DNA of 64,000 bases from a virus (Duplodnaviria; Caudoviricetes), in the IMG/VR virus record IMGVR_UViG_3300034171_000062, positions 106,558 to 170,557 of that record, one strand, 5' to 3'. The notes under the pieces are model-generated. The model did no database searches, was not told the DNA's origin, and saw only the letters and a program-made list of their open reading frames with translations. Made by a program: the position numbers and the translations under genes. Below, one piece after another: positions 1 to 64,000 of the stretch. Within the stretch, counting starts at the first letter, position 1. Each line of letters begins with the position of its first letter.

Positions 1-303
1 CACGTGTTGTTGTACTGTGTGCCGTTCCTGGTTCTAGGGGCCTCTTTAAAGGCGTTAGTGGTCATAGGGGGTACACACTACCTGATTGATCGGTATCGCC
101 TTGCCTTGTACGTGGTGAAGCTTAAGACGGTCATTGACTACAGCACAGCTGGGTGTCATGAGATACGAACTCAGCTGTGCAACCTCAACGAACACGGTTT
201 CCCACAAGGAACGCCGGCTTACTTGGGGTTTTGGATTGTGGTCATTGTGGACAACACTCTCCACATCGCCATCAACGCGTGGGCCATTACTAAATTTGGC
301 TAA
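1..303 (+). CDS. DUF3307-like membrane protein, 5'-truncated by window edge
   Basis: Hydrophobic segments with THYLIDR and DNTLHI motifs typical of DUF3307; hairpin follows the stop. Confidence 0.55.
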   Translation, partial: HVLLYCVPFLVLGASLKALVVIGGTHYLIDRYRLALYVVKLKTVIDYSTAGCHEIRTQLCNLNEHGFPQGTPAYLGFWIVVIVDNTLHIAINAWAITKFG

Positions 304-343
304 CGGCATAGGAGGAGGCCACTGGCCTCCTCCTGTTATTCCG
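304..343. terminator. CGGCATA-flanked bidirectional hairpin
   Basis: AGGAGGAGGCC-ACT-GGCCTCCTCCT between convergent genes. Confidence 0.75.
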
Positions 344-1423
344 TTAGACGAAGTTTGGCTTATTGGACTCGAATATGGGTGTTCCTTCAGCGAACTGTGA
401 GTAGTAAAGTACATTACTCACGTCCCAGCCTGAGATGTTTTCATTAAACGACTCAGCAAATCGGAACATGGCGCCCATATCTACAACGCTTGAAACGTCC
501 CATTTAGACATGTCTTTGCGGTATGTTTCGGCGTCGTAAAACATGGATTTCATGGTGGCGACGTTACTGACGTTCCAATTACCAATGTATTGATCAAATG
601 CGAACGCGCTCTTGAATGTGTCTTCCATATTGACAACGCCGGACACGTCCCAGTTATCCAAGGGTTGGTTGAATACCGAATTGCCTTTAAAACACCGTCT
701 GATTGAAACGACGTTACTCATGTCCCAATGACTTACGTTGGAATTGAAGTCGGCAGCGTTCTCAAACATCGCCGCGGCTGAAGCGTTTGGTAAAAACCTT
801 GGCGAATCGGACGCACTGATCACAAACCCGGCCCGATCTCTGAACATGAATGTCGTTGATTGAAACTCCACCGTGCCCCATTGCATCACGTCTTTGATCT
901 GACGGCGACTATTGACCAGTGGGGCGGTAAATCCGTTAACCAAACCGATCACGATCACTTCGTACTGCCCTGGGGCGCCGTAGTCGTGAGACGCGCTTCC
1001 GCTGTAGGTCACGCGCGCGCTTCCATCACCCCAGTCGACGGTGACATCCGAACCGACATCAAACGGTAAGATCACATGGGTGGCTCCTTCGAGGTTGCCT
1101 TCGGTGTCCACCAGTAATTTCATACCAGCACCAAAGAAGCTCCCGGTAGTCATGATAACAGCGATGTCATCCCGCACCAGGGCGTTCATACGCCCTGGGT
1201 TGGAGAACAACTGATCGTCGTTGGTCACGACTGGGTCGTCCTTCTTGACCTGGGCGATCAACACGGCGTACTCGTCGCCTGTTAAAATCGCCAGTTCCTT
1301 AGCGTCGTCCAAGTCTTGCTGAGTGATGGCGGCAGCGGCGAAATCGACGACTGCCTGTTTGTAGTCGTCGATGGCTGAATTGAGTTCAACGCGTTTCAAG
1401 TCCAAGTCAGAAAGAGTGGCCAT
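344..1423 (-). CDS. BspA/DUF285 repeat protein with N-terminal coiled coil and PKD-like domain (paralogue 1)
   Basis: VDWGDGS PKD motif; five W(D/N)(V/M)SxV 25-aa repeats; GGAG RBS; N-terminus shared with genes at 4713 and 49464. Confidence 0.85.
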   Translation of the reverse strand: MATLSDLDLKRVELNSAIDDYKQAVVDFAAAAITQQDLDDAKELAILTGDEYAVLIAQVKKDDPVVTNDDQLFSNPGRMNALVRDDIAVIMTTGSFFGAGMKLLVDTEGNLEGATHVILPFDVGSDVTVDWGDGSARVTYSGSASHDYGAPGQYEVIVIGLVNGFTAPLVNSRRQIKDVMQWGTVEFQSTTFMFRDRAGFVISASDSPRFLPNASAAAMFENAADFNSNVSHWDMSNVVSIRRCFKGNSVFNQPLDNWDVSGVVNMEDTFKSAFAFDQYIGNWNVSNVATMKSMFYDAETYRKDMSKWDVSSVVDMGAMFRFAESFNENISGWDVSNVLYYSQFAEGTPIFESNKPNFV

Positions 1424-1479
1424 ATTTTACTCCAAAAAAAGTAATGATACGTCGGGAGATAGACTCTCGACGTGTTGAT

Positions 1480-2310
1480 TCAGTCGTATCCGCGTACCAA
1501 ATCGGACGCAGCTTCGATCGACGCTTGCAGTTGCTCCACCATGAACGCTTGAGTGGCGTAGAACTCCACCTCTTCAGCCATCACAAAGCTCACTTTGGCC
1601 AACTCACTGATTTTCAGTCCACTGGCTTCGTAGGTTTCTGGGTCGGTCTCCATGCGTTCGATGAGTTTGTTCAAATGTCCGCTGATCGTCTCCACCAGAC
1701 TCAACACTTCTTTACGAGAGATTCGTGCCATGCGCTCAACCAGATCGTTGAACTCCCCAGCGATCTTTGGCCAGTCGCTTTGACGACCGACCAGATCGCC
1801 GTAGGACCGACGTTCTGCGGAGTCTTTATTGAAGTCCTTCGCCATTTCCGTGCGCAGCGACTCAATGTCGTGGGTGACCACTTTGTCAATGATCTTAGAG
1901 TCCCGCTGTGACTTCAGAGTCTCTGGGTTACTGAGTAGGGTGGCTAAGTGCCGCTCAAACGGTCTCAGAGTCTCTGTAAGCAACTCATCAAGGGCATCCT
2001 GATTACGGTTCAACGAAGTCAAGTGTTTCAGGTAACTGACCTGTAGGCCCTTAGGGACCATGACGTTACGACGACGCAATGTCATGTAATCGCCTTTCTT
2101 GGACAACTTGGCGTACTTGCGTTGGTTGAATAGATCGAGCTGTAACTCTTCGTTGGGTAATAGACCATTGACAAACCCTGTAAGTTTGTCAAAGAATCCC
2201 GGCAGCTTCTCGCGCAAGCTATCGAAGGACCCGCGTAGGTTAATGGCTTCGGTGGACAATACTAGGGTGGCTTCTTCAAGAACGCCTAGGCTGACGGTCT
2301 GCTCAGACAT
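1480..2310 (-). CDS. Putative virion (head) protein, divergent from uvsX
   Basis: Helical ORF; likely start MSEQ at 2310 with GGAGA RBS; position next to uvsX as in phiKZ-like phages. Confidence 0.5.
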   Translation of the reverse strand: MSEQTVSLGVLEEATLVLSTEAINLRGSFDSLREKLPGFFDKLTGFVNGLLPNEELQLDLFNQRKYAKLSKKGDYMTLRRRNVMVPKGLQVSYLKHLTSLNRNQDALDELLTETLRPFERHLATLLSNPETLKSQRDSKIIDKVVTHDIESLRTEMAKDFNKDSAERRSYGDLVGRQSDWPKIAGEFNDLVERMARISRKEVLSLVETISGHLNKLIERMETDPETYEASGLKISELAKVSFVMAEEVEFYATQAFMVEQLQASIEAASDLVRGYD

Positions 2311-2430
2311 GATGTTTCTCCGACGGTATGCGAAAGATGGAATGCGGTTCATAAAATTTAACGGCACTCGGCGATAGTTTGACCAGAGCACACGACTCAC
2401 ATACTACATACACGCTTCTAGGAGTCTTAC

Positions 2431-3888
2431 ATGACAGGCTTTACTCCTGCTCCCCACATTCGTCCACGGCCTTGCGTCGGTGCTCTCATGGATATTCCAT
2501 GTGGCCGCTACCATAAAGGCAAGTATGGCGACATGATCCTAAACGGAGGATTCAGTAATTTCATTGGTTTTGGGGGTCGTGGCAACACGTTTAAAACCGC
2601 CTTGGCTTTGGCTAACTCGCTGCGGGTCCTTGACCGGTATGACACCGCCCGATTGACAGTCTATGACACCGAGATCACCTTCTCAATCGATCGCATCGAA
2701 GACATGTCGTCTCGGTTTAAGAATCTGGATTACATCACTGCCGTTGAAAGCGGCCGCATCATGCTAACGTCGGCGGCGGAACACAGCGGTAACGCTTGGT
2801 GGAAGATTGTTCGAACCCATGCGGAAGAACGCATGAAGAACGCCAAGAAGCTGAAGACGGATACGCCCTTCCTTGACCTGAATAAAGTACCGATCAAAGC
2901 CTTCCCTCCAGAGATCCATTTCCTGGACTCCATGAGTCAACTACAGACCGACGCGGTGGAAGAGATCTACGCTAAGCATGAAATCGATGCGGGGGCAGCC
3001 AACACAGACGCCTTGCGCGGCGCTGCCATCAAGACACGTCTGGTCATGCAAGTACCTCAGGTGACAGCTGGGGGTGGCATGACCCTCATTGCAACCGCAC
3101 ACGTGGGCGATGAGATGAAACTCGATCCCTACGCGCCGTACAAGCAGCAGTTGTCTTTTTTGAAGAAAGGACTGAAGTTCAAGAACACCCCAGAGAAGTT
3201 CACTTTCTTAACGTCGAACTGTTGGGTGGTGACTGACGCGCATCCGTTGATGAACAAGTCAACCAAGTCACCTGAGTATCCGTTACCTGGGTTTAACGAC
3301 GCAGTGGGCGATACCGACTTGCAAGAACTGAATCTGATCAACGTGCGTTCCAAGTCTGGACCCACCGGGCACGCGTTTAAGTTGATCATCTCCCAGACTG
3401 AAGGCCTACTTCCAAGTCTCAGCGAGTACCATTATCTGAAGGAACGTAAGGATAAGTTCGGCCTGGTAGGTCCTGAGGGGATTCAGAAAAGCTATCGATT
3501 AGCGTTGTACCCTGAGACACTGCTCAAGCGGACAACCGTCCGGGACACGATCGACGAAGACGAGAGACTGCAACGGGCGTTGGAGTTTACCTCAGAGTTG
3601 TGTCAGATCTATGAATACTGGCCAGACTTCGAACGTAAAGACATTGTCCATCCGCAAGAACTATACGACAAGTTAATTGAACTGGGTTACGATTGGAACA
3701 TAATACTTGACACTCGTGGGTATTGGACATTCGATCATTACGAAAACAAGGTACAACCTCTGTCTACCATGGACTTGATCAACATGTACCACGAGCGGTA
3801 CATCCCGTTCTGGTATCCTGATAAAGACAAGTTGAAAGTCAAATTGAAAGACCAGAGTGGTGATACAGATGGCAACAGTACTGCGTGA
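2431..3888 (+). CDS. uvsX: UvsX/RecA-like recombinase (phiKZ gp152-like)
   Basis: Walker A variant GRGNTFKT, YDTE, Walker B HFLDS; 485 aa; AGGAG RBS. Confidence 0.85.
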   Translation: MTGFTPAPHIRPRPCVGALMDIPCGRYHKGKYGDMILNGGFSNFIGFGGRGNTFKTALALANSLRVLDRYDTARLTVYDTEITFSIDRIEDMSSRFKNLDYITAVESGRIMLTSAAEHSGNAWWKIVRTHAEERMKNAKKLKTDTPFLDLNKVPIKAFPPEIHFLDSMSQLQTDAVEEIYAKHEIDAGAANTDALRGAAIKTRLVMQVPQVTAGGGMTLIATAHVGDEMKLDPYAPYKQQLSFLKKGLKFKNTPEKFTFLTSNCWVVTDAHPLMNKSTKSPEYPLPGFNDAVGDTDLQELNLINVRSKSGPTGHAFKLIISQTEGLLPSLSEYHYLKERKDKFGLVGPEGIQKSYRLALYPETLLKRTTVRDTIDEDERLQRALEFTSELCQIYEYWPDFERKDIVHPQELYDKLIELGYDWNIILDTRGYWTFDHYENKVQPLSTMDLINMYHERYIPFWYPDKDKLKVKLKDQSGDTDGNSTA

Positions 3889-4204
3889 TATTGCGGGTGA
3901 GCTCTTTGCTCGCTTACAATCACGCTCGCCGAATCATGCGGAGCGTTGGAAAGCGCTCTTCATCAATCAGCATCGAGCATGGACCCACGGTCCATTGCCG
4001 TCGGTGAATGTGCAGATCCGTGAGATCAATGAATTCTGGCGCGTACAGTTGGGGATGTTAACCTCTGACACCATGTACGCTCGGAGTTGCATCATGGACA
4101 ACCTCGATCCAGACATCTGGTTGAGGAACTTTGAACGCTACGTAATGGAGGTTGTCTTGTACGAGCCCATTCCAACACAACAGTGGAACGTCCGTTGCGC
4201 GTAA
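3869..4204 (+). CDS. Hypothetical protein
   Basis: ORF overlapping the uvsX stop and the next start. Confidence 0.6.
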   Translation: MATVLRDIAGELFARLQSRSPNHAERWKALFINQHRAWTHGPLPSVNVQIREINEFWRVQLGMLTSDTMYARSCIMDNLDPDIWLRNFERYVMEVVLYEPIPTQQWNVRCA

Positions 4205-4611
4205 TCGTAGCAGGCTCCCGAACGGTTATAGACTACATGATCGTTCGAGAGATGCTGCTATCCTTCATGCGAGATCATCCAGACGTTAAAATCACATGGA
4301 TCTCAGGACGGGCAGCGGAAGGCCCGGACGACATGGCGTATCACTTTGCGAAGTGGGACGTGGAAAGCGACGTGATTGAAATGAAGGCGAAGTGGGATGA
4401 GAACGGTCGGGGGGCCGGCTTCATCCGCAACGCGGAGATGGCGGAGATCGGCGACGAGCTGATCTTGGCGTGGGACGGACGCTCACACGGGTCCAAACAC
4501 ATGCGAGACACCATGCGGAAACTGAGTAAAACCATTCATGCCCGCGTGGTGAATGTTGAAGATCAGGCTGGACAATTTGAGGTCTTTGACTTTACTAGAA
4601 TCGCGACGTAA
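4183..4611 (+). CDS. SLOG-superfamily (YspA/DUF2493-like) nucleotide-binding protein
   Basis: VIVAGSR, ISGRAAEGPD, AGFIRNAEM, WDGRSHGSKHM motifs. Confidence 0.8.
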   Translation: MERPLRVIVAGSRTVIDYMIVREMLLSFMRDHPDVKITWISGRAAEGPDDMAYHFAKWDVESDVIEMKAKWDENGRGAGFIRNAEMAEIGDELILAWDGRSHGSKHMRDTMRKLSKTIHARVVNVEDQAGQFEVFDFTRIAT

Positions 4612-4712
4612 ACCCTTCGGGGTTTGCGTCGTTTTATGCCGCGGTGTCGATCGCTATCCTATGCGAATTTCCATACACATACTGCGCGCACGGCAACCTA
4701 GGGTAAAGTTAT

Positions 4713-5870
4713 ATGAGCGAATTATCGGAACTTAACATCAAACGCAGTGAACTAAACACATCTATTGAAACCTACAAACAAGCGGTGGCGGATTTCAACG
4801 ATGGGACGATTACTCAAGGCGCCCTAGACGACGCCCGCACAAACACTCAAGTCGTAGGTGATGAATTTGCCAGACTTATGGCGCAGGTGAAGAAAGACGA
4901 TCCTAACGTCACGAACGACGACCAGTTGTTTTCTAATCCATCGCTTATGAATGCACTGGTCCGGGATGACATAGCCACCATCATGACCACTGGACTATTC
5001 TTTGGTGGGGCCATGAAACTCCTGATCGATACGGAAGGGACAACCGCAGGGGCGACCAACGTCGTTATCTCGTTTGATGCAGGGTCAGATGTCCGTATAG
5101 ACTGGGGCGATGAGTCTAAGGTTCAAACGTATACTGGCGCCGCGTCTCACGACTACGCTTCGCCTGGGCAATACGAAGTCCAAGTCATCGGTACCGTGAA
5201 CGGCTTCACCACAGCCAGTGTCGCCAATAGACAACAACTCAAAGACCTCAGTCAGTGGGGCACGGTGGAATTCGCTTCGGCAGAAAGCATGTTCCGGTAC
5301 CGTACTGGGTTCACCGTTTCAGCAAGCGACCGTCCCACTTTCCTTCCAGAGTGTTCATGCGCACTCATGTTCTCGTCGGCAGCCGACTTCAACTCTCCCG
5401 TTGGCCACTGGGATATGAGCAATGTGGTCAATGTACGAGCAATGTTTTCATCCGCTATCTTGTTCAACCAACCCCTGAACCCTTGGGACGTGAGCAATGT
5501 GACGAATATGGAATCTATGTTCCAAGGCGCCAGCACCTTCAATCAGCCCTTGTTTAATTGGAATGTTTCGAAGGTAACGGATTTCTCATCCATGTTTTAT
5601 AGTGCGGTACTATTCAATCAGGGATTGAACCCTTGGGACGTTACTTCAGCGGTGGATATGTCGACCATGTTCTTCCGCGCCGGTGACTTCAATCAACCGT
5701 TGAATGCCTGGGATGTAAGTGGTGTCACGTTGATGTTTCGCATGTTCTACAACGCCACATGGTTCAACCGGAACATCTCCAATTGGACCGTGAGTAATGT
5801 TACAGATACTAATAGTTTCAACGATTTTGCGTCTCAATCGAACTTGGCCGCTGGTAATTCGCCGTTTTAA
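4713..5870 (+). CDS. BspA/DUF285 repeat protein (paralogue 2)
   Basis: IDWGDE PKD motif; six 25-aa repeats such as WDVSNVTNMESMF..FNQPL. Confidence 0.85.
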   Translation: MSELSELNIKRSELNTSIETYKQAVADFNDGTITQGALDDARTNTQVVGDEFARLMAQVKKDDPNVTNDDQLFSNPSLMNALVRDDIATIMTTGLFFGGAMKLLIDTEGTTAGATNVVISFDAGSDVRIDWGDESKVQTYTGAASHDYASPGQYEVQVIGTVNGFTTASVANRQQLKDLSQWGTVEFASAESMFRYRTGFTVSASDRPTFLPECSCALMFSSAADFNSPVGHWDMSNVVNVRAMFSSAILFNQPLNPWDVSNVTNMESMFQGASTFNQPLFNWNVSKVTDFSSMFYSAVLFNQGLNPWDVTSAVDMSTMFFRAGDFNQPLNAWDVSGVTLMFRMFYNATWFNRNISNWTVSNVTDTNSFNDFASQSNLAAGNSPF

Positions 5871-5898
5871 CGCACGATGATTAGACGCACCGGACGCC

Positions 5899-5928
5899 AG
5901 GGAGACCTTCGGGTCTCCTTTTATTCCG
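5899..5928 (+). terminator. Intrinsic terminator
   Basis: GGAGACC-TTCG-GGTCTCC followed by TTTTATT. Confidence 0.8.
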
Positions 5929-5979
5929 TAACGACACTGACCAATAAGGTGAGACAACCCCACATTCTTGGAGAGCACT

Positions 5980-6648
5980 ATGAATCCTGCGCGTAAAGAG
6001 GCGACCGACTACGCCCTTAAGTTGCTCAGTAAATTTGCCGGGAAGAACTCCTCAGTTACCGAATTGGAGAACATGCTCAACGGATTGACCGACGAGCAGT
6101 TCGACAACTACATGCAAAAGATGATTGAGGACGACGAGGTGTTGCCGTACATCGTTCCAAACCTGGGCGACATCCGATTGAGTGTTGAAAAGAACTTGAA
6201 GATCGCCGAAGAACTCAAGCATGAGTTTTTTGAGCGGTTGTGGTTAACCGATCCGGCGACTAACGAAACCTATCTGACCCCAGAGAAATATTTGGTCATC
6301 GACCTACCGCTGAAGCGATTGCAGCAACACTTGCACAAGAAGATCGCCATCCCAGACGACAACGCCCACGTCGATGAATTGACTGGGCAACCAACAGGCG
6401 TCTCCAAGGGCAGTGCGATCTCCTTCCCGGAGTTGCAGATACTGTATTCTCAAAATCTTGAGTCGACCATTAAAGAACTCTTTAAGTTCCGAGGGGGGGA
6501 CGAAGAAGCGTATAAGGCCCTCAGTCGAGAAATCTTGGCTGGCGGTCTACCGAGCATGGACGCTGTGGATACCGGCGACACCCGAGCTCGGTCTACGGAC
6601 GTGCTTCAGATCTTACTGAAGTCTGCCCATTTAGACAACAACTTATAA
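5980..6648 (+). CDS. Virion RNA polymerase beta subunit C-terminal fragment (phiKZ gp149-like)
   Basis: LKRLQQHLHKK..DELTGQPTGVSKGSAISFPELQIL aligns by eye to the RpoB C-terminus (LKLNHLVDDK..SLVTQQPLGGKAQ..GEMEVWAL). Confidence 0.75.
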   Translation: MNPARKEATDYALKLLSKFAGKNSSVTELENMLNGLTDEQFDNYMQKMIEDDEVLPYIVPNLGDIRLSVEKNLKIAEELKHEFFERLWLTDPATNETYLTPEKYLVIDLPLKRLQQHLHKKIAIPDDNAHVDELTGQPTGVSKGSAISFPELQILYSQNLESTIKELFKFRGGDEEAYKALSREILAGGLPSMDAVDTGDTRARSTDVLQILLKSAHLDNNL

Positions 6649-6661
6649 TAGGAACTAGGCG

Positions 6662-7213
6662 ATGCTTAACATAGACAGAATACACCACATCAAAGACGTA
6701 GCCCGAGTTTTGTTTTGTGACACCCAGTTAATTTCAACGCCCACTGGGAATCAAGGCGCCTACTCGTTCGCGGTGCAGAATGAGCAGTTGGTGGAAAAGA
6801 TCATGAGTACGCTGGGCGACAGCGGACTTCTGTACATAGCTACCTGGGAGAACATGACGGAACTTTGGGCCGACATTCGAGCATTGGACGATTATGGTCT
6901 TGCTCAATGGCTGTTGCAGTCTGCCTCAACGTTTCGTGTCTTAGGGTTTGAGAGTCAAGACGAATACGTTAAGTGGATTGAACAGCTGAGTATTGGGTAC
7001 TGTGGACACGTCGAATCCAGTGGTGCCGATGTGGAACGCTCATTGGCTCTAGACGATGAATACGCCGACCGACTGCCCCGAATGGAAGAGTATAGAAACC
7101 TGCTGCGTTGTAACCCTTGGTTCGTTTACTTGCTCAGTCTTCAATTGAGTTACCACGAGATCTATCGGGAACTCATTGGGTCGGAATACGAGATCAGTAA
7201 CATCAAACGGTAA
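6662..7213 (+). CDS. Hypothetical protein
   Basis: 183-aa ORF in the operon after the gp149-like gene. Confidence 0.65.
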   Translation: MLNIDRIHHIKDVARVLFCDTQLISTPTGNQGAYSFAVQNEQLVEKIMSTLGDSGLLYIATWENMTELWADIRALDDYGLAQWLLQSASTFRVLGFESQDEYVKWIEQLSIGYCGHVESSGADVERSLALDDEYADRLPRMEEYRNLLRCNPWFVYLLSLQLSYHEIYRELIGSEYEISNIKR

Positions 7214-7257
7214 ACAGACACCTTACCACTCACCTTCCGACACATGGACCTTGCGAT

Positions 7258-7971
7258 ATGAAACGTCGTATCTATGTAGAACTGGATGGGTTGCTTGACA
7301 CGCGTCTGGGAACCTTAATCCTACTGAACGAAGCCGAGGCTCAACGGGCCTTGGAACTGAACTACCACGACCGGAAGACGGACGATTGGATGGCGATGGG
7401 CATTGAGATTGCTCAACCGAAGTACCTGGACCGCTACCTCAATCGAGATGAGACCACCCTCATGACCTCTCGATGTACGGGACTGATCCCCATGATTCAC
7501 CGTATGACCCACGGGTTGGAAGAGATGGGGACTAAGACGCCGTTTGTTAAAGAGATAGTGGTGGACGTTAACTTTTGGCCCTACCGTCTCAGCGACGACG
7601 TGCGGTCGGAGATACTGGCGGCGGTCCGCACCATGGTCAGTCCTACGGTGTTGGTGGCCGACGTGTGGTTCTCACCGGAAGAGATGACACCTGGTCTCAT
7701 CGATCGATCTTGGGATGGGGTGATGATGTACGACTTCAATACCTGGCTGGTGAAACAGGAGGAGCGTCTGAAAACGACTCAGATCCCAACGATCCCATTC
7801 ATTGTTCCAGCGCTGTACGCCAATGCAGTACCCACTCCTGAAGAGACGGTGGTTGAGGATCTAGGGGAAGTCGATCCCTTCGCCGCCTTGGAGATGGTGT
7901 TGGCGGAATACGTGATGTTACACATGGTTGAACCCAAGTTCTTCAGTCTGGTTGATTTGAATGCAGCATAA
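7258..7971 (+). CDS. Hypothetical protein, possibly a degenerate HAD fold
   Basis: N-terminal IYVELDGLLDTR resembles HAD motif I with Glu for the first Asp. Confidence 0.55.
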   Translation: MKRRIYVELDGLLDTRLGTLILLNEAEAQRALELNYHDRKTDDWMAMGIEIAQPKYLDRYLNRDETTLMTSRCTGLIPMIHRMTHGLEEMGTKTPFVKEIVVDVNFWPYRLSDDVRSEILAAVRTMVSPTVLVADVWFSPEEMTPGLIDRSWDGVMMYDFNTWLVKQEERLKTTQIPTIPFIVPALYANAVPTPEETVVEDLGEVDPFAALEMVLAEYVMLHMVEPKFFSLVDLNAA

Positions 7972-8000
7972 GGGGAGGGGCATTGCCCCTCCCTCTATGT
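7966..8000. terminator. GCATA-flanked bidirectional hairpin
   Basis: GGGAGGGGCA-T-TGCCCCTCCC between convergent genes. Confidence 0.75.
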
Positions 8001-8042
8001 CCATTGCTGTAACGTCTTACAGGGTACGTCGATCTTATAGTA

Positions 8043-8507
8043 CTATTTTGTTTCCATGCGTTCGAGGAAGTCTTTCGACGATTCTTGACGCAAACCAATC
8101 TCGGTTTCCCCGTCTTCCATGTCAATGTCTGGAATGTCTCGGGTGTCTGGTAGAGGCAAGCGATCGACTTCGTAACCTGGTGCAACGGCCAACCCTCGTG
8201 GGTTAATGCTGAACATGCGCTCAACGATCTCTTGCACGGCTTTGCCGCTGGCTGCTGCGTCTTTATCTACATCGAGCTTCATGCGATTCACGGACGTTTG
8301 ATCCATGTCTCTCAAAGCTTGTAGTAGTTGCATGCGTTCGTCTTTGTCAACCGGCATGCCCCGGTGGGTCACGTCTTTAACAAAGTTCTTACGGATGCCT
8401 TGAGAATACCGAAGAAGACCTTCAGCACTCAGGTCCTCGTCTTCCTCAATCAGATCCCCTGGGGGGCGCTGCTCAAGGTATTCACCTTCGATGGCGTCAT
8501 CACTCAT
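8043..8507 (-). CDS. Hypothetical acidic protein
   Basis: 154 aa with GGAGGT RBS. Confidence 0.65.
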   Translation of the reverse strand: MSDDAIEGEYLEQRPPGDLIEEDEDLSAEGLLRYSQGIRKNFVKDVTHRGMPVDKDERMQLLQALRDMDQTSVNRMKLDVDKDAAASGKAVQEIVERMFSINPRGLAVAPGYEVDRLPLPDTRDIPDIDMEDGETEIGLRQESSKDFLERMETK

Positions 8508-8523
8508 AGGTGACCTCCAAATA

Positions 8524-8546
8524 GTTTCAAGAATATATCATCCAGG
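8524..8546 (+). promoter_or_regulatory. Putative phage (early-type) promoter
   Basis: GTTTCAAGAATATATCATCCAGG, one of seven similar intergenic motifs. Confidence 0.6.
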
Positions 8547-8582
8547 TATAGCTTCTGGGATTAGTCCAATGGATTAGAACTA

Positions 8583-9125
8583 ATGTTGAAAGAATTCTAT
8601 TGCCGACATCGCTATAAACGGTTGCTAGTATTCGACTTCGATCCGACCATCGGATACCTACAGTTGTTCGAGCGCTACCACCGCTTGTGCCGTATAGTGT
8701 CATTTAATAAGGCAGACTACCGCACTCGTATACGGTATTCAGTCTCCACCAAATGCGATCATTTAGGAGTACTCTTCGATTTATTAACCACCACAAAACA
8801 ACACATAGAGGCAGGGTCGATTGATCTTGACTCCATTGACGTACGTCGCGTAGGACGGGTTAAACGCCCGTTAGACGCTTGGCTGGTCAATGTCGATAAA
8901 GTACCTTACAGAGAAGACGAGGCCGCCGCTCAACTGCTCGCGATGACGGATATCATCGTACAGTTATTGCAGGCACTAAAAACAAAGAACCCCGCCCTGT
9001 ACGCGTACTATAATCAAAACATGCAATTTGTCCTCTACGACGTTGTCGAGGTGTTGGACGCTTTGCTTGCGATGCAACTGTCAGTTAACCGGGTGTTTGA
9101 TATAAAAAAACCGATAGGTACCTGA
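8583..9125 (+). CDS. Hypothetical protein
   Basis: 180-aa ORF downstream of the promoter motif. Confidence 0.65.
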   Translation: MLKEFYCRHRYKRLLVFDFDPTIGYLQLFERYHRLCRIVSFNKADYRTRIRYSVSTKCDHLGVLFDLLTTTKQHIEAGSIDLDSIDVRRVGRVKRPLDAWLVNVDKVPYREDEAAAQLLAMTDIIVQLLQALKTKNPALYAYYNQNMQFVLYDVVEVLDALLAMQLSVNRVFDIKKPIGT

Positions 9126-9148
9126 CCCTGAACCTTTAGGAGTTAACG

Positions 9149-9841
9149 ATGTCGGAGGAGATACATGAGATCCTCTCACTGGATGACCGCGGGATATCGA
9201 GCGCCAGCGACGCCCCGTCCAAGTTATTCAGAAGCATCCTGTTCGATCTACAGATCAATCGGATGACGTGGGATCGTTTGATGCGCGATTTCTTAACCAA
9301 CCCTCGCAGCGGCGTGGACAACACACCTACCAAACGTTCGTCTGAACGCAGTAACCTGAACCGTGCCTTAGCTCGTGAACGCGTAACTTGGAAGATGTTT
9401 CGAAAAGCGTTGCAGGTCATGAACCCCAAAGTCGTTTCCTATGAGTTGGAGTTGTCGTGGCAGAAAGATTATATCTTTCCGAACAAAACGCCCAATACTC
9501 TGAACTACAGTCCCATGGCTCGAGAGAACGAACTGGCTCAGATGTTTCGCATGTTACTGCGAGACGTTGGGGTCAGTCCAGAGATCTGGCAGCGGCTGGT
9601 TGAACGGTACTTGGATTCCACCAACATCAAACTGCGTGAGAACCCACCGGATCGTTCTACCTATCGGGGCAACCTGCGAAAAGCCTTGATCGAAAAACGC
9701 GAGTACACGTGGCCGACGTTCTGTAAAGGGCTGGGAATTCTAGGTGTGAAGGAAGCGACTATGACCGTGGCTTTAGAATGGCCGCGCAAAACCACACGCC
9801 ACAGTCACCATTTTAAAACCGGAATTGGAACTAAAGAATGA
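9149..9841 (+). CDS. Hypothetical basic protein with an internally duplicated domain
   Basis: Two copies of FR..L......W.RL....L....R..R.NL..AL.....TW..F.K.L; AGGAG RBS. Confidence 0.7.
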   Translation: MSEEIHEILSLDDRGISSASDAPSKLFRSILFDLQINRMTWDRLMRDFLTNPRSGVDNTPTKRSSERSNLNRALARERVTWKMFRKALQVMNPKVVSYELELSWQKDYIFPNKTPNTLNYSPMARENELAQMFRMLLRDVGVSPEIWQRLVERYLDSTNIKLRENPPDRSTYRGNLRKALIEKREYTWPTFCKGLGILGVKEATMTVALEWPRKTTRHSHHFKTGIGTKE

Positions 9842-10296
9842 CTCAGATAGACCACTTGCAGGATGGGGTCTCGCACATCAACGTGGCCCCCAGCGGGAAG
9901 ACCGAACTTGGTCGGCTTCTTTATATCGGTGCTCTTCGACCGTTCGTTGATTCGCAGCATGGCTACTTTGCCAGCGTCGTGGCCTTCTGGGTCTGGTACG
10001 ACAGCGGTCAAAACGATTCGTTGCGAGAGATCCATCACGACAACATGATCCGATCCAGCTTCAGCGGATTACCGGATCGCCCAGGTAACCGAAGCGAAGT
10101 CATTGAAGTGCTTCGTCGCAGTATTGACCAAGACGTAAAGGTACGAGAGCTGCTCGTATCCTCGACGTTACCGTTCGTGGCGTATGAGACGATAAGTTAC
10201 GGCCACCGGTCTACCCCCGTTAATTATGAGTTGACGGATCGACGTTGGTACGTGGACGCACTTGAGTCTATTCGACAGCAATTGTTGTCAGCGTGA
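9838..10296 (+). CDS. NADAR/T4 gp30.3-like protein (divergent)
   Basis: HINV..SGKTELGRLL and GYFASVVAFWVWY resemble phage NADAR-like proteins. Confidence 0.45.
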   Translation: MTQIDHLQDGVSHINVAPSGKTELGRLLYIGALRPFVDSQHGYFASVVAFWVWYDSGQNDSLREIHHDNMIRSSFSGLPDRPGNRSEVIEVLRRSIDQDVKVRELLVSSTLPFVAYETISYGHRSTPVNYELTDRRWYVDALESIRQQLLSA

Positions 10297-10301
10297 GGTC
10301 T

Positions 10302-10329
10302 AGGGGAGGCTTCGGCCTCCCTTATGCCG
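10302..10329 (+). terminator. Hairpin followed by TTATGCCG
   Basis: AGGGGAGGC-TTCG-GCCTCCCCT-TATGCCG. Confidence 0.75.
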
Positions 10330-10396
10330 CCGCTATTTTATGAGACACATTATTTTTTGTCCAACCGCAAGCTGGATGTAATCAACGAGGTGAGCT

Positions 10397-11650
10397 ATGA
10401 TTCGGGTTAACAGTCAAGGCGCCCGGGCACTGGGTACGGGTAAGAACGTCAGTGGGGCGGCAAGTACGTTTGTCAGTGAAGGACCGAAAGACAAACTGGC
10501 TGCTGTGGACGCGTATCAGGGTCCCTTACCGAGCGACGCGCCGTACAATCCATCGTCGGGAGAATGTAGAGACTGCACAGCGACTGAAGAAGCGTCCTCA
10601 GGCCGCGTTGGTGGCGGTAACGAGAACGTTACTAGCGATGGTATCACTTCTAGACTAAATGCCTCTGGTGGCACCTCAGACCGGGTAACGGCGACCCTCT
10701 GGGAAGCGTTGCTTTGTGGCAGTTTAGATCCCAACGCCGAATCGGGTGGTGTCAGACGTTCGCGCATGGGGCGTACTGCGCTTTGGATGCGATCGACTGG
10801 CTGTGGGGCGGAAGATCTGGTGGACTTGTTGGCGGTCCGCGGTGGGCGCGCGGGTATTGATCGAGTCGAATTGAAACGTCGAATGGACGCGGCCTTGGAT
10901 AACTCCATCGCTGTCTTAGACGAAGAAGAGCGCGACAACCTGATCGACATGCTTGCAGAAACCACGGGCAGCGACGCGGACGTAATTCGTGCGTCTATGA
11001 ACGCGGGCGAGTCGGTAACCGAGATCTCAGGAGACCGCCAAACTGAGGTTCGGAGTTTCTCCGAGTTCGTCAGTCAATACACTGGGGTACCAGAACTGAT
11101 CCAGGTCTTTGACTTGGGGGCCGAGACTGCGATCCTAGATTCTTTGTTAAGTAAATCTATCGATTTGGGTCTTCCGCAAGCCTGGCAAGCGATCATAGAC
11201 CAGATCGACGACGATAAGATCAAGACCACACGGGCACTGAGGAGTTTGCGGCAAGCGGCGATACTCAGCGACCTTACGACGGTGCGCAGCATCGTTGACC
11301 GCGCCGGCGCGTCCCGGTCGTTAGCAGAAGTGCCGGAGCTGGTGCCACTCATCAATCGGTTTTACACTTGGGGGTCGAAAACACCGACCAGCGAGTACGG
11401 CAAGAAGCGGGATGAACTGATCTCCACTCTGGACAGCATCAATCCGAATTGGGCCAGAAAGCGCCGCGGGGACGATTGGGTCGACGATCTGGAACCGTTC
11501 AACAGTGCCAGTGGTCAAGCATTGACTTTGTTAAAGCAGTCGGACTACGCCGTGCAAGCAATGATCGCCCAACCTTACCCTAAAAGCAATTACCAAACCG
11601 TGGCTCGAAAGTACAACCCGTGGGCCATTGATTTCTCCACAACGGCATAA
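10397..11650 (+). CDS. Putative virion structural protein
   Basis: 417 aa; GAGGTG RBS; upstream TTTTATG; beside tail genes. Confidence 0.5.
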   Translation: MIRVNSQGARALGTGKNVSGAASTFVSEGPKDKLAAVDAYQGPLPSDAPYNPSSGECRDCTATEEASSGRVGGGNENVTSDGITSRLNASGGTSDRVTATLWEALLCGSLDPNAESGGVRRSRMGRTALWMRSTGCGAEDLVDLLAVRGGRAGIDRVELKRRMDAALDNSIAVLDEEERDNLIDMLAETTGSDADVIRASMNAGESVTEISGDRQTEVRSFSEFVSQYTGVPELIQVFDLGAETAILDSLLSKSIDLGLPQAWQAIIDQIDDDKIKTTRALRSLRQAAILSDLTTVRSIVDRAGASRSLAEVPELVPLINRFYTWGSKTPTSEYGKKRDELISTLDSINPNWARKRRGDDWVDDLEPFNSASGQALTLLKQSDYAVQAMIAQPYPKSNYQTVARKYNPWAIDFSTTA

Positions 11651-11690
11651 GAGAGAGAGGGGCAGTGCCCCTCTCTCTTACTTTTTTTTT
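11643..11690. terminator. CGGCATA-flanked bidirectional terminator
   Basis: AGAGAGGGGCA-G-TGCCCCTCTCT followed by a T9 tract. Confidence 0.8.
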
Positions 11691-11699
11691 GCCTTTGGA

Positions 11700-13670
11700 T
11701 TATCGAGACGTCTCACGGGCGAATGCACTAATGACCTGACCAGGCATGGTGTTTGCTGCCCACATGCCATACTTCGCGGGGCTAGTCCAGGACTTCCACT
11801 CCGCCATCTTCCTAGTCATCGACAACCTTAACCGTGAGCCTACGTACAACTGATCCGACAACGACAAGCTACCCAACACGGCCAAGTAGTCCCCGTAAGC
11901 AGTGTCTTCGTCGAAGATTCCAGGCGATGCGTTGAGCGGCATGTGTAGGATACTGGAGAGATCCATCACACTGAACGTAACGTCGATGCCTAGAGGTTCT
12001 TGATTGCGGGTCCAACCGAGGTTACCGACCCCACGAGTGATCTGCAACGAATCGATGATCCCTAAGCGAACCTGCTGACGACCTTTATCGTAAATCTCCA
12101 CCAAGAACGGCGAGTCATACGAATGTTTGCCTACCGACTTCGGTAAGGCACCGGCCAGAATCATACTCAAGGGAACGTATAGATTCATGTACCGAGACAT
12201 CTTGTTACCGTACGGACTGCGCAGGTGCATGGTGTACGTGGATTTAGGTAGTTCGGCACTAGAGTCCTTCCATTCCTGAGGGATGTCGACAAACGCATTG
12301 CCCATCAAGGCACCCAATCCACTGATCGACAGAGACTCCGCCGCCCCCTCGGCAAACGCCTTGGCGGAATTCAATACTCCACCGACCAGATCGCCTACAA
12401 CACCGCCCCCAAGATTCCCGTTGGCGAAACTAAACCGGGCAGCACGGGCGCCGGATGAGACACCGTTCAACTTTCCAGCCAACTGAGATTCACCGGCTGA
12501 GTTACTGAACGATTCACCCACGTCGCCTGTGTGGTTGACTCGGAACGTCGCAAACTGACCACCGTCTCGAATCTCTGCAATGGCAAAGTCAACAAAGCTA
12601 GACCACCAGCCACCTTCGGCGTTGTTAGACTCCTCGTCGAATACCCCTTTCTCCATCCCAGACTCAGAGTCACCTTTTGGAGGCGTGGCCAGTTCCTGAT
12701 TCGCCCAATGAGCTAAGTAGGTTTGAATGCCTGGCTGTAGGGACTTTCCTGGTACATTGGGAAAGGCGGACCCTGGGGTACTCACCGACTCTTCGGTGTA
12801 ATCGACCATAGCTTGACGCAATTCTTCTGCTGTCCCGGCCGCCTCCGCTACGGCAATGGCTCGTTCCCGGGCTCTGTCGGCCAGACGTTGTCCTCGGTTG
12901 GCCACGGCGTAGATGTCGATGCCTCCGTCTTCTCGGAAGATGTCTGGGAGCATGTCGTGATACCGACGAATGTCTTCAGGTCCGTACTCTGGACTGTCGT
13001 TGACGATCTCACCGGCGTTGTACACCTTCGCTTTCTCACCGTCCTTCACTTCGGGTCGTTCGGGATCGGATTGGTTTGCGTTGGTCGCGAACACTCGAGG
13101 TATGATGCCCATGTTCACCGCGATGCCGTTGGCGATGGTGTTGACGGCGTTCCAATACAGCGGCATCGTCGGTTTCATGTAATAGAACTTGCTGGATGGC
13201 TTACGAGCCAAGTACCGATAGATTCGCCCCGCCATCAATAGCGGCATCATCGGTAAGGTCACGACAAACCCAGCCGTGCGACCTAGGTTGTAGAAGAACC
13301 CGGGAGAACGACCCGTGCGAGACAAGATAGACGCACTGGAGTCGTAGAAGCCGGTGAAGAATGAGGTCAGTGAGTTAAACTGAGGTACGCCGAAGCGCAT
13401 GTGAATAAGTTGACCGTTGTCGTCGATCATTTCGCTGTACTTACGTCCCATACCTTTTGACTGGGCATATTTACCTCGGACTTTAAGGTCCGCGGTGCTG
13501 GTAAATTGGGGGGGTGGATTAATGGCAAAGTTGCCACCTAACGTGGTGTCGGTAAACTTACGTGCCGCGCTGGTTAGCTGACCGCGCTGCGCTGCTAGTA
13601 GATCCGCCGCGTGAGTTGGGATCATGAAACTGGTCTTGACCCACTGTCGGTCTTCGTTGATCTCTGCCAT
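11700..13670 (-). CDS. Tail/baseplate-associated virion protein (phiKZ gp182-like)
   Basis: 656 aa; KFTDTTLGGN..INPPPQF and LRSPYGN motifs; directly downstream of the giant tail gene. Confidence 0.6.
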   Translation of the reverse strand: MAEINEDRQWVKTSFMIPTHAADLLAAQRGQLTSAARKFTDTTLGGNFAINPPPQFTSTADLKVRGKYAQSKGMGRKYSEMIDDNGQLIHMRFGVPQFNSLTSFFTGFYDSSASILSRTGRSPGFFYNLGRTAGFVVTLPMMPLLMAGRIYRYLARKPSSKFYYMKPTMPLYWNAVNTIANGIAVNMGIIPRVFATNANQSDPERPEVKDGEKAKVYNAGEIVNDSPEYGPEDIRRYHDMLPDIFREDGGIDIYAVANRGQRLADRARERAIAVAEAAGTAEELRQAMVDYTEESVSTPGSAFPNVPGKSLQPGIQTYLAHWANQELATPPKGDSESGMEKGVFDEESNNAEGGWWSSFVDFAIAEIRDGGQFATFRVNHTGDVGESFSNSAGESQLAGKLNGVSSGARAARFSFANGNLGGGVVGDLVGGVLNSAKAFAEGAAESLSISGLGALMGNAFVDIPQEWKDSSAELPKSTYTMHLRSPYGNKMSRYMNLYVPLSMILAGALPKSVGKHSYDSPFLVEIYDKGRQQVRLGIIDSLQITRGVGNLGWTRNQEPLGIDVTFSVMDLSSILHMPLNASPGIFDEDTAYGDYLAVLGSLSLSDQLYVGSRLRLSMTRKMAEWKSWTSPAKYGMWAANTMPGQVISAFARETSR

Positions 13671-13685
13671 GCTTTACTCCCGATG

Positions 13686-13718
13686 GAAAAAAGGCTGTGG
13701 GCCCGAAGACCCACAACT
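13686..13718 (-). terminator. Intrinsic terminator between the gp181-like and gp182-like genes
   Basis: Minus strand reads TGTGGGTC-TTCG-GGCCCACA then GCCTTTTTT. Confidence 0.6.
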
Positions 13719-13722
13719 TCGC

Positions 13723-16700
13723 TTAATTGCGACGCAACCTGAGACCCGCTGGGGGAATCGTTTTCCGGTCTCCGTCACCCCCAGTCCAATTGCTAGAAGA
13801 ACGGTCGCTGGCCGTGGTTCCTCGACGTTGACGATCTTCTTCGTCTTCACGCAACTTCGAGAAATACGCGTCTATGTTCTTTAACGATGTATCCATACTG
13901 ACTTGGGTTGTGTGACTGGCCGACAGAATCGACGCCACTCGTTGCATCTCAGACACCATCCGTGTGGACGCCGCCGCTGACTGCACTGCCGTTTGACGGG
14001 CAACCTTTTCCTGTTTTACTCGTTGCGATTCAACTCGATCCGTCGCCTCCTGAGCCCCGGGCGTTTGACGCCCTTGTATCACCGCCGCACTTTCCGCTGC
14101 CAGACGCTGTTCCTCCGTCGGGATCTCCGACATAGACACAGGTCCGGTTGACCGATTAATAGCGCCGGATTGGACGCTGTTTATCGCCACAGCACTGCCG
14201 TTAGCGGCCAGCAAGGAGGGCCTCTGCGGTGAACGCATGGGTCGACCATTTAAGGCTTGCTGAGAAGTCACCGACATGACCTTCTGAGTCTGAGATGGGT
14301 TTGGACCGGTGCTGACATCGGGCAATATACTTGGGGTTCTCCCATTGGATCGCTCAATCTCAGCCTCAGCGGCTTCGTCCATCTGCTGTCCCTTAGTAGC
14401 CGGTGGCAACGTCTTCAATGCTTTAGTCAGTTCCATTTCGACTTTAGCATCGCCTGGCAGGGCGTCCATATCCTCGAATGGGGAAACACTGCCGTACGGC
14501 TTTTGATTGCCTTTGAACTGGGTCCGACGAAGGTAGGTGCGCTTTAACGCATCGTCCATGTCCTCGGTGTCTGTCAGGTCAGACGAGTCGATCATGTCTT
14601 TGGCCACAACTGCGTGACTCAGATAGACCGGCTTGAACCTTTCTTGAAACCAGGTTAACCACCGACTAACCGCAACTTCGTCGTCGGTATCAACGCCAAA
14701 GTCATCGATGGCTTCCTCAAGATCAATTCCGCTACCCAAACTGGCCAGGCGCTTTCCATCGAATTGAACTTGATCGCCCATGGCTTCTTCGAGACCTGAT
14801 ATTTTCCCAACGTGATCCTTGTTGTCGGGGTCCGCGCCGTATTGGGCTAAGCGCACTCTGTGTAAGGGCCCGTCTGGCTTCCGCGCAAAGTGTTGGTACG
14901 CAAAGTACGCACCGACACCTACAGCTGCTACGGCCGCTCCAGCCAAAAGCACAGGAGCACTAACTATGCCTGCAATGGCAGTCCCCAGCCCAGCCAAAAG
15001 GCCTCCAGCAGCACTGGCGGCTGTTCCAGCAGCTGCCGCAATACCCGGTATCGCCGCAGCAGCGGTTGGAATCGCAAAACGAGCAGCGGTTCCTAGGCCA
15101 CGAATGGCCTTACCTCCCATCGACTTGATGCCCTGAAACATCCGACCCATCCGACCTCTAGGTCTCCGCCGCGGCCGCGGTCCCCGACGCTCACCGCCGC
15201 CGATGTCTATATCGGCGCCCACGTCAAGTCCAAGACCTCCTCCTTCGCCTTCACCGCCGCCCAGACCAAACATCTTCTTCAACATCCCACCCAGACCGCC
15301 TCCGGCAGCCGCCAAGGCCCCTTTACCAGCGATGCCACCCGATGGGGCAGGTAATGCCTTAGGGGTGTCTCCGTAGAGCTGTGAGCGCCAGCCGCCTTTA
15401 CGCAATGGTTTCTTTAAGCGGTCGTCGAGCAGGTCACGGATCTCCTGTAGCAACTGTGTCTGCTTTTTACCGCCGCCACCGCCGCTTTCGCCCTTCTTCC
15501 CAACTCCGGGAATCAAACTTGCCGCGCCTTTCAATACCCGTCCGGTGGCTTTCCAAGTTCCAGTGACGTATTTGGAAACGCCTTTCACGGTTCCAGTGGC
15601 CAACCGTCCTGCTCCTTTCAACAGACCTTTAATCGCCCGACCCCGATTGTCCGTGAGGCCCAACCGCATGTCTTCTAAGGTCAGTACCACGTTCCCTTGG
15701 CGATCCACCACGGCACCATCAATGTCTTTAATGGAGCGAATGACTTTCCCAGCGGCCTGAGACAGGTACCCGTTGTTCTTCATCACCACGGCCATCAAAC
15801 GCGGAGTCTGCTCACCCTTTACATACACGTCTCGGGGTTTGTTCATCCAGTTCTTACCGATGTCAAGGACCTTCTTTGCCCCGCCGAAAGCCAATCGATA
15901 CGGCGACGTCATGTAACTGGTCAGGCCTCCAACAACGCTGCCCAACCGATCCATTACAGACTTTCCTTCGCCGTTGACCAGCAGTCCTTCGTCGATGTCG
16001 TATTCGCTGATGACCACATCACCGTTACTATCTACGACGGGTCCTGTGATTTCATCGAGGCGTTGGACCACGTCTCCCGACTCTTGATCGAAGTAACGAC
16101 CGGCCCTCAGGTCACGAGCCAACATGGCTGGGCGCTTGTGTCCCTTGATGTAGATGTCCATGATACCATCGCCTTGCTGTCCCTTTCCTTGGAACATCTT
16201 CCCAGCGAGGTTACGCAACATCCCCGTTCCACCGGCGGCCAAGTTTCCAGCCGACTTCCAGATCCCGCCGTAGAAACTCATGATGCCACCCAAACCACTG
16301 GCGGCTCCCCGACCCAATCGTTTCAACATCCCAGGATCGTTACTGTCCCCTGCCATCTGAGCCAAGGTCAAGTTTTCCAGGGTTTCTTGCAGCTGTTCGG
16401 TCTTGCGGTCCATGTGCGTTAAGATTTCCTGGACCAGCCCACGAGCCCGAGTCCAATAGTCGTCACCACCGCCTGACTCATCCACGTCGCCTGCTGCCCC
16501 GCCCGTTGGGGCAGATTCAACCGTAGTGGCCAATCGGTCACGTACCCGATCAACGACCTTGCCAAGGAAGTCCTGACTCAGGGTTGACGTCTGCTCTGTC
16601 TTGTCGCTGAGTTGAGTCATCATATCAGCGGACCGAGACCGTACTCTCTCTCCAAGGTCTTGCGTGCGTCCTAACATGTCGCTTAGAGTAGATTGGGTTC

Positions 16701-19700
16701 GATCGCTGAGGTTTCCTGCCCCGGCCTTTAAGGCAGACAACTTACCGCCCACCGAACTTTGAACCGACCCTGCGTCGGGTAACTTGCCTTCAAGGTAGGT
16801 CACCACATCGCGAACGGCTTGACTGTAGCGTGGGTCGTTGATGGCTTCTCGTCCTTGTGGGAGAGAAGATCGAACGTCGTCCGATTCAATCCGATTAGAT
16901 CGAGTCATGCTGTCACCCAGACTTGACAGTCGGTTCGACAGATCGTCACCTACCCCTTGACGGCGATCGGACATGCTGCTGACTGAACTGCGGGTACTTT
17001 CTGTAAACTGAGTCCCAAGAGTACCGCTGTCGCCTCCGTTGCCGGTGAATCCATCACCCGAGGCCATCTGAAGACCGAGACTACCTTCTTGTGCTCGGGT
17101 TCTCTGAGTCTCCATCCGTTGGCGATACGCCGCCATGGAAGTCACGCCGTTTTCTTTTAACTCGGACATGGACTCCCGTAGCGACCCACTCTGATTACGA
17201 TTCCACCGTGACTTGCGTTGAGTGGACTGTTGATTGAACTGGGGGATGGGGCGTGCCCACCGAGACTTAGAGAAGTCTTTTGGTGGACCGTCCTGAGGTC
17301 CGGAGGGACCGCCTGAAGGTCCGTCTGGACCACCCAAAGCGTTGCGCAAGAGTTCGTAGATGTCTTTCAACCACTGCCCGTTCAATTCCAAATGTTTCAA
17401 GGGATTGATTTTAGCAATGGCGTCTAGGACATTGGCGAACTGTCGTCTGGGGTCGACGCTTTGTTGAACATCCACAAATCGTTCCAGAATCCCCACAACT
17501 CGATCGAGCCCCCCAGAATCAACGCCAGCGTCGCCACCAGTACGGTCACGCCCAGCCGACATATCCGATTGAGTCGTATCTGGGCCGAACGCACGACGTG
17601 GGTCAGATACTGCATCGGATGACCCTCCTTCCTCTGAAGTCGGCGATGGTGACTCGCCTGTATTAATGTAGTCCAAAATGTTGGACACGTTAGCGCGGGT
17701 TTCACCGGCCCGGTCTTCTTGCTCTATCAGCCCCGCTTCTCGAAGGGTTCTGGCGCCGTACAACGGCATCAGTTTCCCTATGGTTTCTTGATAACTGGGG
17801 ATGTCATCTTTCGCAGAGTTGTACACTCTGGCCGAGGCGTTCCTAGCCGATGTGGCTTTCGTATCGTGCTTGCGGAACTTGCCGTCTTCCCGCAGGAACC
17901 GTCCTTTGATCAGATTCCGAATCGCAACCAGGTCTTCTTCGTCTTCCACTTCGGACAGACCTTGAGGACTGAAGTAACGTTCCGGATCAAACCGGCGGTT
18001 CTTTGAGGCGTCGGTCAACAACTGCCGCGTAAACGCCAGTCGTGCACTTTCAGGCAATTCGTCCTGGGTGTCAAGTTTATCCACAATCGATGTCAGATCG
18101 TCCCGGATGCTGGCCATGCGACCCGCGGGCAAAGTCCGCTCAACCAACTTCTTTTGCACCTCGGATTGACGCCGAACTTCCCCAGACTCGTAATCGTACA
18201 CTCGACGATCCAAGGTAGGGTCCTGAGTCCGCATCATCTCAGTTTCGTGCAAGAGGTCCGTCAACAGCCCTGGGATGATTTCAGTGATGGACTTATCGGC
18301 CAGGCTGGTGTAGACCCCTGCTTCTTCCGCTAAGTCACTGGCGTCCCGACCATAGGTAGCTTCTGGCGATTGACCTGGCATCAAACCCAAGGCCATTTCT
18401 GCTAGAGACGCTTTGATTGAATCGCCTACGGTGGAGGTACCGTCTTCTCGATACTCTCGGTCTTTGAGATTGGTTAACCAGTCTCGGGCCATTTCCGATT
18501 TGTTGTCGGAATAGTACTCCAAGTTGTTACCTAACCGAGACACGGACTCGTTCTTCCCAAGTCGCATCCCCAACTTCTTGGCCAAGGCCGACATGCCATT
18601 CTCGGCAACCAACCCGCCGGCCACATCGCCGCCCAATTCGGCTCTGTCGATGGGGACGTCGCTCACCATGTCCAACGTATCGCTGGCACCGCGAACGCCC
18701 TCAGCGAAGTTTTGAGTCACCCCACTTAACTTATCTTTCAGTTTCTGCTGGAAGCCACCGGTTTTCTTTTCAACGAACCCACCGATTCGACCCAACGCCC
18801 GCTGGCGCAACATCGATGAGGCCGTCTCCGATGTCCGAATCTTCAAGAAGTCTGGTAAGGCCGAGTTCTTGGTGATCGCATCCAGTTGCTCATCGGTCTG
18901 CTTCACGTAACTTTGAAATAAGCTGTAATGATCCCGTGCAACGAAGAACTGTCTGTATTGAAGTTCTAAAGATTTGCGTTGATAGGATGCCGTGATACGA
19001 TCCTGGTAATCTACCAGACGTTCCACGCCTGAGCGCATCATGTTCAACAGATTGGTTTCGGTGCGGTACCGAGCCTCTCCAGTGGCCTCTTGACGGAGCT
19101 TGGTTTGTTCCTCCCGTTGGTCTCGGCGATACTGCAAGTCCAACTGCGCGCCTAAAATGTTCCGACCGCGAACCTCGCCCTTTAATCGGGCTTCCTGACT
19201 CGACCGGTTGCGTTCCGACTGTTCGGTCATGAAGTCGCCGAAGACTTCTTGCACGGCGGCGTTCATGGTTAACTTGTCGCGATCGACCTTTTCCAACACA
19301 TCAGTGCTGGAGTCTTCCGGCTTCGTCAGCTCTTCAAGTTTCTTTTGAATGGCTTCCGGAAGGATACTTTCCGTTTTACTGGCGACGTATCGCCCAATTT
19401 TCTTCAGGTCCCGCTTAACTGGGACGATGTTTTCCTTGGCCGTATCGTATAGCTCTTGACCGAGGTCAACCGACGACAGTGCATCCCCATACGCTTTACC
19501 GTAACCTTTGGGAAGCGCCCGATCAATCACTTGCCGGCGAGTATTGGAATTCAACGCGGTGCGTTTGACGCCCTCGTAAAAACCGCCGGTTATCCGTTCA
19601 ATTGGTTTTCTGTCTTTACCAGGATTCCCGTCGAGCATCGAATCATCAAAATCCGGTAGATCGAGCTCGTCGTCCAATTCTGACTTACTGAGATTTGGGT

Positions 19701-19713
19701 CTTTATCAGCCAT
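13723..19713 (-). CDS. Giant tail protein, tape-measure-like (phiKZ gp181-like)
   Basis: ~2000 aa; YQRKSLELQYRQ and SITEIIPGLL motifs; Ala/Gly hydrophobic segment; GGAG RBS before MADKDP; divergent from the gp180-like gene. Confidence 0.75.
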   Translation of the reverse strand: MADKDPNLSKSELDDELDLPDFDDSMLDGNPGKDRKPIERITGGFYEGVKRTALNSNTRRQVIDRALPKGYGKAYGDALSSVDLGQELYDTAKENIVPVKRDLKKIGRYVASKTESILPEAIQKKLEELTKPEDSSTDVLEKVDRDKLTMNAAVQEVFGDFMTEQSERNRSSQEARLKGEVRGRNILGAQLDLQYRRDQREEQTKLRQEATGEARYRTETNLLNMMRSGVERLVDYQDRITASYQRKSLELQYRQFFVARDHYSLFQSYVKQTDEQLDAITKNSALPDFLKIRTSETASSMLRQRALGRIGGFVEKKTGGFQQKLKDKLSGVTQNFAEGVRGASDTLDMVSDVPIDRAELGGDVAGGLVAENGMSALAKKLGMRLGKNESVSRLGNNLEYYSDNKSEMARDWLTNLKDREYREDGTSTVGDSIKASLAEMALGLMPGQSPEATYGRDASDLAEEAGVYTSLADKSITEIIPGLLTDLLHETEMMRTQDPTLDRRVYDYESGEVRRQSEVQKKLVERTLPAGRMASIRDDLTSIVDKLDTQDELPESARLAFTRQLLTDASKNRRFDPERYFSPQGLSEVEDEEDLVAIRNLIKGRFLREDGKFRKHDTKATSARNASARVYNSAKDDIPSYQETIGKLMPLYGARTLREAGLIEQEDRAGETRANVSNILDYINTGESPSPTSEEGGSSDAVSDPRRAFGPDTTQSDMSAGRDRTGGDAGVDSGGLDRVVGILERFVDVQQSVDPRRQFANVLDAIAKINPLKHLELNGQWLKDIYELLRNALGGPDGPSGGPSGPQDGPPKDFSKSRWARPIPQFNQQSTQRKSRWNRNQSGSLRESMSELKENGVTSMAAYRQRMETQRTRAQEGSLGLQMASGDGFTGNGGDSGTLGTQFTESTRSSVSSMSDRRQGVGDDLSNRLSSLGDSMTRSNRIESDDVRSSLPQGREAINDPRYSQAVRDVVTYLEGKLPDAGSVQSSVGGKLSALKAGAGNLSDRTQSTLSDMLGRTQDLGERVRSRSADMMTQLSDKTEQTSTLSQDFLGKVVDRVRDRLATTVESAPTGGAAGDVDESGGGDDYWTRARGLVQEILTHMDRKTEQLQETLENLTLAQMAGDSNDPGMLKRLGRGAASGLGGIMSFYGGIWKSAGNLAAGGTGMLRNLAGKMFQGKGQQGDGIMDIYIKGHKRPAMLARDLRAGRYFDQESGDVVQRLDEITGPVVDSNGDVVISEYDIDEGLLVNGEGKSVMDRLGSVVGGLTSYMTSPYRLAFGGAKKVLDIGKNWMNKPRDVYVKGEQTPRLMAVVMKNNGYLSQAAGKVIRSIKDIDGAVVDRQGNVVLTLEDMRLGLTDNRGRAIKGLLKGAGRLATGTVKGVSKYVTGTWKATGRVLKGAASLIPGVGKKGESGGGGGKKQTQLLQEIRDLLDDRLKKPLRKGGWRSQLYGDTPKALPAPSGGIAGKGALAAAGGGLGGMLKKMFGLGGGEGEGGGLGLDVGADIDIGGGERRGPRPRRRPRGRMGRMFQGIKSMGGKAIRGLGTAARFAIPTAAAAIPGIAAAAGTAASAAGGLLAGLGTAIAGIVSAPVLLAGAAVAAVGVGAYFAYQHFARKPDGPLHRVRLAQYGADPDNKDHVGKISGLEEAMGDQVQFDGKRLASLGSGIDLEEAIDDFGVDTDDEVAVSRWLTWFQERFKPVYLSHAVVAKDMIDSSDLTDTEDMDDALKRTYLRRTQFKGNQKPYGSVSPFEDMDALPGDAKVEMELTKALKTLPPATKGQQMDEAAEAEIERSNGRTPSILPDVSTGPNPSQTQKVMSVTSQQALNGRPMRSPQRPSLLAANGSAVAINSVQSGAINRSTGPVSMSEIPTEEQRLAAESAAVIQGRQTPGAQEATDRVESQRVKQEKVARQTAVQSAAASTRMVSEMQRVASILSASHTTQVSMDTSLKNIDAYFSKLREDEEDRQRRGTTASDRSSSNWTGGDGDRKTIPPAGLRLRRN

Positions 19714-19763
19714 GATCCCGCTCCTTTTAACTTGTCTCATAGGATTCCGAAGTGGTGACCACG

Positions 19764-21392
19764 ATGGAAGAGAAACGCGCACCGTTTAATATCAAACTTT
19801 TAAAGCTAGACCCCTCTCAACTCCGCCTCCTTAAACCTATCTCCAGTTTGGATCGGTTCGACGGCGCGGGGTCGAGTAACTTTCACGAGTCGGGTTTGTT
19901 CTCGACTGAAATCTTTGGGCGAGTCGGAGACGACGCCCGAGACAACACCTTTGCCTACATTCCGCTTAAAACCAGTATCTTGCATCCCGTTGTATATCAG
20001 CGCCTCGAACGATTGAAGCGATTGTACATTGGCATTCTGTCTGGGAAAGAATACGCGGTCTGGGACGATGTGAAGAAAGACTTCTTTCGCTCAGACGAGT
20101 TGGATGGGGAAACCGGTTACCAGTTCTTTATGGAACATTGGAACGATCTGGTGTTCACCAAAGGCGATTCTGAAATCCGTAAACAGCGCGTGGCGTTATT
20201 GGATATGTTCCGAGGCGAATCGGTGTTGTCCAACGTGTTGGTTATGCCAGCCGGACTTAGAGACGCTGAAATCGACAACCTGGGCCGCACTCGTGAGGAT
20301 GAAATCAATTCTCACTATCAACGGTTGATTGGGATCTCTAATACCATCGCCAAGTCAACCAAGGCGGACAGCGAGGTACTCAACACCCCAAGATACGCGT
20401 TGCAGCAAGCGTTCAACTTGGTGTACGAGACTATCGAGAACATGCTCTCTGGTAAGAAAGGCTTCTTACAGGATAAGTGGGGCGCCCGGAAGATCTTTGA
20501 TGGTACTCGAAATGTCATCTCCTCAATGGACATCTCAGCGCCGGATCTGAACTCGGACAACTACCCAGGACCGGACGACACCGTGATGGGGTTGTGGCAG
20601 GTCTCTCGGGGTGCCTTACCGGTGACCATCGCTCGACTGCGCCAGAATATCCTCAGCAACATTTTTGGGGACGCCGAAGGCAGTGTGCGTCTTGTCGACA
20701 CTAAGACGTTGGAACCTGAGTTCGTTCAGATATCTCCGCAAACGTACGACCGGTGGACCACGACTGAAGGGTTGGAGAAGGTCATCGGAATGCAGTCGAT
20801 GGTCGGTATCCGGGCTAAACCTGTGTTGGTGGAAGGACGGTACTTGACGTTGGTGTACAAACCTAAGGACAGGTTGGTCTTCAAGTTGTTCAACGACATC
20901 AACGAATTACCTAAAGGCGCTGAGAAGAAAGACGTGCATCCCATCACGTACGAAGAGTTGATCTACTTGTGTAACTATCAAGGATGGAACGACTTGCGGG
21001 TGGTCACAACACGGTACCCGGTTACTGGGGAAGGCAGTACGTATCCGTCTCGGGTGTTCGTTCGTACTACGGTTAAGACCGAGGCGCGTGTGGAACTGGG
21101 GATGGACTGGGAAGAGATGGACGCTGAAGACAATACGGCACACGTCTACCCGGTGTTCGATCCCGAGTCCTACATAGATTCGTCTATGGTTCATCCATAT
21201 CGTCTCAGCGGTTTGAGTGGCGATTACGATGGGGACATGGTGTCCAACAACATTCTGTACACACAAGAAGCCATCGAAGAAACAGACAACTACCTTAATT
21301 CCCCAGGGGCCCACATCGATCCAGCCGGTGGCTTAAGAGCCAGTGCGGCGATAGATACGACTAATCTCGTAATGTACAACATGACAGGGTAA
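19764..21392 (+). CDS. Virion RNA polymerase beta-prime subunit carrying the catalytic loop (phiKZ gp180-like)
   Basis: GLFSTEIFG, VMPAGLRD, GKKGFLQ, TRYPVTG and catalytic GDYDGD. Confidence 0.9.
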   Translation: MEEKRAPFNIKLLKLDPSQLRLLKPISSLDRFDGAGSSNFHESGLFSTEIFGRVGDDARDNTFAYIPLKTSILHPVVYQRLERLKRLYIGILSGKEYAVWDDVKKDFFRSDELDGETGYQFFMEHWNDLVFTKGDSEIRKQRVALLDMFRGESVLSNVLVMPAGLRDAEIDNLGRTREDEINSHYQRLIGISNTIAKSTKADSEVLNTPRYALQQAFNLVYETIENMLSGKKGFLQDKWGARKIFDGTRNVISSMDISAPDLNSDNYPGPDDTVMGLWQVSRGALPVTIARLRQNILSNIFGDAEGSVRLVDTKTLEPEFVQISPQTYDRWTTTEGLEKVIGMQSMVGIRAKPVLVEGRYLTLVYKPKDRLVFKLFNDINELPKGAEKKDVHPITYEELIYLCNYQGWNDLRVVTTRYPVTGEGSTYPSRVFVRTTVKTEARVELGMDWEEMDAEDNTAHVYPVFDPESYIDSSMVHPYRLSGLSGDYDGDMVSNNILYTQEAIEETDNYLNSPGAHIDPAGGLRASAAIDTTNLVMYNMTG

Positions 21393-21427
21393 TATCCCAC
21401 CTTGGCTTAAACCGTTCGGAGTGTGTT

Positions 21428-24400
21428 ATGCAACCGTATGCAACTTTTTACCGCCAGCACGGGGTGAGACTGAAAGATCACGTGGTCTCACCGCCGTTTG
21501 CGGACCTGAATCAACTGGTACTGCCAAAAGACAGCCTGATCCATCATCTGAGTATGGATGACGTGGCCCTAGGTCCCGAGCCAGACGATGCGTTGTTTAA
21601 GTATCACGACGGTCGGGTCTTGGTTGAACACATCCAAGAACTGGCTCAGCCCATAGGCGGCCCTCGGGCAGATCGGTCTACCCCCGCCAGTGCTCTGAAC
21701 AGAAACTATCACCGCCGTTATCGGACCATGAGACCACTGCACGACTTCGACAAGTCTCTGCGCGACCCTCGGTCTCTGATCGTTGAGAACTACGCCCACT
21801 TGAACCACCTGTGGCAGTACATGCGATCGATTTACGCTGGGTATTACAAGTGGCGCAACATCGTCAGCACTATGATCAACGTCATGAACCTCCGGTGTGA
21901 GAACAACGACCGACAGCACTTTGTCATGGTTACGTTACCCAACCGTCTTCCAAATCTGGCCATGTTGAAAAAGGCCAGCGCTGGTTACAAAGGCATGCCT
22001 AAAGCAATGCTGGAAGTCTTTGCCAGACCCGAACAGTTATTGTTGATGGAGTTGTGGACCTGGCTGGGAGAAACCAAAGATCAATCTCTCTTCAGTGCCC
22101 TCAAGGCGGAGAACTACAAGAAGATCAACTTGGTCTACGTGGAAAGTGGACAGTGGTTTGCTCTGAACATCGGTACCTTGTTGGAACTCTTCGGAGAAGA
22201 AGCTGAGGGCGAAAGCGATGGTTCAACCCAACTCCAGCGGTACTTCTTACGAATGATGATCGCGGTCTTTGAACGGCGCACACAGATCGTTCAAGCCGAT
22301 AACGAGGACGAGGGAGAAGTGGGTAATCCAGCAGACGGGGTAGACGCCACTCAACCTAAGACCAATCCTCAAGACATAGACGACGAGTCGATCGATGCCG
22401 ATTTGGCGCAGTTGGATAAGTTGTCGGAAAATATCCCCGAAGGCGACGAACGGCGTCCGGCGGACACGCGACCGTTAGATCCGAACGAAGCCATTCTGGC
22501 CCGGGTTACCCAGATGACGGAAGAAGGACGTCTCTCCCCGGCACAGCAACGACGTTTCAACACCCTGGTGGAGAAATCCAAGAACCTACCCAACCCCTAC
22601 GGCGAAGGGTCCTTGGACGAGTATCGAGAGGTCAGTGTAAAAGACCTACAGCTCGATCCCAAGATGATCAAGATGCCGAAGATGGCGGGTGTCACAGACG
22701 AGTCCATGTTGGAAAGTACCTTGTTGGCGTTCGACAGTCAGTATTTGACCAGCGTCTTCAATAAAGACGTGATCAACTCGGCGATGGCGGTTCAGCAAGC
22801 GGGCGTTATTGTAACCGACTACGACGTAGAGACCATCGAAGACGCAGCGAACCATTATCAACTGGTGACCATGCGTTTAACCCCGGTGGATGGGGAGCCC
22901 TCGACAATCCGATTCCGAGTACCGGTGGTGGATGCGACGGGTGTGTTTGTGGCTAATAACGTCAAGTATCGCCTGCGCAAACAACGGGGCGACAAGCCCA
23001 TTCGTAAGACTTCCCCCTCGGAAGTGTCGCTGACGTCTTACTACGCCACGGCGTTTGTAGAACGGTCACAGAAGAGTGTAGTTAACTATCCTAAGTGGCT
23101 GTGTAAGCAGATTGAAGTAAAGGGAATGGACGACGAAGATTCCATGGTTCAAAATCTGAAGCACATCAGGACGTTTGTTTCGGACGTTAAGTTGCCGCGT
23201 ATTTACACCATCTTGGCTCAATCGTTCCGGGAGTTTACTGTGGGTGGGAAACACCGCATCTACTTGGACCATCAACGCCGGATCAAGGAATTTGGGGAGG
23301 ACACGGTCACGTCGGTCGAGAAGGATGGATTTGTCATGGTGGGTACCTCCGACGGTAAACCGATGGTGGTGGATGAGTCCAACACGTTCTACGTGGTTAA
23401 TGGGAAGGAGTATGTGGTCCTAGGACGGATTGAAGACCTGATGGAGTTAGACGCCACTAAAGCGCCTACGGAGATTGCGGAGTTTCGTCTGTTCAAAAAG
23501 ACCCTGCCCGTAGGGATAATGTTGGGTCACCGTATTGGTCTCACTCGTCTGATGGCGTTGTTAGAAGTAGAGCCCCGCCGGGTGTCGGTCGGTCAACGGG
23601 TGTCTGTCTCAGCCGACGAGTACGCCCTACGGTTTGCCGATGAGACCTTGATCTTTAATCGGGAAGACCAAAAGGCTCAGCTGGTATTGGCGGGGTTTAA
23701 TCGGTACCATCGTAGTATCAAGCGATACAACGTGGACACCTTCGACGACCCTGACGTGTATGTGAACGTCATGGAAGACAACGGCATCCGAGTAGGCTTT
23801 AGTCGGGAACTGGAATTGGCGATGGACATGTTTGTCGATCCCATCACGAAAGACTTACTGGTGGAGATGGGGGAACCTACCACGCTGGAAGGACTGTTGG
23901 TGCGGTCGTGCGAGCTGTTGATGATCGATTGGCATCCGGATGAAACCGATCTGAACTTCATGCGCATTCGTGGGTATGAGCGGATGGCTGGTGCGGTGTA
24001 CAACGAGTTGCTGAAAGGCGTTCGTCGTTATCGGTCTCGGGGTGTGGGCAGTGCGGCTAAGATTGACATCAATCCGGAAGCGGTGTGGATGGCGATCAAT
24101 CAAGACGCCAGTATCTCTCAGATCGAGGAATCCAACCCTATCCAGAACCTGAAGGAAAAGGAACTGGTTACCTACTTGGGGACCGGTGGACGTTCCACGC
24201 GCAGCATGGTCAAACACACTCGAGCCTTTCACGAAAGTGACATGGGTGTGATCTCCGAAGCCACGGTGGATTCTGGGGCCGTGGGGGTGAACGCGTACCT
24301 GAGTGCTAATCCACAATTTCAAAATCTGCGAGGCACCACCGACAAGTACGAAAAAGGTAAGACCGGCAGCAGCTCTATGATCAGCACCTCGGCCTTATTG

Positions 24401-24435
24401 GCACCGGCGGCCGACGTCGACGATCCAAAGCGTGT
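21428..24435 (+). CDS. Virion RNA polymerase beta subunit (phiKZ gp178-like), exon 1
   Basis: GTGGRS, DMGVISEATVDSGAVG, DDPKRV (equivalent to RpoB DDANRA); frame continues after the intron. Confidence 0.88.
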
Positions 24436-24810
24436 TAACCTTAGCACCTTCGCGAGGTAACTCGCGTCGAATAACTTCCCTAAAACGGGGAACCCTCTTA
24501 ACAGAGACAATCCGTTGCGAAGTCCCTCACGAGGGATGCGCTCAACGGCCATCGAAAGCTGCGGCCCGCTGGTGGGTTCAGTGACATCCGTATAGAACCG
24601 GGTGGTCGCCTTAGGGCGATTAAAGCAAGTAGAGTACAGCCCAAGCGATTGGGGTTCAGGTCTGGGGTAATCACCCACTAATGCCTGATTAAATGGAAAC
24701 GGGAAGCTTCCTGATACACTCAGGAAGATGAGATGGTCTGACCCTTACGGTAACGTAGGGCGGGTGCCTAAGCGCACCGGCTTCGAGTAGCGATCGAAGT
24801 GGACATAGTG
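24436..24810 (+). mobile_element. Group I self-splicing intron, ORF-less, 375 nt
   Basis: P1 GTGT/GCAC with U-G at the splice site; P3 CTTCCC/GGGAAG; P4 ACGG/CCGT; P7 GGCCAT/ATGGTC; GTAA-capped P2 and P9; terminal G at 24810; removal restores DDPKRV-NFISIQNTHVIP. Confidence 0.93.
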
Positions 24811-25930
24811 TAATTTTATCTCAATTCAAAACACTCACGTGATCCCAGCGGAAGGGTATCGCCCGAGTCCTCTGCGCACTGGGTACGAACGGATGATCCC
24901 CCATCGAGTGGACGATCTGTTTGCGTACACGGCTAAACAAGACGGGGAGATCACTAAGAAGGACAAATACCACGTCACCGTGACCTACAAGGACGGGTCG
25001 GAAGTAAAGGTCGAACTAGGGCGCCGTTATGGCACAGTGCCTGGTACCACCATTCCACACGACGTCGTGTGCGATTTGAACGTTGGGGCGAAGGTAAAGG
25101 AAGGCGATGCCATCTCTTACAACGCTGGGTTCTTTGAAACCGATCCCTTGAATCCAAATCAGGTACTGATGCGAACAGGCATCATGGCCAAGACCGCGAT
25201 TGTGGAACGGTCCCACACCTGGGAGGACGCCTCGGTGATCTCTGAGAAATTGGCGGAGAAACTGGGCACTAAGATAACGAAGATTAGGACGATCTTTGTG
25301 CGCTTCGATCAGACGATTCGAAACCTAGTGTCTCCTGGGACCAACGTCGATTTGGAAACTATCCTATGTACGATTGAGGACGCCGTTACTGCAAACAACG
25401 ATTTGTTCGATGAAGAAAGTCTTGACAGCCTGCGTATGATGTCGTCTAACACGCCGAAAGCCAAAATCTCGGGCGCCGTGGAACGAGTGGAAGTTTTCTA
25501 CCACGGCGATTACGAAGACATGTCTGAGTCTTTGTTGACCATTGCTAAAGTGGCCGATAAAGAACGCATCAAGCGACTGAAGGCTTTGGGTAAAACTCAA
25601 ACGTCTGGACAAGTGGACGGCAACGTGCGGGTCGAAAAAGATCCGTTGGAGTTGGACAGCATGGCGATTCGAGTGTACATCACTCAGCGTCTTGGGGCAG
25701 GTGTAGGCGACAAAGGCGTTTTGGGTAATCAGATGAAGACGGTCTTCAGTAATGTGATGACCGGCGAAAACCAAACCGAGAGTGGGGTGGAGTTGGATGC
25801 GATGTTCAGTTATTTGTCGATAAGTAACCGTATCATTCTCAGTCCGGAAGTAATGGGTACTACTAACACACTTCTTCGAATTATGTCTAAGAAAGTGGCC
25901 GAACGCTATTTCTCCAAGAAGGGGCAATGA
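24811..25930 (+). CDS. Virion RNA polymerase beta subunit (gp178-like), exon 2
   Basis: LRTGYE, TWEDASVIS, GDKGVLGNQMKTV RpoB-like motifs; spliced product 1375 aa. Confidence 0.88.
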
Positions 25931-25933
25931 TCA

Positions 25934-26149
25934 ATGAGTAACACTGAAGAAATGAAAACGCGGGAATACGAGACCGCTGCGGTCTTGTCGAACGCGGTGC
26001 AGGCCGGGGCAAACGTCATCCGTCGAGTAGCGGGTAACGACATCGCGGATGGCTTTAACGGGGAGCAAATCAGCGGGGACGAACTCCACGCCACACTGAC
26101 TGCTAAACTCAACAGCTACCTGAAGAACTCGACCGGAGGTCAGAAATGA
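25934..26149 (+). CDS. Small hypothetical protein
   Basis: 71 aa; stop overlaps the next start (ATGA). Confidence 0.65.
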   Translation: MSNTEEMKTREYETAAVLSNAVQAGANVIRRVAGNDIADGFNGEQISGDELHATLTAKLNSYLKNSTGGQK

Positions 26150-27594
26150 TTACCGAGAAAGCATTGATGGCGATCTCTCCCCTGGCTCGGCAACTTTCGG
26201 ACGCCGGTCAGAACCTCTCAGCGGCAGCCGGAACTCCGCTTGGCGGATTGGTTGCAGCGAATCTGTCGGCAGCGGCGTACGCGCTGGCTGGGTCACCAGA
26301 CTCACCCATTCCCACCGGGATGTTGTTGGACGATTCTAAACGCCGGGGACCGTCTGGGGACATCGAACACGACGAAGCCATGAAGGAACTGGTAGGACTG
26401 GCCTCTGAGGCAGTCTTGGGTAACTTCCACACTGCACGTAACGTGGTGATCCCTACGGTAAAATCGGTACACACCGCGTACACCGATGTTCTGCGCGGAA
26501 TGGAAATTGACGCCAAGCAACCGGTCTCCATTATCCCCAACGTTTACCACGACGTCTGGAACAGCCCGCAACTTCAAGGGTTGGTTGATCGATTTGAGAA
26601 CGTGGCCCTGAACGACGCGAAGGTAACGGTTTCTCTGCCAATGATCGACGGCGCCTCTTTGATGGAGATGCTGAAGACCGGGATCGATTCGTTTGATTCT
26701 CAGATAGAGGATTGGTTCGAGAACCAACCGGTCGATAAGCCGTTGGCCACGTACCGCAAAGTCTTCATTGACGGTGCTCCAGTGGGTCGTCAGACCAATG
26801 CCATACACATAACTCCAGTGGGCGAGTTGGATCGCAACGACCTGCTGTTGGTGTTCCTCATCGCCAGTAACTTCGAAGAGCATCTCCCTGAAGGGATTAC
26901 GGTGGATCTAAGCAGTCTGCGGTTGGTGTTGGCGCGGGTGCGTGAGCAAGCGGGTCGAGCGATTGGCGCTGAGTTCAAACGTCGCGATCGGGATCGTCAG
27001 ATTAAGAACCTGGTGTACCGAGTAGCAAAGTACGACTGGGAATACACCAACGACGGCCGCACTACAGTGATGGTCAACAACGACGTGTACAAAGCGTTCT
27101 TGGAAGAAGGTGGGTCTCCGGAAGCGATTTACGGAGCCGTTGTCTCGGGTGGGTCGACTGAGTACCACTCATTGGTGGAGAACAAAGACCTCAACGAACG
27201 GCGTTGGGCTAAGAGTGCGGCCATGCATGCGCAAAAGGTGGCGGCTCAAATTTACACCAGTCAGCGCGAAGCGGTTCGGGTGGCGATGACAAAGCACATC
27301 AACGCTCAAGCCGATGAAGACCTGCCCATGGGTAAAACGGAACTGCATCAGCGGGTGTTGACTGTCCTGGGGAAAATGAACCCAAAGGACTTCAGCGACG
27401 ACCTGACCGCGGTTCGTTGGGTGGTGTGTGATGTGCTGTTTGCTCACACCAACGTGAAGATGGTCCTGGACGCTATGGACACCGCTGAGATTGAAAACCC
27501 AGACATGTCAGCGCGCGAATGCGCTTTGATGTCGGTGATCGATTTGGTTGCTCGGTGGATGGCGGCTCAAATTAACGTTAAATACGGTAAATGA
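26146..27594 (+). CDS. Hypothetical protein of the vRNAP-protease operon
   Basis: 482 aa; GGAGGT RBS; gene order as in the phiKZ gp178-gp174 block. Confidence 0.65.
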   Translation: MITEKALMAISPLARQLSDAGQNLSAAAGTPLGGLVAANLSAAAYALAGSPDSPIPTGMLLDDSKRRGPSGDIEHDEAMKELVGLASEAVLGNFHTARNVVIPTVKSVHTAYTDVLRGMEIDAKQPVSIIPNVYHDVWNSPQLQGLVDRFENVALNDAKVTVSLPMIDGASLMEMLKTGIDSFDSQIEDWFENQPVDKPLATYRKVFIDGAPVGRQTNAIHITPVGELDRNDLLLVFLIASNFEEHLPEGITVDLSSLRLVLARVREQAGRAIGAEFKRRDRDRQIKNLVYRVAKYDWEYTNDGRTTVMVNNDVYKAFLEEGGSPEAIYGAVVSGGSTEYHSLVENKDLNERRWAKSAAMHAQKVAAQIYTSQREAVRVAMTKHINAQADEDLPMGKTELHQRVLTVLGKMNPKDFSDDLTAVRWVVCDVLFAHTNVKMVLDAMDTAEIENPDMSARECALMSVIDLVARWMAAQINVKYGK

Positions 27595-27602
27595 GGTGAG
27601 AC

Positions 27603-28319
27603 ATGAACCTGACTGAGTTGGAACGTGACCCAGTACGGGTTCAGTCGCATCTGCGTGAAGTCGATGACGGGTCGGTGGTGGCTAAGAAACCCATCAAGTT
27701 GTATATACCGACCCGCTTTCGAGATAAGCACCTGGCAACTATGGGTAACGAAACCTACGTACTGGGTATCTTCATGCTGACGGTGGAAGACCGCTACTAC
27801 GCGGTCAACAACATCAACGCCATGATGCGCATTGAACCGTCCTCCGTAAACACCGTTGTCTTGAACGAGAAAGACCATTACGAGTTTGTCTTCGAAGCGG
27901 GTGACGTGGTCTTCGCGTCTACTCAATTGGTCAATAACGATAAGTTGCTTTACTACATCTTTGATGAGATCGTAGCGAAAGGTAACGTGCCGGTCTATTT
28001 GGACTACTTGGACTTAGGGCGCCTGTTCGATTCGGCTCCCAAACACGCTGGTGTGACCTTGGCCAGCACACCAACCATCTTGCACATGCTGTTGTCAGTG
28101 GTGGCCCGTGATCCGGATAACTTAAGTCAGTTCTTCCGTCAGGTCACTAACGGTAAAGACTTTGCAAGGGCGAAGTTTGTGCAGTTGCGCTCCAGTACAC
28201 ACGGGGCCAATAACACCACCGCTCGTTTATTGGGTTCTCACTTCTCGGACAACTTAACCAGTGCGTTGATCAATCCGGCCGACCGTGAGGAAAACATCGA
28301 ACGCATTCTACGTATGTAA
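27603..28319 (+). CDS. Hypothetical protein (phiKZ gp176-like by position)
   Basis: 238 aa immediately upstream of the protease; GAGGTG RBS. Confidence 0.6.
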   Translation: MNLTELERDPVRVQSHLREVDDGSVVAKKPIKLYIPTRFRDKHLATMGNETYVLGIFMLTVEDRYYAVNNINAMMRIEPSSVNTVVLNEKDHYEFVFEAGDVVFASTQLVNNDKLLYYIFDEIVAKGNVPVYLDYLDLGRLFDSAPKHAGVTLASTPTILHMLLSVVARDPDNLSQFFRQVTNGKDFARAKFVQLRSSTHGANNTTARLLGSHFSDNLTSALINPADREENIERILRM

Positions 28320-28331
28320 GGAACAGGTATT

Positions 28332-29093
28332 ATGGCCGAACGTGTCATGTTCAATAACACGATCCTGAAAGGGATCAACAAAGGCGGCATTCTCAAGCCA
28401 GACGAGAACGGCTATTACGACATGGTACTGGGTGCGCTGGGCGTGATGAACAGCGCTGGGGAACAGTACGTCAACACTGCCACTGCACGTAGTACCTTCG
28501 AACAGAACGGTACCTTGATGCGCCGGATCAATCAAGGATTGCTGCGCGGGGAATACGGACATCCAGACCCAGCCGACAGCCCCAACTTCTTGGCGTTCGA
28601 ATCCCGCGTGCGGAAGATCAAAGAAGACCGCATCTCACACCACATCTCAAAAGTGTGGTTGGAGGAGATTGAGTACAAGGGTAAGAAGGTACTGGGAATC
28701 TTGGGAAAGGTCAAACCGTGCGGGCCTCATGGGAAGGCATTGGAAGACTCCATCACCAACCCAGAAGAGAACGTGACTTTCTCGGGCCGGTACTATTCCA
28801 ACGTCGGTAATGTCAGTGGCATTCGACAGCGTGAGATCCACACCGTGGCCACGTGGGACTTCGTCTCTGAGCCGGGCATTGAGTGTGCGAACAAGTACGC
28901 CTCGCCGTCGCTGGAGTCTATGGGTGACATGCTCATCGATGTTGAGCACATGCAGGCCGCGGTGGCTCACGAAGAAGCCAATCGCGAACTGGCGATGTCG
29001 ATGGAGTCGTCTGGGATCACCGCTAAGGATCTGATGAAGGACTTGGGCTTCCAACCTAAGATGCGCAGCAACCACAGTTACATGGAGTGGTAA
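28332..29093 (+). CDS. Prohead maturation protease (phiKZ gp175 / T4 gp21 family)
   Basis: GEYGHP (His), TFSGR (Ser), TWDFVSEPG; C-terminal SLE and SME candidate autocleavage sites. Confidence 0.85.
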   Translation: MAERVMFNNTILKGINKGGILKPDENGYYDMVLGALGVMNSAGEQYVNTATARSTFEQNGTLMRRINQGLLRGEYGHPDPADSPNFLAFESRVRKIKEDRISHHISKVWLEEIEYKGKKVLGILGKVKPCGPHGKALEDSITNPEENVTFSGRYYSNVGNVSGIRQREIHTVATWDFVSEPGIECANKYASPSLESMGDMLIDVEHMQAAVAHEEANRELAMSMESSGITAKDLMKDLGFQPKMRSNHSYMEW

Positions 29094-29094
29094 C

Positions 29095-29805
29095 ATGTCT
29101 CTTGAAGAAGAGGTTCTATCTCGGATTCCAGAGCGGCTACGCAAACACGTAGAAGTAATGACGACTGAAACCCTCGGTCAGGACATGGTGTATCACGTCA
29201 GCGACAACAAGCGATTGAAAGTCTTTCACCCAAACGTCTCAAATCGACAATTGGGCAGTGAGGATCGATCGATTCCACGCATCTCTACGTCTGAGTATTT
29301 GACTGGATGCATTGCTGGACACGACGCGACAGACTACATGTTCCAATGTTCTGATTTTGATGGACTCTTCAAGGTGTATGGGATTCCCTTTGAAATTGCG
29401 GTGAAGCCAAAGGCTGCTCTGGTGGCCGATGGTCCGCAAACGGGGGAACGGTGGTTGATTACTTATGACCAAAAAACCGAAGAGTACCCGGCCGTTGAAG
29501 TGGCTGAGTTCACTTACATCAAAGTCAGCTACGTGCGACAGAAGTCGACGATGGAGGCTGAGTTTCTATTGAAAGTCACTCATCCAGACGGACTGCGTCT
29601 TAGTAAGAAACAGCATCTAGGGATTGGGTTCTATCGCATCGTAGGTACCTCGCCGCGGGTCTACAAGAAACGCAGTTCGACGCGTGCGCCCATGGCGATC
29701 GATTCTGTAGAACCCCTAACTGCCGCCGAGTACCGAAAGGAAAAGTCGGAAAAGGGTGTTGTCTCCATGGAGACAAAGAGTCCGTGCAACTGGCTTACTT
29801 GGTGA
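29095..29805 (+). CDS. Hypothetical protein (phiKZ gp174-like by position)
   Basis: YHVS..F.P....ED.SIPRIS motif; C-terminal SME. Confidence 0.6.
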   Translation: MSLEEEVLSRIPERLRKHVEVMTTETLGQDMVYHVSDNKRLKVFHPNVSNRQLGSEDRSIPRISTSEYLTGCIAGHDATDYMFQCSDFDGLFKVYGIPFEIAVKPKAALVADGPQTGERWLITYDQKTEEYPAVEVAEFTYIKVSYVRQKSTMEAEFLLKVTHPDGLRLSKKQHLGIGFYRIVGTSPRVYKKRSSTRAPMAIDSVEPLTAAEYRKEKSEKGVVSMETKSPCNWLTW

Positions 29806-29807
29806 GC

Positions 29808-29847
29808 CGGCATAGGGGAAGGGCAAGTGCCCTTCCCTTTTATGCCC
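29808..29847. terminator. Bidirectional hairpin flanked by GGCATA and TATGCC
   Basis: GGGAAGGGCA-AG-TGCCCTTCCC between convergent genes. Confidence 0.8.
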
Positions 29848-30088
29848 TCTTTGCTGAATGCACAAACTTCTTGTGAAACTGGTCGGCGGTCAAGTAGTCC
29901 TCCGAACCGTTGTGGTGTCGTAAGAAATACCCACCTAAGACAGGCTGTTGTTTCTGAATGTATTTGGAGGAAGTTATCGCCGTGTAGGTAACTCCGTCGC
30001 GCTTCCCAGTTAGGCGTGCTCCGCCGTTGGGTAACGAGGTCATGGTGTCGATGCGAAGGGCCTCCACGGGGCGCTCAGGGTGTGTCAT
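29840..30088 (-). CDS. Small hypothetical protein
   Basis: 82 aa; AGGAGA RBS; PVLGGYFLRHHNG..YL....F motif. Confidence 0.6.
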   Translation of the reverse strand: MTHPERPVEALRIDTMTSLPNGGARLTGKRDGVTYTAITSSKYIQKQQPVLGGYFLRHHNGSEDYLTADQFHKKFVHSAKRA

Positions 30089-30171
30089 AAACCGTCTCCT
30101 ATCGTTAGGTCGTTGTTTCTATTATTGTTAACGTTAATTCGTCTATACGATGACAAAGTTAGGAGAACCCA

Positions 30172-30738
30172 ATGAGCGAGAATCATGTGAAAGACGATTA
30201 CAGTTATCTAAAAATAGATCTTACTAGGCCCGTGTTATTTCTGGATTTGTGTGGGGTGTTAAACAATTGCCTGAGCAGTACTTTCTCATGGTATCCAGAT
30301 AAGGTAGAACGCCGCTGGTTACGACATGACCACGTGGAAGGCCATAAGGCTGACTTGCTGTTTGCGTTGCTGAAGCATCGGAATGTGCAAGTGATCATGG
30401 TGTCGTCTTGGGTCTCGGCCCATCTGAGACACGACGCCAAAGGCATTGATGAACTTCGAACGTTCTTTGGGTACGAGGACATCATGGGTAGTGTCTCCAC
30501 CGGTGGAGGTCCTGAACGTGGTCGGAGTGTGTTGGCTTGCGTCGAATGGCACGGTCTTCACCGTTGGGGTGTACTCGACGATTCCGAACAGATGTACGAT
30601 CTGGCAGCGTTGGGTCTCGGGCGGCTGTTCTCACCGCATGGTCGCTACGGATTGACCGACCAACTTCTAGAGCGCCTCGACACCGAGGCCTTCTTAGAGG
30701 ACCCTGAGGAGGCGTTTGTACCACCCACGACTCGTTAG
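30172..30738 (+). CDS. HAD-fold protein (Swiss Army Knife RNA-repair-like HAD family)
   Basis: LFLDLCGVLN, VSSW, VLDD, YGLT motifs. Confidence 0.7.
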   Translation: MSENHVKDDYSYLKIDLTRPVLFLDLCGVLNNCLSSTFSWYPDKVERRWLRHDHVEGHKADLLFALLKHRNVQVIMVSSWVSAHLRHDAKGIDELRTFFGYEDIMGSVSTGGGPERGRSVLACVEWHGLHRWGVLDDSEQMYDLAALGLGRLFSPHGRYGLTDQLLERLDTEAFLEDPEEAFVPPTTR

Positions 30739-30801
30739 TCATCTGAGATGTGATCGTTCGATGTGGTACGCCTGAGGGCGTTCTACAGGTCACTCCAGAT
30801 T

Positions 30802-30824
30802 ATTTCAACGATATATCATCGAGG
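30802..30824 (+). promoter_or_regulatory. Putative phage (early-type) promoter
   Basis: ATTTCAACGATATATCATCGAGG. Confidence 0.6.
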
Positions 30825-30942
30825 TGCCTTAGACATACCGCCTTAAGTTGCGTAATTCGTAACAGGCGAGGTAGCTTGTATGTCAACAGCGCAACACGCG
30901 TGTACACCGTAAATCACCAACACGAATTAAGGATATCCTTTT

Positions 30943-31413
30943 ATGTCTGAGATTAAACCCTACGTCACCGCTCTTGCGACTGAACTAAAAGCCGGCTTGA
31001 AACTGGGAGAAGGCGGCGTCATCAACGCAGATAAAGATCTGTATGAGAAGACCCTTCCCGACGATCTGGACATGGAGACTGTAAAGAAAGTTTACGGTCA
31101 CACCGAAGATCTGGTTGCGAGTCTGACGCTGGCGACTGCACAGATTGGCGAAGAAGCCATGAAGAAGAATAAGAAGCTGGACTCGGTTTCTTCTGAACTG
31201 AAGATAGGTAAGCATGTTGAAATCAACGTGGGTTACCTGCGCAGTCAGAACCAGACCATCCGCAACATGCAAAACCCAACTGAAGCACCGCGCGAAGTGA
31301 CCAAGTACGGCGTCAGCACTGCCCGTATCAAAACTTTCGGTCAGAAGAACCGAGGCGAACTGAAGAAAGTTCGTGCGCACAACGCCGCCGTTGGCGAAAA
31401 GCTCTTCAAGTAA
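30943..31413 (+). CDS. Lys-rich hypothetical protein, monocistronic
   Basis: Own promoter motif, TAAGGA RBS and terminator. Confidence 0.7.
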   Translation: MSEIKPYVTALATELKAGLKLGEGGVINADKDLYEKTLPDDLDMETVKKVYGHTEDLVASLTLATAQIGEEAMKKNKKLDSVSSELKIGKHVEINVGYLRSQNQTIRNMQNPTEAPREVTKYGVSTARIKTFGQKNRGELKKVRAHNAAVGEKLFK

Positions 31414-31433
31414 ATACACTTGAAGTTCAATGT

Positions 31434-31470
31434 GAGGAGGGGCTAAGGCTCCTCCTTATCTTTTTTTTTG
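31434..31470 (+). terminator. Intrinsic terminator
   Basis: AGGAGGGG-CTAAGG-CTCCTCCT plus T9 tract. Confidence 0.75.
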
Positions 31471-31575
31471 TTTTGGATGCGCCGTTGTCGATGAATCTTA
31501 TGAAACGACAGGTCGGGATCGCCCGACGATCATACGCGGCGAAGGTACATTGACACTTCGTCTGGAGGCATACCC

Positions 31576-32244
31576 ATGATTAATCCACGCATCAAGTTGT
31601 TGCTTGATCCCCACTTTATTCGGTTCGCAGCCGATAGTTATCAGTGGGCGTTAGATGCCGATGAAGAATGTCGGGCGTTGTCTACGAGTAAACAAAAGGA
31701 GGTCAACGTCTACCGGCGCGGGGTCAGTTACGAACAAACCGCGACCGATTTGATCAACGCGGAATTCAAAGACGTGTGCAGCGGTGCCGGATTGGGGTCC
31801 ATTGACCTGGATGACGCCAAGCGGTCGTGGCGCATTGTCAATCGTCGGCAATCGGAAGACCCTCTTGGGTTAGCGTACGTGTGGTTCATAACCCGCATTT
31901 CCTTGTACGTGCCGGATCGTAAAGGCCACACCCACCACAAGTTAGATGCTAAGTTAACCCGAAACGAGATTGTATCGTCTCTGTTTCGTCAGTTTCTGAA
32001 CTGGGCAGAAGCAAGTAATCAATTAGGAATGTTAAGTCCCACTCCTGAAAACCCGGCGTTTATCGACGAGATTGAAGGTCTGTTCGTAGCGACGATCGAC
32101 GTGTTGACTGAGAGTAACCCATACGTCCAACAGATCTTTAAAGGCACCCCCATGGCTGAGGCGATGACCCCGACCGTACTTGCCAGTGAATCTATCGAAA
32201 CCGAAACCAATCCGATAATAGTCGGACAAACTAAGGCTAACTGA
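31576..32244 (+). CDS. Hypothetical protein
   Basis: 222 aa with GGAGG RBS. Confidence 0.65.
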   Translation: MINPRIKLLLDPHFIRFAADSYQWALDADEECRALSTSKQKEVNVYRRGVSYEQTATDLINAEFKDVCSGAGLGSIDLDDAKRSWRIVNRRQSEDPLGLAYVWFITRISLYVPDRKGHTHHKLDAKLTRNEIVSSLFRQFLNWAEASNQLGMLSPTPENPAFIDEIEGLFVATIDVLTESNPYVQQIFKGTPMAEAMTPTVLASESIETETNPIIVGQTKAN

Positions 32245-32279
32245 GGACACGCAGGGCCACCAACGACGAAGGATCTCTG

Positions 32280-32747
32280 ATGAAAATACTAGATGCGTTG
32301 GGGAACGTATTGGAAGAGAAAGTGTCCGTTGTGAAAGTTGACATCGTACTAGGTATTCAGTTTGTCAATGAGGTTATACAGAACTGCGGTCTTGACTCAC
32401 TGATACTCAGGTACAAACAAGATTACAACGTTGAAATTTACGACCACGACTTTGACCGCGCAGAACACATACAGCATCTACATCAATTGCACGTCTTCGA
32501 TCACGAAAACAACATGACCCTACCGATCAATTATAATCGCGACACCTTGTCGGTGATCTATGAGTGGGTTGGCCGCCATCGGACGATATTTTCATCGACA
32601 CATCGAGTAGACGCCCATCAGCTCTTTATCTTACTGTGTCACAGCTATTCGTGCAAAAGCATATTGGAGATGAATCGAAGCGATTGCGACTTTCTGTTTA
32701 ACTATATCTACCTGCGAGATTTCATAGACCACACCAATCTAATTTAG
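32280..32747 (+). CDS. Hypothetical protein
   Basis: 155-aa ORF in operon. Confidence 0.6.
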   Translation: MKILDALGNVLEEKVSVVKVDIVLGIQFVNEVIQNCGLDSLILRYKQDYNVEIYDHDFDRAEHIQHLHQLHVFDHENNMTLPINYNRDTLSVIYEWVGRHRTIFSSTHRVDAHQLFILLCHSYSCKSILEMNRSDCDFLFNYIYLRDFIDHTNLI

Positions 32748-32758
32748 TGGAGTACTCT

Positions 32759-33130
32759 ATGAGTCACGTGATCTACACAGTGCAGATGAACAACGTGCGG
32801 GTGGCACATGCGGAAGAGATTCCGGTCGTTGACATCACCGTCAAGTCGGGCAGTAAAGTCTTTGCTCCGACTTGGGAGATGGTCATGGCCCTGAAAAGCG
32901 GCGAGATCGGTGAGGACGTGTATACTGCTTACTACGACCAGATGATGAAGATGAGTCAGTCCAACGCGCCAGCCGCATGGGGGGCGGTACTCGCCATGGA
33001 TAAGGTGGCTCTGGTTTGCTACTGTAAGCCCGGGGTGTTCTGTCATCGACACTTACTTAAAGAAAAACTTACCAGTCTCCATCATCAATTAGGAAATGAA
33101 ATCCTAGATGGGGGTGAACTCTTACCTTAA
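32759..33130 (+). CDS. DUF488-like protein
   Basis: FAPTWE and LVCYCKPGVFCHRHLL motifs; GGAG RBS before ATG at 32759. Confidence 0.7.
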   Translation: MSHVIYTVQMNNVRVAHAEEIPVVDITVKSGSKVFAPTWEMVMALKSGEIGEDVYTAYYDQMMKMSQSNAPAAWGAVLAMDKVALVCYCKPGVFCHRHLLKEKLTSLHHQLGNEILDGGELLP

Positions 33131-33141
33131 AGGACAAACTC

Positions 33142-33540
33142 ATGTTACGTTCCAATCTCTTTACCGAAACCGATCAGGGCGACGACGTGCGGACATTAAG
33201 TATTGAACAGATCTCTGAGGCTGTCCACGAAGCCAACCGCGCCTACTGTTTGGGTCAAGGTGACCATAGTCAGCCGGTCTGGTCTGAGGGCGGTGAGGAC
33301 GTTCAGAAGGGCACTGTCGATGGTGTGATCTTTCACCTAGACAATCCAGATGCGGCGGCAGGTGCTTCACACGAAAATTGGATGAAGTATAAGACAGACG
33401 AAGGTTGGGTGTATGGCGAGACTAAGTCGGAAGCCGACAAGACACATCCCTCACTAGTGGCGTTCAATGACCTGCCTGAAAAGGAAAAGGTCAAAGACTA
33501 CTTGTTCGAGTGCTTGGTTCGAAAATTGAGTAGCTTTTAG
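33142..33540 (+). CDS. Stand-alone RyR (ryanodine receptor repeat) domain protein
   Basis: HENWM..K..EGWVYG......KTHPSLVAFNDLPEKEKVKD is the RyR repeat signature. Confidence 0.85.
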   Translation: MLRSNLFTETDQGDDVRTLSIEQISEAVHEANRAYCLGQGDHSQPVWSEGGEDVQKGTVDGVIFHLDNPDAAAGASHENWMKYKTDEGWVYGETKSEADKTHPSLVAFNDLPEKEKVKDYLFECLVRKLSSF

Positions 33541-33546
33541 TGGCAT

Positions 33547-33586
33547 CGACATAAGGGAGAGGCCTGAGCCTCTCCTTTTATTTTTT
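33547..33586 (+). terminator. CGACATA-flanked terminator
   Basis: GGAGAGGC-CTGA-GCCTCTCC plus T tract. Confidence 0.75.
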
Positions 33587-33654
33587 GCCTTTCGAATAAA
33601 AATGGGGGGGTGGAAACAAAGAAAGGACTTCGGTCTCTTCCTACCTAGGCCGAA

Positions 33655-33682
33655 TAAAGGAGGACCCGAAGGTCCTCCCTCA
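33655..33682 (-). terminator. Terminator of the sheath-tube operon
   Basis: Minus strand GGAGGACC-TTCG-GGTCCTCC-TTTATT. Confidence 0.75.
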
Positions 33683-33691
33683 TTGACGGTC

Positions 33692-34564
33692 TTAGCCTTC
33701 CTCACCAATGCCGCTTTGTGAAGCAGCCTTGAGGTCTTCAGCGTAACCACTTTCGGCCGCACGGATGTCCTCATCGATCTGATTGACAAACGCCGGACGC
33801 TGCATTGGGCCTGCGTTGACGTAGTTCAGTTCGTCGAGGATTGACTGTGCGAAACGACGGGTACCTTGGCTCACAACCGGCATCCCACGATACTCAATAG
33901 AGAGTTCGGGGACTTCCGCACCAGTGGTTGGGTCCATTTGGGACTCAAGTACACCGGAGGTTGTTGGGAACATGTTGGTCACCAGCCACGCTTCTACTAC
34001 GTGACGACGCAGAGGATCTGGTTCGATGTACAGCATGGTGAAGCTGTAGATGTCGGCCAGTTGGTCTGTGGGTGGGTTATCCAGAGTCATGATCGCAGGC
34101 TGCTTGGTGATCGGCTCTGCAATCAAGTTCCGGATGTACGCTTGCCAGAAGTTGTGAATCGGACGACCGTAACGCTCATCCCACACGTGCGTTGGCTGAG
34201 ACATCTCTTCCGTGACGTTGGTTGGGTCGGACTGCATGTGACCCGCACCACCCACTGGACGCTCAGACGCTTCCACGGTGATTCCCGTACGAAGACCGGT
34301 GATATTCTTCGATTGGTTTTCCATCAGGCTTTTCAGAACCGCAACCCACTTCTGTGGATTAGGTAGGTTCTGGAAGCCCCGAGGGGCCTCAACCAGAATG
34401 GGAATCAAGTTGCGGGGGGTGTAACCCGTATTGGACGGGTAAGCCGCAAAATCTGGCTGATAACCGTACTGACCCCCAAGCGACAGATCAATCTGAGGCG
34501 ACTGTCCGTCACGCCCCCGATTGTACGCCTGCGCATCGATCAGGGTACCCTTGAGTCTTGACAT
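33692..34564 (-). CDS. Tail tube protein (phiKZ gp30-like)
   Basis: 290 aa directly after the sheath; MLYIEPDP and AWLVTNMFP motifs. Confidence 0.75.
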   Translation of the reverse strand: MSRLKGTLIDAQAYNRGRDGQSPQIDLSLGGQYGYQPDFAAYPSNTGYTPRNLIPILVEAPRGFQNLPNPQKWVAVLKSLMENQSKNITGLRTGITVEASERPVGGAGHMQSDPTNVTEEMSQPTHVWDERYGRPIHNFWQAYIRNLIAEPITKQPAIMTLDNPPTDQLADIYSFTMLYIEPDPLRRHVVEAWLVTNMFPTTSGVLESQMDPTTGAEVPELSIEYRGMPVVSQGTRRFAQSILDELNYVNAGPMQRPAFVNQIDEDIRAAESGYAEDLKAASQSGIGEEG

Positions 34565-34589
34565 AATTCAATACTCCGTAAGCGATGGA

Positions 34590-36656
34590 TTAACCGGCGA
34601 AGTCGCTGCGGCGACGTGCGACGATGGTGTATGTGCCGACGGTCATCATGTTGTTCAGATACAACTCGATGTCGCAGCTCCAGGAGTAGCCCAGCGCTTG
34701 ATCGAAGTCGGTGAAATAGGTGTTAGGCACCACAATCACACGGTCGTCGAACCGGCCTTGAGTCTTCTCAGAAATCAGCGTGTTGCTGCGCTCGATGAAC
34801 TGACCACGAGTCAACTTGCTGGTTCCGGTGAGTTCCCGCCATGAGCGTTCAGCCACCTTTTCGATTTCTACGATAATCATCGCATTGATCGCGGAGTTCA
34901 ACACAGACGTGGAATCGTCGTATACGGTCTGAACTGCTGGGAAGAACAGCGACCGACGGTCAAAGTTCTGTACCCACACCAAACCGGAATCCCAGTCTTT
35001 GTCGTAAACGTTCTGCGGCTTGTACGTGCAGTTGACGTCTTTGAACATGTTGATCTGGTTGTACGGCGCGGTGTCGAAACCACGGTCGCGAGACCAGATA
35101 CCGTTACCAGCACCCATGAAGCGAGACATCTTATCCGCCAGCTCAATGGTCAGAGGCATGAGACTTTTGTACTGACTGTTAAGCAAGTGACCGGAATGTC
35201 CTACGACCAGTGCCCGACACACAGGTGTGCCAAAGACTTCAGACTCTGGATACAACCGAGCCGAAGCACGGAGTGCAATCGCAACGGACGATTCTTCTTC
35301 GGCGGTGTTCTGCCGGAAGCCTGGGCTGGTGACGTCCTGTGTTGACAGAACAATCATCATGTCCTTACGGCGCCCGATCGGCGTCAGTAGCTTCTTCTTT
35401 GTCTCCAACGTGAAGCCGGTGTCGTAGATGATGGACTGCGGCCACATGGCGCTGTCCATGAAACTGTATTCCAGATCCCCGTAATTGGCGGCCTGGTTTG
35501 CAACCAAAGCGTCGAACGTTACGTTATCGATGGTGCCGTCGCTACCACCGTTGGCGTAATGATTGCTGTTCGGAGTCAGTTCAATGCCACCTTCCGATTT
35601 GCCTAGTACCTGGATGGTGTGGTAGTGAGCACCGGAAACGGACTTACCACCAACCAAGTTAACCAAATGACGTCCTTCTTCTACGTCGGTTGGCCAATCT
35701 GGTTGGAACGCTTGCTCGCCTGCGTAAACCATATCCAATACAGTTTGCAGGTTGTCGTGATACACGTGCAGATCGTTGAACGGTCCGAATTGCTTCGGCT
35801 GAATGTCCAGATCCCGATAGGCATCCAACAGCACTTGTTCAATAAACAATTCGCTGTCGACACGCGTGTTGATCGCGCCTTCTTTGAACGAGAACTCGAT
35901 GCTCTGAGAACCGGCCACGGTTTCGATCACGTTGGGCTGTGTTTTACTGTCCGGACGCTGAATCATCTGAATGCGATACAAGAACGTGTTCTGATCGTAG
36001 ATGACTTCTTCGCTTGCCGGGCTGCTGGCCGAGGCCGTGGTCGGTGCCCAAAGGCGAATGCCCTTCAGGTTACCATGAGAACCGAAGTCTGAAACTTGCA
36101 GATCAACGATCGGGTAAATGGTAGATTGTTGATCCGCCGCGCCGGTCATTGACCCCGCCATACTGGCACCGCCACCGATGGCGCCATCCGGAACCTCACG
36201 CAGTACCCAGCGCATCTTGTGACCCGGAGTGGTATCAGCAGTCGCTATCGGTTCTCCAGATTGATCAAGAGATAGGCTGTCATCGCTTTCCCGCTCATAA
36301 ACAGGAAGTTCGTCGGCCACTACTTCCAGGCCCAGGGCCAGGGTTGCAGGTGCCTTAGCGTCATCGGGCTTGAGTCGTTGAACAACCATCGCGTTGCCGT
36401 TGCCGTTAACCACGTTCGCCAGAACGGTTTGGTGGTTGGCATACTTGCTGCGAAGGTCAAATGACTTAGCGCCGAACATCCGAGTGGCAGAACCACCAGA
36501 TACTAATTGTGGCTCAAGTGGTCCCTTTTCTGTAAACAGAAAAATGTGTGGAAGGTGTGTTGGGATCTGTTCCGGAACGACCGGTAAGGTCCCTCCAGAC
36601 TCGTCCTTAACCCCCTGGAGAATCGCCTTGGGGGCGGCATTCAGAATGGTGCTCAT
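34590..36656 (-). CDS. Contractile tail sheath protein (phiKZ gp29-like)
   Basis: 688 aa; PTHLPH, GGSDG, YDTGFTLETK, YPESEVFGTPVCR motifs. Confidence 0.85.
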   Translation of the reverse strand: MSTILNAAPKAILQGVKDESGGTLPVVPEQIPTHLPHIFLFTEKGPLEPQLVSGGSATRMFGAKSFDLRSKYANHQTVLANVVNGNGNAMVVQRLKPDDAKAPATLALGLEVVADELPVYERESDDSLSLDQSGEPIATADTTPGHKMRWVLREVPDGAIGGGASMAGSMTGAADQQSTIYPIVDLQVSDFGSHGNLKGIRLWAPTTASASSPASEEVIYDQNTFLYRIQMIQRPDSKTQPNVIETVAGSQSIEFSFKEGAINTRVDSELFIEQVLLDAYRDLDIQPKQFGPFNDLHVYHDNLQTVLDMVYAGEQAFQPDWPTDVEEGRHLVNLVGGKSVSGAHYHTIQVLGKSEGGIELTPNSNHYANGGSDGTIDNVTFDALVANQAANYGDLEYSFMDSAMWPQSIIYDTGFTLETKKKLLTPIGRRKDMMIVLSTQDVTSPGFRQNTAEEESSVAIALRASARLYPESEVFGTPVCRALVVGHSGHLLNSQYKSLMPLTIELADKMSRFMGAGNGIWSRDRGFDTAPYNQINMFKDVNCTYKPQNVYDKDWDSGLVWVQNFDRRSLFFPAVQTVYDDSTSVLNSAINAMIIVEIEKVAERSWRELTGTSKLTRGQFIERSNTLISEKTQGRFDDRVIVVPNTYFTDFDQALGYSWSCDIELYLNNMMTVGTYTIVARRRSDFAG

Positions 36657-36691
36657 TCGAGCCTCCTTTTAACTAACCATGGTCAGAGTCA

Positions 36692-36728
36692 AATTCTATG
36701 ATCGATGCCGTCGCATCTTCATAGAATT
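36692..36728. promoter_or_regulatory. Inverted repeat carrying face-to-face TATG late-promoter-like elements
   Basis: AATTCTATGA...TCATAGAATT between the divergent sheath and gp28-terminase operons. Confidence 0.5.
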
Positions 36729-36792
36729 ACAGACGCATTTGACCGGAATGTGAAATTTAACAGGTCATACAAACACACATCGGAGTGTAGAT

Positions 36793-37689
36793 ATGTTTCT
36801 CTCGCCTTATGAAACCACCGTTTGCCGCAACCACCGCATGGACGATATCCGTCTGGAACTCGTGCACATGTTCCTGGAGGGCGAACTGCGCCCCGATCAA
36901 GGACGTGTCTGGTTGGTCGGGGATGAAGCCACACAATTGAAGCCGTTTGCTCACCCCGTGATCTTGGATCACCCTCACGAACGAGGACAACTCATTATCG
37001 TGGGCGACGCCCGATCTTCCAGTCGCGTGAATCGAGAAACCAGTGAATTGCGTGGTGGCTCGGATTTTGAATACCTGAAGCTTCGTTGTCGTTTAATGGA
37101 CTTGGCTTGGGTCGATGGTCGTGAGACCGATCTACTGAATGCCGGAGACTTTCAAGTCCGCGTATTTGCACGACTGATGTCTGAGAACCTGGGTCGCCGA
37201 ATGAACCTGTCGATGGACACTCAGGTACGTGTCCAAGTCATCAGTGCTCACTATTACATCGGCTTGTTTTACGACGAGGTTCCGGAGGATGAAGAGTACG
37301 TACTAAAAATATCGAAACGGATCAGTCGTTCGGTGGGCGTACCTGTACCCGATGTTCTGTCGATCATTGAAGAGGTGCCACAAATGAAGTCCACTGGGGA
37401 CTTTACCACGGTACTTTCTGAACATGGCAACAGCGTTCGGTTGGAAAAACTCAAGCCAGGATTCTTGTACACTATGTTGGGTGGAATTTGGTTCGGTGCC
37501 AACAACGTCGAAAACGTCGCGGTGGCGTTGGAACACCCTCCGACCTTCTGTGCTATGTTGCAATTGGTCTTGAGCGATCGCAGTTATCGCAAAAGCATTC
37601 TAGGTCAACTCATTCAACGCATCGACCGGCGCGGCGAACTGGGTGAGACCTTTTCATACCATCTGCAAAGGATGGTTTCCGTATCTTAA
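36793..37689 (+). CDS. Virion structural protein (phiKZ gp28-like)
   Basis: MF.SPYETT start, F.HP, ALEHPPTF; position between sheath and terminase. Confidence 0.65.
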   Translation: MFLSPYETTVCRNHRMDDIRLELVHMFLEGELRPDQGRVWLVGDEATQLKPFAHPVILDHPHERGQLIIVGDARSSSRVNRETSELRGGSDFEYLKLRCRLMDLAWVDGRETDLLNAGDFQVRVFARLMSENLGRRMNLSMDTQVRVQVISAHYYIGLFYDEVPEDEEYVLKISKRISRSVGVPVPDVLSIIEEVPQMKSTGDFTTVLSEHGNSVRLEKLKPGFLYTMLGGIWFGANNVENVAVALEHPPTFCAMLQLVLSDRSYRKSILGQLIQRIDRRGELGETFSYHLQRMVSVS

Positions 37690-37707
37690 CCGATGTAGGA
37701 ACGTGGT

Positions 37708-40278
37708 ATGTTAGATTATCTTGTTAAACACGCAGTGGACAACGTCTGGTGCTCGCCAGAACAGGACCGTCAAGTCATCATTCAACCGAAGAGATTGAGT
37801 CGACGGTTGGGCGCTTTGAGTCATCAGACGGTCATGTGGGAACGCGTTCTCCTGCCAACGAAAACCGATTACTACCACGTCTTCCAAATCGGTCACGTTT
37901 ACCCTAAGCTCTTAGGTCTCATGCCGGTAACGGATGCGTGGATGAGACTGTCCGACGTCATTAACACCACCACCTTGATGGCCGAAGTGTACTTCAGTGA
38001 CGGGTTGGTGATACCACGTCGCGAGTGTTGGTTTCGCTACGACCGCCATAAAAACTTGATCCTGGCAATTGAAGACAGTCGGCTGTTTCCTCAATTGCGA
38101 GACGCCATCATTTACCTGCGGGTGTACTCCAACGCGTTTTTTGAATCGGGACGTGCCAACGCTACTGAGAACGGGACCTATGTGGAAGGTCTGACGGTGG
38201 CTACTGAGCAAGATGTGTTGGGGCTCCAACAGAAATACCACCAGTCTCTGGAAAAAGTTGGAGAAACTTACGCCTATCACAACGGTTGGTTGGTCAATGA
38301 CCTGCGACCCAGTCGAGTGTCTCCTGGCGACGTGATCGAATACGTTTACGACAGTTCGGTTTATCGAGTGGTGGACTTCGCTGTAAAGGATTTGGAGACG
38401 TACGAAAGTACCCTCGACAGTAAACGTAAGTATCTGTTAAATTACCCTGAGTTTAACAACGCCACCATAGATTTCGAAGACGACATTGATTTCTATCTGT
38501 TCAAGCGAGAAGACGACGGGCGGATGCGGGGGGTATACTACCATCGCAACCGTAAAGACGCCATCCGGATGTTGTCGCACAAGGATTACGGCGTACCGGT
38601 GGCCTACGTTGAAGCGTTTCAAGAGTCGCACAACGACCACTGGCTGGACATGAACGACTTGACGCTCCGATTGTACGTACGTAGGGCCGGGTTTAAGCGA
38701 CCTTTGGTGCAAGAGCACCATCGCCTCTTTGAACTATATCGCCTACCGCCAGAGGACGTTAGAAACGCCATGGTGGGCATTGATTCGTTGGTGGACGTGT
38801 GGAAAGCGGACAACCTGGAGAACAGTCCGTACGTCAAGTTGATGCGGGCCCCTAATAACGCCATCGATCCGTTGTTGGTGCAGCAAGCGTACGGCTACAA
38901 CGCGGTGTCTCGTCTGGTGGGCGATACGCCCCAACGGGTACGCTCAACAGTATCCGGGCCGGTAGTGGATTTGTTGCCAGCACATCGCACTCAGTCGACG
39001 ATGTACGAATACGACGGTCAAGGGCGGTTGCTGGGGTACTACTACCACGAAGTCGGGATGACGTACGACTGCGTGCACTCGCAAACGCAGTTGGTGGAAA
39101 TTGTAGTCGGGCAGGTGGCCGAATCTCTAGACGCAGTGTTTGGGGAAACCTTGGTCAACACCGATCCGCGTTACAACTACCGAGCGTACATCAGCACTCG
39201 GTTAGGCGATACCTTGGTGTGGGATTGGGTTGACGTTAGCAATTCGGAACTGATCAGTCTGGGGAACAACCAGATCGGATTCGACATCAACGACAGCATC
39301 GATTACCCAGCGGTTGTCAGCGATAAGAAATTCCTAGGGTATCAGATCACGGTGCCCATCGCCAACGGTGTTCTCAAGTTCAGTGTCAACAACTTTGAGA
39401 CGCACCTGGGTGACACGCAGAGACGACTGTCTACGATTCCCCCACGCCGGATAGACGTGTGGGTCAATACGCACCCATTGATCGAAGGGTTGGACTATTA
39501 CGTCAATTGGCCGGAAGTCGTGGTGGTCAACAAGCAGTACTTAACCGCCGATGAAGATCAGATCATCGACATTCGCTGCCAGGGATTCTGTCGACCAGAG
39601 ATGACCCCCGATGCCCCTAGGGAATTTGGGTTTGTCGAACATGGGTACCTCAGTGCAAACCGTCGATACAACATCCGTGACGATAAGGTTCTGTCCATCA
39701 TCGTGGGTGGGAAACTGCTCAGTCGGGATGGCTTGGCGTTTGCTGAAACCAGCAGTGGTGTAATGGTAGACAACGTGGCCAATGGGACACCATATTCGCT
39801 TCGGGAAACGATCGTCCCCATGCGAGGGGAAACTTATCTCGACACGTACATGTTCCGAGCCCAGTCGCAAGCTGTAGACTTGGCAATCGAAGACTATCTG
39901 TCTTTGAAATACCCAGAGCCGGTGGTACCAGGACCCAGTCCCATCACGGATTTGTACATGGTGTACAGTCCGTTCATGAGTCGAATCATCAACGACCTGC
40001 AAGAAGGGTACATCGACGAAGAGCCATTGACCAAACAGTACTCGAACGGCGACGTTTATGCGTGGGCCAACGAATACGAACATTTGCTGGACTACGACCC
40101 GCTCAAGAAGAACGTGGACGAACGGTACGTAAAGGTGCATCCGCATCGGTACCTGAACACGGTGGCCCTGAGCATTTATCAATACAACTTCATCCAACGA
40201 ATCAACCAACTCTACTTCAACAGTAGGTTGCCGTTGAGTCAGTTCATCGAAGTTACACTCCCTCAAACTCAGGAGTAA
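37708..40278 (+). CDS. Virion structural protein, probable baseplate (phiKZ gp27-like)
   Basis: 856 aa; NVWCSPEQDRQ start; gene order. Confidence 0.65.
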   Translation: MLDYLVKHAVDNVWCSPEQDRQVIIQPKRLSRRLGALSHQTVMWERVLLPTKTDYYHVFQIGHVYPKLLGLMPVTDAWMRLSDVINTTTLMAEVYFSDGLVIPRRECWFRYDRHKNLILAIEDSRLFPQLRDAIIYLRVYSNAFFESGRANATENGTYVEGLTVATEQDVLGLQQKYHQSLEKVGETYAYHNGWLVNDLRPSRVSPGDVIEYVYDSSVYRVVDFAVKDLETYESTLDSKRKYLLNYPEFNNATIDFEDDIDFYLFKREDDGRMRGVYYHRNRKDAIRMLSHKDYGVPVAYVEAFQESHNDHWLDMNDLTLRLYVRRAGFKRPLVQEHHRLFELYRLPPEDVRNAMVGIDSLVDVWKADNLENSPYVKLMRAPNNAIDPLLVQQAYGYNAVSRLVGDTPQRVRSTVSGPVVDLLPAHRTQSTMYEYDGQGRLLGYYYHEVGMTYDCVHSQTQLVEIVVGQVAESLDAVFGETLVNTDPRYNYRAYISTRLGDTLVWDWVDVSNSELISLGNNQIGFDINDSIDYPAVVSDKKFLGYQITVPIANGVLKFSVNNFETHLGDTQRRLSTIPPRRIDVWVNTHPLIEGLDYYVNWPEVVVVNKQYLTADEDQIIDIRCQGFCRPEMTPDAPREFGFVEHGYLSANRRYNIRDDKVLSIIVGGKLLSRDGLAFAETSSGVMVDNVANGTPYSLRETIVPMRGETYLDTYMFRAQSQAVDLAIEDYLSLKYPEPVVPGPSPITDLYMVYSPFMSRIINDLQEGYIDEEPLTKQYSNGDVYAWANEYEHLLDYDPLKKNVDERYVKVHPHRYLNTVALSIYQYNFIQRINQLYFNSRLPLSQFIEVTLPQTQE

Positions 40279-40281
40279 GAC

Positions 40282-41952
40282 ATGGCAACATCTACTATTG
40301 TGCCGATCTCGGACCCGAATCGTGGGTTCCAGACGTGGCACATCAGCGAACTCTTTACCGGTGACGACGACGGTGGGCGATACGTTCCGAATAAAGACGA
40401 CATGGTGATCTCGTACCTTGTGGGACTGCAGATTTATCGTGTAAAAGCGGTGGACTACACGACTGGGTTGAGTGAGTTGGACGCCATCGACTTACTAAAC
40501 ATCGTCGGCGCCGACGACGTTGACGGTAACCTTCTGGGTGCCGGGCCTGGAAAGATCAGTGAGTCCTATCGGGCGTATCTGGACACGTCGGTCATTCCTC
40601 ACACTTTGGCGTTTGATGCACGATTGAAGTTATACGGAACAACGGCTAAGTACGTTAAGGTGATCCGGGGGACGTTACTCGAAACTGGGGACGTCGTTTC
40701 CAGGCAGTACGATCAACAAGGTCAGTTGTTGGGTAACTCAATACCGATGGAGTTGGTGTTGACCGATTCTGGGACTAACTTGGCCATCAAGACGCCGAAG
40801 GTTGGACACTGTTCGATGTCTTTACCCGATGGGGAAGTGGTCACGGCAATTGTTTACGACGACCTTGGGTCGGAAGTCTCCACCAACGTGTTGTTGATTA
40901 AGAACACAGGGTTCATTCGCAACCTGAACGCGGCGGTGAAATACGTCACTAGCATCGAACTTGAGTCTCCGTTCCTTTCTGGTGCTGACAACCGATTGTT
41001 AGAATGTCCTATCAACATCCCTGTGGATGCAATCACCCGGCGGGGCATTGTACGTTATTCAGACGGCTCGAAGAAAACACTACCCATCGATGGCACCAAG
41101 TTTGCGTTGTTTGGGTTGCAGCGATTCATCTCGACGATATTGGGTCAAGAACAACCATTGTCTCTGATCTACTACCTATCGCCCGATGAAGTGTCGTACG
41201 GCGCCGTCTCGGGCGACACGCTACACATCACCGAGAAGTACCTAGCCACAACCGTGAACGTCGATGGCGCGTACAGTGTTAAATTGTTCAGTTACCCAGT
41301 GTGGATCGACGCCGTCAACGGCTATCGTTTGGAACACTTCCTGTACAACCTGGAACGAGACGAAGTCTTTAATGTCACTTCGCTGATTCAAGTAGCGGCG
41401 AATTCGCCGGCGTTTGATCCGTTGGCGTACGGCATGGCGCAAGACATCACGTTTGCGTTGGATCTGGCCAAGGTCGCTACTCGGTTCAAGAACTACCGTC
41501 ATCTGCAAACCACGCGGGTCACCCTCTTACGACCAGGGTTGGATTCAGGCACCAACTGGACCATTACCTATGATAAGACCAAGCCGGCGTACGGAGTCAG
41601 TACCGACAATGTGGGACTGAAGGCCAGAGTTGAATTCATCAATTCCAACCTTTGGAAACTGACGCTTGACAACGGGTTTGGAAGCATGGAAGAGTGGCTT
41701 CGAGAAGTCTATGAGAAGACCTTGCCGCTGTTTGATGCTACTGCTGAGGCTACGGCTCCGGTACCAAACTACTTCAAGTTAATTGCAGGATCGTACGTAC
41801 TCGAGGCTCCCGTCAGCATGTGGAATCGGGAGTTTACTGTCAACAACCTACTGGACTCTGGCGACAACGTTTATCTGCAATTCTTCAGACGGACGTCCAC
41901 CACCGACCTCCAGTTGAGTACTGCGGCGTTGATTATGCGACAGGACAACTAA
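40282..41952 (+). CDS. Virion structural protein (phiKZ gp26-like)
   Basis: 556 aa beta-rich ORF upstream of terminase; AGGAG RBS. Confidence 0.6.
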   Translation: MATSTIVPISDPNRGFQTWHISELFTGDDDGGRYVPNKDDMVISYLVGLQIYRVKAVDYTTGLSELDAIDLLNIVGADDVDGNLLGAGPGKISESYRAYLDTSVIPHTLAFDARLKLYGTTAKYVKVIRGTLLETGDVVSRQYDQQGQLLGNSIPMELVLTDSGTNLAIKTPKVGHCSMSLPDGEVVTAIVYDDLGSEVSTNVLLIKNTGFIRNLNAAVKYVTSIELESPFLSGADNRLLECPINIPVDAITRRGIVRYSDGSKKTLPIDGTKFALFGLQRFISTILGQEQPLSLIYYLSPDEVSYGAVSGDTLHITEKYLATTVNVDGAYSVKLFSYPVWIDAVNGYRLEHFLYNLERDEVFNVTSLIQVAANSPAFDPLAYGMAQDITFALDLAKVATRFKNYRHLQTTRVTLLRPGLDSGTNWTITYDKTKPAYGVSTDNVGLKARVEFINSNLWKLTLDNGFGSMEEWLREVYEKTLPLFDATAEATAPVPNYFKLIAGSYVLEAPVSMWNREFTVNNLLDSGDNVYLQFFRRTSTTDLQLSTAALIMRQDN

Positions 41953-42013
41953 GTCCTTGCATCTGGGGGGAGTACGATCTCCCCCCAACTCATCCGACGT
42001 CGCCTAACAGGAC

Positions 42014-44173
42014 ATGTGCATTATGATTGTCTTTAAAAGTGACTGGCGAAGGTTCACATCGGCGATCGTCGACACCAAATCTCCAAACAAGACGTTTTTA
42101 CGCCTGGCGGCGGTGTATAAAGCCATGGGGGTAGATCACTACTACTTCCATTTAGCCTTACTTCAACCGGCCTTGCAGGGAGTGGACCCTCACGACGAGA
42201 ACAACCTCACCCTCGAACAAAAGGCCATGATTCTGTACGAGTGCGATAACAACCCTTGGTATTACCTACGGGAAATCGTACTTGATAAAGGCGCGGGACT
42301 GACGGTCGACGATTGTCGGTTTCGAGCCAACCGTTCAAACATTGCGGCCATGTGGTTGTTGTTGGCGTGTGTCGATTACATACAGGTGCAACCTCGTCAG
42401 ACCGGCAAATCCTTCGGTACCGATAATAACGCTTTGTGGTTGATGTACTTCTGCTATCGCAACACGGCGTTGAATCTGATCACCAAGGATGAGTCTCTGC
42501 GCAAATCGAACATTTCCAGACTGAAGAAACTTCGGGACATGTGGCCAGACTACATCAACCGGAACACGTCAAAGGACGACAACAACCAGATTTCATTGAG
42601 TTGTAACTCGCTGGAAAACAAGTACTACACCCACGTGTCGCAAAGTTCCGAGAAAGCGGCGAACAATCTGGGTCGAGGGATGACCAGTCCGTTCATTCAT
42701 GTGGATGAGGGCCCCTTCATTAACCACATTGAAACCACTGTGTCGGCGGCCATGGGTTCGACCAACACGGCGAGGGACATCGCCAAGCGTAAAGGCAAGC
42801 CCTATTGCACGGTGTTCACCACCACCGCAGGCAACCAAGAGGATCGCGACGGCCGCTACGTGTTCAACATGATGGCAGGCTCGGCGATTTGGTCGGAACG
42901 GTTCCTGGACTGTAAGGATCGGGAAGAACTGGTCAATTACATTAAGACCAATTCTAATGGCCGGGCCACTATGGTGAATCTGACCATGTCACATCGACAG
43001 TTGGGTCTGTCCGACGAGTGGTTGTACGAGGCCCTGGCCAACGCGCGTTCAGAGAGCGACAACATCGATCGAGATTACTTTAATCGATGGACCAACTCCT
43101 CCAGCGGGTCGTTGATCCCAGATCACTTGGCTAAGGCCATGCGGGGGTCTGAGAAAGAGCCGGTGGACAATTGGATCTCTTCGGAGAACTACATCTTCCG
43201 CTGGCATCAGCATCTTGACCCAGACGCGCAATACGTACTCTTGGTAGATACCTCAGACGCCATCGGACGAGACGACATCGGCATCGTGCTGTTGGACACG
43301 CGCAGTGGCGCGACCGCAGGGGCAGCGGCCTTTAACGAGACCAACCTGATTCGATTCGCGCAGTGGCTGAAAGAGTTCATGGTCACCTACCGCAATACGA
43401 CTCTGGTGATCGAACGTCGATACAACGCGCAGACGATCATTGACTACTTGCTCTTGAAGTTGCCGGAGATTGGAATCGATCCCTTTAAACGCATCTTTAA
43501 CCAGCTGGTGCAGAAACGAGAAGAGCGTCAGAAAGAATACGACAAGGTCATGGGTCCTGGACTGAATCGACCCAGACAGTTGTATGAGATCCATCGTCGT
43601 GACTTTGGCTTCCTCACAGACGCTGACAGTCGGAAGTTGTTGTACTCCAACGTGTTGATGAACGCAGCTAAAGATGCAGGCGATAGGGTCCACGACAAAC
43701 AGTTGATTCAGCAAGTCTTGTCTCTGGTTATCAAGAACGGGCGTATCGATCACAGCGCCTCGGGACATGACGACATGGTCATTGCTTGGTTGATTGGTCA
43801 TTGGTTCTTGAACTATGGCATCAACTTGCAGCAGTACGGCATCAATCCCACTCGGGTCATGACCGATCGTAGTAAAAGCGGTAGAGAAATCACTCCGCAA
43901 GAGGCGTTGGAGAAAGAAGAGCAACAAGGACTTCTGAACAGCATTGAGTTGATTCACGATCGACTTAAATCTTCGAGCAGTCAGATGGAGATAATGCGTT
44001 TAGAAAGTGAGTTGACCAGCATGATGAGTCGTCTCAAGCAAGACGATTCTGAAGGCATGACTTTAGACGCACTGATCCAAGAGGCTCGAGACAGTCGGAG
44101 TCGTAGATTCAATGGCAACGATGGTGGCGGAAGTCAAACTAAGTTGTTGCTGGCCAGGTTCGGAGGGAGGTAG
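42014..44173 (+). CDS. terL: Terminase large subunit (phiKZ gp25-like)
   Basis: Walker A PRQTGKS, Walker B IHVDE, coupling motif TTTAG, nuclease DTSDAIGRD and HDDMVIAW. Confidence 0.92.
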   Translation: MCIMIVFKSDWRRFTSAIVDTKSPNKTFLRLAAVYKAMGVDHYYFHLALLQPALQGVDPHDENNLTLEQKAMILYECDNNPWYYLREIVLDKGAGLTVDDCRFRANRSNIAAMWLLLACVDYIQVQPRQTGKSFGTDNNALWLMYFCYRNTALNLITKDESLRKSNISRLKKLRDMWPDYINRNTSKDDNNQISLSCNSLENKYYTHVSQSSEKAANNLGRGMTSPFIHVDEGPFINHIETTVSAAMGSTNTARDIAKRKGKPYCTVFTTTAGNQEDRDGRYVFNMMAGSAIWSERFLDCKDREELVNYIKTNSNGRATMVNLTMSHRQLGLSDEWLYEALANARSESDNIDRDYFNRWTNSSSGSLIPDHLAKAMRGSEKEPVDNWISSENYIFRWHQHLDPDAQYVLLVDTSDAIGRDDIGIVLLDTRSGATAGAAAFNETNLIRFAQWLKEFMVTYRNTTLVIERRYNAQTIIDYLLLKLPEIGIDPFKRIFNQLVQKREERQKEYDKVMGPGLNRPRQLYEIHRRDFGFLTDADSRKLLYSNVLMNAAKDAGDRVHDKQLIQQVLSLVIKNGRIDHSASGHDDMVIAWLIGHWFLNYGINLQQYGINPTRVMTDRSKSGREITPQEALEKEEQQGLLNSIELIHDRLKSSSSQMEIMRLESELTSMMSRLKQDDSEGMTLDALIQEARDSRSRRFNGNDGGGSQTKLLLARFGGR

Positions 44174-44601
44174 TGCATTTTAAGATACAGAGTTTGAGGA
44201 TACGTAATCGATGGAACTTATGGTTGTGTGCGTTGTTGGAGCACATCGCGGTAGAGACTTGCGTCACAGTCTGGACCGATCATTACGTGGCCCCGGTAGC
44301 GGTGTGGGAACCCCCTGGACTGTTGTACGTTGAAGTGGTATCGAGACTCAATCGTTATCAGTTTATGCGAGGATTGGTGGGCTTTAGAGTATCTATGTCG
44401 GTGACCGATCTGGTCATCGTTCGATATTCTCTCACCGATTGCATGCGGGTGACGAAACACAGCGTGCAATACGTGGGACTCAGTCGACAGAATCTACTCA
44501 CCTTGTTACGGGCCGACGCCCCCTGGATGACAGCACTCCCAAACGGCCGTCCAGGGGAAAGTCGATACTACGACCGGCGAGCACCAAAGTACATCGTGTA
44601 A
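44173..44601 (+). CDS. Hypothetical protein
   Basis: GTG start overlapping the terL stop with GGAGG RBS. Confidence 0.5.
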   Translation: MHFKIQSLRIRNRWNLWLCALLEHIAVETCVTVWTDHYVAPVAVWEPPGLLYVEVVSRLNRYQFMRGLVGFRVSMSVTDLVIVRYSLTDCMRVTKHSVQYVGLSRQNLLTLLRADAPWMTALPNGRPGESRYYDRRAPKYIV

Positions 44602-44622
44602 TTTCTTAATAAGGACCCTTGA

Positions 44623-46059
44623 ATGAGTCGTTTGAGACGGATAATAGATAAGCTCCTCGGAGTTAAATCAATGGAACTGAGTAAAGACGTTGATGAAATT
44701 CCTTGGGTTGAGGTCCCGTATCCATTATACGGGTACCTTGAGTGTCCGAGGTTCATTCCAGTAACTTTAGAGAACTACCAACATTATCCGAAGTTGAAGA
44801 TGGCTCAGTTGAGTCGCGACGGAGAACCCTGTCAGGTAGTCTTTCGAGAAGACGGGATGCTTGACTTGGATCAACTCATGCACCGGACTAGCAAACGGTC
44901 TCGACGTATGTCAAAAATACAGTATCGTCGGGTGCTGACTAAAGTCGGATTGAATCTGGTACCACCCATACCCAGTCTGACCGGACACGAGACGTGGGTT
45001 GACATCCACGTCGATAACTTGGATCACGCGTTGATCGATGTGACCGGAAATCGAGAGTATCTACTTGTTACCCGTGAGCAGATCCAAGGTTGGCTGGCAG
45101 GTCATCCTCGAGTCGATGTATGTATGTTGGTACAGGAGTTCGATCCACATCAAGGCATCATCTCCAACGACCAAGACCAGATCAACGCGTCGATACGGAA
45201 ATTTACTAAGTTGCGGATTGAGCGGCGACTTAAAGACACGTTGGACCTCCCTCCGCTGCCGTCTGTGGTACGTAAGATCATTAGTCTACGTAGCAATCCC
45301 AACGCGACGGTGAATGAGTTAGTGGCGATACTTGAATGCGACCCTACATTGGCCGCCAACGTGATGCGTTGGTCCAACTCGTCGTACTACTCCATGAGTG
45401 GCAACGTCAATTCGCTTCACGACGCAGTAAATCGGGTCTTGGGGTATGACATGGTAATGAACTTGTGTATGGGGTTGGTACTAGGCAACGTCATGAATGT
45501 ACCTAAGCATGAAACTACACATGTCCTGAACTTTTGGGAACAGGCGACGTGGATGGCTCACGGTATGGCACATCTCAGTGAACAGCTTCCGCCCGACAAG
45601 CGGATCTCAAAAGGTCTGGCGTATCTGGCTGGGCTGTTACACAACTTTGGGTATCTGATCTTAAGTCACACGTTTCCACCCCACTTTCGAATCATCACTG
45701 AATCCACCGACATCAATCGACATCTGGACGTCAGTTTGATCGACGCTCACATTCTAGGGATTACCCGAGAGCAGGTGGCGGCGTGTTTGATGGACAATTG
45801 GATGATCCCAAAAGAAGTGGTTAATGGCATCCGCTATCAGAAACAATGCACGTTCAACGACGAACATTGGGTATTTGCTAATCTACTGTACCTGACACGA
45901 GCCAAGTTGATCGAACACGGAGTTGCGCTGGGAGCGCCTATGACTCAACCTGATTTCTTATTCGAACGCCTTGGGTTGACGAGTGAGGGGGTAGATAGTC
46001 ATATTGATGACCTACTAAAACGAGAGGAGCAAATTCTCAACATAGCGCGGATGATGTGA
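44623..46059 (+). CDS. HDOD-domain protein with an eroded YbaK-like N-terminus (host-like)
   Basis: LPPLP..DPTLAANVMRWSNS.YY..A.LAGLLHNFG HDOD signature; FTKLRIERRL linker like gammaproteobacterial YbaK-HDOD fusions. Confidence 0.85.
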   Translation: MSRLRRIIDKLLGVKSMELSKDVDEIPWVEVPYPLYGYLECPRFIPVTLENYQHYPKLKMAQLSRDGEPCQVVFREDGMLDLDQLMHRTSKRSRRMSKIQYRRVLTKVGLNLVPPIPSLTGHETWVDIHVDNLDHALIDVTGNREYLLVTREQIQGWLAGHPRVDVCMLVQEFDPHQGIISNDQDQINASIRKFTKLRIERRLKDTLDLPPLPSVVRKIISLRSNPNATVNELVAILECDPTLAANVMRWSNSSYYSMSGNVNSLHDAVNRVLGYDMVMNLCMGLVLGNVMNVPKHETTHVLNFWEQATWMAHGMAHLSEQLPPDKRISKGLAYLAGLLHNFGYLILSHTFPPHFRIITESTDINRHLDVSLIDAHILGITREQVAACLMDNWMIPKEVVNGIRYQKQCTFNDEHWVFANLLYLTRAKLIEHGVALGAPMTQPDFLFERLGLTSEGVDSHIDDLLKREEQILNIARMM

Positions 46060-46126
46060 TCGTCTGAATCGCAGTGTGTTAAGAAAAGCTCCATAGTCGC
46101 CCTCAGAAAGACGTGTAGTCGCTATG

Positions 46127-46164
46127 CGGCATAAGGGAGGGGCAATGCCCCTCCCTCTATTTTG
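46127..46164. terminator. CGGCATA-flanked bidirectional hairpin
   Basis: GGGAGGGGCA-A-TGCCCCTCCC. Confidence 0.78.
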
Positions 46165-46180
46165 TTTCGATCCCAGGCGC

Positions 46181-47467
46181 TTAGAGAACGGCCGCTACTA
46201 ACGACAACTCGGGGGTGTGAGATCGCTCTTCGGTGGACCCACCTTGACTGTAGTAGTTCATCGTGAAAGTTCTCAGCACTATGTACACCATACATCCCGT
46301 TCGCACAGCCGCTAACAAGGACTTGTTGTTAGACTTTACTGCACGTTTGGTGATGGCTAGACTGAGGTCTCGCATTTTTAACAAAGACGGATCGGTCGAT
46401 CGTGACGACATGTACAGACTGCGGAGCCGTCCAATCAATGTGGCCAAGTCGATGCTGTTTCGGAACTCCTGTCGATTCTCCCCAATGTACTCAAACGCAT
46501 GCAATAACGTCTCGTCGATCAAGGCTTGGATCTTTGGGTCACCTCGACGACCGTAGTTATCGGCCATGTATTCCAGGGCGCTGGTCAAATGACGTTCTGG
46601 CATGGTGTGCATGACGTCCCCTACAATGCCCACCAGCTCGCTTCGAATGAACGTGGACCTATCGGATAGGGTGGTGTTGATGTAGCGCTTGTAGCGGCTG
46701 TTCTGGCGCGTCAGGTCACGGACGTGCATCTGTCCGTCCAAATCCACTAGGGAAGAACGCGTCTGAACCCGAGTTGGACTCTTCTGCACTTCGTAGAAGA
46801 CGTGCACCATCTTCTTTACAATCTCCCGGATGCGGCCTTGGATGTCTCCGACCATATACTGCACTTGCTGATCGTCGTCGAATCGTTCAATGGTTTCTGA
46901 GTGTATGGAGTTGCGAGACAGAATGTCTTCACACCGAGCCTCGATCAATGCTGCCCAACTGCCTTTCTGCTTCAGCGCAAATTTGTAACTCAACGCCGCG
47001 TAAGTAGCTTCAGCCAAGGTCCGATCTGGTTCGTATTTGAAGTTGTGCGCCATTAAGGAACTTAAGAACCGATAGTGCATGGCTCTGAGTGCGTCCATCA
47101 TTCCCTGTTCTTTCTGTCGTGCAGAGAGATTGCTGGTGGTGTGAATGGCGTGTACCAACCACACACAGCTCAGATTGTAAACGTCGGTTCGCACCCGCTG
47201 CGTCGGATCGACGCTGGGAAGGGCGTGCAGTTCGTTCTTAAGAACCACGTCATCGACACGTAGGACTTCATCAAACCAATTGTTACGGTCGGAACTGTGG
47301 AACCTCAATGGTGGGGTACCCAGTAGGTTGCCGCCTAAGAAGGCGATGTGGTCTTCGCTCTTATTCACGAAGTACCGTTCAAATTGACCGATTGCCTTTA
47401 CCAGTTTAAGATCGATTTTCAGGTGTTTGAGTTCTTCAGCGAAGACCTCTTTAATGGTTCGTGCCAT
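46181..47467 (-). CDS. Conserved jumbo-phage protein, probably virion-associated
   Basis: HIAFLGGNLLG and YAALSYKFALKQKGSW motifs; start MARTIK with GAGAGG RBS. Confidence 0.6.
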   Translation of the reverse strand: MARTIKEVFAEELKHLKIDLKLVKAIGQFERYFVNKSEDHIAFLGGNLLGTPPLRFHSSDRNNWFDEVLRVDDVVLKNELHALPSVDPTQRVRTDVYNLSCVWLVHAIHTTSNLSARQKEQGMMDALRAMHYRFLSSLMAHNFKYEPDRTLAEATYAALSYKFALKQKGSWAALIEARCEDILSRNSIHSETIERFDDDQQVQYMVGDIQGRIREIVKKMVHVFYEVQKSPTRVQTRSSLVDLDGQMHVRDLTRQNSRYKRYINTTLSDRSTFIRSELVGIVGDVMHTMPERHLTSALEYMADNYGRRGDPKIQALIDETLLHAFEYIGENRQEFRNSIDLATLIGRLRSLYMSSRSTDPSLLKMRDLSLAITKRAVKSNNKSLLAAVRTGCMVYIVLRTFTMNYYSQGGSTEERSHTPELSLVAAVL

Positions 47468-47559
47468 GACACGCCTCTCACGGTTGGTTCGTTGTCTATA
47501 TAATCCGCCGCCGACCCGCCGCGGGGGGAGCGCGCGCCTGTTCAACTTGTATAGATGCT

Positions 47560-48240
47560 GACGACGTCCAGGGGGGTGTGTATTTTGTTTTGAAGACTGT
47601 GTATGGATTGGTCTTTATTGCATCCGATGCCTCTGTTGCTGTTAGCCTCCATCAAAAAACCCCAATCCATACTTTCCTCCTTCTCTTCACATCTCAAGTA
47701 ACCCTTGCAGGGTTTTCACTTGAATATGTAATTCCTTACAGGACGGATTTATTATTTGCCAGAAAGAGGAGCGACAGCGACCATCCTTTCGAGCTTACCG
47801 TAGTTCGGTAAGCGTTCGGAGTAGAATGGTTAGAAGGGGGTAGCGATAGTCTGCGCCGTTGCTGTATTGGGTTGTTTTCAAGGGTTTGTAGGGGCTTTTT
47901 AAATTACCCTAAAATCTGCGGCAAATCAAAACCCCCTCCGCAAAAAACTCTGGCGGTAAAGGTACTATGGTATAGCACTACAGCAGTGCTAAAGGCTTGG
48001 CCACCGGTGTTGGGGTGTTACAGGTTGCACCATCGGCCTAGTTGTTGGCGTTGTCGAGGGGAGTTGGGTGTGTAGGAAGGTTTGTACGGGTTCCTTCCTG
48101 GCGCTATCTTGTTCGGTTGTGTTTGCGCATGTCTGTCGCGCTTGCGCTATTTACACCGACTCCCCTTGACTGGGCTAGTGTTATTTCCTTGTGATGTGTG
48201 AGATGAACCGGGGGGCTTCGGCTTCTCGGTTTATTTTGTT
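47560..48240 (+). ncRNA. Candidate large structured non-coding RNA (or origin/regulatory region)
   Basis: No credible ORF; at least six stems including an 18-bp long-range helix with plus-strand G-U pairs; ends in a TTCG terminator. Confidence 0.45.
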
Positions 48241-48242
48241 TT
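48206..48242 (+). terminator. Intrinsic terminator with no upstream coding gene
   Basis: AACCGGGGGGC-TTCG-GCTTCTCGGTT plus TATTTTGTTTT. Confidence 0.75.
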
Positions 48243-48248
48243 AACTGT

Positions 48249-48271
48249 ATTTGAAGCACATATTACTTATG
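48249..48271 (+). promoter_or_regulatory. Putative phage (early-type) promoter
   Basis: ATTTGAAGCACATATTACTTATG. Confidence 0.5.
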
Positions 48272-48325
48272 AGAGCAGCCGTTGTTGTTCACCAATTAGC
48301 TTACCTAACCTTTAGGACACTACCC

Positions 48326-48646
48326 ATGCAAGAACTGACTCTGGACAACCTACCCCAATACGCCGAAGCCGAACCAAAGTTGATCACCGCACTCTTCTCC
48401 TTGGGGACCGTAGCGAAACGTTTCGACGAAGCCGTGGCGCCTAAGAGCATCGACGTGTGGATTGCCCGCGATATGATGGAAGTTAATGCCTTCTCCGATC
48501 GGATCATTCCTGTGGGCGAGATGGAAGACCTGCCCTACCACTTGTACATAGCCACCACCGAGATCACCCAGAGTTACGTCCTGGTGCCCAGCAGCCATCG
48601 GTTGCAGATAGTTCGAGGTCAGGTGAACCCAGGCATTTGTTTATAA
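48326..48646 (+). CDS. Hypothetical protein, monocistronic
   Basis: ATG at 48326 after TAGGA; flanked by promoter motif and hairpin. Confidence 0.6.
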   Translation: MQELTLDNLPQYAEAEPKLITALFSLGTVAKRFDEAVAPKSIDVWIARDMMEVNAFSDRIIPVGEMEDLPYHLYIATTEITQSYVLVPSSHRLQIVRGQVNPGICL

Positions 48647-48650
48647 TCAG

Positions 48651-48678
48651 CGGGAGGCTACGGCCTCCCCTTATGCCG
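48651..48678 (+). terminator. Hairpin followed by TTATGCCG
   Basis: GGGAGGC-TACG-GCCTCCC-CTTATGCCG. Confidence 0.7.
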
Positions 48679-48700
48679 TCTCGTTAATCGATCCCAACGA

Positions 48701-48723
48701 ATCTTGGGCCTATATCACTGAGA
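48701..48723 (+). promoter_or_regulatory. Putative phage (early-type) promoter
   Basis: ATCTTGGGCCTATATCACTGAGA. Confidence 0.45.
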
Positions 48724-48767
48724 TGAGCACCTACAACCCACAACCTTTAACCAAGTGAGAAACCATT

Positions 48768-49346
48768 ATGTCTACCATCACCCTACCTTCGTTCAGCAAT
48801 CTTCTAGGTTTTGATTTCACCAACCCTAAGGTCCTCGTCTTAGACGGCATTCAGTTCCGTACTGGAATATTTGACGACCATGCAAAAGTAAAGCAACGCA
48901 TCTATACCCTGAGGGCCTTGTTGTCTGACGACGATGTTGAACTGATGCGTGAGTCGGGCATCGACTTCTTGATCCACGAAAGCATTACCGAAGCCAAGCG
49001 GCATGGAGACGTTTCCATCCACTACGAAAATAAAACCATCGTCCTCACCATTGAACCCAAAGCAATCGCTATCGAAGCAATGCTCAAGGGCAAACGGTAC
49101 CACGCCGCCATAAGCGCTCAAATCGAGGCATTGGTGAACCTGAATCTGTACACCAAAGAAGCGATTGACTCCCCCACCCGGAACGAGTCGATTCTTGAAG
49201 TCATCGCGACGGCGTACTTGAAACACGGCATCATTACCAACAAAGAAAAGTTCATCGCAGCCCGCACCATCAGTATCAACGCGATAGGGTGTATTGAAAG
49301 CGCCGCGAAGCTCGTCGGATCAGTCGTCAACTTCTTCCGCAAGTAG
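48768..49346 (+). CDS. Hypothetical protein, monocistronic
   Basis: 192 aa between promoter motif and terminator. Confidence 0.65.
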   Translation: MSTITLPSFSNLLGFDFTNPKVLVLDGIQFRTGIFDDHAKVKQRIYTLRALLSDDDVELMRESGIDFLIHESITEAKRHGDVSIHYENKTIVLTIEPKAIAIEAMLKGKRYHAAISAQIEALVNLNLYTKEAIDSPTRNESILEVIATAYLKHGIITNKEKFIAARTISINAIGCIESAAKLVGSVVNFFRK

Positions 49347-49386
49347 CGGCATACAGGAGGGGTATTCGCCCCTCCTATTATTTTTT
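49347..49386 (+). terminator. CGGCATA-flanked terminator
   Basis: AGGAGGGGT-ATTC-GCCCCTCCT plus T tract. Confidence 0.78.
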
Positions 49387-49463
49387 GTCATCGACCCCAG
49401 TGATTTATTTTTTAGCCTAATGGTATGTCTATCCACCACGGATTACTTACAGGAAATCGAAAC

Positions 49464-50618
49464 ATGGCTACTTTATCAGACTTGGACTTGAAACGCGTTG
49501 AGATGAATTCAGCCGTCAATGATTATAAACAGACGGTCTTGGACTTCCACGCCAACACGGCGACCCAAGGCGACGTCGACACGACGAAAGCACTGGCTGT
49601 GGCCAAGGGTGACGAGTACGCTAAGCTGACGGCTCAGGTCAAACAAGACGACCCTAACGTCACCAACGACGATCAGTTGTTCAGCCGCCCTGCGGCCATG
49701 AACGCCCTGGTGCGGGATGACATCGCGACCATCGTCCGCACCGGACGCCTGTTTGGCGACGGCATGAAGTTGTTGATCGACACCGAAGGCACCACGGTGG
49801 GTGCCACGAATGTGATCTTGTCCTTTGCCGAAGGTGCTGTTATCGACATCGACTGGGGCGATGGCAGCAACCTCCAGTCGTTCACCGCCGCGGCGTCGCA
49901 CGACTACGCCGTCCCAGGACAATACACGGTAGAAGTGCATGGTACGATCAACGGCTTTACTAACCCTTTAGTCGAATCACAACAGCAACTCAAAGACGTC
50001 ATGCAATGGGGTGAGGTGGAGTTTGCTTCGGCTCAGTCGATGTTCGCTCGGAGGGGAGGGTTTGTAATCAGCGCCGCTGACGGCCCCACCTTCTTACCGG
50101 GCGCCAGTTGCACTCAGATGTTCTACGGGGCGAGTGACTTTAACTCCCCCATCAATCACTGGGACATGAGCAACGTGGTGGATATACGAGCAATGTTCTT
50201 ACTTGCTTACGCGTTCAACCAGCCGTTGGCGGATTGGGATGTCAGTGGTGTGTTGGATATGGCGTACACGTTCAAGTCAGCCACCACCTTCAACCAAGAC
50301 TTGAGCTCGTGGAACGTGGGTAGCGTCTTAACTATGACGGATATGTTTAGACAAGCAGATGCATTTAATGGTGCCATCGGCGGTTGGAACGTCAGTCAGG
50401 TTATTAACATGGAGGGTATGTTCAACAGAGCCGTTGTCTTCAACCAACCTCTGAACAACTGGGACGTCGGTAGCGTAACGAACATGAGGCAAATGTTCTA
50501 CTTCGCCAGCGTCTTCAACCAAAACTTGAACAGTTGGAACGTCAGTCAAGTGACTGATTATTCAACCTTCAGCACCTCCAGCAGCTTGGTCGCTGGTAAC
50601 TTCCCTAACTTCACATAA
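49464..50618 (+). CDS. BspA/DUF285 repeat protein (paralogue 3)
   Basis: MATLSDLDLKRVE start identical to paralogue 1; IDWGDGS; six 25-aa repeats. Confidence 0.85.
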   Translation: MATLSDLDLKRVEMNSAVNDYKQTVLDFHANTATQGDVDTTKALAVAKGDEYAKLTAQVKQDDPNVTNDDQLFSRPAAMNALVRDDIATIVRTGRLFGDGMKLLIDTEGTTVGATNVILSFAEGAVIDIDWGDGSNLQSFTAAASHDYAVPGQYTVEVHGTINGFTNPLVESQQQLKDVMQWGEVEFASAQSMFARRGGFVISAADGPTFLPGASCTQMFYGASDFNSPINHWDMSNVVDIRAMFLLAYAFNQPLADWDVSGVLDMAYTFKSATTFNQDLSSWNVGSVLTMTDMFRQADAFNGAIGGWNVSQVINMEGMFNRAVVFNQPLNNWDVGSVTNMRQMFYFASVFNQNLNSWNVSQVTDYSTFSTSSSLVAGNFPNFT

Positions 50619-50626
50619 ACCGTAGA

Positions 50627-50666
50627 CCGCATAAGGGAGAGGCCAAATGGCCTCTCCCTGTATTTT
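50627..50666. terminator. GCATA-flanked bidirectional hairpin
   Basis: AGGGAGAGGCCA-AA-TGGCCTCTCCCT. Confidence 0.78.
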
Positions 50667-50685
50667 GCTTTAACGTTCAGTTGCT

Positions 50686-51504
50686 TTATTTACCACGCCC
50701 GATCATAGAGGCAATGAACGTGTTCATGCGGGGTCTATCGTTGGTAAAACTGGCTTTGGCCCAGTTCTGCGCGTAAAACTCTTGATACATCTCGTTGGCG
50801 TCAGCGTACCCATCAATCATCTCCCGAATGCGCCCCAACGGCACACCGCCGTTCAGCACCCCTTGATCCATGGCGATGTTGGTGTTCACGTAGATGTACG
50901 CCTTGGTCGCCAACTCAACCAACCGTGCGTAGGTGGGGTAGACTCCAGGGTTGAGGTTGTTCATCCCCTGATCGTTCTCCACCAGGCAGGTCATCCCCAA
51001 CTGATCGCTGAGGTGTTGAATGTCGTCGCGTACCATCACTGTGTTGTCACCGATGATTTGGCAGTTAGCGGTGGACACAATGGGCATGGAGGAAATGGCT
51101 TTCATGAGATCGTTAGCCGCAGACAGCAACTGACTGCTCTGTCCTTGGTGTTGTGTGGGTATGCCGTGGTAGGTTAAATAGTTCAAGGTACGCACCGACA
51201 CGATGCGTCTGCCACCGGTGGCTTCGTACGGAAGACGAAACACGCGGGTAGCCATGTCAAACTGCTCATACGCACAGCCAGACAAGTCCACCGCAATCAC
51301 GGTACCTCCCGTGAGGTTACAATCTATGTTTACTCGGTTTTCAATAACTTTATCGCGAATCGCTGAATCGATTGAGATTGCGTCCTGATTCCCCCGCCAG
51401 CGTGCACCAAATCCGGTGATGGCTTGCGGTGAAAAGGCCAGTTGCAGTACCGACTCAGGGATCATGTGTCGTACGTTGTTAATGGCGTAAGTAATGGCAT
51501 TCAT
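50686..51504 (-). CDS. Conserved hypothetical protein divergent from phuZ
   Basis: MNAITYAI start with AAGGAG RBS; LATKAYIY motif. Confidence 0.65.
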   Translation of the reverse strand: MNAITYAINNVRHMIPESVLQLAFSPQAITGFGARWRGNQDAISIDSAIRDKVIENRVNIDCNLTGGTVIAVDLSGCAYEQFDMATRVFRLPYEATGGRRIVSVRTLNYLTYHGIPTQHQGQSSQLLSAANDLMKAISSMPIVSTANCQIIGDNTVMVRDDIQHLSDQLGMTCLVENDQGMNNLNPGVYPTYARLVELATKAYIYVNTNIAMDQGVLNGGVPLGRIREMIDGYADANEMYQEFYAQNWAKASFTNDRPRMNTFIASMIGRGK

Positions 51505-51559
51505 CGTTAGACTCCTTAGTCCGATCATAAGATGCTGCGTGGTTTGTCGAACCCTCAGA

Positions 51560-51583
51560 ATCTGAAAGATATATCATAGAAGG
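51560..51583 (+). promoter_or_regulatory. Putative phage promoter for phuZ
   Basis: ATCTGAAAGATATATCATAGAAGG. Confidence 0.6.
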
Positions 51584-51675
51584 GCTAGTGCGTGTTGCGA
51601 TCTTTCTCAACCGGCGCTGGCCAATAGAATGTAGGTATTGCGCAATACTTCCAAATGAAACTTTAGGAGCACAAA

Positions 51676-52632
51676 ATGAGTAAGACATTACGAGTGTATG
51701 GCGCGGGTGGTGCGGGCATCAATCTGGTCAGTCATTACTTCGGTCGTGAAAGCGGCGCTGGTACTGCACAGTTGGCCCCGGCTCTGATAGACACCAGTCG
51801 ATCCAATCTCAAAGGTCACCACATCGACAACGACGCCACCTACCTGGTGGAAGGTCTGGACGGCTCGGGCAAGATTCGGTCCGAGAACTACGACGAGATC
51901 AACAAGACCATCAAACAGATCCTGGTGCAAATACCAGCGGGCGATTTCAACCTCGTGGTGTTCAGTGCCTCAGGCGGTTCGGGTTCGGTGCTGGGTCCGT
52001 TGTTGATCAAGCAACTCAATGAAAAGAAACTGCCAGTCATTGCCATCGTTATCGGTACCGATGAATCCACCATCGCCGCTGAAAACACACTCAAGACCAT
52101 CAAGTCCTTGGAACTGGTTGCTAAGAACAGCAACGTGCCAGTGATCATGTCGTTCCACAAGAACGATCTGACCGGCCGTCGTTCAGAAACCGACCGGGCC
52201 GTTTGGTCGGTGATCTCTTGCCTGAGTATCCTAACGTCGGGCGAGAACGTGGAGATGGACTACCGCGACCTGGTGCATTGGGTTCAATACACTAAGGTGA
52301 ACGGCGGGCGTGCCCAGTTAGCCACCATGCACATAGCCACGTCCGCCGAGCACATGAAACGCATCACCGGGCCGTTGTCGGTAGCCAGCTTGTATTCCAA
52401 TCCCGATCAGGAACACTTGGCCACCTCAGCGGATTACCAATCGGTAGGCTACGCCGACCTCTCAGGCACCGACTTTGAACAGGTCCACTTTGTCATCGGC
52501 GTCAACGATCTTGGTCGAATCGGCCAAGACTTGAAGGCTCAGGTGAATGGCATGCTTGAAGAACGCAACGCGCGGGTTGACGTTGCGTCTCTTCTGGAAG
52601 AAAACGAATCGGGTGGGGACCTGGTTCTTTGA
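51676..52632 (+). CDS. phuZ: Phage tubulin PhuZ
   Basis: GAGGAGIN, IDTS.SN, GSGK.R, SGGSGS tubulin signature, acidic tail ending GDLVL. Confidence 0.93.
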   Translation: MSKTLRVYGAGGAGINLVSHYFGRESGAGTAQLAPALIDTSRSNLKGHHIDNDATYLVEGLDGSGKIRSENYDEINKTIKQILVQIPAGDFNLVVFSASGGSGSVLGPLLIKQLNEKKLPVIAIVIGTDESTIAAENTLKTIKSLELVAKNSNVPVIMSFHKNDLTGRRSETDRAVWSVISCLSILTSGENVEMDYRDLVHWVQYTKVNGGRAQLATMHIATSAEHMKRITGPLSVASLYSNPDQEHLATSADYQSVGYADLSGTDFEQVHFVIGVNDLGRIGQDLKAQVNGMLEERNARVDVASLLEENESGGDLVL

Positions 52633-52639
52633 TCTTACC

Positions 52640-53233
52640 GTTCCTCTACGTTGGTTGGGCGCTGTCGAATCTCATTGTGTGGATGAGTCTTACGTTAAGA
52701 CTTTCAATGAGACGCTTCAAAGCACCTACAGTATCTCCAACTGACGTTAAACCCGGCCGTGTCGCTTTGACTGGCCATTCGGTTGAGGGTTGTCCACAGT
52801 GGTCGCCGACTTGTGGGGTCGGTAGGATCTCGGACATAGACTCACTTACTGAATGAGGTCAGTATGAGACGACTGATGATACTGAGCGACGGAGCTCGCC
52901 TTGCAAACGCGGTACTCTGGATGTTACGTCCAGTACTCACGTATGGCGCGATGCTTCCGTTAGCGGCAGACGAAGACAGTGAGGTTGTTCGAGACGAGAC
53001 GATTGAGGTAGAGACTGCCGACTTCACCAGTGAAGATGGGAGTGATGCCGCACCGCCGTGGTCGGTGTAATCGACTCTGTGAACAACCAAGTGCATAGGT
53101 AGTACCTAAAGGGCGGCACATTTGTCGACCTAACCGCGAATGCGGTACGGGAGAACGGACTGGACGACGGACACTGGAGTGAGTCATTCACCCCCTCCGT
53201 ATCGCCATCCGTTCTCCCACCTTCTTTTTTTTT
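52640..53233 (+). ncRNA. Candidate large structured ncRNA downstream of phuZ
   Basis: At least 11 helices including long-range GGTTGTTC/GAACAACC and an 11-bp GGGAGAACGGA/TCCGTTCTCCC stem before a T9 tract; G-U pairs favour the plus strand. Confidence 0.6.
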
Positions 53234-53338
53234 GTCTTTGTTATACAGCGTCTCAGATCGTCTACAGCCCCCCCTATGTGTGAATTGGTACATAACTGCC
53301 CCTTCCTATGTAATGGTCCTTACAGACCACTCCAGACG

Positions 53339-53361
53339 ATTTCAGGGATATATTATCAAGG
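53339..53361 (+). promoter_or_regulatory. Putative phage (early-type) promoter
   Basis: ATTTCAGGGATATATTATCAAGG upstream of the small-gene array. Confidence 0.6.
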
Positions 53362-53397
53362 TGATAGACATATTCCCTAGTCGAAGCGAGACAACCC

Positions 53398-53799
53398 GTG
53401 ATATTAATCTTCAACGTCGATGAGCACTTGCACGACTTAAAGCATCATTTCGATTGTCCCGAATCTGCATTGCTGTGTATGGTTGGGTATCACCTATACC
53501 GAGAGCACCACCTCGATACAGGACTCGAACATATGTCGCTCAGTATCCCCTACGCTCAACACTACCGCCGCTTCCACATGTCGTTCTTGATTGAATTGAC
53601 GCTGGTGGCCTCCTCGATAGTGGCGGGCAGGGCGATGAACGGACGGTTACAACTACACAACACCGACCTCTGGGTCACCTTAGAGACAACTAGGATTGGA
53701 GCACATGCACCACCAACCGAAATCACACATACTCAACATGAGCGACTGGGCCGACGCCGTCACCGCTCTGGTGCGGCACTTCGCCTACGTCACCCTTGA
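53398..53799 (+). CDS. Hypothetical protein (array member 1)
   Basis: ORF after promoter; strand-helix start and TDLWV motif. Confidence 0.55.
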   Translation: MILIFNVDEHLHDLKHHFDCPESALLCMVGYHLYREHHLDTGLEHMSLSIPYAQHYRRFHMSFLIELTLVASSIVAGRAMNGRLQLHNTDLWVTLETTRIGAHAPPTEITHTQHERLGRRRHRSGAALRLRHP

Positions 53800-54220
53800 A
53801 CCCTACGTGACAGACTCCCAGACCCTACACGACTTAACCACTCAGTGGACAATGAAGCATTCCATCCAGTGGACTCAAGCGCAGTTGGACGATGAATTCA
53901 ATCGTCAACTTATGTGGGCCCGTTCAACGAATGCTTCAGATGCTGTGATCCTTGAGTATTTGACGGCGTTGTTCAAGGACCATATGGGAGATGTCATCTC
54001 CGACGCCGCCCATCAAGAAACCTTACTCCACGACGTTATTGAACTCACTGATCCAGTGGTGGTTTTGATCAGTGAGGTGGTGTCAGACTTGGTTTCGCCC
54101 AATCCCTGGTGGGTTTGGAGCATGCGATACAGATACGACATCGTTTTAATTGAATCGGACGAAGACTACCGAGTCAAGATCTTTAACGATAAGATCGAAT
54201 CGGGCGAATGGTCGCTATAG
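53705..54220 (+). CDS. Hypothetical protein (array member 2)
   Basis: GGAG RBS before ATG at 53705; YDIVL motif. Confidence 0.65.
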   Translation: MHHQPKSHILNMSDWADAVTALVRHFAYVTLEPYVTDSQTLHDLTTQWTMKHSIQWTQAQLDDEFNRQLMWARSTNASDAVILEYLTALFKDHMGDVISDAAHQETLLHDVIELTDPVVVLISEVVSDLVSPNPWWVWSMRYRYDIVLIESDEDYRVKIFNDKIESGEWSL

Positions 54221-54230
54221 TGAGGTTACT

Positions 54231-54602
54231 ATGGTTTTCGAATACATTCATCGAATCAGTCTGTTTGAAGTGGGATGTTATCTACGGAGCTACTTAGACG
54301 ACAACGCTACCGAGCCCTTGTCGTCGGCACCAATGAACTACACCCTCCAGACGTACTTGAACTTTCTAGTGTGTAACGACTCCAGCGAAGCCCACGTCCT
54401 AAATCGGACCTTGAGTCGATACTTACCCCCCGATCAGGTGGACCATTTAACGGACATACTCCACGACATGATCTTGGTGGAGATTCGACCGTACTTGAAC
54501 ATGGACGAAGGCGAACGGGTCGTTGATGTGTGTGTCAAGCCGAACTACGATGCCACCATCGTTGTGCACGAATTCGATGGGGCCCACGCCGCTCTATCAT
54601 AA
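54231..54602 (+). CDS. Hypothetical protein (array member 3)
   Basis: GAGGT RBS before MVFEY; YDATIVV motif. Confidence 0.65.
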   Translation: MVFEYIHRISLFEVGCYLRSYLDDNATEPLSSAPMNYTLQTYLNFLVCNDSSEAHVLNRTLSRYLPPDQVDHLTDILHDMILVEIRPYLNMDEGERVVDVCVKPNYDATIVVHEFDGAHAALS

Positions 54603-54657
54603 CCTCTAATCTAAGGACGGCTCTGGCCGTCCTTTATTCGCAATAGGTATTCCTCTT

Positions 54658-55179
54658 ATGTTGAATCAACCGATGCTGTTGGACTTATACGAAGTATTTG
54701 TTGAATTTCGCAACCGCATGACCGAGGTCTTGCGTCGGGAGACTCTTGCCCACCCGATGGACATCGTCATCGACGATTTCTTTCAGATCGCTATCCACCG
54801 CGCCTCAGACAGCGTGGCCTTCTTTGAAGATGCCGGAACTCAGAAGCGACACCTGCACCCAGTGGGCCTCCACAAAATCATGGTCTCCACCCACATGCAG
54901 GACATCTACTTCGACGAGTTCTCGAATTACGTCTTTGAGTGCAACTACTTTGATAACGATTCTATTGAGAATCGATTTGTTCATCACCAGATTGCATCAT
55001 TGTGTGTTCACGCCGTAGGTCAAATCCTACAAAAAATAATGTCAGTGATCATTCAAACCAACGATGGTAAGATATTCTTCCATCCAGACAACGCCACCTT
55101 GGACTGGACGATGACCGACCTGATCATCGACCCTATCCCTAACCGTTTAGATGTACGCGTCACCGTGAGGTTCGAATGA
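54658..55179 (+). CDS. Hypothetical protein (array member 4)
   Basis: 173 aa; LDVRV motif. Confidence 0.65.
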   Translation: MLNQPMLLDLYEVFVEFRNRMTEVLRRETLAHPMDIVIDDFFQIAIHRASDSVAFFEDAGTQKRHLHPVGLHKIMVSTHMQDIYFDEFSNYVFECNYFDNDSIENRFVHHQIASLCVHAVGQILQKIMSVIIQTNDGKIFFHPDNATLDWTMTDLIIDPIPNRLDVRVTVRFE

Positions 55180-55574
55180 GATCAAGTCCCCCCATCCGAC
55201 GATTGATTTTGTCGATGTATGAGTCTGTAACGTTCTTGACCGATGTCTGTCGACTTGACCCACACATAGCCCGTGAGTTGATTGAACTGGTCATTATGTC
55301 ACAATGGTCGGCAGTTCGAATGAACGGTATAGAGTGGGTACATTGCATGGGTCAAGGATACACCACTGTCGGCGACGTCCTTGACGACGCTTTGGAAGAG
55401 ATGGAGTATTCTGAAAAACTACAACTCCCGAGAGAGCACCTCCATCACGCCGCGCAAGGTGTTTTAGTGGACATGCCCGAACAAGATACTTATTGGGAAG
55501 AACTTAACGAGCACGGCTCACTCAGTTGTCAGATCGTTTGGCGATCCTATGACGTGCTGATTCGGTTTATATGA
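55176..55574 (+). CDS. Hypothetical protein (array member 5)
   Basis: ATGA overlap; YDVLI motif. Confidence 0.65.
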   Translation: MRSSPPIRRLILSMYESVTFLTDVCRLDPHIARELIELVIMSQWSAVRMNGIEWVHCMGQGYTTVGDVLDDALEEMEYSEKLQLPREHLHHAAQGVLVDMPEQDTYWEELNEHGSLSCQIVWRSYDVLIRFI

Positions 55575-55582
55575 GGTAATCT

Positions 55583-55966
55583 ATGCAAGGGACAATCATC
55601 TTGCCCACGGATCACGTGATCCAAGAGTTTTACACGTACTCACAAAACATGCAGTCTCTGGACTTTGATGTCTATGAGTGCGTGCGAATTGCGATCGATG
55701 CGTTGCACTTTGCACAGAAGTACCCACAGTCGTTTGAATCGGAAGTCAGCTTGGCGTATGAATCTCGAGGCGTCTCACACATGTCAATCGCAGACATCAA
55801 TACGCTAAATCAGATGATGCGGATGTTGTACGAACGACTATACTGTGCGTTTTGCGTGTTTAGACTTTACGATCAAACGGGGCGTCTAACTCATCCGTAC
55901 TTCGAACTGCACCACGGCGACGTTGTTGTATCCAGCGCCCCGTTTGATAACAACCCCACAACGTAA
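55583..55966 (+). CDS. Hypothetical protein (array member 6)
   Basis: GAGGT RBS; GDVVV motif. Confidence 0.65.
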   Translation: MQGTIILPTDHVIQEFYTYSQNMQSLDFDVYECVRIAIDALHFAQKYPQSFESEVSLAYESRGVSHMSIADINTLNQMMRMLYERLYCAFCVFRLYDQTGRLTHPYFELHHGDVVVSSAPFDNNPTT

Positions 55967-55977
55967 GGGACACTGCG

Positions 55978-56334
55978 ATGAACATCATCGTAAGCGTGGC
56001 TTCAATCAAACCAGTAATCGAGATGATCGAAGTTGACCTCGGTCAAGACGCTCCCGTAGATTCACGTACCGTTCTTAAACGGATCAATGGTATGATCAGT
56101 GAGGCTTTCGACTGCCTTCTCCCCAACGGCGACGTGATTGCAGCCATTGAGCGAATGCTCATGGACAACGAGTTAGACGACGATGAGTTGTTGTTTGTAG
56201 CTCCGGAAGTCTATTTACTTGAGCGACTGCTGGAAGAGATACGGTGTCATCCGTTTACTAACCGCCAGTCCCGCAAATTGAGACACATAACCGTCATCGG
56301 GGTCTTCGGCGATCTCATACTACACTACCAGTAA
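55978..56334 (+). CDS. Hypothetical protein (array member 7)
   Basis: AAGGGA RBS; GDLIL motif. Confidence 0.65.
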   Translation: MNIIVSVASIKPVIEMIEVDLGQDAPVDSRTVLKRINGMISEAFDCLLPNGDVIAAIERMLMDNELDDDELLFVAPEVYLLERLLEEIRCHPFTNRQSRKLRHITVIGVFGDLILHYQ

Positions 56335-56344
56335 AGGAGCATCC

Positions 56345-56749
56345 ATGGCTACATCGAACCAATTCCAGATGGGTTCAGCGTACGACTTCATTACCTACGC
56401 CCCATCGGTGTTGGGGTCGTTTTCCAACGTGCGTGTCACCGGCATCGTTGACTACCGCGGCGCCCAGCAATTTATCGACCCGGCGTCCTATCACGCCAAC
56501 ATTTACAGTTCCCTGCCGGAGAACACCGCCCCGGATGACCATACGCGCTACTACTACCTAGTGGTGGTGCAGACCAACGGGTCCCGGACAGCAGTCGGCC
56601 TCCCTTGGATTGACGGCGCCAGCGTGTTACTTAAGGACCGAGGCCGGGCGGTAGTTAGCATTGAAGACATCGGTGCCGACGACATGTCTCGGTTAAAACA
56701 GGCGCTGAGTAGCAATGGATTCACCATCGGCAGCATTACGTTAGAGTAA
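56345..56749 (+). CDS. Conserved beta-rich jumbo-phage protein upstream of DNA polymerase
   Basis: YAPSVLG, HANIY..LP, GLPWI motifs; AAGGAG RBS. Confidence 0.7.
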   Translation: MATSNQFQMGSAYDFITYAPSVLGSFSNVRVTGIVDYRGAQQFIDPASYHANIYSSLPENTAPDDHTRYYYLVVVQTNGSRTAVGLPWIDGASVLLKDRGRAVVSIEDIGADDMSRLKQALSSNGFTIGSITLE

Positions 56750-56844
56750 GCGAAGCGTTATTGACTACACGCCCGCACATGGTATGCATCGAAAAGTTCG
56801 CGTCAGGTTTACTAGCGTTTCCTGCCCGCGATCGTTGACTCCTT

Positions 56845-56874
56845 GGAGGACCTTCGGGTCCTTCTTTTTTTTTT
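56845..56874 (+). terminator. Intrinsic terminator
   Basis: GGAGGACC-TTCG-GGTCCTTC plus T10. Confidence 0.85.
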
Positions 56875-56935
56875 GACTTAGCTGTTTTTTTGGATGAGTC
56901 TCCACTATCCTTATGCACACATCAGGAGGTGAACA

Positions 56936-59083
56936 ATGTCGTCTTTTTTCGTTAAACCCGTCGAGGAATACCACCGCGACCTAGACGTACAAACCGCGTA
57001 CTACCGTGACATGGCCAGCGGACTTGCCCGAGTGACCGGTCGCAACTACGAAGCGTGCCTGGAATACGTTAAGCAAGTGACCAGCGCTACGGGACGATTG
57101 GCGTACCAAGACCCCCCGATGAAATACGTCGGCCGCAAGGCGTCTGGCGATCGCGTGGTGAAGATTACCACGTTCCTGGGATACCTGAGGACAGTCAATC
57201 AACATCAGCTGATTTTAGCCCCGTCACTGACCGTCTATCAGAACCCCAAGGTTGAGAAGTCCGTCACCGCCATCTACATCGGAGAGAACATCAAGAAGCG
57301 TTCAAAGTCAAAGAACGAGATGTTTGCCGCTAAAGAGGTTGGAAACAGTTCACTCTACGCGTTCAAGAAGAATGAACAGCAAACCCACAAGATCAAGAAC
57401 AATGCCCTGTCTGGTGCACACTGTTCCGACTCCACCGTTTTGTATTTGGACACCATCCACTCCAGTCTGACCTCCACGTGTCGCAGCGCCGCCGGATACG
57501 GCAACGCCAACAACGAGAAAGTATTATCAGGCAACCGTCACTACTGGTCCTCTGACGTTGTGGTGGCCAACGTTCTGGCGATCATCAACCATGTAGACTT
57601 TGTTGCGTTCGCTCAGGCTATGGATAAGTACGACTTGGTATCTCCTACCGTCGACGAAACCATGGAGTGCATTCAATTCAGTACCGACTTTTATTGGCGG
57701 GATCGTGGGAAGACGGCGCAAATCCATCGATTGGTCAGTGGTCTGTCAGACCTTGAGAGAGCGGCTTTTGTGTACACCGGGGACTTACATCACTTGGCAA
57801 AACACAACCCATCGGTGGTACGCACCATGTTGGATGAGATCGCGACGGTCCCCGAACCTATCTCAGGGGTGTCTAACGCCATCATGGGGACCTTGAACGA
57901 TGAAATGGGCACTATGGTCTCTCTTCTGTGCGGCAATCGTTTGGGGGGGAAGAAGCTGGATTCGTTTGAGGAGTTCGATCAAGAGACCAAAGATCTGGTA
58001 TTCACTACAGCCCAACGGTTAACGGAAACGCTCGAACATTACCGATTACTGATCAAAGTTCTTCTGGTCAGCGACGTCATGCCAGCAAGTATGGCCAACC
58101 TACCCAGCATCATTCGCCGCAACGCGATTACCTCCGATACCGACTCCACCATTTATACGGTGCAAGACTGGTTGATGTGGTATTCTGGTAAAGTGTCGTT
58201 TGATGAGAAGACCGTCAATATTGGCCACGCGGTGTCGTTCTTGTCCTCTGCGTCTATCACCCATATACTGGCGAAGATGTCAGCCAATATGGGGGTGGTA
58301 AAAGAACAACTACACCAGTACCAGATGAAGTCTGAATTCTACTTCCCAGTGTTCGCATTGACCTCACGAGCGAAAACGTACTTTGCGCACGCGGCAGCCC
58401 AAGAGCGGCAGGTCTTTCTCGAACCCGACCTGGAAGTAAAAGGAGCGGTCCTGAAAGGCTCAGCTTCACCAAAGTTCGTTATGGACGACGCCGCGGCGCT
58501 GGTGAATGAAATACTGGACGCCGTAGGGACAGGGGAGAAGATCAAACTCTACCCCATCCTAGAGCGAGTCGCTACGATGGAACAAACGATCATCGATTCC
58601 ATCAAACGCGGTGAGACCCACTATTATAAACGCAGTGAGATCAAAACAGCCGACTCGTATAAGTTGAGTGAATCGTCCAGTCCGTATATGCACTACCTAC
58701 TCTGGACTGAAGTGTTTGCTGACAAATACGGCGCCATTGAATCTGTTCCCTATCGTGCCATCAAGGTCTCCATAGACGCAGACTCTAAGACCGATTTCAA
58801 CAAGTGGGTGACGTCGTTCGATGACCCCGCCATCCGGGATAAGCTGTTAGCGTTTTTGAAGAAACACGGCAAAGAGAAACTGACCACCATACAAGTTCCT
58901 CAAGCCATTGCAGAAGACACAGGCATCCCTCAGGAGATCGTTAACGGGGTCTCTTCTCGAAAGGTTGTGTCTAACCTACTGGAACCGCACTACGTCCTAC
59001 TGGAGACACTAGGGTATTACACCATCGACGATAACCAACTGCGACTGATATCCGATAGCTATCTTCCAACCCAGGCGACATAA
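56936..59083 (+). CDS. Family B DNA polymerase catalytic subunit (phiKZ gp50-like, split enzyme)
   Basis: KIKNNALSG (motif B), SDTDS (motif C), KTY and EVKG; AGGAGGTG RBS. Confidence 0.85.
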   Translation: MSSFFVKPVEEYHRDLDVQTAYYRDMASGLARVTGRNYEACLEYVKQVTSATGRLAYQDPPMKYVGRKASGDRVVKITTFLGYLRTVNQHQLILAPSLTVYQNPKVEKSVTAIYIGENIKKRSKSKNEMFAAKEVGNSSLYAFKKNEQQTHKIKNNALSGAHCSDSTVLYLDTIHSSLTSTCRSAAGYGNANNEKVLSGNRHYWSSDVVVANVLAIINHVDFVAFAQAMDKYDLVSPTVDETMECIQFSTDFYWRDRGKTAQIHRLVSGLSDLERAAFVYTGDLHHLAKHNPSVVRTMLDEIATVPEPISGVSNAIMGTLNDEMGTMVSLLCGNRLGGKKLDSFEEFDQETKDLVFTTAQRLTETLEHYRLLIKVLLVSDVMPASMANLPSIIRRNAITSDTDSTIYTVQDWLMWYSGKVSFDEKTVNIGHAVSFLSSASITHILAKMSANMGVVKEQLHQYQMKSEFYFPVFALTSRAKTYFAHAAAQERQVFLEPDLEVKGAVLKGSASPKFVMDDAAALVNEILDAVGTGEKIKLYPILERVATMEQTIIDSIKRGETHYYKRSEIKTADSYKLSESSSPYMHYLLWTEVFADKYGAIESVPYRAIKVSIDADSKTDFNKWVTSFDDPAIRDKLLAFLKKHGKEKLTTIQVPQAIAEDTGIPQEIVNGVSSRKVVSNLLEPHYVLLETLGYYTIDDNQLRLISDSYLPTQAT

Positions 59084-59090
59084 TAGGCGT

Positions 59091-59125
59091 GCTAGACTAA
59101 GCGGATGCGTTCCGCTTAGTCTAGC
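59091..59125. terminator. Perfect 15-bp inverted repeat between convergent genes
   Basis: GCTAGACTAAGCGGA-TGCGT-TCCGCTTAGTCTAGC. Confidence 0.75.
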
Positions 59126-59132
59126 CGCCACT

Positions 59133-60221
59133 TCATAAGTACGCCATCACCGCTCGATCAATGCGATCGAGTATCTCTTGTGCCTTATCTGCACCAAGCG
59201 CCGTTTGAAAGTCCCGATCTCGGGACAGTTCCCGGTAGCGCTTCCTTAACACACTGGCCCCTTGGGTATTACGAGAACTCCCAGCAGCCATGTCCGTCTG
59301 TACTAAGAACTCAATGATCGGTAAGACCCACAGCGTCATGGCCCAACTGTTTTGTCGGGTAATGGCCACTTCAGGAATGGTACTTAGGTTTTGCAGGTTA
59401 TTCAGCGCCACCAGTTGTACCTGTTGCATCATGTCGTCGAACACCATGGGTCTCTGAGTCAAGTGTGCGACTCGATCGGTTAAGTAAGCATCTACTTTCC
59501 GATCGTAGTCCGACAGGTGCATGGGCCAGGTATTGTAGAACGCCTCAGTCTTGTGTCCAGCCGCCACCGCAGACAACCTATTGAACAACGCCACGTCAAC
59601 GTGTGAGACGATGGCATTGGCCAGTGGGAACTCAAAGACGAACTGCATAGGCGTACGAATAAAGTCCACGCCTGCTCGCTTCTGCGCCAAGTACCACTGG
59701 CGGTATTGAATGGCCAGTTTGGGCAGGTCGACCTGAATCACCGCCCAGGTGGGAAACTCGGTATATTGTCGCCCATCCAAAGGTTCGAACGTCATACCTG
59801 TGAACGGATGGCGAAGAACTTTGATTGACATCAATCGTTGCCAGGAGTCTTCCACGGACAACAGATCTATGTCTTGACTGACGGACAGTAGGACCTCTTG
59901 CACGTTATTTCCATAGAAGGTGTCACGAGTGAAGGTCTTACCGCTCATTCCAGGCGTTGTGATGCCATTGGCGCGCGCGATGCGCTCTGCTCTGGATTCA
60001 ACCTTGCGGTGGTATTCAAAGATGGGTAAGGTAGGATCGACGTTCAGTCCCATTAAGAGCTTGACCAGTACGTGGGCGCTGTCTACCGCATAGCTTGCAC
60101 CACGACATTCCCGAAGGACCATGGCCAAGTTCTTACGCAGACCGCGTTTAACGTACCCGTATGAAGATGGTAACGATACGCGAGCGTCCATCTTACTAGG
60201 GTTGGTAAACAGCGTATACAT
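59133..60221 (-). CDS. Conserved hypothetical protein between polymerase and chimallin
   Basis: 362 aa; position matches the phiKZ gp50-gp55 block. Confidence 0.65.
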   Translation of the reverse strand: MYTLFTNPSKMDARVSLPSSYGYVKRGLRKNLAMVLRECRGASYAVDSAHVLVKLLMGLNVDPTLPIFEYHRKVESRAERIARANGITTPGMSGKTFTRDTFYGNNVQEVLLSVSQDIDLLSVEDSWQRLMSIKVLRHPFTGMTFEPLDGRQYTEFPTWAVIQVDLPKLAIQYRQWYLAQKRAGVDFIRTPMQFVFEFPLANAIVSHVDVALFNRLSAVAAGHKTEAFYNTWPMHLSDYDRKVDAYLTDRVAHLTQRPMVFDDMMQQVQLVALNNLQNLSTIPEVAITRQNSWAMTLWVLPIIEFLVQTDMAAGSSRNTQGASVLRKRYRELSRDRDFQTALGADKAQEILDRIDRAVMAYL

Positions 60222-60542
60222 ATCGGTGTCTCGCGATTGGATTAAAAAGGAGGATGAGTTAGGTCATAGTATGCGAGTAAATCGCATCCTCCGTTTCCTA
60301 ACGTTTCTAGAACGTTGGGGAATACCCGCTATACCCAATGTCTTCTGTAAAATCGCACTCAGGCGCGACATTTAATGAGCGGGTATGTAAGGAATCTATT
60401 ATTTAGTACACAGTAGACCTACTATATAGACACCACAATGTCTGGGCACCCTCGACGGAGGATCGCTCAGTCCACCTACAGTCTATTCGCTTTGACCTTG
60501 CGATGGCTGCAGACCGGTGTGTAAATCCGTTGATCGTAGAAA

Positions 60543-60565
60543 ATTTGAAACCTACATCATCAAGG
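60543..60565 (+). promoter_or_regulatory. Putative phage promoter for chimallin
   Basis: ATTTGAAACCTACATCATCAAGG. Confidence 0.55.
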
Positions 60566-60631
60566 TACATAGCTCGCCCTAGAGCTTTGTTTGCGCAAAC
60601 ACAACCATAGTAAATTTTAAGGAGTAACTTC

Positions 60632-62506
60632 ATGGGAATTAATCGTGATGACGAAGCTAACACGGGCGCCGGTCGCGCTACGGGTGCAGAGTCTGAGAAG
60701 CAAACTGCGGATAACGGACACCAGCCGCAGCAGCGTAATCAGCCTCGCGGCCGCATCGGGATGAGTTCGCTGAGCGAGCGCATCCAACGGCCTATGAAAC
60801 GGAATCAGATGGGTGAGATGCTGGCCGAATTCGATCGTGCGGTCACCGCCATCTTCGGTGACTCTATGGCAACATACGGCACCGAGTTCAAGGTGTTGGC
60901 TCTGGACGCCGGCCGACATGGCCTTCATTACAGCGCGGTGATGTTGATTGGTCTGGTTAACGTAGGCGGCCGTAAGGTAGCGTCGACGTACACCATGATC
61001 CTGGAAGGGTCAGCCTCTCAGCCACGTCCGACCGTTTTGAACATGTACGGTAAGTCAGTTGAAGTGGTACTGACAGCAATGGACGCTTGGGACGAATTGA
61101 CCTGGGCAAAAGTGCAAGCGGTTGTGAAGCAGTCGTACGGTGACGGCATCGAAGTGATGAACGCCGGTGCATCGGTTGTCCCACAGGACATTGACGTTAA
61201 AGACGAAGAGCGCGTGTGGCAGATCGTTTGGGCTGCACAAGAAGCGGTTCTGTCTACCATGGAATCGTCCTTCCCAGAGCAGTTTGAGCATTTCAACCTG
61301 GCCGAAATCTTTGACTCCAGCCGCGATCGCATGAACGCGTCGTTCACCTACAACGGCCCAGACGGCGAATCCGTCAACGGTCTTCCGGTGCGCAGCGACA
61401 TGACCTTGGTGATGTCCAGTTCTGAGCGCAATGCCGCGTCACAGCAAAACCAGCTGTCGTCGTTCCAGCATCAGACCGCGAAAGATCTGTTGGAAGTGAA
61501 CAGCTACGTGGACCTGGTCTACGCACCGTCAAACCAGGCGCCTGCGCCAGGTCAGATGCCTCCAACTCAGATCTTCGTGCCACGGGTAACCATCACTAAG
61601 ATCTCTGCACTGGATGCACCGTTCACGCCTGAGACGTTCCTGTTGGGTCTGGCAACCAACGTGTTGATTGGCGATAACTACGCCTGGGCCGCACAGTTTG
61701 CCAACTTCGCACAGGAAGAGATCCACGACATCGGCGGCATCGGCTACCGTTTGAAGAACCCAAATGATCCCAACGCTCAACCGCAGCCGGTTGATACCAA
61801 GACCAACACTTTCGGTCAGAATGAGTTGTTCGATCTGATCCAGACCACGTGCTGGAAAGATCCTGCGTTCTCTATGGACTGTGAAGACGTGGGTCCTGAA
61901 AGCTGGCTGACCGGTGCGTTCGTTGATTCGGCTAGTGGTAACGCTAACTCTACGAACTTCTTGATTGCAGCAGCTAACAACCTGACCAACGGTAACTTCG
62001 GTCAGATGTGGCAGGGCGGTCATATCGCGGTGACTGAAAACAACCGGGTACACTTGGGTACGTACGTAGATGGTGCCGGTCAAACGCGCGACCTGCGTGA
62101 AATCGATTCACTGGCGATCTTGAACCACCATGGTCACAACGACATGAGTGCGGTCAACGCCTGGGAATCTACCTTCAACGACATGCAAGCCCCGATCGAG
62201 CTGCGTCTCGAGAAGCGACTGCAGATGATCCGTAACCTGGCTGGCGGTAACCTGAAGATCCGTGGCTTCGCTGAGCGTATCACGTTCACACCGGAGTTCA
62301 TTGAGACGCTGGTTGCAGCTGTAGTACGTGCTGGTCTGATGGTTGACGAAGACGGTCTTCAGTCCATGTACGGTCAGAACTATCAGGTGGGTAACAGCTT
62401 CCTGAATGCGTATGCAACACACGCAGGTTCTAGCGGTATGGTGAACACAGGCGGTCCTCAGGGCAACCACCTGTTCCGTCGCCCAATGTCACGCTGGCAG
62501 TCATAA
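60632..62506 (+). CDS. chmA: Chimallin, major phage-nucleus shell protein (phiKZ gp54-like)
   Basis: 624 aa with disordered termini; G.PVRSD, YVDLVY, DLREID motifs; TAAGGAG RBS; directly upstream of the nvRNAP beta-prime gene; phuZ nearby. Confidence 0.85.
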   Translation: MGINRDDEANTGAGRATGAESEKQTADNGHQPQQRNQPRGRIGMSSLSERIQRPMKRNQMGEMLAEFDRAVTAIFGDSMATYGTEFKVLALDAGRHGLHYSAVMLIGLVNVGGRKVASTYTMILEGSASQPRPTVLNMYGKSVEVVLTAMDAWDELTWAKVQAVVKQSYGDGIEVMNAGASVVPQDIDVKDEERVWQIVWAAQEAVLSTMESSFPEQFEHFNLAEIFDSSRDRMNASFTYNGPDGESVNGLPVRSDMTLVMSSSERNAASQQNQLSSFQHQTAKDLLEVNSYVDLVYAPSNQAPAPGQMPPTQIFVPRVTITKISALDAPFTPETFLLGLATNVLIGDNYAWAAQFANFAQEEIHDIGGIGYRLKNPNDPNAQPQPVDTKTNTFGQNELFDLIQTTCWKDPAFSMDCEDVGPESWLTGAFVDSASGNANSTNFLIAAANNLTNGNFGQMWQGGHIAVTENNRVHLGTYVDGAGQTRDLREIDSLAILNHHGHNDMSAVNAWESTFNDMQAPIELRLEKRLQMIRNLAGGNLKIRGFAERITFTPEFIETLVAAVVRAGLMVDEDGLQSMYGQNYQVGNSFLNAYATHAGSSGMVNTGGPQGNHLFRRPMSRWQS

Positions 62507-62521
62507 GCCATTGCGGCAATA

Positions 62522-62553
62522 TAAAAGGAGGACCTTCGGGTCCTCCTTTTTTT
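62522..62553 (+). terminator. Intrinsic terminator after chmA
   Basis: AAAAGGAGGACC-TTCG-GGTCCTCCTTTT plus further T. Confidence 0.85.
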
Positions 62554-62580
62554 CTCAACGTGTAAGAGGAGCCCCAGTCG

Positions 62581-64000
62581 ATGCAGATCCCCACGTCGAC
62601 ACCGAACCCGCCCACACTTAGTGGTGTGTTCTGTGAAATGATCGACTACGATCGCCTCTATGAGTCGGTATCGGACCATGCGATGCTGGTCAACACCTTT
62701 AACATTCGCAACGACGCCGAGAAAGAGCGGCTGAATCGTTTGCTCTACACCGAGTACGAAGGCGACACCCTGGACACGATGCCCGCGTGTGATTGTGGTC
62801 AGCTGACTGGCGAATACAATAAAGGCGTGCGTTGTACGAACTGTGGGACTGTGGTGGTTTCAATCACCGAACGACCTATGGAATCGTTGCTGTGGATTAA
62901 AGTACCCCAAGGGGTCAAAGCGTTTATCTCACCGGCAGCGTGGAACGTACTCAATTCCATGTTCAGTCACCGTGGCGTACAGATGGTACGTTGGTTGACC
63001 GACCCAACCTATACTCCGAATAAGGGAGTGGACAAGTCCGACGCCCTGTTCGACCGTTTCCGAGACATCAATTGGAAGCGTTCCATCAACCACTTTATTG
63101 AACACTTCGACGTTGCGTTGAACGTGATGTTCGATCATCGTGTGGTCAGTCCGATCCCCAGACGCCGCCGTACTGAGCAATTCATCGAAGAGAACCGCGA
63201 CCGGTTCTTCCCGACTTACCTGCCGATCCCTAACCGTTCGATCTTCATTACTGAGAAGACGGCCATGGGTACCTACGCGGATAACGTGATGTACTCGGCT
63301 ATCGACGCCGTGCGCACCATGACGTCTCTGGATTCTGGCATATCGCCAGCTACTCAGCGCGTCAAGGAAAACCGAACCGTTAAGGTCGTGCAACAACTGT
63401 CGACGTATTACACGGAGTACACTAAGAACAACCTGTCCAAGAAACCGGGCATGTTCCGACGTCAAGTCTATGGCTCTCGTCTGGATTTCTCAGGTCGAGC
63501 GGTGATCAGTTCGTTGTCGCATCCGCACAAGTACGATGAACTGCACTTCCCCTGGGGTTTGGCGGTGATGATGCTGAAGACGCACATTACCAGTAAGCTC
63601 TTGCGCCGTGGCATGACGCCCTCGCAGTCGGAAGAGTTCTTGATGCTGCACACCACGATGTACCACCCACTACTGGAGACCATCTTCAACGAACTGTTGG
63701 ATGAACATCCCCAGAAGCGGTTACCGGTACTGTTTCAGCGAAACCCTTCACTGGTTCGTGGCTCAGCGCAGCAGTTGTACATCAGTAAGATCAAGACAGA
63801 CCCGATCATCAACACCATCAGCTTTTCCGTGCTGGCTTTGGCTGCCCCGAACGCAGACTTTGACGGCGATGAGATGAACTGTGAGTTGCTGCTCGATCAG
63901 AAGGAACTGAAGTCGTTTAGTCGTCTAGCCCCACACATGGGCGTACTCGACACTCACGCACCGTTTCGGATATCAGGCAACATCAAGCTTCCCGGCCCGA
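62581..64000 (+). CDS. Non-virion RNA polymerase beta-prime subunit (phiKZ gp55-like), 3'-truncated by window edge
   Basis: Not in the ORF track; ATG 62581 after GAGGAG; Zn ribbon CDCG..CTNCG; GSRLDFSGRAVI; QRNPSL; in-frame NADFDGD at 63850-63870. Confidence 0.92.
   Translation, partial: MQIPTSTPNPPTLSGVFCEMIDYDRLYESVSDHAMLVNTFNIRNDAEKERLNRLLYTEYEGDTLDTMPACDCGQLTGEYNKGVRCTNCGTVVVSITERPMESLLWIKVPQGVKAFISPAAWNVLNSMFSHRGVQMVRWLTDPTYTPNKGVDKSDALFDRFRDINWKRSINHFIEHFDVALNVMFDHRVVSPIPRRRRTEQFIEENRDRFFPTYLPIPNRSIFITEKTAMGTYADNVMYSAIDAVRTMTSLDSGISPATQRVKENRTVKVVQQLSTYYTEYTKNNLSKKPGMFRRQVYGSRLDFSGRAVISSLSHPHKYDELHFPWGLAVMMLKTHITSKLLRRGMTPSQSEEFLMLHTTMYHPLLETIFNELLDEHPQKRLPVLFQRNPSLVRGSAQQLYISKIKTDPIINTISFSVLALAAPNADFDGDEMNCELLLDQKELKSFSRLAPHMGVLDTHAPFRISGNIKLPGP

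Follow-up and report, generated by a model that had tools for sequence, protein, structure and literature searches.

Two probable small coding frames and a folded 3′ untranslated region in the interval downstream of phuZ of an uncultured chimallivirus-like phage

The window analyzed here comprises 64 kb (64,000 nucleotides) and represents the last part of a 170.5-kb IMG/VR record, which is about 62% complete. It contains the phuZ gene (51676–52632) encoding a tubulin-like protein of 318 aa with the Pfam domains PF00091 (Tubulin) and PF22334 (TubZ_C_2); this gene and the features described below for 51568–53397 lie on the plus strand. The best cultured relatives of this PhuZ are the tubulins of Xanthomonas phages, with 39% identity. 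Therefore, the source of the record is a distant, uncultured chimallivirus-like phage. In total, 547 PhuZ homologues were found, and they form a graded identity series (99, 88–86, 81, 76, 73, 71, and 67–65%).

Immediately beyond phuZ, positions 52633–53397 form the longest stretch without an ORF of at least 100 aa in the 170-kb record; the second largest such stretch (705 nt) is located at 47546–48250. A gap of 445–895 nt follows phuZ in all close relatives. In phiKZ the spacing between phuZ and gp40 is 54 nt, and the equivalent spacing in the Xanthomonas phage RTH11 is 186 nt; thus, the insert is specific to the uncultured clade. The interval considered here, which extends from the phuZ stop to a T9 tract ending at 53233, has a DNA identity of only about 50% among relatives, and the best-conserved DNA of the gap (81–88%) is a segment of 165 nt beyond the terminator.

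A blastn search against 50,697 phage records gave no match, a peptide-pattern scan of PhuZ-bearing viral contigs found nothing, and scanning contigs of viral and metagenomic origin for exact 18-mers returned mostly chance matches, being useful only for L017 and L063. The gap sequence of an independent assembly with 99% identity (L077) is identical to that of the window apart from the length of the T run, and this comparison was uninformative. Nearly all of the 48 differences between the window and L077 are clustered at 50700–52300, in a DUF7484 gene and in phuZ, where they affect its 5′ two-thirds; the 3 kb downstream of this cluster are nearly identical, which suggests a recombination patch.

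An earlier note on this DNA had described the interval as a candidate non-coding RNA. About 73% of it (52629–53070) appears to encode two overlooked small proteins, designated here ORF-A and ORF-B, and the rest forms a conserved 3′ UTR that is folded and carries an intrinsic terminator. Both frames were already present in the mechanical ORF list, and both are conserved.

ORF-A (52629–52856) encodes 75 aa and begins with a TTG codon overlapping the phuZ stop (cTTTGA). It was found by translating the frame of the loop of a hairpin (H1, see below). In every lineage compared this frame is open from the first bases past the phuZ stop, with no in-frame stops in 7–8 lineages versus 1–9 in the other forward frames. 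The overlap of the start with the phuZ stop takes the form TTGA in the window, L014, L002, and L006, GTGA in L004, L013, and L080, ATGA in L017 and L079, and TAATG in L010 and L012. The sole relative compared without a canonical overlapping start is L008, which has CTGA (the CTG being located at L008:2435–2437). In seven of eight lineages the H1 loop lies 179–182 nt past the phuZ stop despite about 50% DNA divergence, and the remaining lineage carries an insertion of 18 nt, that is, of six codons.

The N-terminus of ORF-A contains the conserved motif M-I-[RLK]-P-[FLV]-L-x-x-G-x-W, which is followed by a hydrophobic run; the motifs L-G-L-G-L, S-x-x-C-G, and H-S-L are found further on, and the tail is poorly conserved. 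AlphaFold2, applied to the alignment, predicted a helix at residues 3–39 (pLDDT >90) and a disordered remainder. This model would be consistent with a small membrane-anchored protein whose N-terminal helix probably spans the membrane and whose tail is disordered. The second codon position is weakly the most conserved one. ORF-A was mostly missed by gene callers, being called as a gene in some other lineages (P0123, P0121), and it is shortened to about 43 codons in L006/L007. An extension of PhuZ by frameshifting into the ORF-A frame is unlikely: the frame is open for only 5–6 codons before the stop (L004, L008), and no slippery site was seen.

ORF-B (52864–53070) encodes 68 aa (MRRLMIL...), starts with ATG and has an acidic C-terminal half. 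Its ribosome-binding site, GAGG at 52855–52858 as read from the sequence, overlaps the ORF-A stop and is separated from the ATG by 5 nt; GGAG-type sites are located at a matching distance from the ATG in L004, L008, and L014. No in-frame stops were found in seven sequences of six lineages, compared with 1–7 in the other forward frames, and conservation is strongest at the second codon position (0.42 versus 0.55 and 0.60). Pairwise dN/dS is 0.2–0.8, with dS saturated. Genes of 67–75 aa were called at this place, about 235–270 nt past the phuZ stop, in L004, L008, L013, and L077. In L002, ORF-B is cut to MRRLIVLS followed by a stop, and in L006/L007 it is deleted together with H1.

Several lines of evidence for coding are common to both frames. 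A test of codon usage, for which 94 long ORFs of this genome served as the training set, chose the proposed frame in all eight sequences of ORF-A and all seven of ORF-B, with scores lower than those of known genes. Indels in both ORFs preserve the frame. Moreover, ORF-A and ORF-B are fused in-frame in L004/L005, L014, and L080, giving proteins of 151–160 aa. A search of 1.8 billion proteins with a profile of both ORFs finds only the ORF-A/ORF-B family itself, including an independent fused form of 151 aa (P0121, E 4.5e-26) and one gene-called ORF-A. Neither Pfam nor PHROGs yielded a family for ORF-A or ORF-B, a word-based search for homologues of the fused protein of 160 aa gave no match, and hhalign revealed no similarity to the phuZ-abutting ORFs of L010 and L012.

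The two ORFs share with translationally coupled small ORFs of phages and bacteria a start that overlaps the preceding stop (with one exception among the relatives compared), a second gene that begins within 7 nt and has its ribosome site over the stop of the first, and a small size; both have been largely missed by automatic annotation. They differ from typical coupled ORFs in belonging to no known family, in evolving nearly as fast as the adjacent 3′ UTR, and in alternating between fused and split forms in close relatives. Amino-acid identity among relatives is only 20–39%. Since they evolve fast and are fused in some relatives and partly deleted in others, ORF-A and ORF-B look like accessory factors.

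The same features could be expected of a decaying remnant, in which an ancestral post-phuZ gene of about 155 aa has been split, truncated or deleted, is non-functional here, and leaves only the terminator to matter. Fused, split, truncated, and deleted forms do occur among close relatives, the divergence of the ORFs is near-neutral, and the closest pair, L004/L005, differs in ORF-B by three non-synonymous changes and one synonymous change. In L079 (1567–2130), two single-base indels relative to L017, one of them in a G run, break both ORFs; these frameshifts may be assembly errors or real decay. Pseudogenes, however, would collect stops, and none was found in the eight ORF-A and seven ORF-B frames at about 50% divergence. 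In addition, the split forms hold the stop, the SD sequence, and the ATG junction at one shared place, the hydrophobic N-terminus is conserved, and the independent assembly L077 carries an identical sequence apart from the length of the T run. We therefore regard decay to a non-functional remnant as quite improbable.

The motif GATATATCAT at 51568–51577, about 100 nt upstream of phuZ, is a likely promoter element. The pattern GATATATYAT was found three times in the window (30810, 51568, and 53347) against 0.04 expected, in all cases on the plus strand and upstream of genes, which makes it a candidate promoter consensus of this phage; looser copies, TTCAANNATATATCATC, are present at 8526 and 30804. 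No GATATATYAT motif was revealed inside the phuZ-to-terminator interval. Nor does a credible terminator follow phuZ directly, as the earlier note had observed: the first strong one is the hairpin at 53149–53218 with the T9 tract at 53225–53233, the position of which had been given correctly. With neither terminator nor promoter motif in between, co-transcription of this stretch and phuZ is very probable, and this part of the earlier proposal survives, while the separate large non-coding RNA does not. The order of the unit would thus be promoter motif, phuZ, ORF-A, ORF-B, folded 3′ UTR, and terminator, the first element being assigned by its putative role.

Beyond the terminator, positions 53234–53397 form a promoter/operator-like region of the next operon. 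This region is 81–88% identical among relatives and unfolded (z −0.94). It contains a perfect inverted repeat, TACATA-N12-TATGTA (53289–53312), conserved in all relatives and located about 35 nt upstream of the motif GATATATTAT (53347–53356), which itself lies 50 nt before the next gene. The repeat and GATATATTAT look like the operator and promoter of this operon. In L004, L008, L013, L014, and L080, an extra insert of 60–200 nt separates the U-tract from the conserved promoter region; it comprises a second hairpin, which is GC-rich and in many cases has a UUCG loop, and then TTATTCCGCCCTGAGAG, and is absent in the window, L002, and L006. The first gene past the terminator (53398–53799) has a GTG start (VILIFNVDEHL...), shows 54–66% protein identity in relatives, and overlaps the ORF at 53696–54220. 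Its homologues are uncalled in the contigs of relatives, and the annotated gaps there therefore look longer than they really are.

The earlier note had proposed that the interval is densely paired over 600 nt and represents a single structured RNA of the ROOL/OLE size class. The fold of the whole interval gave z-scores of −2.4 on the plus strand and −3.5 on the minus strand (20 shuffles each), and the parts differ: −2.4 in the first 231 nt (the ORF-A region), +0.2 in the middle 207 nt (ORF-B), and −6.0 in the last 163 nt. For 33 coding windows of 230 nt from this phage and three relatives, the mean was −0.8 (sd 1.15, minimum −2.9). Thus, in the window only the 3′ end of the interval (the last ~160 nt) is unusually folded, and dense pairing throughout was not borne out.

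The individual hairpins that had been listed are present in the sequence. Those at 52670/52705, 52841–52868, and 52912–52936 lie within coding sequence, and the homologous positions in relatives do not keep them. The long-range helix GGTTGTTC/GAACAACC (52983/53081), with p=0.03 in the window and 0.06–0.6 in relatives, is unsupported. We also rejected a long helix ('P1') that would close a domain of 90 nt at the beginning of the gap: it looked conserved in single-sequence folds, but its strands are non-homologous, with position-restricted p values of 0.005–0.44. The interval has no credible match in Rfam even at E≤10, the only hits being chance miRNA-like matches on the terminator arm. The sole Rfam match of the window at gathering score is a group I intron at 24426–24760 (RF00028, 57.2 bits, E 7e-12).

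In the ORF-A region of L004, L008, and L014, folds with z-scores from −4.5 to −6.2, far better than those of the coding controls, were found at non-homologous positions, and these lineages may possess additional, lineage-specific RNA structure. Such folds, together with the negative z-scores of the whole interval and the lack of a Pfam or PHROG family for the ORFs, would fit a non-coding structured RNA of about 600 nt, of ROOL/OLE size, in which the open frames are incidental. Like ROOL, GOLLD, and OLE, the interval has a similar overall length, a phage context, and many hairpins. Unlike them, it matches no Rfam model and appears to be mostly coding, with two conserved frames that are fused in three lineages, and the fold conserved in it covers only about 140 nt and one hairpin. 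Incidental frames would not be expected to stay open across lineages, to overlap the phuZ stop with a start, to keep an SD-ATG arrangement, to fuse in-frame, or to yield a confidently predicted N-terminal helix. About 300 nt of the middle are, moreover, missing in L006/L007. Conservation explained only by a protein-coding frame had been named in advance as one of the outcomes that would refute a large RNA; the conserved frames at 52629–53070 account for most of the conservation, and the claim therefore fails. We give very little credence to a single non-coding RNA of this size. It appears likely instead that the interval belongs to the phuZ messenger and makes up its distal part, with two coupled small genes and a folded 3′ UTR ending in a terminator.

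Structured RNA was retained in two parts of this message, the last ~140 nt and one small hairpin, and not as a large fold across the interval. The small hairpin, H1 (52805–52823), is located inside ORF-A and consists of GCCGAC, the loop UUGUGGG, and GUCGGU, encoding S-P-T-C-G-V-G. RNAalifold, applied to a codon-aware alignment of ORF-A, keeps only H1 (5–6 bp) and one further hairpin of 5 bp. In H1, 83% of the cells are paired versus 17–53% in slid controls, three pairs show compensatory changes, and the covariation score is above that of all 500 shuffles. It occurs as a single copy in the genome. H1 thus appears to be conserved at the RNA level within the coding region. It should be noted that its compensatory changes are non-synonymous (T/V, V/T, and I/I around C-G), and therefore the covariation may have a cause at the protein level.

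The 3′ module (53095–53233, ~140 nt) comprises three small hairpins of the MFE structure, hpA (53096–53108), hpB (53111–53131), and hpC (53133–53146), and the terminator arm (53149–53218). The arm is 70 nt long and closed by 11 bp, as had been described, and is followed by U9 (53225–53233). The module folds with a z-score of −5.2 (200 shuffles), and its layout was seen in every lineage, including L080 and those without ORF-B (L006/L007). In a plain MAFFT alignment, hpB shows four compensatory pairs, with 89% of the cells paired versus about 40% when slid. All three small hairpins are kept in an alignment fitted by a covariance model, in which 93.6% of the cells pair and compensatory changes occur in 33 of 45 pairs versus 6–15 in slid controls; the fit to the model inflates this count, and the margin is still large. 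In the main helix of the terminator arm, 17 of 21 pairs are compensatory across lineages. The earlier statement that G-U pairs fit the plus strand holds for these conserved 3′ hairpins.

A covariance model built from the window sequence alone matches L006, L080, L017, L008, L002, L004, and L014 (E from 3e-16 to 0.014) and gave no match in L013, L010, and L012 at E≤1. With this approach the module was detected once per locus and once in the whole 170-kb record. The last ~140 nt can be described as a conserved, covarying, single-copy folded RNA element, and the phuZ unit has its intrinsic terminator at 53149–53233. Elsewhere in this genome, the terminators found are compact hairpins of 8–13 bp, and several of these likewise have small hairpins in front of them; thus, the layout is common here, and the long arm is the unusual feature.

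In phiKZ, many compact intrinsic terminators with a shared conserved hairpin motif have been described, most 3′ UTRs are shorter than 100 nt, and short structured ncRNA candidates are derived from UTRs (PMC10914365); according to a review, ncRNAs whose role is unknown are expressed by phiKZ (PMC13282480). At its 3′ end, the phuZ unit is similar to those of phiKZ in that a GC-rich hairpin and a U tract close the unit and small hairpins precede it, and differs from them in its arm of 70 nt and its 3′ UTR of 163 nt.

These observations bear on whether the RNA could have a function of its own. Besides translation of the ORFs, the tail of the message, either the ~140-nt module or a longer piece with H1, might accumulate as a stable and abundant processed RNA with a regulatory or scaffolding role, in the manner of small RNAs derived from 3′ UTRs. 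The module has a conserved architecture and shows numerous compensatory changes, occurs as a single copy, and has been kept in L006/L007 despite the loss of ORF-B; the arm far exceeds the genome's other terminators in length, H1 covaries at non-synonymous positions, and phiKZ sets a precedent for UTR-derived ncRNA candidates. Nevertheless, the small hairpins found before several other terminators indicate that the layout may be ordinary 3′-end architecture, and no promoter motif precedes the module. We consider a dual function of this kind rather unlikely.

Transcripts that combine small ORFs with RNA hairpins are exemplified by the dual-function RNAs RNAIII/hld of Staphylococcus and SgrS/sgrT of E. 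coli, and the phuZ message would resemble them in this respect. A more far-reaching version is that the tail of the phuZ message is dual-function in the whole clade, providing both a PhuZ-coupled membrane protein (a possible spindle anchor or regulator) and an abundant, stable RNA from the 3′ module and H1 with a role in the nucleus or spindle. This version is offered as speculation and is more doubtful still.

Under the preferred reading, that of a phuZ messenger with two small genes and a folded tail, the following course of expression can be proposed. Transcription would probably start about 100 nt ahead of phuZ, at a promoter of the GATATATCAT type. Ribosomes finishing phuZ would start ORF-A at the TTG overlapping the TGA, coupling being suggested by the TTGA overlap. 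The resulting product would bear a hydrophobic helix at its N-terminus, which probably spans the membrane, and a disordered tail. ORF-B would then be translated from its own GAGG-ATG, 7 nt past the ORF-A stop. The fixed position and the coupling suggest that both products may act with PhuZ. Finally, the message would end in the folded 3′ UTR of about 140 nt, which would halt transcription before the next promoter and probably also shield the 3′ end from exonucleases.

What is new at this locus is a putative family of fast-evolving, unnamed proteins linked to PhuZ, a covarying 3′ module present in one copy, and one conserved hairpin in the coding region. More generally, large gaps of jumbo phages that appear gene-free and highly folded can hide short, fast-evolving, coupled genes missed by gene callers, and such gaps should be checked for conserved frames before they are labelled as ncRNA. 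We know of no settled account of how the phage spindle is attached to the membrane, and a small hydrophobic protein translated in coupling with PhuZ would be a candidate partner of the spindle. The single-copy covarying 3′ module, in turn, represents a defined element that may have a bearing on RNA stability or processing in nucleus-forming phages.
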